From a virus (lineage: Duplodnaviria; Heunggongvirae; Uroviricota; Caudoviricetes): a stretch of 11,433 bases of DNA. A program made the translations under genes and the position numbers. The notes under the pieces are model-generated. The model did not search any database. It had not been told where the DNA came from and saw only the letters and a program-made list of their open reading frames with translations. Below are positions 1 through 11,433 of this stretch, piece by piece. Numbering within the stretch: the stretch's first letter is position 1; the number at the start of each line of letters is the position of its first letter. The stretch is from the IMG/VR virus record IMGVR_UViG_3300042891_002161. One strand, given 5' to 3'.

Positions 1-697
1 TAAAAGAACTTAATAATTGTGTTGAGTTTAGGTTTTTATTCCAAACTTTTATAGTTGATATTCTACCATTGAAAAATTCAGTAGTATTTGTAACACCAAT
101 GGTTAAGTTACTAAAAGAAGGAACACTATGTGTTACACCGGGTGTATCAGTCCCTATTGATTGACCATTCAAATATATTGTTCTGTTAGTACCGTCATAA
201 GTAGCGGCTAAATGATACCAATAATCAACAGATGGTGTGGTACCAGGAATAGCCTCTAAATCAGTTCCCCACCAGTAATTTTTAAAACCACCACCAGATT
301 GTCTTAAAGCATTTACTTCATAATTATTTGAGTAACTACCCCATCCAATTATACCACCGTCTTCAATAACATCATAAGTATTAGCTTGAATCCAAGATTC
401 TATTGTATAATGAGAATTCATTAATGGTATAGCTGTTCCTGAAATTAAAGAACCAAAACTATCTGTTCCATTAAACTCAAATGAGCCTTCAAACCTGGTT
501 AAATTATTATATGTAGAACTAAAAGTCATATTTGATAATGATATATCATTATTAAGACTTGTTAAATCATACCAAGTACTACCTGTTCCAGTATAAGAAA
601 GGACATTACCAGCATCCAAGTTTAGTATTAAACTTGGAGCTGATCCTCCCGAAAAAAGAGATGTTGGTCCTAAATGTGCCGATAATTTACTTATCAT
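1..697 (-). CDS. LamG/concanavalin A-like domain protein, putative virion fibre-associated lectin-like protein (partial, runs off the left edge; not in the supplied ORF track)
   Basis: Manual translation from ATG at 697 is open to the window edge (232 codons): MISKLSAHLGPTSLFSGGSAPSLILNLDAGNVLSYTGTGSTWYDLT...FEFNGTDSF...YTIESWIQ...WYHLAATYDGTNRNIYLNGQSIG...LTIG...FFNGRISTIKVWNKNL. These are LamG_3-type motifs shared with the three domains of the 7754..9814 protein. The start lies 16 nt after the stop of the 1119-aa gene. Confidence 0.9.
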   Translation of the reverse strand, partial: MISKLSAHLGPTSLFSGGSAPSLILNLDAGNVLSYTGTGSTWYDLTSLNNDISLSNMTFSSTYNNLTRFEGSFEFNGTDSFGSLISGTAIPLMNSHYTIESWIQANTYDVIEDGGIIGWGSYSNNYEVNALRQSGGGFKNYWWGTDLEAIPGTTPSVDYWYHLAATYDGTNRTIYLNGQSIGTDTPGVTHSVPSFSNLTIGVTNTTEFFNGRISTIKVWNKNLNSTQLLSSF

Positions 698-713
698 TTA
701 TTTTAATTATTTT

Positions 714-3700
714 TTAAGCAAATGTTCCTGCTTGTCCTAATACTTGACTTAATGTACCTGTGGTATCATAAACAAACATTAATCCAATTGTATCAACTTG
801 GTTTGCTGTACCACTTGGTGCATTTCCACCATTCCATTTAATAGTTACTACACTACCGCCATTTATAGTTAAATCAGTAATCATATAAGGAGTAGCTCCT
901 TGATTTAAGATTAATGTATAAGTAATAACAGAGTTAGCATAAGAAGGATCAGGGAAGTTAGTGAAATCAACTTGAAAATCATTACTTAATGATGATAAGT
1001 ATTTAATACTACCATCTAAGAAACTAGCTGTAACACTTGAAGTACCTACTGTGATATCTTGAGCGGCTTCTACAGTTTGTTTTAAGTATGTTGTAGCGTT
1101 TAAGAATACTGAGTTATCTCTATCACAAACATTTAAGCACTGACCACCTAATATAACTGAGTTACAAGAACAACACATATAGTTATCACATCCACCTATG
1201 ATAGATGAATAGTCAGAGTCACAACTAATACAGTTATCGCGACCACCAACTATAGATGAATAATCTGAATAACTAATTCTATTACAACATCCACCAACTA
1301 TAGATGAATAATTTGAACAACAGATTGTATTATCACAACCACCAATTATGGAAGAATTATCAGAACAACACATTCTATTATCACCACCACCAATTATAGA
1401 AGATTCATTAGCACAACACATTCTACCATCACAACCTCCTATGATAGAACCATTTCTTGTACAACACATACAGTTATCATCACCACCTAAAATAGATGAG
1501 TCAATAGAGTAACCACAGATGCTGTTACAACATCCACCAATAATAGATGAGTTACAAGAACAACAAGTTACGATATTACAATTTCCACCAATAATAGATG
1601 AGTCATTAGATCCGAAAGAAGAAGTAAGTCCTCCATAGTATCCACCACAGATTCTGTTACAATTTCCACCTATAATAGATGATTGACAAGAATACCCATC
1701 AACTATATTAGAAAATCCACCAATAATAGATGAATCACAAGAGTAATTATTAATAAAATTATTTTGACCACCTATAATACTTGATTCATGCGAGTTACTA
1801 ACTGTGCCAAAATCTCCTCCAATTATTGAAGCCGAATTTGATGAAGTCATACTATTGTAAGAACCACCAACAACTGAACCATTACTAGAGTTATAAATAC
1901 TATTCATAAATCCAGTCATTGACTCAGTAGCTCCAAGTACAATACCACCAAAATTTGGTACTAAACTATCAACATTTCTATATCTGATTCTACCATTAGC
2001 ATCAGCAGTAACGAGTCTAGTATCAGTAGGCTCATTTTGTAAAGTATCAATTTTAAGACGATTTACTAAAACTGTATCATCTTCATTATTAAGTGACATA
2101 TTTGAACCACCAATAATAACAGATCTTTGTGATTCACAAATACAGTTATCATAACCACCAATTATATTAGAATTATTTGAACAACAAACACAGTTATTAG
2201 AACCACCAATAATAGTTGAGTTTTCTGAATCACAACAAATTTGATTATCACAACCACCAACAATAGAAGAATGACAAGAATAATAGTTTATTCCATTATT
2301 ATAACCTCCAATAATAGAAGATAAACAAGAGTCACTACAAATACAGTTATCATATCCACCTAAGATAATAGAACCTTCATTATCATTTATAATACGATTT
2401 CCACAACCACCAATAATAGCAGATTCACACGAATTATCACAAATACAATTTCTACAACCACCTACAATTACAGAGTTTTCATTACCATAAGATAGTAAGT
2501 TAGATGAGCCACCAACAATAGCTGAATAGTAATTATTTTCACCACATATTGTATTATTCTGACCAACAAATATACCTGAAGTGTCAGCACAACAAGCGAT
2601 TGTGTTACAATGACCACCTATAATTGATGCACCTAATTCAACACAACATAAACAGTTACGATGTCCACCGATAATAGTACCTTCATCGGTACATGACATT
2701 ATGTTACAACATCCACCAATAATAGTAGATGAGTAAGAAGCAGTCATACTATTATAACAACCACCAATTATATTTGAAGTTTGTGAGTTACTAATAGTAT
2801 TACAACAAGCATAGAATGAACCACCTCCACCTAATGTAGAAGCTTCTCTATAGTTAATATTACCAAAAGCATCAGATACTAACACTTTATCATTTGAGTT
2901 ATTACAAGATAAATTATTTATTTTTAAGTTAGGAACTAAAACAGTGTTACTTTGAGTAGCTAATGTTAAACCAGTACCACCTAAGATAACTGAATTTTCA
3001 GAATCAATAATACTATTTGTTAAACCACCAATGATTGAGTTACCACCAAGGCCTATGGAAATAATACCAAAGTAACCACTTGCTGTAGGACCACCATCAC
3101 TTGTGATAATTGAATTAGATTCACCACCAATAATTGATGATTTAGTTGAATAGCAATCTATAGTATTAAAACATCCACCTATAATTCCAGAATTATCAGA
3201 ACGACAACCTAAAGTATTATCTGTTCCTCCTAAAATAACTGAAAATCCTCCTTCATTAGCACCACATCCACATATTGTATTACAACAACCACCAATTATA
3301 GCAGAGTGTTGCGTTTCATCAATTAAATTGCATTCTCCACTAATTATAGAAGAATAATCAGACTCATTATAGATTTTGTTACATCTACCACCAACAATTG
3401 CGGAGTGATCCGAACAACAAATCGTGTTACGATACCCACCTATAATAGAGTTTAATCCAGAACCATCATATCCAACAACTTTATTACAACATCCACCAAT
3501 AATAGATGAGTTATTTGTATCACATACTATTATGTTATAACAACCACCAACAATAGCAGAATTACAAGATCCATAACTAGAATCACTATCATAACCACAA
3601 ATACAGTTATTAGAACCACCAACAATAGTTGAATTACAAGAGTTATCTTTTACATTATTATTACAACCACCAATTATAGCTGATTGATGAGAATCATCAC

Positions 3701-4073
3701 AAATGTCGTTAGAATGACCACCGATTATTGAAGAGTAATCCGAGGCACAACAAATACGGTTATCATAACCACCTAAAATAACAGCTCCTTCATTTGAGCA
3801 AATGGTATTATCACAACCACCAATAATGGCTGATTGACAAGAATCAGAACTGATTATACTATTAGGTGAAGCTAATAGGTTACTAGTATTATCATATGTA
3901 AAACTTTCTGATGAAGTTAGACCAGTACCTGTTCCTACAGGAATTTGATTATTTGGTTGATTAGATTGGTCTTCTAGTGCTAATGATTCAAGGTAAGTGA
4001 AGTTTCCATCCATTTCAGCGATAGTTAATCTTCTATTGACTTCCCCTCTTAATATTAAACTTTGTGTTGGCAT
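714..4073 (-). CDS. 1119-aa Cys-rich repeat protein, putative trimeric beta-helix/beta-roll virion fibre
   Basis: About 45 copies of a 15-17-aa unit SxxS(S/A)I(I/V)GGxxNxI in three blocks. The N-terminus LILRGEVNRRLTIAEMDGNFTYL resembles a motif I recall from phage fibre N-termini. The C-terminal ~130 aa are homologous to the C-terminus of the 461-aa protein. The ORF is certain; the function is inferred. Confidence 0.75.
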   Translation of the reverse strand: MPTQSLILRGEVNRRLTIAEMDGNFTYLESLALEDQSNQPNNQIPVGTGTGLTSSESFTYDNTSNLLASPNSIISSDSCQSAIIGGCDNTICSNEGAVILGGYDNRICCASDYSSIIGGHSNDICDDSHQSAIIGGCNNNVKDNSCNSTIVGGSNNCICGYDSDSSYGSCNSAIVGGCYNIIVCDTNNSSIIGGCCNKVVGYDGSGLNSIIGGYRNTICCSDHSAIVGGRCNKIYNESDYSSIISGECNLIDETQHSAIIGGCCNTICGCGANEGGFSVILGGTDNTLGCRSDNSGIIGGCFNTIDCYSTKSSIIGGESNSIITSDGGPTASGYFGIISIGLGGNSIIGGLTNSIIDSENSVILGGTGLTLATQSNTVLVPNLKINNLSCNNSNDKVLVSDAFGNINYREASTLGGGGSFYACCNTISNSQTSNIIGGCYNSMTASYSSTIIGGCCNIMSCTDEGTIIGGHRNCLCCVELGASIIGGHCNTIACCADTSGIFVGQNNTICGENNYYSAIVGGSSNLLSYGNENSVIVGGCRNCICDNSCESAIIGGCGNRIINDNEGSIILGGYDNCICSDSCLSSIIGGYNNGINYYSCHSSIVGGCDNQICCDSENSTIIGGSNNCVCCSNNSNIIGGYDNCICESQRSVIIGGSNMSLNNEDDTVLVNRLKIDTLQNEPTDTRLVTADANGRIRYRNVDSLVPNFGGIVLGATESMTGFMNSIYNSSNGSVVGGSYNSMTSSNSASIIGGDFGTVSNSHESSIIGGQNNFINNYSCDSSIIGGFSNIVDGYSCQSSIIGGNCNRICGGYYGGLTSSFGSNDSSIIGGNCNIVTCCSCNSSIIGGCCNSICGYSIDSSILGGDDNCMCCTRNGSIIGGCDGRMCCANESSIIGGGDNRMCCSDNSSIIGGCDNTICCSNYSSIVGGCCNRISYSDYSSIVGGRDNCISCDSDYSSIIGGCDNYMCCSCNSVILGGQCLNVCDRDNSVFLNATTYLKQTVEAAQDITVGTSSVTASFLDGSIKYLSSLSNDFQVDFTNFPDPSYANSVITYTLILNQGATPYMITDLTINGGSVVTIKWNGGNAPSGTANQVDTIGLMFVYDTTGTLSQVLGQAGTFA
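1116..3842 (-). repeat. Protein-level tandem repeat array (SxxSSIIGGxxNxI), three blocks of about 16, 14 and 15 units
   Basis: Counted from the translation. On the + strand it appears as recurrent ccaccaat(a/t)at motifs about every 45-51 nt. The DNA copies are diverged apart from short identities such as ccaccaactatagatgaataat. Confidence 0.9.
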
Positions 4074-4096
4074 AGTTAAAAAATATTTTTTATAGA

Positions 4097-4108
4097 GTAT
4101 ATATTAAT
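4097..4108 (-). promoter_or_regulatory. Candidate phage promoter motif ATTAATATATAC upstream of the 1119-aa gene
   Basis: The core TAATA(T/C)ATA ends 24 nt before the ATG. The same core occurs 21 and 22 nt before two other minus-strand starts (7364 and 7696). Confidence 0.5.
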
Positions 4109-4142
4109 ATTCAAAGGCTAAAAAATCTTTTATAATTTATTT

Positions 4143-4171
4143 TTAAACAAATCAGTAAGATATAGTATAAT
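4143..4171 (+). promoter_or_regulatory. Possible sigma70-like promoter for the cysC operon
   Basis: Perfect TATAAT at 4166-4171, with a weak -35 (TTAAAC, 4143-4148) at 17-nt spacing. A second TATAAT lies at 4131-4136. The AT-rich context lowers significance. Confidence 0.35.
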
Positions 4172-4175
4172 CCGT

Positions 4176-4760
4176 ATGAATTTAACTAAGCACAATTTCA
4201 AAACAACGAAAGAAAACCGTGAGTCTATAAAAAATCAAAAGTCATGTACAATTTGGATGTCTGGATTATCAGGTTCTGGTAAGTCTACATTAGCTAATTT
4301 AGTTGAAGAAAAACTAATTAGTTTAGGATATCACACTTATATTTTAGACGGTGATAATACAAGAATGGGTCTTAATAAAGACTTAGGCTTTTCAGAAGAA
4401 GCCAGAATTGAAAACATTAGAAGAGTGTCAGAGGTTTGTAAACTTATGAATGATGCTGGTCTTATTGTTATTTGTTCATTTATTTCCCCATTTGAAAAGA
4501 ATAGAGAACAAGCAAAAGAAATTATTGGTGATAACTTCTTTGAAGTTTTTGTAGATGCTGATTTACAAACTTGCGAAGAAAGAGATCCAAAAGGTCTTTA
4601 TAAAAAAGCAAGATCTGGTGAAATCAAAGAATTCACTGGAATCTCATCTCCATTTGAAATGCCAAGTAAAGGCATTATGTTAAAAAATAATACAGAAGAA
4701 GATTTAGAATCTAACGTAAATTTTCTTACTGATTTAATAGTAAAAAATAATAACAAATAA
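4176..4760 (+). CDS. cysC: Adenylyl-sulfate (APS) kinase
   Basis: P-loop WMSGLSGSGKST, LDGDNTRMGLNKDLGFSEEARIENIRRV, SFISPF and CEERDPKGLYKKARSGEIKEFTGISSPFE are all canonical CysC motifs. Confidence 0.97.
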   Translation: MNLTKHNFKTTKENRESIKNQKSCTIWMSGLSGSGKSTLANLVEEKLISLGYHTYILDGDNTRMGLNKDLGFSEEARIENIRRVSEVCKLMNDAGLIVICSFISPFEKNREQAKEIIGDNFFEVFVDADLQTCEERDPKGLYKKARSGEIKEFTGISSPFEMPSKGIMLKNNTEEDLESNVNFLTDLIVKNNNK

Positions 4761-4761
4761 T

Positions 4762-5220
4762 ATGTGGTCAAAAGTAAATCACGGTGGTGAACCCACTAAG
4801 AACCCAGATAAAAAGTATGCTATCTTTGTTGGTAGATATCAACCTTATCACTATGGACATATTGAATTAATTCAACAAAAATTGGATGCAGGTGTTCCTG
4901 CTTTAGTTATGGTTAGAGATATCGCTCCTGACGAAAAGAATCCATTTACAACTGAACAAACAGTAGAAATGATTGAAAAATATCATAATGCTAAAGGCGA
5001 TGATGTAAAAGTAATGATTATCCCAGATATTGAATCTGTTAACTACGGAAGAGGTGTTGGTTATGAAATTAATGAATTTACACCAACTAGTGAAATCGCT
5101 TTTATTTCAGCTACAAAAATTAGAGAATCTATCAAAAACGGTGATGATTCTTGGAGAACAATGGTTCATGAATCTATACAAGAAGATGTAATAAAAAATC
5201 TTATGGAGGCAAATGTCTAA
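4762..5220 (+). CDS. Small HxGH-superfamily (cytidylyltransferase-like) nucleotidyltransferase; candidate minimal ATP sulfurylase
   Basis: GRYQPYHYGH (HxGH), KNPFT and C-terminal ISATKIR (SxTxxR). It is translationally coupled to cysC (TAA-T-ATG). The fold assignment is solid; the substrate is inferred from context. Confidence 0.75.
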   Translation: MWSKVNHGGEPTKNPDKKYAIFVGRYQPYHYGHIELIQQKLDAGVPALVMVRDIAPDEKNPFTTEQTVEMIEKYHNAKGDDVKVMIIPDIESVNYGRGVGYEINEFTPTSEIAFISATKIRESIKNGDDSWRTMVHESIQEDVIKNLMEANV

Positions 5221-5647
5221 TACAGAAAAAGTCTATCAAGTAAGATATAATACACAGTCTACCAATGATTCTAACCGCTGGAGATTACTTTGTGATGGTC
5301 AAGAAATATTAGTTGCTAATATTGTTATCAATTCGCAAACTTATACAACTAAAGATTATATTGAAGGAGTTGGTGATAAATGGCACGTTACTTGTCGTGG
5401 CGAACTAACAATTGAAAACGGAACAGCTTATATTAACTTTAAGAAAGATAATGCTATTGCTCGTCACTTAGCTAAAACAATCACTTGGAGAATTGTAGGA
5501 TCAATTGATACTATGTTAGTTAGTTGGTTAATAACAGGAAATCTAAAAATGGGATTGGCTATTGGTGGTGTTGAAATTTTGACTAAAATGGTACTTTACT
5601 TTTTTCACGAAAGAGCCTGGTACAAATGGGGAAAACTTAGTAGATAA
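5213..5647 (+). CDS. DUF2061-family membrane protein fused to an unknown ~80-aa soluble N-terminal domain
   Basis: C-terminal RHLAKTITWRIVGSIDTMLVSWLITG...EILTKMVLYFFHERAW matches the DUF2061 pattern (KxxxWR...YYxHERxW). It overlaps the upstream gene by 8 nt. Confidence 0.8.
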   Translation: MSNTEKVYQVRYNTQSTNDSNRWRLLCDGQEILVANIVINSQTYTTKDYIEGVGDKWHVTCRGELTIENGTAYINFKKDNAIARHLAKTITWRIVGSIDTMLVSWLITGNLKMGLAIGGVEILTKMVLYFFHERAWYKWGKLSR

Positions 5648-5682
5648 TAAAAAAACCTCTCAAAATTTGAGAGGTTTTTTTA
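5648..5682. terminator. Bidirectional intrinsic terminator between convergent operons
   Basis: TAAAAAAACCTCTC-AAAATTT-GAGAGGTTTTTTTA has a perfect inverted repeat and a 7-nt U tract on both strands. It lies between the stops at 5647 and 5689. Confidence 0.9.
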
Positions 5683-5688
5683 TGTTCT

Positions 5689-6486
5689 TTATTTCTTTTT
5701 CCAAAACTCAGTATCGTGAAGTTTCTTATACCATTCTCTACCGATAACATCAATAGCATCTGATTTAGCAGGTAGTAATCCACCTTTTTTAATTTCATGT
5801 AAATCATTACCCCAACCATATCCAGCATCATTCTCTCTAATAGTTTGTTCAATATTACTAAAATCATGTTGATAATATTCTTCACCAATAAACTCATAAA
5901 GTTTCTTAAACCAAAAATCAGGATTTGAACTCCATTGTTCATATGGAAAGAATAAAATTCTATCACCTAAACCTCTTTGAATCGTATCTAAGATAGAAAC
6001 ATAAGGTCTTCCTATAACTCCTTCATCAGAAGTCCAAACACCAATTCTACCATCAATAGTTTTCATTTTAGGATTAGAAAACTCACCGTGAATCTCACCA
6101 TCAGCTCTATTCTTTCTGAATAACTTTTCAAAAGAAGAACAAATATCTTCTAAGTTTCTAACACAAGCAATAATTCTAGCGGGTTGATTAGTTGCTTTTT
6201 CAATAAACTCAATATGAGTTGACCAACCTCTGTTTTTATCAAAGATAACTTCTTTATCAGTTTTGTGATAGTTTTGCATAATGGCTCTAATAACAGCCCA
6301 TTTGTCTTGACCTTCTTCATAAACTTTATGACCTTCTAATTTATTCCAGTTATCTCTAACTTGTAAAAGAAAGTCTAATAAAGATGAAGTTGCTGTTGTA
6401 GCAAACTTTGGATTCTGTAACAGAATATTTGTTAATAAAGTTGATCCACTTCTTGGTAGACCACCTATATAGTTGATTTTTCTCAT
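5689..6486 (-). CDS. PAPS-dependent sulfotransferase (Sulfotransfer_3-like)
   Basis: 5'-PSB loop YIGGLPRSGSTLL, 3'-PB motif IIACVRNLEDICSSF and a later PYE motif. Its start overlaps the upstream stop as ATGA. Confidence 0.9.
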   Translation of the reverse strand: MRKINYIGGLPRSGSTLLTNILLQNPKFATTATSSLLDFLLQVRDNWNKLEGHKVYEEGQDKWAVIRAIMQNYHKTDKEVIFDKNRGWSTHIEFIEKATNQPARIIACVRNLEDICSSFEKLFRKNRADGEIHGEFSNPKMKTIDGRIGVWTSDEGVIGRPYVSILDTIQRGLGDRILFFPYEQWSSNPDFWFKKLYEFIGEEYYQHDFSNIEQTIRENDAGYGWGNDLHEIKKGGLLPAKSDAIDVIGREWYKKLHDTEFWKKK

Positions 6487-7364
6487 AGTTCTAATAGTTT
6501 GTTTATTATTTCATTTGAATCAAATATCTTCAATTTATCATAAGGAAATTGAACTGGATTACCACCAATATCAAAATCATCTAAATAAGAAGAATGATAA
6601 GTATCAAATACAGGATTTTCTGTTGGTTTAACATTAGTATGTATGTCATAACCTAAAATCTCAGGTTTGTTACCAACCCAACAAACAACTGACTTTAATC
6701 CAAAAGCCGCCGCAGAGTGTTGAGAGAATGAATCAATTAATAATCTCTTTTTAGAGAAAAGAACTGATGCTAGTACCTCTCTTGTGTCTAATGATATTCT
6801 ATGACATCCTTGAATTAATGGTTGTCCTTCATAACCTAATTGATAGATATGATAATCATTTTTGAAATAATTAACAACATCTACCGCATTTTGAATTGGA
6901 ATATCTCTATACCAAGAATAAGGTCTTGATTTAGCACCACCTCCACCACCATTAGTATGTAGTAAGAAAATAGGTTTAGTAACACCTTGTGTCATTTTAT
7001 TTTTAACACCTTCTAATTCTAAAGGTGAGAAATAAAGTTTAGGAGTTTCTTTATTGTATTTAGCACCAACTAAATCACACCAAACTTGAACTAAGTGTTT
7101 TTTATTTAGAATATAATCTTCAGCGTGATAAGGATCAACTCTAAAGATTTTTACATCTTGATCTTTAATGAAATTTTTGTAAAAGTTGGCAACCTGACCC
7201 ATAGGAAATATTTGATGAACATTTGGATTATTAAACCAAACTTGAGGCCAAGCAGAAACTACAATAATATTTCTTTTTGGATCTGTTTTTTTGAGTGAAT
7301 CAATAACTGCCGTAGCTAAGATATTTTTACCGATTCCACCTTCAATGTGAAATATTGAATACAT
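6483..7364 (-). CDS. GT-B fold glycosyltransferase, GT9 (heptosyltransferase)-like
   Basis: N-terminal FHIEGGIGKNILATAVIDSLKKTDPKRNIIVV...NNPNV and C-terminal LLIDSFSQHSAAAFGLKSVVCW parallel the GT9 motifs GGIGD...P...nP and DSgxxHlAaA.g.p.v. Confidence 0.7.
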   Translation of the reverse strand: MYSIFHIEGGIGKNILATAVIDSLKKTDPKRNIIVVSAWPQVWFNNPNVHQIFPMGQVANFYKNFIKDQDVKIFRVDPYHAEDYILNKKHLVQVWCDLVGAKYNKETPKLYFSPLELEGVKNKMTQGVTKPIFLLHTNGGGGGAKSRPYSWYRDIPIQNAVDVVNYFKNDYHIYQLGYEGQPLIQGCHRISLDTREVLASVLFSKKRLLIDSFSQHSAAAFGLKSVVCWVGNKPEILGYDIHTNVKPTENPVFDTYHSSYLDDFDIGGNPVQFPYDKLKIFDSNEIINKLLEL

Positions 7365-7384
7365 TATGAAAAGCTTTATTTCTT

Positions 7385-7396
7385 ATATGTATTAAT
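7385..7396 (-). promoter_or_regulatory. Candidate phage promoter motif ATTAATACATAT upstream of the glycosyltransferase-sulfotransferase pair
   Basis: One-mismatch copy of the motif at 4097 and 7718. The core ends 21 nt before the ATG at 7364, just downstream of the terminator at 7414-7440. Confidence 0.45.
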
Positions 7397-7413
7397 ATGA
7401 TTTAGTTTAAAAT

Positions 7414-7440
7414 AAAAAACCCAACATTTAGTTGGGTTTT
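7414..7440 (-). terminator. Intrinsic terminator closing the right-hand structural operon
   Basis: Minus strand reads AAAACCCAAC-TAAAT-GTTGGGTTTT followed by TTATTTT, 22 nt after the stop of the 77-aa gene. Confidence 0.85.
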
Positions 7441-7462
7441 CAATAGTTTCTTTCAAAGAATA

Positions 7463-7696
7463 TTATGAGTATAACTCAGTCAATCTTGCTTCAACATTTG
7501 AATCAGTCCATTGACCTATAGCGTCATAAGCAGCGCCTTCCCATAATACAACAGGCTCGTCAAGTTCTTCAACAAATGCTCTAACTACTTTCTTCTTCGG
7601 TAAGTCCACAATTCGTGCTACTGTTAGTGTCGTTACTGTTTTACTTTTTTCTTCTTGTAAAACTACTTTCTTTGGATTTTGTAGATTAATTTGCAT
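7463..7696 (-). CDS. Small hypothetical protein (77 aa), possibly fibre-associated
   Basis: Clean ATG-TAA ORF with natural composition (LWEGAAYDAIGQWTD), co-oriented with the structural genes and followed by a terminator. Confidence 0.8.
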   Translation of the reverse strand: MQINLQNPKKVVLQEEKSKTVTTLTVARIVDLPKKKVVRAFVEELDEPVVLWEGAAYDAIGQWTDSNVEARLTELYS

Positions 7697-7717
7697 GTTG
7701 TTTATTGTTATTTTTTA

Positions 7718-7729
7718 TTATATATTATT
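7718..7729 (-). promoter_or_regulatory. Candidate phage promoter motif AATAATATATAA upstream of the 77-aa gene
   Basis: The core TAATATATA ends 22 nt before the ATG at 7696. Confidence 0.45.
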
Positions 7730-7753
7730 TTCTAAATATAGACTTTTACTTAT

Positions 7754-9814
7754 TTATATACCGTAAATATCTCTGTTTGCTTCAAAGTTTTTAGAAACAT
7801 CTGAAGCACTTAAAGCCGAGTTATAGAATCTTACTATACCCATTTTACCATTAAACCATTGTCCATGTCCACCAATATTATTATCAAATGAACCTATAGA
7901 TAAATCATGTGTTGTATTTTTAATACTAGTAAAAGAATGACTAGTTGGTGTTCCTTGACTTATCCCATTTACATAAAGTGCAATTGAGTTTGACGCAACA
8001 TTAGTAAACACACCAACAATTTGATACCAAGTGTTTGTTGTTACGGTATATGTTGGTGAATTTAATGTTGTAGTTCCACCATTACCGACTTCCATATAGG
8101 TCACTCCGGATGAAGTAGTTCTAATACCATATCCCCAGTCCGAACTATTGGGCCCATCTGTTTTACTAAGCACACATCTACTACTACCAGCAATTACCGA
8201 ATAGTTAATCCAAACTTCAACACTGAAATCGCCAGTTGTTGGTTCTAATAAAGCACTATCAGATGATGTTATTGTTGAACTCAATCCATTAAAAGTAAAG
8301 TATGGATTTGCAAATGTGACATTTGACATTGCACCATTTAATGAATTTCCGGTTAAATCAGTAACAGTTGTTCCAGAACTTGGATAACTTAAATAACTAG
8401 CCGGATTAAAGTGAAGTTTTAAATTTGTAGTTACAAAATTACCATTTTTATAAACATTCTTTAAGGCATCATAGTTTTGTTTAATTTCATCCAGTGTTAA
8501 TTTTTTATTATATAACATCATATTTCCAACATCTCCAAAAGGTTGAGAAGATCCAAGATTGTTACCTAAACCATCATGTAAAGTTCCACCAGATCCGTAA
8601 GAAATTGTGGCACCTACCTGTGTATCGTTTATATAGAATGTTTGTGATGAATTATCTCCGACAACAGAATATTGAACCCAAACATCACCCAAAGATGAAA
8701 TATCATATCCTGAACTTTGGGACACTGTGTCCCAATATCCTAATTTGTTTGCGTCAGGATGTGCTGAATCAGGAATTGTTATTGGAGTATAACGAGGTGA
8801 TTTTGTATAAAGTAATGTTCTAAATGATGCAGAACTACTGATAATTCTTGCCCAAGAAACATATGTATATCCAGATGTTGATAATGTAGGCCCTGTACCA
8901 TCCACTACAATTCTTTTAGAACCAGTAGTACAATCAAAAGATTTGAAACCATATATTGTAGATGATGTAGCACCCGATGTTAAAGAGTGTGTATATCCAT
9001 TACCACTTAAATCATTAACTGAACCACCTGAGAAACTTGCTGGATCATTAGCATCAATCCAAATAGACATACTACCAGTATAAATATAATTAGATTTAGT
9101 AAAATCATAATTATTTAATATTTGTTGTTGACTAAGAGCTGTATTATAAACATGAAAAGCACCTAACTTCATTTTAGCTGGTGTGCCATCACCTAAACTT
9201 GTTGAATCACTAGCACCTATAGCATAATGTAAACTAGAAGGAGTAGCCCTTATAAGATTTTTAGTACCTGCTAATTGACCATTTACATAACCTCTCATTA
9301 TATTACCATCATAAGTAAGACCAACATAATACCAATTATAAAAAGGTGTTGGAATTGAAGAATTTGAACTTGTTAAACCAGCAGGTAATGTCCATAATCC
9401 AAATTTTAAATTCCCTCCAACTATTTCAATTTGAGAATCATGCCACAATATGTTTGATGTAGTCTGACCAAGCTCAGAAACAATAACACCATTATCCGTT
9501 GGATATATCCAAGTAAAATGTGAAATAATATTTGATGTATTAGTTGGTGATAATTTGGAACTAAGTGATGTGTTTGTTGATAAATAGTCATCAATGCCAT
9601 CAAAATTTATGTAACCATTTATAGAATATGTTGGGCCACTATATAATGTTGCATCACTATTACTAACTAAGTCGGTAACACTATTAGTACCTGAATATGA
9701 ATCTCTATCAGATATTTCATATCTTAAAATTAAACCATCTGTTGTAAATCCACCAACTGGTATTCTAAATAATGGTGATAAAGGCCCTGAGAATGATGAT
9801 AATCTACTTAGCAT
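7754..9814 (-). CDS. Protein with three tandem LamG/ConA-like domains (686 aa from the ATG), putative virion lectin-like/receptor-binding protein
   Basis: Three units each begin with an L..x.D/E/N...S(Y/F)...DL motif and end in G....YN..L....I..N(Y/F). WYYVGLTYDG and WYQIVGVF strands are present. The ORF track starts at TTG 9823 inside the upstream gene; the ATG at 9814 (TAA-T-ATG junction) is more likely and aligns with the start of the 697 protein. Confidence 0.88.
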   Translation of the reverse strand: MLSRLSSFSGPLSPLFRIPVGGFTTDGLILRYEISDRDSYSGTNSVTDLVSNSDATLYSGPTYSINGYINFDGIDDYLSTNTSLSSKLSPTNTSNIISHFTWIYPTDNGVIVSELGQTTSNILWHDSQIEIVGGNLKFGLWTLPAGLTSSNSSIPTPFYNWYYVGLTYDGNIMRGYVNGQLAGTKNLIRATPSSLHYAIGASDSTSLGDGTPAKMKLGAFHVYNTALSQQQILNNYDFTKSNYIYTGSMSIWIDANDPASFSGGSVNDLSGNGYTHSLTSGATSSTIYGFKSFDCTTGSKRIVVDGTGPTLSTSGYTYVSWARIISSSASFRTLLYTKSPRYTPITIPDSAHPDANKLGYWDTVSQSSGYDISSLGDVWVQYSVVGDNSSQTFYINDTQVGATISYGSGGTLHDGLGNNLGSSQPFGDVGNMMLYNKKLTLDEIKQNYDALKNVYKNGNFVTTNLKLHFNPASYLSYPSSGTTVTDLTGNSLNGAMSNVTFANPYFTFNGLSSTITSSDSALLEPTTGDFSVEVWINYSVIAGSSRCVLSKTDGPNSSDWGYGIRTTSSGVTYMEVGNGGTTTLNSPTYTVTTNTWYQIVGVFTNVASNSIALYVNGISQGTPTSHSFTSIKNTTHDLSIGSFDNNIGGHGQWFNGKMGIVRFYNSALSASDVSKNFEANRDIYGI

Positions 9815-9815
9815 A

Positions 9816-11201
9816 TTAATCAAAAGTGTTTATTTGTCCTAAGACTTGAGCCCAGACACCACCACTTCTAATAAATGTAAATCCAACTATATCAACTTGA
9901 TTTGGTGTTCCGGAAGCAGTACCACCAGCCCATCTAATTTGTTGACTAGATCCATCTATTTGAACAGCAGTTGGTATATAAGCAGTTGAACTCTGGCTCA
10001 TAACAATTGTAGTTGTTATAGCTCTATTATTTGTTATTGGAATATTTGTGAAATTAGCAGTATAATTATTAGTAACAGATGAATGATACCAATTAGATCC
10101 TGTTGAGAAATCATAAACAACAGTTGATGCCGTAGCACCAGGTGTTGAGTTAATAACTTCTGTTACTTCTTGTAAAACTGTTAATCCACTGAATGAAGCA
10201 GTACCATCAACAGTAAGTGTTTCTGATAAAGATAAACTTGTAGTAGGAGTTGTTCCGGATGTACCAGAAGTACCCGAATCACCAGTTAATCCTGAAGTAC
10301 CACTTGATCCAGAAGTGCCAGAATCACCAGTTAAACCACTTGATCCACTAGAACCAGAAGAACCACTTGATCCGCTAGAACCAGAAGAACCACTTGATCC
10401 GCTAGAACCAGAAGAACCTGAAGAGCCACTTGTTCCTGAAGAGCCAGAAGTATTATAATTACCACTTACATTAATATACCAGAAGCTGTAAGTGCTTCCG
10501 ATAGATTGTGAGTAATCAACAACAATTGACATTGATCCAGTATTTCTATCATATGAATCAATTTGTCCAATCATAGTACCATACTCTTCTGTATAATCAT
10601 CAACAACATATAAATTTGGTAATTCACTATACATTAATACTGTTTGACCTGATGTATATCCTAGATTTTCTTGTGTATTAAAATCAACAACATAACCTAC
10701 ACTAGGAACAACAATAGTTGTACTTGAAGTAGCTGAATAATTATCTGACCTACCTGAAGTACCAGATGAACCAGATGTTCCACTTGATCCAGATGTTCCA
10801 CTTGATCCAGATGTTCCACTTGATCCACTTGGTCCAGAAGCACCAATAGAGCCAGATGTTCCACTAGAACCAGAAGTTCCTGATGAGCTAGTTGTACTAA
10901 TTACATAGTCAATATAATTTTTAATTTGAATATCAATCAGTGTAGGCGTTTTTGTTAAAAGTGTATCAATTTGTGATTGAAACAAACCTAAAGCTATTTT
11001 AGCCTCATTTTGAGAGGAAAATGGAATAGATATTATTTTACCACTTTTAAAAGCAATATCTAAAATATTGTTTGAAACCCTTGTAGTACCTATGGAAAAT
11101 GGGTTTATTGTATAAACAATCATACCATTTTTATCTAATACTTGTACATTGGTATCAGATGATGTTAATGGTCTCAAAAATGTATTATAGCTAAAAATCA
11201 T
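9816..11201 (-). CDS. 461-aa collagen-like (Gly-Ser/Thr-Ser) fibre protein
   Basis: N-terminal ~100-aa domain, 15 Gly-X-Y triplets, a ~100-aa globular insert (DNYSATSSTT...GQIDSYDRNTGSMSIVVD...WYINVSG), 22 Gly-X-Y triplets, then a C-terminal domain homologous to that of the 1119-aa protein. Confidence 0.8.
   Translation of the reverse strand: MIFSYNTFLRPLTSSDTNVQVLDKNGMIVYTINPFSIGTTRVSNNILDIAFKSGKIISIPFSSQNEAKIALGLFQSQIDTLLTKTPTLIDIQIKNYIDYVISTTSSSGTSGSSGTSGSIGASGPSGSSGTSGSSGTSGSSGTSGSSGTSGRSDNYSATSSTTIVVPSVGYVVDFNTQENLGYTSGQTVLMYSELPNLYVVDDYTEEYGTMIGQIDSYDRNTGSMSIVVDYSQSIGSTYSFWYINVSGNYNTSGSSGTSGSSGSSGSSGSSGSSGSSGSSGSSGSSGSSGLTGDSGTSGSSGTSGLTGDSGTSGTSGTTPTTSLSLSETLTVDGTASFSGLTVLQEVTEVINSTPGATASTVVYDFSTGSNWYHSSVTNNYTANFTNIPITNNRAITTTIVMSQSSTAYIPTAVQIDGSSQQIRWAGGTASGTPNQVDIVGFTFIRSGGVWAQVLGQINTFD
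10248..10445 (-). repeat. 22 in-frame Gly-X-Y triplets, including a 27-bp unit x3 (GGTTCTTCTGGTTCTAG(C/T)GGATCAAGT, 10338-10418)
   Basis: Read directly from the sequence. Confidence 0.92.
10746..10880 (-). repeat. 15 in-frame Gly-X-Y triplets, including an exact 18-bp unit x3 (GGATCAAGTGGAACATCT, 10773-10826)
   Basis: Read directly from the sequence. Confidence 0.92.
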
Positions 11202-11218
11202 CTTTTATTTTAATTTTT

Positions 11219-11433
11219 TTACGCAGTTATATTAAGTTCTACTATAACACCGTCTAAATAGTTATGTGCTATATCAGAAAAATCAAATGTTAATGAATAT
11301 GTACCAGTATTTAATATAGAACTAACACTACCACCAGTTCCACTTATTATTAAATTTGATGGTAAAATGCTCATATACCCATCTCTATTATCAGTAATGT
11401 AATCAACTAATAAGTTTATTAACTGTGGTTTAT
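11219..11433 (-). CDS. 3' end of an upstream hypothetical (probably structural) protein (partial; not in the supplied ORF track)
   Basis: Open frame of 70 codons from the right edge: KPQLINLLVDYITDNRDGYMSILPSNLIISGTGGSVSSILNTGTYSLTFDFSDIAHNYLDGVIVELNITA, then TAA at 11221-11219, 17 nt before the ATG of the 461-aa gene. Confidence 0.8.
   Translation of the reverse strand, partial: KPQLINLLVDYITDNRDGYMSILPSNLIISGTGGSVSSILNTGTYSLTFDFSDIAHNYLDGVIVELNITA

Follow-up and report, generated by a model that had tools for sequence, protein, structure and literature searches.

A phage-specific C-terminal knob of fibre proteins is linked to a conserved N-terminal peptide of adhesin-type proteins encoded next to it

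The window, i.e., the whole stretch of 11,433 nucleotides analyzed here, carries two fibre genes, each followed by a gene for a protein with Laminin_G_3 (LamG) domains. All four genes are encoded on the minus strand. P0001 (714..4073, delimited as an open reading frame) encodes a Cys-rich repeat fibre of 1119 aa, in which 43 IIGG-type repeats follow each other at a period of 16-17 residues before a terminal domain. None of its 89 Cys falls within the final 130 residues. P0001 has no Pfam match, and the description of its body as a beta-helix-type repeat, given in the initial annotation of this DNA, is plausible. P0002 (9816..11201, delimited by open reading frame and Pfam) encodes a proline-poor fibre of 461 aa, the body of which had been called collagen-like. 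Confirmation came from PF01391, the collagen triple-helix repeat, which matches with 57.8 bits (cut-off 27.2, E = 9.2e-16), and from two runs of Gly-X-Y, one at residues 108-152 and one at residues 253-318, which contain one Pro. A megablast search with the whole window against the GenBank phages revealed no match, and a look-up of P0001 by its exact sequence returned no record.

Both fibres end in the same domain, which we call the knob. In P0001, it covers about residues 1003-1119 (717..1067, minus strand; BLAST-aligned part 720-1040) and ends with ...QVLGQAGTFA. In P0002, where it was delimited by BLASTP and modelling, it was modelled as residues 337-461 (9819..10193, minus strand) and ends with ...QVLGQINTFD; the strands of the model begin at about residue 350. 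BLASTP aligned residues 1012-1118 of P0001 to residues 359-460 of P0002 with 43% identity over 107 aa and 62% positives, while no alignment was obtained outside the C-termini. With an E-value of 2e-16 in this single comparison, the similarity is far beyond chance. The claim that two fibres with different bodies share one C-terminal domain thus stands, as do the motifs quoted for it (FTNxP, WxGG, SGTxNQVD, and QVLGQxxTF), all of which are present. Only the size of about 130 aa assigned to this shared end had to be corrected, as the folded unit comprises about 112-125 aa.

P0003 (7754..9814, minus strand), which follows the P0002 stop after 1 nt, encodes a triple-LamG protein of 686 aa from the ATG at 9814. 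The TTG at 9823 proposed by the open reading frame tool is probably not the start, since homologues begin at the ATG at 9814. P0004 (2..697, minus strand) has its ATG at 697, 16 nt past the P0001 stop, and runs off the edge after 232 aa within the window; its full-length relatives have 642-649 aa. Laminin_G_3 (PF13385) matches P0003 with 130.6 bits in three stretches and P0004 with 65.8 bits, both above the Pfam cut-off, and the two LamG proteins probably serve in host binding. Their N-termini are alike, reading MLSRLSSFSGPLS in P0003 and MISKLSAHLGPTS in P0004. We refer to the first ~21 residues as the plug peptide. In P0003 (9752..9814, minus strand), it begins with MLSRLSSFSGP and represents the R-type variant; in P0004 (635..697, minus strand), it begins with MISKLSAHLGP and represents the K-type variant. 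The plug peptide is the best-conserved segment of P0003.

For the knob, we constructed an alignment of 29 C-terminal segments, named A1, which is the basis of both a profile and a structural model. Among 1.84 billion representative proteins, the profile identified 4,959 representative clusters (defined at 50% identity) at E<=1e-3, and 2,576 clusters at E<=1e-10. The knob ends 0-3 residues from the C-terminus in almost all of the best 150 of the 4,959 clusters, and the knob-bearing proteins of these 150 range from 118 to 2982 aa. The knob clusters in the ESM Atlas are 100% viral, and a search of 185,579 bacterial and archaeal genomes revealed one knob match, located on a 1.7-kb MAG fragment. 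GenBank phage proteins ending in a knob were found in Actinomycetia phage DSL-LC01, Roseobacter phage CRP-3, and several T4-like Synechococcus phages. Cultured carriers are S-H38, CRP-3, DSL-LC01, and S-PM2. In S-PM2, the annotation lists both the knob protein, p177, and p176, which is encoded next to it, as virion structural proteins. When the window proteins and the 29 members were each scanned singly against our local Pfam copy, no family was assigned to the knob. The PHROGs yielded a weak match to phrog_5906 and no tail-fibre match, and the profile of the 29 knobs found none of the PDB chains at E<=10. These findings lead us to conclude that the knob is a real domain of phage-specific and very widespread occurrence, C-terminal in position and uncurated.

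One candidate family, PF26209 (Phage_phiTE_241_C), had come up as a lead from 23% of the members of a single Atlas cluster. It found no support, as hhalign, comparing the final 140 residues of phiTE_241 with the knob profile, gave a probability of 0.09%. Two proteins show other arrangements: P0093 has a knob inside the protein, followed by further shaft and a second knob, and the knob of L032 is followed by an unrelated extension.

The AF2 model of the knob derived from A1 (pLDDT 89.5, pTM 0.80) comprises nine beta strands, and the domain is predicted to be a nine-strand beta-sandwich. Foldseek returned no PDB match of the model at E<=1e-3, and a T4 gp10 chain was among its matches at E 0.16 only. 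Fold neighbours were ranked by exhaustive structural alignment of the model. The C-terminal knob of the Pseudomonas phage Pa223 capsid spike (9NY6, 7.9) ranks first, followed by a baseplate chain of Klebsiella phage KP1 (9F4A, 6.8), residues 69-181 of CBA120 TSP4 (7REJ, 6.4), residues 66-168 of T4 gp9 (1QEX, 5.6), CpaA (6O38, 5.4), the C-terminal domain of an Acinetobacter phage tailspike (24QJ, 5.0), and StcE (4DNY, 4.5). The best fold match, the knob of Pa223 gp52, has an identity of 11%. It belongs to a spike that decorates the head, has been described as a TNF fold by its authors, and has no known partner protein. Among the 50 matches listed in a wide structural search with the knob model, no TNF or C1q chain was present.

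The TSP4 matches of the model fall within the XD1 region (residues 50-181) and not within XD2/XD3. In T4 gp9, T4 gp10, and CBA120 TSP4 (PDB 1QEX, 5IV5, and 7REJ), XD1 (in gp9, the middle domain) is a nine-strand beta-sandwich composed of a 4-stranded and a 5-stranded sheet. The modelled knob appears to have fold neighbours of the XD1 type, while homology to gp9, gp10, or TSP4 at the level of sequence or profile is absent, again judged by the profile of 29 knobs against the PDB at E<=10.

The genes next to knob genes were studied in a sample of 80 IMG/VR knob-carrying loci, further contigs, and eight phage isolates. In most loci, 1-10 nt lie between the knob stop and the next gene start, compared to 1 and 16 nt in the window, and the protein encoded there usually starts with a plug peptide variant. 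An alignment of the plug peptides, named A2, gave the consensus MPRLSSFSG. A regular expression written from the first examples matched 27 of the 55 non-redundant genes immediately downstream of a knob gene, against 1 of the 458 other open reading frames that these loci contain with a length of at least 80 aa (Fisher p = 1.5e-28). This sole background match, CRP-3 gp29, is itself the next gene after a knob gene, separated from it by a gap of 200 nt. Scored by a leave-one-out PSSM, 31 of the 55 downstream genes exceed 6 bits. All six background open reading frames above this value are located on the same strand farther down the same operon, and tandem paralogues are among them. The association of knob genes and plug peptides is specific and statistically solid.

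The plug is much weaker or degenerate in S-PM2-type cyanophages (MPVSFNSPARNLF), and about 40% of the knob genes have no recognisable plug gene next to them. The different neighbours found instead include MRRILFQETDF proteins (4 loci), MxLNFPxNP proteins (5 loci), and MEREYAVIV-type proteins (2 loci). At locus L005, the knob is 82% identical to that of the window. Its downstream gene encodes an MRRILFQETDF protein, and L005 lacks the LamG gene present at the same place in L006. Considering L005 together with the 40% of knob genes that lack a plug gene, the knob can exist without a plug partner in some phages.

We surveyed the stalk types and downstream genes in 35 non-redundant knob/plug pairs. 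Their shafts were assigned to 13 BLAST-unrelated clusters and their downstream bodies to 17. With 17 unrelated bodies and 13 unrelated shafts, the junction of knob and plug is the only constant element. The downstream bodies are composed of modules of the binding type: Laminin_G_3, Gly_rich_2 (at L063 and L080), FG-GAP propellers, DUF285, the He_PIG Ig domain, YHYH, and SPRY. Two bodies match the Pfam GP38 tail-fibre adhesin family slightly above its cut-off of 25 bits (L024, 25.3 bits; L026, 26.7 bits). The downstream body of S-BM3 combines LamG and SPRY, and that of S-PM2 p176 combines a propeller and LamG. The shared end had been read as a reusable trimerisation or adaptor tip. It is reusable indeed: the 35 pairs include at least 13 BLAST-unrelated types of shaft that end in it, and its host proteins range from 118 to 2982 aa. 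The adaptor half of this reading receives strong support from the context, i.e., from a peptide that is restricted to genes located downstream of knob genes and heads bodies of the adhesin type.

Gene context and conservation lead us to favour, with a confidence somewhat better than even, the explanation that the knob has two roles, capping the fibre and serving as the socket for a plug at the N-terminus of a distal adhesin that is separately encoded. According to this proposal, knobs would end fibre shafts of any construction, such as collagen-like stretches, beta-roll repeats, and others, and would probably close a shaft that is presumed to be trimeric. The same domain would also receive the short plug (consensus M-P-R-L-S-S-F-S-G) at the N-terminus of the next gene's protein, by a physical binding of knob and plug that we infer from the above; gene adjacency taken by itself would speak only weakly for it. 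The plug-bearing protein would be a separately made distal adhesin, lectin-like with its LamG domains in the case of this giant phage. The virion appendage may then consist of shaft, knob, and a plugged-on binding module, and adhesins could be exchanged with the shaft left untouched.

Alternatively, the knob may only fold, register, and cap trimeric shafts, comparable to the foldon, gC1q, and NC1 domains of collagen-type helices, while the peptide docks at another site of the virion or on a different common partner. This is the strongest of the alternatives, and nevertheless a rather unlikely one. It offers no explanation for the restriction of the peptide to genes that lie downstream of a knob gene (1 of 458 other open reading frames), and with shafts and phage types varying, the knob is the sole common upstream element. 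The roles of the knob in capping and as a socket are not mutually exclusive.

In comparison with the cassettes of close relatives, the window knob reveals 63-81% identity, whereas the shaft segments reveal 23-60%. Receptor-contacting tips are normally the most variable part of a fibre. The knob is the most conserved part, which argues against a second alternative, namely that the knob itself is the receptor-binding tip, e.g., a glycan-binding one, and that the downstream LamG and other proteins are independent appendages or accessory proteins. The fold neighbours CpaA and StcE suggest such a function. However, knobs are recognisable in phages of cyanobacteria, Actinomycetia, and Roseobacter alike, and the linked plug peptide would be left unexplained. 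We consider this alternative improbable.

Returning to the proposal of a socket, the plug is also strongly conserved: 12-15 of the first 16 residues of the LamG proteins are identical in close relatives, and M1, S6, G10, and P11 do not vary among the aligned N-terminal regions of LamG proteins. The first LamG domain falls as low as 33% identity (L018) while the plug is conserved. AF2 modelling of the protein alone gave residues 1-21 a pLDDT below 50, with no secondary structure; in the model of P0003 4-260, the beta-sandwich of LamG starts from residue ~28. Conservation combined with disorder is a typical property of segments that acquire their fold on a partner.

As P0004 runs off the window edge, contigs of syntenic relatives were used in its place. 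On three syntenic megaphage contigs, a knob ending with ...QVLGQMGTFA is followed by MI[SG]KVSTFLGP, and a knob ending with ...QVLGQI..F. is followed by M[LI]SR[LV]S.FSGP. A Mantel comparison of the pairwise similarities of knobs and peptides gave a weak correlation (r 0.20, p 0.015). This does not exceed the value for knobs and shafts (r 0.29) and thus indicates no specific co-evolution of knob and peptide beyond shared descent. A complex prediction with three knobs and three 40-residue plugs reached 0.01 against a mark of 0.32 and counts neither for nor against binding. Moreover, the 3:3 stoichiometry of knob and plug may be wrong: in S16, a single copy of gp38 is bound to the gp37 trimer. 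Natural fusions of knob and plug, i.e., Rosetta-stone evidence, were looked for and none were found.

The least probable alternative is that the downstream proteins are assembly chaperones of the T4 gp38 or Tfa type, which would grip the knob by their N-terminus during folding and then be released, as is known for the chaperone T4 gp38 (PMC12892980): the order of fibre gene and chaperone gene is classical and some downstream proteins match the GP38 family, but the bodies comprise 186-1288 aa with binding modules of the lectin, propeller, Ig, and LRR type, the annotation of S-PM2 p176 is that of a virion structural protein, and tandem sets of two to three paralogues with identical plugs fit alternative adhesins better.

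A socket at the fibre end has counterparts in two known systems. In the long tail fibres of T2 and S16, gp38 sits on the gp37 trimer's tip via its N-terminus, and the remainder binds the receptor (PMC12892980). The window shares with gp37-gp38 the location of the adhesin gene directly downstream of the fibre gene (gaps of 1 and 16 nt), and several plug-bearing proteins elsewhere match Pfam GP38 or Gly_rich_2. In contrast, the downstream proteins of the window are of the Laminin_G_3 type and not of the Gp38 or polyglycine-sandwich type, and the knob, modelled as a beta-sandwich, has no detectable sequence similarity to gp37. The conserved plug comprises ~10-20 residues, compared to ~113 residues swapped in gp38 chimeras. 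Finally, one plug type heads at least 17 unrelated bodies, the LamG proteins of the window among them, and their attachment is here deduced from context.

The systems of branched receptor-binding proteins (RBPs) of KP32, K11, KP34, G7C, K1-5, and CBA120 combine a branching T4gp10-like domain of RBP1 with a docking peptide of RBP2. In KP32, deletion of a 29-residue peptide abolishes the incorporation of RBP2 (PMC13352976; PMC6872550). Common features are a conserved peptide of short length at the N-terminus of a second, variable protein, the adjacency of the two genes, and, going by the model of the knob, a conserved beta-sandwich module in the first protein. However, the socket in these systems is an internal domain of the XD2/XD3 type, located near the N-terminus of RBP1, and RBP2 forms a side branch. 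The candidate socket described here is the extreme C-terminal domain, with modelled fold neighbours of the XD1 type rather than XD2/XD3. With the knob being C-terminal, a partner would extend the fibre and not branch from it. The plug peptide and the docking peptides of branched RBPs have no sequence similarity. The knob/plug pair is therefore best classed as a variant of the known principle of a fibre end with a separately encoded adhesin, and as a member of neither the T2/S16 nor the branched-RBP family.

How environmental phages, among them cyanophages, pelagic roseophages, and megaphages, recognise their hosts is poorly understood, and most of their fibre genes are annotated as 'hypothetical'. 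The knob, with ~5,000 clusters in thousands of aquatic phages, marks the end of the shaft, and the plug with its ~10 residues marks the start of the distal adhesin. If the proposal is true, the two together provide a simple rule for annotating the true receptor-binding proteins in metagenomic phage genomes and explain the shuffling of adhesins between unrelated shafts. They could also serve as a natural connector for adhesin-exchange studies in laboratory phage-host pairs, comparable to the branching domain and peptide of KP32.

A wider and more tentative idea, which we regard as possible rather than probable, is a plug-and-socket standard across phages, by which almost any binding module could be mounted on any knob-ended fibre and tips of mixed specificity could arise. 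The plug of ~10 residues might then carry LamG, gp38-like, propeller, LRR, or Ig modules, and the standard might span T4-like cyanophages, megaphages, roseophage podoviruses, and actinophages. If true, it would represent an undescribed mechanism by which host range is modular, and a very widespread one among aquatic phages. Tandem paralogues, two to three per operon, might supply the three sockets of one trimer with different adhesins. Such paralogues with identical plugs were found at L023 (two), L026 (three), and L033 (two), and one of the syntenic megaphage contigs carries two tandem R-type LamG genes.

The shaft of P0001, the 1119-aa repeat fibre, occupies window positions 1115-3900 and consists of 43 IIGG-type repeats with a period of 16-17 residues, grouped in three blocks with connectors of about 72 and about 97 residues between them. 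P0001 contains 89 cysteines (8%), none of which lies in its knob, the C-terminal domain common to both fibres of the window. No Pfam match was obtained for the shaft; judged by eye only, it resembles YadA-head or beta-roll repeats.

The N-terminus of P0001 (window 3980-4073; MPTQSLILRG..RRL.IAEMDGNFTYLESL) is also found on a gene of the knob-carrying locus L036 (from 4454 onward), which lies 69 nt downstream of the gene for a knob protein of 274 aa, and the P0001 homologues in contigs L089-L092 carry an N-terminus of the same type. This is another conserved fibre N-terminal module. Besides the plug, i.e., the short MPRLSSFSG-type N-terminal peptide, two further N-terminal classes recur on genes following knob genes. 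The class MxLNFPxNPxxGDxY...W.YDG..W occurs on the gene after the knob gene in L028, L035, L059, and L008, while MRRILFQETDF...PNPPAGF[KR]YIGF[DN]GP occurs in L005 (9352), L014, L086, and L006 (12426), directly after the knob gene in L005 and after the LamG gene in L006. Both classes may represent alternative attachment modules.

Paralogous downstream genes are also arranged in tandem, two to three per array, with identical or near-identical plug peptides (L026:1155-4060, L023:4382-6420, L033:4388-7760, and L089:1-2826). Three Gp38-like genes of L026 have their first 24 residues in common, and in L089 a collagen fibre is followed by two LamG genes in tandem. Such arrays suggest that a single fibre end carries alternative adhesins or a mixture of them.

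In the window itself, the longest reading frame of P0003, the LamG protein encoded downstream of the collagen-like fibre P0002, starts with TTG at 9823 and overlaps the P0002 stop (9812-9823). Since all homologues begin at the position of ATG 9814, this codon is likely the true start. Between the two fibre and LamG cassettes (4176-7364) lie genes for an APS kinase, a cytidylyltransferase-like protein, DUF2061, a sulfotransferase, and a 293-aa ORF. The related megaphage contigs L089, L091, and L092 retain most of this arrangement: the 293-aa ORF, sulfotransferase, DUF2061, and APS kinase were called in all three, but a cytidylyltransferase-like gene was not.

Knobs are not always terminal. In the fibre L032:2804-5311, whose N-terminus is like that of P0002, the knob is internal and followed by about 315 residues including a Hint-like start (CFAKGT...; PF05203 at 22 bits, under the cut-off). 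This region could be a self-processing C-terminal module; a plug-bearing gene (MLGKLSNFSGP, at 5827) follows one gene later. P0093, a knob protein of 1345 aa, has an internal (897-1017) and a terminal knob with shaft in between, and looks like two fused fibre segments.

Three isolates unrelated to one another, DSL-LC01 (L001:7791-9362), S-H38 (L002:11840-12366), and S-CREM1 (L097:7005-7300), have genes annotated as tryptophan halogenase a few kb downstream of the knob cassette.

Follow-up and report, generated by a model that had tools for sequence, protein, structure and literature searches.

The window analysed here is an 11,433-nucleotide stretch of viral DNA (IMG/VR record IMGVR_UViG_3300042891_002161), and positions 4176-7364 hold a cassette of five genes. 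A sequence-only reading had described these as genes for an APS kinase, an HxGH nucleotidyltransferase, a DUF2061 protein, a sulfotransferase and a GT9-like glycosyltransferase, and all five ORFs were found there. The plus strand carries cysC (4176-4760), the gene for the small HxGH protein NT152 (4762-5220) and the DUF2061 gene (5213-5647), whereas the genes for the sulfotransferase ST265 (5689-6486) and the glycosyltransferase GT293 (6483-7364) lie on the minus strand. As read from the sequence, cysC and NT152 meet at TAA-T-ATG, NT152 and DUF2061 overlap by 8 nt, and GT293 and ST265 are coupled by an ATGA overlap, as previously claimed. A hairpin with a 17-bp stem and T runs on both sides (5647-5683), recognised by pattern matching only, is probably a bidirectional terminator that separates two convergent units. 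A second, terminator-like hairpin found in the same way lies upstream of GT293 (7415-7441, minus strand); if it is a terminator, GT293-ST265 would form a separate two-gene unit. RNA libraries from three freshwater studies contained contigs identical to NT152, DUF2061, ST265 and GT293, one of them covering the GT-ST junction. DNA carry-over is possible in these libraries, and the contigs are a weak hint of cassette expression.

The cassette adjoins fibre genes of a giant freshwater bacteriophage. The relatives are phage contigs of 165-616 kb with a T4-type capsid gene; in related contigs of 385 and 464 kb this was a T4-type Gp23 gene, and an NCLDV capsid was not found in these two. The earlier placing of the cassette among virion fibre genes goes beyond the letters themselves but is reasonable given the neighbours, all of which are on the minus strand. 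The protein rep1119 (714-4073; 1119 aa) is a fibre-like repeat protein with 44 repeats of 16-17 residues (consensus x-S-S-I-I-G-G-C-D-N-x-I-C-C-S-S) and 8% cysteine. On the other side lie LamG689 (7754-9823), which has three LamG_3 (ConA-like) domains (PF13385, E 7e-38; phrog_8510 'virion structural protein', E 2e-37) and is probably a virion structural or fibre protein, and coll461 (9816-11201). The latter is a collagen-like, proline-poor (G-S/T-S)n fibre protein by composition and by its match to PF01391, with 35% serine plus threonine. It shares a C-terminal domain with rep1119, its final ~130 residues matching the end of that protein. A further LamG_3 protein, fib232 (2-697; PF13385, E 6e-18; phrog_8510, E 9e-12), has its 3' end beyond the start of the window.

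The product of cysC is almost certainly a true APS kinase, which phosphorylates APS to PAPS, as judged by family membership: it matched PF01583 in a profile search (E 2.7e-65) and scored 243 bits against NF003013 (cut-off 163) and 238 against TIGR00455 (cut-off 139). The neighbouring NT152 (152 aa) has an adenylyltransferase fold and is a candidate non-canonical ATP sulfurylase (sulfate to APS). It matched PF01467 (E 3.4e-8) with the motifs GRYQPYHYGH and ISATKIR, and its family has the invariant motifs GRYQPYHxGH, NPFT, SxNxGRGVGY and (S)ATxxR. The predicted fold, from a model of moderate quality (pLDDT 73, with the distinctive loop below 50), resembles PPAT and archaeal NMNAT, and Sat was absent from its top 50 fold matches.

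In sequence and in fold, NT152 is most similar to NMNAT and PPAT, not to Sat. This favours the alternative that it is a different adenylyltransferase, for instance an enzyme of the NMNAT type or one of cofactor synthesis, in which case APS would come from the host ATP sulfurylase and cysC alone would boost PAPS. Two Nitrospiraceae genomes that contain both NT152 and Sat-CysC, and the many Thermodesulfobacteriota and Dadabacteria in which NT152 is solitary among housekeeping genes, point the same way. We nevertheless regard this alternative as rather unlikely. NT152 scored far below the cut-offs of both NMNAT profiles (52 against 127 and 48 against 181), and the invariant SxNxGRGVGY loop replaces what we take to be the NMN-binding segment (by manual comparison with an archaeal NMNAT sequence). 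Its gene adjoins or is fused to that of APS kinase in phages and Bacteroidota, and it tracks cysC and DUF2061, not GT293. For this last reason, a role as the sugar activator for the glycosyltransferase was ruled out. Searches for CysC, Sat and CysD covered the source genomes of 32 out of 80 bacterial NT152 loci: CysC was present in all 32, Sat in two and CysD in none, leaving 30 without a known ATP sulfurylase. As 25 of the 32 also contained a CysH-sized PAPS reductase, and most lacked Sat and CysD, the activation step has no other candidate there. Phage NT152 also occupies the slot of cysDN in flavobacterial operons. This comparative evidence suggests that NT152 probably adenylylates sulfate to APS. 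PAPS synthesis that is self-contained, as the sequence-only reading had it, is thus likely, but depends on NT152 being an ATP sulfurylase.

The DUF2061 protein matched PF09834 at residues 86-136 (85.5 bits against a cut-off of 23.1) and combines a phage-specific N-terminal domain with one DUF2061 hairpin. It is a conserved putative accessory of PAPS modules, and DUF2061 was found within cellular PAPS/sulfotransferase operons. In Flavobacteriaceae the operon order is cysQ-DUF2061-cysC-cysD-cysN-sulfotransferase-wzx-GT2, and in a Mesorhizobium nod locus a DUF2061 gene occurs together with nodH, nodP and nodQ.

We found the module in at least 48 viral loci, where it is reshuffled and the kinase is sometimes fused to the transferase. 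NT152 and DUF2061 occurred together in 47 of the 48, and an APS-kinase gene was immediately upstream of NT152 in 34 (tblastn); three tblastn-silent loci were inspected, and APS kinase was present in each in a short or fused form. Two loci (L015 and L042) contain natural APS_kinase-NT fusions, and other lineages have a colinear GT-ST-kinase-NT-DUF2061 order. The linkage of cysC with NT152 and DUF2061 recurs, as does that of fibre genes with the GT-ST pair. In other phage loci the PAPS unit is accompanied by GT10 and FkbM genes and has no fibre-like neighbour.

Profile searches found no PAPS reductase, sulfite reductase or cysteine synthase domain in any ORF of the window, as had been noted. Among 28 related viral records, some 95-100% complete, none contained a PAPS reductase (PAPS_reduct), whereas 18 contained a sulfotransferase (Sulfotransfer_3 in 13 and Sulfotransfer_2 in 5 more), which was in or beside the module wherever coordinates were compared. 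Sat was found in none of four related viral records and CysQ in none of five. The reductase and sulfotransferase counts, together with the place of DUF2061 in cellular operons, support the proposal of sulfation over assimilation well, and the module very probably serves sulfation. The usual reading of viral cysC is that of an auxiliary metabolic gene that boosts assimilatory sulfate reduction for cysteine and methionine during infection, and cysC of large phages has been counted as a sulfur-cycle AMG (PMC13172472). Here this is highly improbable: neither PAPS nor APS reductase was found in the 28 related records, cysC shares an operon with NT152 and DUF2061 and adjoins sulfotransferases, and Bacteroidota genomes with cysC-NT152 likewise gave no strong PAPS reductase match. 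If the module does serve sulfation, viral cysC may contribute to surface or virion sulfation, not to sulfur nutrition.

GT293 had no Pfam match. Its AlphaFold2 model (pLDDT 95) has a GT-B fold, and its best Foldseek matches in the PDB were GT9 (heptosyltransferase-like) enzymes, namely 3tov (1.7e-14) followed by WaaF, WaaC and TibC, so that the earlier label 'GT9-like' is right by fold. The IDSFSQHSAAAFG stretch, in which D211, S212 and H216 are invariant or nearly so in the family, may be read as GT9-like. Relatives of GT293 carry a fused GT25 or FkbM domain or score above the threshold of PF01075, and a distant one lies directly 3' of a tail-fibre gene in pelagiphage HTVC111P. ST265 is a predicted PAPS-dependent sulfotransferase of the Sulfotransfer_3 family (PF13469, 55.8 bits against 27; PF00685 also matched; phrog_27463, E 9.5e-41), whose family has an invariant LPRxGSTLL loop and R110...S118. 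Neither ST265 nor GT293 has strongly hydrophobic 19-residue segments, and both look soluble.

Against the PDB, the ST265 family profile was closest to the protein-tyrosine sulfotransferases TPST1 (E 1e-10) and TPST2 (3e-7), and carbohydrate sulfotransferases matched weakly (heparan 3-O-sulfotransferase, E about 0.3). This tells against a sulfated glycan as the product. As the nearest solved relatives act on protein tyrosines, sulfate may go directly onto protein and GT293 and ST265 may act independently: a TPST- or RaxST-like ST265 would sulfate tyrosines of phage or host proteins to give sulfotyrosine, not a sulfated glycan, while GT293 would work on its own as a glycosyltransferase or have a different target. 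Targets of TPST are marked by acidic residues around the tyrosine. In coll461, D53 and Y54 of a DDYxE motif are invariant and homologues as distant as 36% identity retain its acidic flanks, and rep1119 has four S-D-Y-S-S-I sites; however, the fibre proteins show no striking excess of tyrosines in an acidic context. A documented bacterial precedent is RaxST, which sulfates tyrosine and has a PAPS supply dedicated to it (PMC4646787). In a family as broad as Sulfotransfer_3, though, specificity cannot be read off the closest solved relative, and the ATGA coupling and a pairing with GT9-like genes that persists down to ~30% GT identity argue for joint action of GT293 and ST265 on one product. Direct tyrosine sulfation is improbable in our view.

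A rep-like gene adjoins the GT-ST pair in diverged lineages (L002-L008, L010, L011, L022 type, L146) and at GT identities from 84% down to 38%, and one 385-kb genome contains two paralogous rep-GT-ST loci with a single PAPS unit seen. This recurrence, the two loci in one genome, the HTVC111P relative and the fold match to TibC favour a link to fibres. On synteny, which among related phages is partly inherited and hence not independent evidence, rep1119 would be the best candidate acceptor; coll461 is a second candidate. The 461-aa protein had originally been named as acceptor; if a fibre is the acceptor, the 1119-aa repeat protein is the one most consistently linked.

Alternatively, the cassette might sulfate, and perhaps glycosylate, the LPS core, O-antigen or capsule of the host during infection, which could preserve envelope integrity, block superinfection or keep progeny from being trapped by cell debris. 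On this view, the proximity to fibre genes would reflect no more than the tendency of accessory genes to accumulate in the variable fibre region. The textbook acceptor of GT9 enzymes is the LPS inner core, WaaC and WaaF are among the best fold matches of GT293, and cyanomyovirus LPS-type gene clusters have long been read as host-surface modification. Host-surface modification also fits the cellular setting of the PAPS unit, whose counterparts lie in loci of the capsule or O-antigen type, where DUF2061-cysC modules occur with a Wzx flippase, GT2 and sulfotransferases. Phage 'glycan islands' that carry the PAPS unit and lack a fibre neighbour point in the same direction. Yet the GT-ST pair travels with a rep-like gene, a partner that a general envelope modifier would not need. 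The cassette contains no flippase, lipid-carrier transferase or membrane-anchored enzyme, its two transferases look soluble, and ST265 is closest to protein sulfotransferases. We consider modification of the host surface a serious but less likely rival, and fibre tailoring by the cassette plausible.

We propose that these five genes together make up a sulfation module of the phage, arranged as two convergent units. The first, cysC-NT152-DUF2061, would supply PAPS, with NT152 presumably adenylylating sulfate to APS and CysC phosphorylating APS to PAPS. The second, GT293-ST265, would consume it: the GT9-fold glycosyltransferase and the PAPS sulfotransferase would be made by coupled translation and, inside infected cells, would have a macromolecule as their acceptor. 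We tentatively name a neighbouring fibre as the likeliest acceptor, the 16-17-residue repeat protein first and the Ser/Thr collagen-like protein second. Progeny virions would thereby gain an anionic sulfated coat, consisting of sulfated sugars or sulfotyrosine, while the host would provide the nucleotide sugar and remove PAP. For the whole chain, including the fibre acceptor, we estimate a probability of about 0.45.

The PAPS unit can be compared with several known systems. Like the phage cassette, the flavobacterial and Mesorhizobium loci have a dedicated PAPS supply that includes DUF2061 beside sulfotransferases and glycosyltransferases, and the phage DUF2061 hairpin is 58-77% identical to Flavobacteriia hairpins. 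Unlike the flavobacterial sulfated-polysaccharide loci, the phage has no cysQ, has the 152-aa HxGH protein instead of cysDN, and contains no flippase or polymerase but is flanked by fibre genes; its DUF2061 protein differs from cellular ones by the single hairpin and the new N-terminal domain. NT152 shares the superfamily fold (HxGH nucleotidylyltransferase) of Sat-type ATP sulfurylases, and the kinase-transferase order and natural fusions in phages mirror bifunctional PAPS synthases (Sat-CysC, PAPSS). In contrast to Sat, NT152 does not match PF01747, is about one third of the size and has NMNAT and PPAT as closest relatives.

The O-heptosyltransferases of the TibC/TibA and Aah/AIDA-I systems are soluble and encoded beside a long repeat adhesin with glycosylated serines, and TibC, a GT9 enzyme, glycosylates serines of its repeat adhesin. 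GT293 has the same GT9 fold as TibC (PDB 4rap, 4rb4; Foldseek 1.7e-8, TM about 0.66) and the same layout beside rep1119. It differs from TibC in sequence (identity ~13%), is 90-100 residues shorter, has no Pfam GT9 match and is paired with a sulfotransferase. In giant viruses, fibrils are glycosylated by viral enzymes. To our knowledge, neither sulfation nor a PAPS pathway has been described for virion glycosylation in giant viruses or mycobacteriophages. Mycobacteriophage virions are glycosylated by phage-encoded glycosyltransferases (echoed in PMC11256854). As in both of these systems, structural proteins of the virus would here, putatively, be modified in the cytoplasm by glycosyltransferases that the virus itself encodes.

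The match of ST265 to TPST1/2 covers a C-terminal segment and the N-terminal region with the PRSGST loop, which we take to bind the 5'-phosphosulfate. RaxST, like the putative phage module, relies on a dedicated PAPS supply (PMC4646787), but similarity of ST265 to TPST1/2 and RaxST is low, and ST265 is coupled to a glycosyltransferase. Cyanophages S-SKS1, S-SRM01 and S-SCSM1, as well as OM43 phages, have annotated sulfotransferases of the same family (phrog_27463; 27-34% identity), which are reported to be isolated genes with a role that 'remains unclear' (PMC10580990). Unlike these isolated genes, ST265 belongs to a five-gene module with its own putative PAPS supply.

On the boldest reading, to which we give a probability of roughly 0.3, giant phages of fresh and marine waters would produce PAPS themselves, through a hitherto unrecognised minimal ATP sulfurylase (NT152), CysC and a DUF2061 protein, and fibre-dedicated pairs of a GT9-like glycosyltransferase and a TPST-like sulfotransferase would coat their adsorption fibres with sulfate. 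The window has ten sizeable ORFs. Four fibre-like genes lie on the minus strand: fib232 (positions 2-697, with a LamG_3 domain), rep1119 (714-4073, without a family match), LamG689 (7754-9823) and coll461 (9816-11201, with collagen repeats). LamG689 contains three LamG_3 domains and matches phrog_8510, annotated as 'virion structural protein' (E 2e-37). Two convergent units are located between rep1119 and LamG689. The PAPS unit, as the first is called here, occupies 4176-5647 of the plus strand and consists of cysC, NT152 (encoding a 152-aa nucleotidyltransferase) and a DUF2061 gene. The second, on the minus strand (7364-5689), consists of the glycosyltransferase gene GT293 and the sulfotransferase gene ST265. 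A hairpin with a 17-bp stem (5647-5683) lies between the two units, and a terminator-like hairpin (7441-7415) lies upstream of GT293. The gene junctions read TAA-T-ATG (cysC/NT152), an 8-nt overlap (NT152/DUF2061) and ATGA (GT293/ST265). The five genes and the ATGA overlap had been named from the sequence-only reading, and both were borne out, the genes by family tests for cysC, NT152, DUF2061 and ST265 and by fold for GT293.

The window also encodes s77, a 77-aa protein (7463-7696) with no family match, whose homologues occur in many phages at 35-91% identity. It was rejected as a module member or acceptor, as 25 of 30 viral s77 loci have no cassette gene within 7 kb, one of them with an 81%-identical s77, and a complete 185-kb phage contains s77 without GT293 or a gene resembling rep1119. 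Thus, s77 is a bystander in the window. A protein atlas gave no lead for s77 or for DUF2061.

The cysC product scores above the curated APS-kinase cut-offs (243 bits against 163 for NF003013 and 238 against 139 for TIGR00455; family PF01583), and its translation shows the P-loop GLSGSGKST as well as LDGDN and ENIRR. Sulfotransferase membership was judged by score, by the 5'-phosphosulfate-binding loop and by the 3'-phosphate-binding R...S motif, and ST265 has all three: it passes PF13469 (Sulfotransfer_3) with 55.8 bits against a cut-off of 27, and the PAPS-binding loop LPRxGSTLL, R110 and S118 are all invariant in a family alignment extending to members with 30% identity. The DUF2061 protein covers the full PF09834 profile (85.5 bits against 23.1) with a single unit behind a phage-specific N-terminal domain. 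A search for enzyme fusions of DUF2061 yielded none; all it gave were double-DUF2061 proteins with the two units in tandem. None of the cassette proteins, DUF2061 included, showed a strong transmembrane window when scanned simply for hydropathy, and we therefore do not call the DUF2061 protein a membrane protein.

No Pfam family, PF01075 included, matches GT293 at E<0.01. Two of its relatives barely pass PF01075 (P0347 and P0388, 22.9 and 22.4 bits against 22), a third (P0373) has a precomputed hit to it, and some bear additional GT25 or FkbM methyltransferase domains as fusions; the family comprises 707 clusters at 50% identity. The predicted structure (pLDDT 95) has best Foldseek matches that are all GT9, including 3tov (a Veillonella GT9, 1.7e-14), 1psw (WaaF, 4e-11), WaaC (5e-9) and TibC, so that by fold GT293 is a GT-B enzyme most similar to the GT9 heptosyltransferases. 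The protein retains a D-S-x-x-x-H-x-A-A-A stretch that we read as the GT9 donor-site motif, with D211, S212 and H216 invariant or nearly so in the family, and the family profile matches WaaF weakly (E 0.02). At its N-terminus the family conserves G9 and K13, where WaaC has a G-D motif. A complex prediction for GT293 and ST265 scored 0.00, which gives no verdict and speaks neither for nor against a complex.

NT152 was found in 48 viral loci, in 47 of which a DUF2061 gene lies alongside. By tblastn, an APS-kinase gene is directly upstream in 34 of the 48. Three tblastn-silent loci were inspected and have a short (~150 aa) or fused APS-kinase ORF at this place; those tested, from L022, L015 and L028, pass PF01583. 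Kinase and transferase form a single polypeptide in L015 and L042, all five genes (in the order GT, ST, kinase, NT and DUF2061) are on one strand in L022-25, L036-37, L040-41 and L045, and in another group of phages the PAPS unit lies beside a different sulfotransferase family, Sulfotransfer_2. The fusions, the reshuffled order and the exchanged sulfotransferase family all indicate one functional unit. In a related phage (L018:7040-7999), a 319-aa protein combines the APS kinase with a C-terminal HAD-family hydrolase domain, which might act as PAP phosphatase or as pyrophosphatase and so draw the pathway onward.

The earlier proposal that this chemistry serves sulfation rather than assimilation was strengthened by the related viruses. 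PAPS/APS reductase (PAPS_reduct) was found in none of the 28 related viral records, some of them rated 95-100% complete, and in none of the window ORFs; a recognisable sulfotransferase occurs in 18 of the 28, in or beside the module where coordinates were compared; the ten others are 13-78% complete. Sat was absent from the four related viral records tested for it, and CysQ from the five tested for that. On this result the viruses do not show the mark of an assimilatory sulfate-reduction AMG set, a virus-encoded reductase or later step, and we consider classical assimilation, with cysC as an AMG, highly improbable. The PAPS unit is independently tied to sulfation by the operons in which DUF2061 is found in bacteria: in Rasiella and Christiangramia it lies inside the operon cysQ-DUF2061-cysC-cysD-cysN-sulfotransferase-wzx-GT2, and in Mesorhizobium inside a nod locus with nodH, nodP and nodQ.

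Self-contained PAPS synthesis hinges on NT152 being an ATP sulfurylase (ATP + sulfate -> APS + PPi), which, judged from sequence and gene context, it probably is. The only Pfam hit of NT152 is PF01467 (HxGH nucleotidyltransferase). It does not match the Sat model PF01747, and Sat is absent from its top 50 fold matches; NT152 is outside the Sat family. Its nearest relatives by sequence and fold, in a structure model of only moderate confidence, are archaeal NMNAT and PPAT. A function as NMNAT was rejected, as NT152 scores 48 bits against 181 (TIGR01527) and 52 against 127 (NF002243), and the NMN-binding segment is apparently missing. Solved NMNATs align to residues ~17-114 only. Compared by eye with an archaeal NMNAT sequence, the region after the IPD strand is shorter in NT152 and apparently has an invariant SxNxGRGVGY loop in place of the NMN-binding segment.

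The bacterial homologues favour sulfurylase activity. Homologues of NT152 with 64-77% identity occur in 80 bacterial loci (Bacteroidota, Thermodesulfobacteriota, Dadabacteria, Nitrospirota and Spirochaetia), and in 23 of these, mostly labelled Bacteroidetes or Flavobacteriales, cysC directly adjoins the gene. Among 32 genomes bearing these loci, all encode CysC, two encode Sat and none encodes CysD, so that both are absent in 30, and 25 have a CysH-sized PAPS reductase. These genomes therefore have steps 2 and 3 with no known step 1. In the phage operon, NT152 occupies the place of cysDN in the flavobacterial operon. The succession of PPAT and dephospho-CoA kinase is an exact chemical analogue, with adenylylation followed by 3'-phosphorylation. 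The only exceptions to NT152 standing in for Sat or CysDN are two Nitrospiraceae genomes (L068; G023, G033), which have NT152 together with a fused Sat-CysC. A role as a sugar-1-phosphate adenylyltransferase feeding the GT9-like enzyme was rejected, because NT152 tracks cysC and DUF2061: in 34 viral and 80 bacterial loci it occurs without GT293 nearby.

Two further arrangements of such transferases were observed. A marine Bacteroidetes single-cell genome (L061:5025-9076) has a row of cysC, a second small nucleotidyltransferase (132-aa), NT152, metK and ahcY, which links the cysC/NT152 pair to the methyl and sulfur cycle. In phrog_10255, annotated as 'kinase', a P-loop kinase is fused to an NT152-like transferase domain. 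It occurs in 56-kb siphophages of Xylella, Xanthomonas and Stenotrophomonas (records H18-H29), and one record annotates it as adenylylsulfate kinase.

For the sulfated acceptor, we put the chances of the fibre proteins a little short of even. In each clade examined, a rep1119-like repeat gene adjoins the GT-ST pair, with GT identities ranging between 84% and 38%, a synteny whose weight is inflated by the shared ancestry of the phages. A 385-kb relative has two separate loci with rep-like, GT and ST genes, the second with a bona fide GT9 gene, and only a single PAPS unit was seen. In pelagiphage HTVC111P, a distant GT293 relative begins at the stop codon of the tail-fibre gene. TibC, which GT293 resembles in fold, modifies a repeat adhesin encoded beside its own gene. 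The protein rep1119 comprises 44 repeats, each with two conserved serines, and serine and threonine make up 35% of coll461, arranged as G-S/T-S triplets. All of these argue for fibres as acceptors.

The second locus of the 385-kb relative (L146, G001:C1:8000-27999) is of a putative fibre-tailoring type. It reads, in order, a rep-like gene (924-aa), a 1305-aa ORF, a GT293 paralogue and an ST265 paralogue, with a Pfam GT9 gene, a 544-aa ORF and a 222-aa ORF on the opposite strand. Cysteine makes up 8% of rep1119, with C-C pairs at fixed positions in the repeat. This content is unusual for a cytoplasm-assembled protein and suggests metal binding or post-release disulfide bonding. A PDB sequence search with rep1119 had no matches. 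The bodies of rep1119 and coll461 are unrelated, and both proteins end in a common C-terminal domain of ~130 aa (714-1115 and 9816-10220), with ~40% identity across homologues, which could be a tip or adaptor domain.

Sulfation of the host envelope instead of the fibres is unlikely in our judgement, but has evidence of its own. In cells, homologues of the PAPS unit work for polysaccharide loci, LPS is the usual substrate of GT9 enzymes, and in some phages the PAPS unit is surrounded by GT10 and FkbM genes and has no neighbouring fibre gene. A different chemistry, protein tyrosine sulfation, overlaps with the fibre reading, and we hold it to be more doubtful still. The ST265 profile matched protein-tyrosine sulfotransferases best in the PDB (TPST, E 1e-10), with carbohydrate sulfotransferases far off, and a DDYxE motif is conserved in coll461, so that the protein itself may receive the sulfate. 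Such similarity does not fix the acceptor of ST265, and rep1119 shows no striking excess of acidic-context tyrosines. The motif in coll461 (residues ~198-206, window 10590-10615) lies in a central globular domain, reads L-Y-x-x-D-D-Y-x-E-E/D, persists in homologues with as little as 36% identity, and looks like a tyrosine-sulfation site.

The DNA belongs to a jumbo phage or megaphage of fresh waters. At the DNA level, a full-length megablast of the window retrieved no isolate phage. IMG/VR contigs of 165-464 kb contain the same cassette at 62-94% protein identity, and public contigs of up to ~617 kb also bear members of the cassette families. A T4-type Gp23 capsid protein, and no NCLDV capsid, is encoded by each of two IMG/VR cassette contigs with completeness ratings of 95% and 98%. 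Of the words sampled from the cassette stretch, about half or more (49-99%) recur in each of at least 14 metagenome runs from lakes or fresh water, drawn from eight studies. In the 385-kb relative, PHROG scans of the large ORFs on either side of the cassette gave few hits and placed no baseplate or tail hallmark beside it. IMG/VR labels four related contigs of 50-276 kb (G002, G003, G040 and G041) 'provirus', a label that fits jumbo T4-like phages poorly and could stem from trimming.

Metatranscriptome libraries from three freshwater studies contain contigs with 0-1 mismatch to NT152, DUF2061, ST265 and GT293, one of which crosses the GT-ST junction. Because these are contigs and DNA carry-over is possible, they offer no more than a hint of expression; the uncovered parts of the window are uninformative, and so is the high depth over the collagen repeats, which reflects low-complexity cross-matching.

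Viral cysC is routinely tallied as a sulfur-assimilation auxiliary gene and has been counted as a sulfur AMG (PMC13172472). In the viruses studied here, cysC was never found with a reductase and occurs with sulfotransferases instead; ecological inferences from AMG counts would therefore be wrong for such cysC genes. If the fibre-sulfation reading is true, many virome 'cysC sulfur AMGs' would instead function in tailoring virions or surfaces. Sulfate on the fibres would make them strongly negatively charged and might imitate the host's sulfated polysaccharides, which would matter for adsorption, for host range and for how stable the particles are in natural waters. The module also offers a testable function for three components that are poorly understood: phage sulfotransferases, DUF2061 and the very abundant 152-aa transferase, perhaps a third type of ATP sulfurylase.

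Clusters of glycan genes in phages, glycosylated mycobacteriophage virions and phage sulfotransferases encoded in isolation have been described before. The role of phage sulfotransferases has been called unclear (PMC10580990), and our literature search found no paper linking phage cysC, PAPS and sulfotransferases. To our knowledge, sulfated virion proteins have not been described in any phage, so that a fibre acceptor would make this the first sulfated phage virion. The flavobacterial operon differs in having cysDN where the phages have NT152. Compared with phage glycan and virion-tailoring islands, the cassette is distinguished by its dedicated, non-canonical PAPS supply and by the recurrent GT9-like/TPST-like pair beside fibre genes.

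Follow-up and report, generated by a model that had tools for sequence, protein, structure and literature searches.

Sat and CysDN are the only kinds of ATP sulfurylase recognised so far, and annotation pipelines rely on them when inferring sulfate activation. Sat (PF01747, EC 2.7.7.4) is a protein of about 380–400 aa with the HIGH nucleotidyltransferase fold, a PUA-like N-terminal domain and a C-terminal domain, and it also occurs within the bifunctional PAPS synthases Sat-CysC and CysC-Sat. In the A. vinosum structure, the contacts to the APS sulfate come from the QxRN motif, through its Gln and Arg, and from the GRD loop, through a backbone NH (PMC3779200). CysDN is a GTP-driven heterodimer of a PP-loop ATP pyrophosphatase and a GTPase, and its CysN subunit is often fused to CysC. 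The HIGH fold is also found in the NadM-type NMN adenylyltransferases (NMNATs) and in CoaD (PPAT), a minimal enzyme of about 160 aa whose product is passed to a P-loop kinase, dephospho-CoA kinase (CoaE), that acts on the 3′-OH of the adenylate. Here we describe a 152-aa nucleotidyltransferase (NT) from a very large marine phage. We favour, by a modest margin, the reading that it is a minimal ATP sulfurylase feeding an adjacent APS kinase; the support is genomic and structural, the activity is inferred, and there are no assays of any family member. The proposed reaction is that of CysDN, whose fold is unrelated to that of NT. The reaction and the superfamily are known, whereas the minimal family, to which the activity is assigned by inference, appears to be unrecognised, and no description of it was found in the literature searched.

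The window, that is, the whole 11,433-nt stretch of DNA analysed here, is a 30% G+C piece of this phage, in which an enzyme cassette is flanked by fibre and LamG genes. The features of the cassette are as follows.

4142..4171, plus strand: promoter-like site (TTTAAA, 18-nt spacer, TATAAT; 10 of 12 positions match), just 5′ of cysC
4176..4760, plus strand: cysC, adenylyl-sulfate (APS) kinase, 194 aa (PF01583, 219.5 bits)
4762..5220, plus strand: HxGH nucleotidyltransferase (NT), 152 aa, candidate minimal ATP sulfurylase (PF01467, 34.2 bits)
5213..5647, plus strand: 144-aa DUF2061 protein (PF09834, 85.5 bits, residues 86–136)
5647..5683, no strand: hairpin with a 17-bp stem and A and T runs on either side (terminator scan)
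5689..6486, minus strand: PAPS-type sulfotransferase, 265 aa (Sulfotransfer_3, E 1e-14; Sulfotransfer_1, E 1e-10)
6483..7364, minus strand: 293-aa ORF, sharing 4 nt with the sulfotransferase gene, with which it is co-conserved

The product of cysC is a bona fide APS kinase, scoring 237.7 bits on the apsK equivalog model TIGR00455 (cut-off 138.7) and 243.2 bits on NF003013 (cut-off 163). Its stop codon (TAA, 4758–4760) is separated by a single T (4761) from the start codon of NT (ATG, 4762), confirming the TAA-T-ATG coupling reported in the first-pass annotation. That annotation had not mentioned the 8-nt overlap between the NT and DUF2061 genes, nor the 17-bp-stem hairpin at the end of the three-gene unit. 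The DUF2061 protein is composed of an N-terminal segment of about 80 aa without any family match, followed by the DUF2061 two-helix membrane domain. From sequence alone, we infer that cysC, NT and the DUF2061 gene form one unit closed by the hairpin, which is predicted to be a strong bidirectional terminator common to this unit and the convergent sulfotransferase unit; the scan returned 3 terminator-like sites against 0.5 expected. The promoter-like site is weak evidence at best, and its function no more than possible, because the scan count of 15 is barely above the 11.1 expected in shuffles.

The convergent sulfotransferase, which we presume from its sequence to be the consumer of PAPS, is co-conserved with the cassette in eleven viral-like loci (L001–L006, L089, L090, L103, L123 and L125). 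Copies of the 293-aa ORF, 71–94% identical, adjoin the sulfotransferase gene in related contigs, and the pairing is kept in many viral contigs; this ORF has no Pfam match at E ≤ 0.05, and hence no match to a glycosyltransferase family. Besides cysC and NT, the ORFs of the window encode only fibre or LamG-type proteins, the DUF2061 protein, the sulfotransferase and the 293-aa protein, so that the reported absence of sat and cysDN from the window holds. It holds equally for a viral record of 385 kb, about 95% complete, whose NT is 94% identical to that of the window and which matches neither PF01747 nor CysD. Furthermore, neither Sat (PF01747) nor CysD was found in any of the 20 related viral records searched (117–385 kb), a set that includes this record and one that is 100% complete.

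NT belongs to the HIGH-signature nucleotidyltransferase superfamily, matching PF01467 (CTP_transf_like) at 34.2 bits against a gathering score of 21, and 57 of 60 family members match this model as well. By curated models, NT is not a NadM, a CoaD or a NadD. Specifically, it scores 48.0 bits on TIGR01527 and 52.4 bits on NF002243 (NadM-type NMNAT; cut-offs 181.2 and 127), 28.9 bits on TIGR01510 (PPAT/CoaD; cut-off 103.3) and 25.7 bits on TIGR00482 (NadD; cut-off 112.45), and meets none of these cut-offs. The structural model of NT predicted by AlphaFold, built on 60 homologues, is a single domain with a pLDDT of 96.3. A Foldseek search with this model put NMNAT and PPAT on top, and an exhaustive structural search returned M. 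jannaschii NMNAT (Z 14.2), PPAT (Z 13.0), NadM (Z 12) and Thermus ATP sulfurylase 1v47 (Z 10.1, 22% identity over 129 residues), followed by 3cr8 (Z 8.4), other Sat enzymes (Z 6–8), TagD (Z 6.1) and HldC (Z 5.5).

The closest described relatives of NT, in both sequence (E 2e-6) and fold, are therefore NadM-type NMNATs (TIGR01527; 1f9a, 1ej2, 2qjt), and the solved structures that are related by sequence are NadM enzymes only (residues 17–91). NT shares with them GRxQPxHxGH, NPF(T/S) and the catalytic Arg/His/Arg set, here R25, H33 and R121, which correspond to R11, H19 and R136 in the titles of the 1m8x mutant structures. In contrast to NadM, NT is about 30 residues shorter in the acceptor-binding half, its alignment is limited to residues 20–114 (positions 2–98 of the 167 in the NMNAT profile), it has VRD and GRxxGY motifs of its own, and its genomic partner is APS kinase rather than a Nudix domain or NadV. 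NT resembles CoaD in being a small HIGH adenylyltransferase coupled to a P-loop kinase, but its partner is not CoaE and its carrier genomes have a CoaD of their own.

The four motifs that the first-pass annotation had quoted are all present, GRYQPYHYGH at residues 24–33, KNPFT at 59–63, YGRGVGY at 95–101 and ISATKIR at 115–121. The same annotation had noted that the Arg of NPFTxxER is missing. This is correct for the window, where Thr68 occupies the Arg position of NadM NPF(T/S)xE(Q/R)R in the alignment to 2qjt and 2qjo, but it is not diagnostic, since the position varies within the family and several cellular members retain ER.

Conservation across 60 diverse homologues is concentrated in a small set of residues. 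G24, H33, S116 and R121 are invariant, while R25, P28, H30, R52, P61, V82, D89, G96, R97, G100, Y101, T118, I120, W131 and V135 are near-invariant (R25, H30 and T118 at 90% or above). The residues of nucleotidyl transfer, R25, H30, H33, S116, T118 and R121, are intact in the window protein. In addition, R52 (in VRD), D89, G96-R97 and G100-Y101 (in GRxVGY) and W131 are conserved to the same degree as the catalytic motifs; we treat these residues as family-specific, an inference from sequence, since the alignments to the curated NMNAT and PPAT models fail to span them. The window NT contains all near-invariant residues of the family motif set (GRxQPxHxGH...VRD...NP...IPD...GRxVGY...ISATxIR...W) and has cysC directly upstream; it meets the definition of the proposed family, an APS-kinase-linked minimal adenylyltransferase.

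We compared NT with Sat by profile–profile alignment; four Sat proteins from genomes served to build the Sat profile. With hhalign, the NT family aligns to this profile at E 2.9e-4 and 40% probability, in a register that sets HxGH, GR and ISATxIR of NT on HxxH, the GRD loop and ISGTxxR of Sat. Within this gapped alignment, G96-R97 falls on the GR of Sat GRDHAG, and D-H-A is not retained. PF01747 itself is matched by 19 of 60 NT relatives at E ≤ 0.01 (best 5e-7), among which P0131 scores 21.6 bits; the window protein has no match to this model (gathering score 24.3 bits). NT and Sat have in common the fold, HxxH and the ISxTxxR helix, and both are fused to APS kinase in either order; a Gly-Arg loop of NT is set on the GRD loop by the gapped, 40%-probability alignment only. 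They differ in that the NT family spans only about 110–150 aa (152 in the window), lacks both the PUA-like N-terminal domain and the C-terminal domain, and has VRDxxxDxxNP in place of the Sat GxxKxxD loop and an NMNAT-like GRxQP in place of the QxRN sulfate-binding loop. In GRYQPYHYGH, G24 and Y26 occupy the positions of the QxRN Gln and Arg, while HxxH is retained as H30 and H33. The Sat sulfate site is not conserved in the NT family, and sulfate, if it is a substrate, must therefore be bound differently. The first-pass argument from Sat-like motifs is accordingly upheld only in part, in that the register is as proposed, at modest probability, and the QxRN ligands are absent. In its proposed working, NT resembles the catalytic domain of Sat, an assignment in which the activity is inferred, yet it lies outside PF01747.

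The strongest support for the sulfurylase reading is comparative, not biochemical. The NT family comprises 1216 cluster representatives at E ≤ 1e-3; near-identical environmental copies run to thousands and are named only 'cytidyltransferase-like', while some sources label relatives as NMNAT. Among the best 150 of the 1216 representatives (clustered at 50% identity), 47 are fused to APS kinase, 35 as APSK-NT and 12 as NT-APSK (Pfam-checked). A scan of cellular genomes, one per species, with a 12-sequence sub-alignment as query returned 75 loci spanning more than 15 phyla, including Acidobacteriota, Bacteroidota, Omnitrophota, Planctomycetota, many CPR phyla, Pseudomonadota and Fidelibacterota, and, in archaea, Thermoplasmatota, DPANN and others. 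Of these loci, 68 have a callable ORF, and in 65 of them NT is accompanied by an APS-kinase homologue, fused in 50 and adjacent in 15, again in both orders; the three exceptions are contig ends or a very distant match. In viral-like loci, the kinase homologue is directly upstream of or fused to NT in 53 of 54. A maximum-likelihood tree requires at least 4–6 changes of arrangement on well-supported branches, and it places the window NT among APSK-NT fusions, as sister (98/87) to those of CPR loci L016 and L018. The pairing is therefore near-universal and has been re-formed repeatedly. The first-pass annotation had named homologues not associated with cysC as grounds for refutation; this check does not refute the reading, and its inference of a stripped-down domain making APS is supported by the genomic and structural evidence, with the activity still inferred.

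The apsK model (cut-off 138.7) accepts the kinases paired with NT in the window and in its nearest relatives, with scores of 237.7 bits for the window, 200 for L016, 201 for L018, 257 for P0123, 189 for P0131, 201 for L042 and 150 for L013, whereas many of those in divergent clades are truncated and fall below it (76 bits for L019, 78 bits for L026). A PAPS-type sulfotransferase lies within 6 kb of NT in at least 25 of the 75 cellular loci, 20 by direct profile search and 5 more by Pfam checks. A higher count obtained by clustering neighbours was rejected as an overcount, in which GT2-only proteins had been joined through GT2-sulfotransferase fusions. Glycosyltransferases, epimerases and UDP-glucose dehydrogenases are also common neighbours.

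In Omnitrophota and Planctomycetota (L029, L031, L035, L039, L042, L044–L046, L050, L052, L058 and L060), a conserved operon encodes a GT2-sulfotransferase, a second sulfotransferase-like protein, an arginine-deiminase-superfamily protein, an NT-APS kinase fusion, a methyltransferase and a B12-binding radical SAM enzyme. It is likely, judging by sequence alone, that this operon makes a sulfated, methylated product, the nature of which is unknown. A second recurrent context (L036, L047, L054, L055 and L074) combines a DeoC-family aldolase, a zinc alcohol dehydrogenase and the NT-APS kinase fusion with an APC-family permease fused to a PTS EIIA domain. In Pyrinomonadaceae (L008, L010 and L013), a cysC-NT-GNAT-sulfotransferase unit adjoins a phage-tail-collar-domain protein and a DUF6916 protein; the unit is present in only 3 of 121 Pyrinomonadaceae genomes sampled, which suggests horizontal transfer. 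With so few carriers, a complementarity test within this family was dropped. One genome of that sample, G057, is unpublished and supports none of the claims made here.

We asked whether the sulfurylase role is vacant in genomes that carry NT. Of 42 carrier genomes found by the locus search, Sat is present in 4, CysD above cut-off in 6 and a CysD-like protein in 7, or 16 in total with one counted twice; neither Sat nor CysD(-like) is present in the remaining 26, among which are G003, a complete Pyrinomonadaceae chromosome of 4.5 Mb, and each of the 9 CPR genomes tested. As controls, we used the APS-kinase genomes without an NT gene in a 201-genome Omnitrophota sample (APS kinase in 90, NT gene in 5), among which 12 of 78 have neither Sat nor CysD(-like). 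The difference between 26/42 and 12/78 is significant (Fisher p = 3e-7), as is that within Omnitrophota alone (5/10 carriers against 12/78 controls, p = 0.02), with the caveat that the control comes from a single phylum and that most genomes are MAGs. The 12 Omnitrophota that have APS kinase and none of Sat, CysD(-like) or NT (G217, G229, G232, G236, G246, G273, G296, G304, G324, G325, G328 and G335) may be incomplete MAGs or may possess yet another source of APS.

In five carriers without another sulfurylase, CoaD is present in 5/5 and NadD in 4/5, and the PPAT and NaMN adenylyltransferase roles are therefore not vacant. In the Omnitrophota genome of L042 (G017), NadD-like and CoaD-like matches lie at about 40180–44454 of contig C3, inside a 37,731-aa open frame that we infer from its sequence to be a giant gene. 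At least three Sat-bearing carriers have, in addition to the NT-linked kinase, a separate APS-kinase domain: in G015 a cysC is beside Sat, in G001 the Sat ORF is long enough to hold a kinase, and in G017 a second kinase is nearby. This gives the NT-APSK unit of these genomes the look of a second module complete in itself. An Acidobacteriota MAG locus (L007, 5117–7168) encodes a CysD-like protein of 267 aa and a CysN-like GTPase of 412 aa without a kinase domain, divergent from and adjoining an NT-APS kinase fusion; it is the only one of the 75 loci in which candidate sulfurylases of both kinds lie side by side.

The viral relatives are distinguished by the DUF2061 protein, which accompanies NT in 53 of 54 viral-like loci (L001–L006, L089–L136) and in 0/75 cellular loci, so that DUF2061 was rejected as a universal partner. 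Most often its gene directly follows that of NT; in some loci it precedes the kinase gene instead. A DUF2061 gene is also found in a Mesorhizobium nod locus with nodH and nodPQ (preprint 10.1101/2022.04.26.489235), which provides another link between DUF2061 and PAPS. Among cultured phages, Xylella phage Sano gp35 (L087, 4587–5324) and Stenotrophomonas phage DLP_6 (L088, 3593–4324) encode fusions of about 245 aa, annotated 'kinase' or 'hypothetical', that combine a truncated APS-kinase-like P-loop domain (PF01583 at 27–38 bits; 27.6 bits for Sano gp35) with a short NT homologue. The fusions of Xylella, Stenotrophomonas and Xanthomonas phages lie among DNA-metabolism genes (MazG, topoisomerase, ligase) with no sulfotransferase, and these short forms may differ in function.

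In the mechanism we propose, NT would act as a small HIGH-motif adenylyltransferase that converts ATP and sulfate into APS and PPi, and the coupled APS kinase would turn APS into PAPS, thereby pulling the unfavourable adenylylation of sulfate forward. Sulfate as the second substrate is an inference; the family-specific R52 (VRD) and R97 (GRxxGY) are inferred candidates that may help to bind it. PAPS would then be spent by the convergent sulfotransferase, whose target, inferred from gene position only, is probably a virion-fibre glycan or one of the infected cell. The phage cassette would in this way supply its own sulfate donor.

Several observations weigh against the sulfurylase reading. The closest matches in sequence and structure are NMNAT and PPAT rather than Sat, and the Sat sulfate ligands are absent; 16 of 42 carriers also have Sat or CysD(-like), with L007 holding CysD-like and CysN-like genes alongside; the short-form relatives Sano gp35 and DLP_6 sit among DNA-metabolism genes without a sulfotransferase; and a phage could take APS from its host. 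Among the alternatives, the one we regard as unlikely rather than very unlikely is that NT makes another small molecule linked to a nucleotide, to which the APS-kinase-type partner adds a 3′ phosphate, giving a non-sulfate donor. There is precedent for such logic in PPAT with dephospho-CoA kinase and in the Campylobacter CDP-amidate kinase Cj1415. In the structural search PPAT ranks second (Z 13.0), the sulfate ligands of Sat are not conserved, and many divergent-clade kinases are truncated and below the apsK cut-off (L019, L026), with Sano gp35 weak on PF01583. Against this, the window kinase and those of its closest relatives score above the cut-off of the APS-kinase equivalog model, PAPS-type sulfotransferases are recurrent neighbours, CoaD is present in all five carrier genomes tested, and no glutamine-kinase or amidohydrolase genes of the phosphoramidate pathway are found among the neighbours of NT.

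The other three alternatives are somewhat less probable still. NT could be an NMN/NaMN adenylyltransferase for phage NAD salvage beside cysC by accident; some phages are known to encode an NMNAT, NadM-type NMNATs head the HMM, PDB and fold searches, and some relatives are so named. However, NT reaches 48 bits where 181 are required (TIGR01527), aligns over its N-terminal half alone and is about 30 residues short in the acceptor-binding half, NadD is already present in four of five carrier genomes, and a role in NAD metabolism leaves unexplained the near-universal pairing or fusion with APS kinase in both orders. It is equally doubtful that NT is an accessory of APS kinase (a scaffold, a regulator or a protein acting otherwise on APS or PAPS) instead of the source of APS. 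In favour of this view, the structural matches include 3cr8 (Z 8.4), a Thiobacillus APS kinase whose title names an inactive sulfurylase-like domain, L007 has CysD-like and CysN-like genes with its NT-APSK fusion, and 16 of 42 carriers have another sulfurylase; but HxGH, ISxTxxR and GR are invariant or nearly so over 60 diverse members, which argues for catalysis, and 26 of the 42 carriers lack any other APS source. Finally, glycosyltransferases, epimerases and UDP-glucose dehydrogenases commonly adjoin NT, and TagD and HldC share its fold weakly (Z 6.1 and 5.5), as would be expected if NT activated a sugar-, heptose- or polyol-phosphate for nearby glycan-building genes in the manner of these enzymes. 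We consider this very unlikely, given that the TagD and HldC matches are much weaker than those to NMNAT, PPAT or Sat, that the fusion to APS kinase is left unexplained, and that the 293-aa neighbour has no glycosyltransferase family match.

The sulfurylase reading may be extended to a bolder one, which we rate as slightly more likely than not. Here the family would be a third, independent class of ATP sulfurylase, a single domain of 110–150 aa that arose from an NMNAT/PPAT-like ancestor and not from Sat, and that delivers APS to a dedicated kinase in modules making PAPS for sulfation. It would operate in CPR bacteria, DPANN and marine archaea, Omnitrophota, Planctomycetota, Acidobacteriota and giant phages, in the phages together with the DUF2061 membrane protein, which might conceivably place PAPS synthesis at the membrane.

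If such a third kind of ATP sulfurylase exists, it would explain many genomes that at present seem to have APS kinase but no source of APS, among them those of CPR bacteria, Omnitrophota and marine archaea and the complete Pyrinomonadaceae chromosome. It would also make surface-glycan sulfation predictable in lineages so far regarded as incapable of sulfate activation, and a 15-kDa sulfurylase could serve in the enzymatic regeneration of PAPS. Giant marine phages, for their part, would carry a complete PAPS pathway beside their fibre genes.
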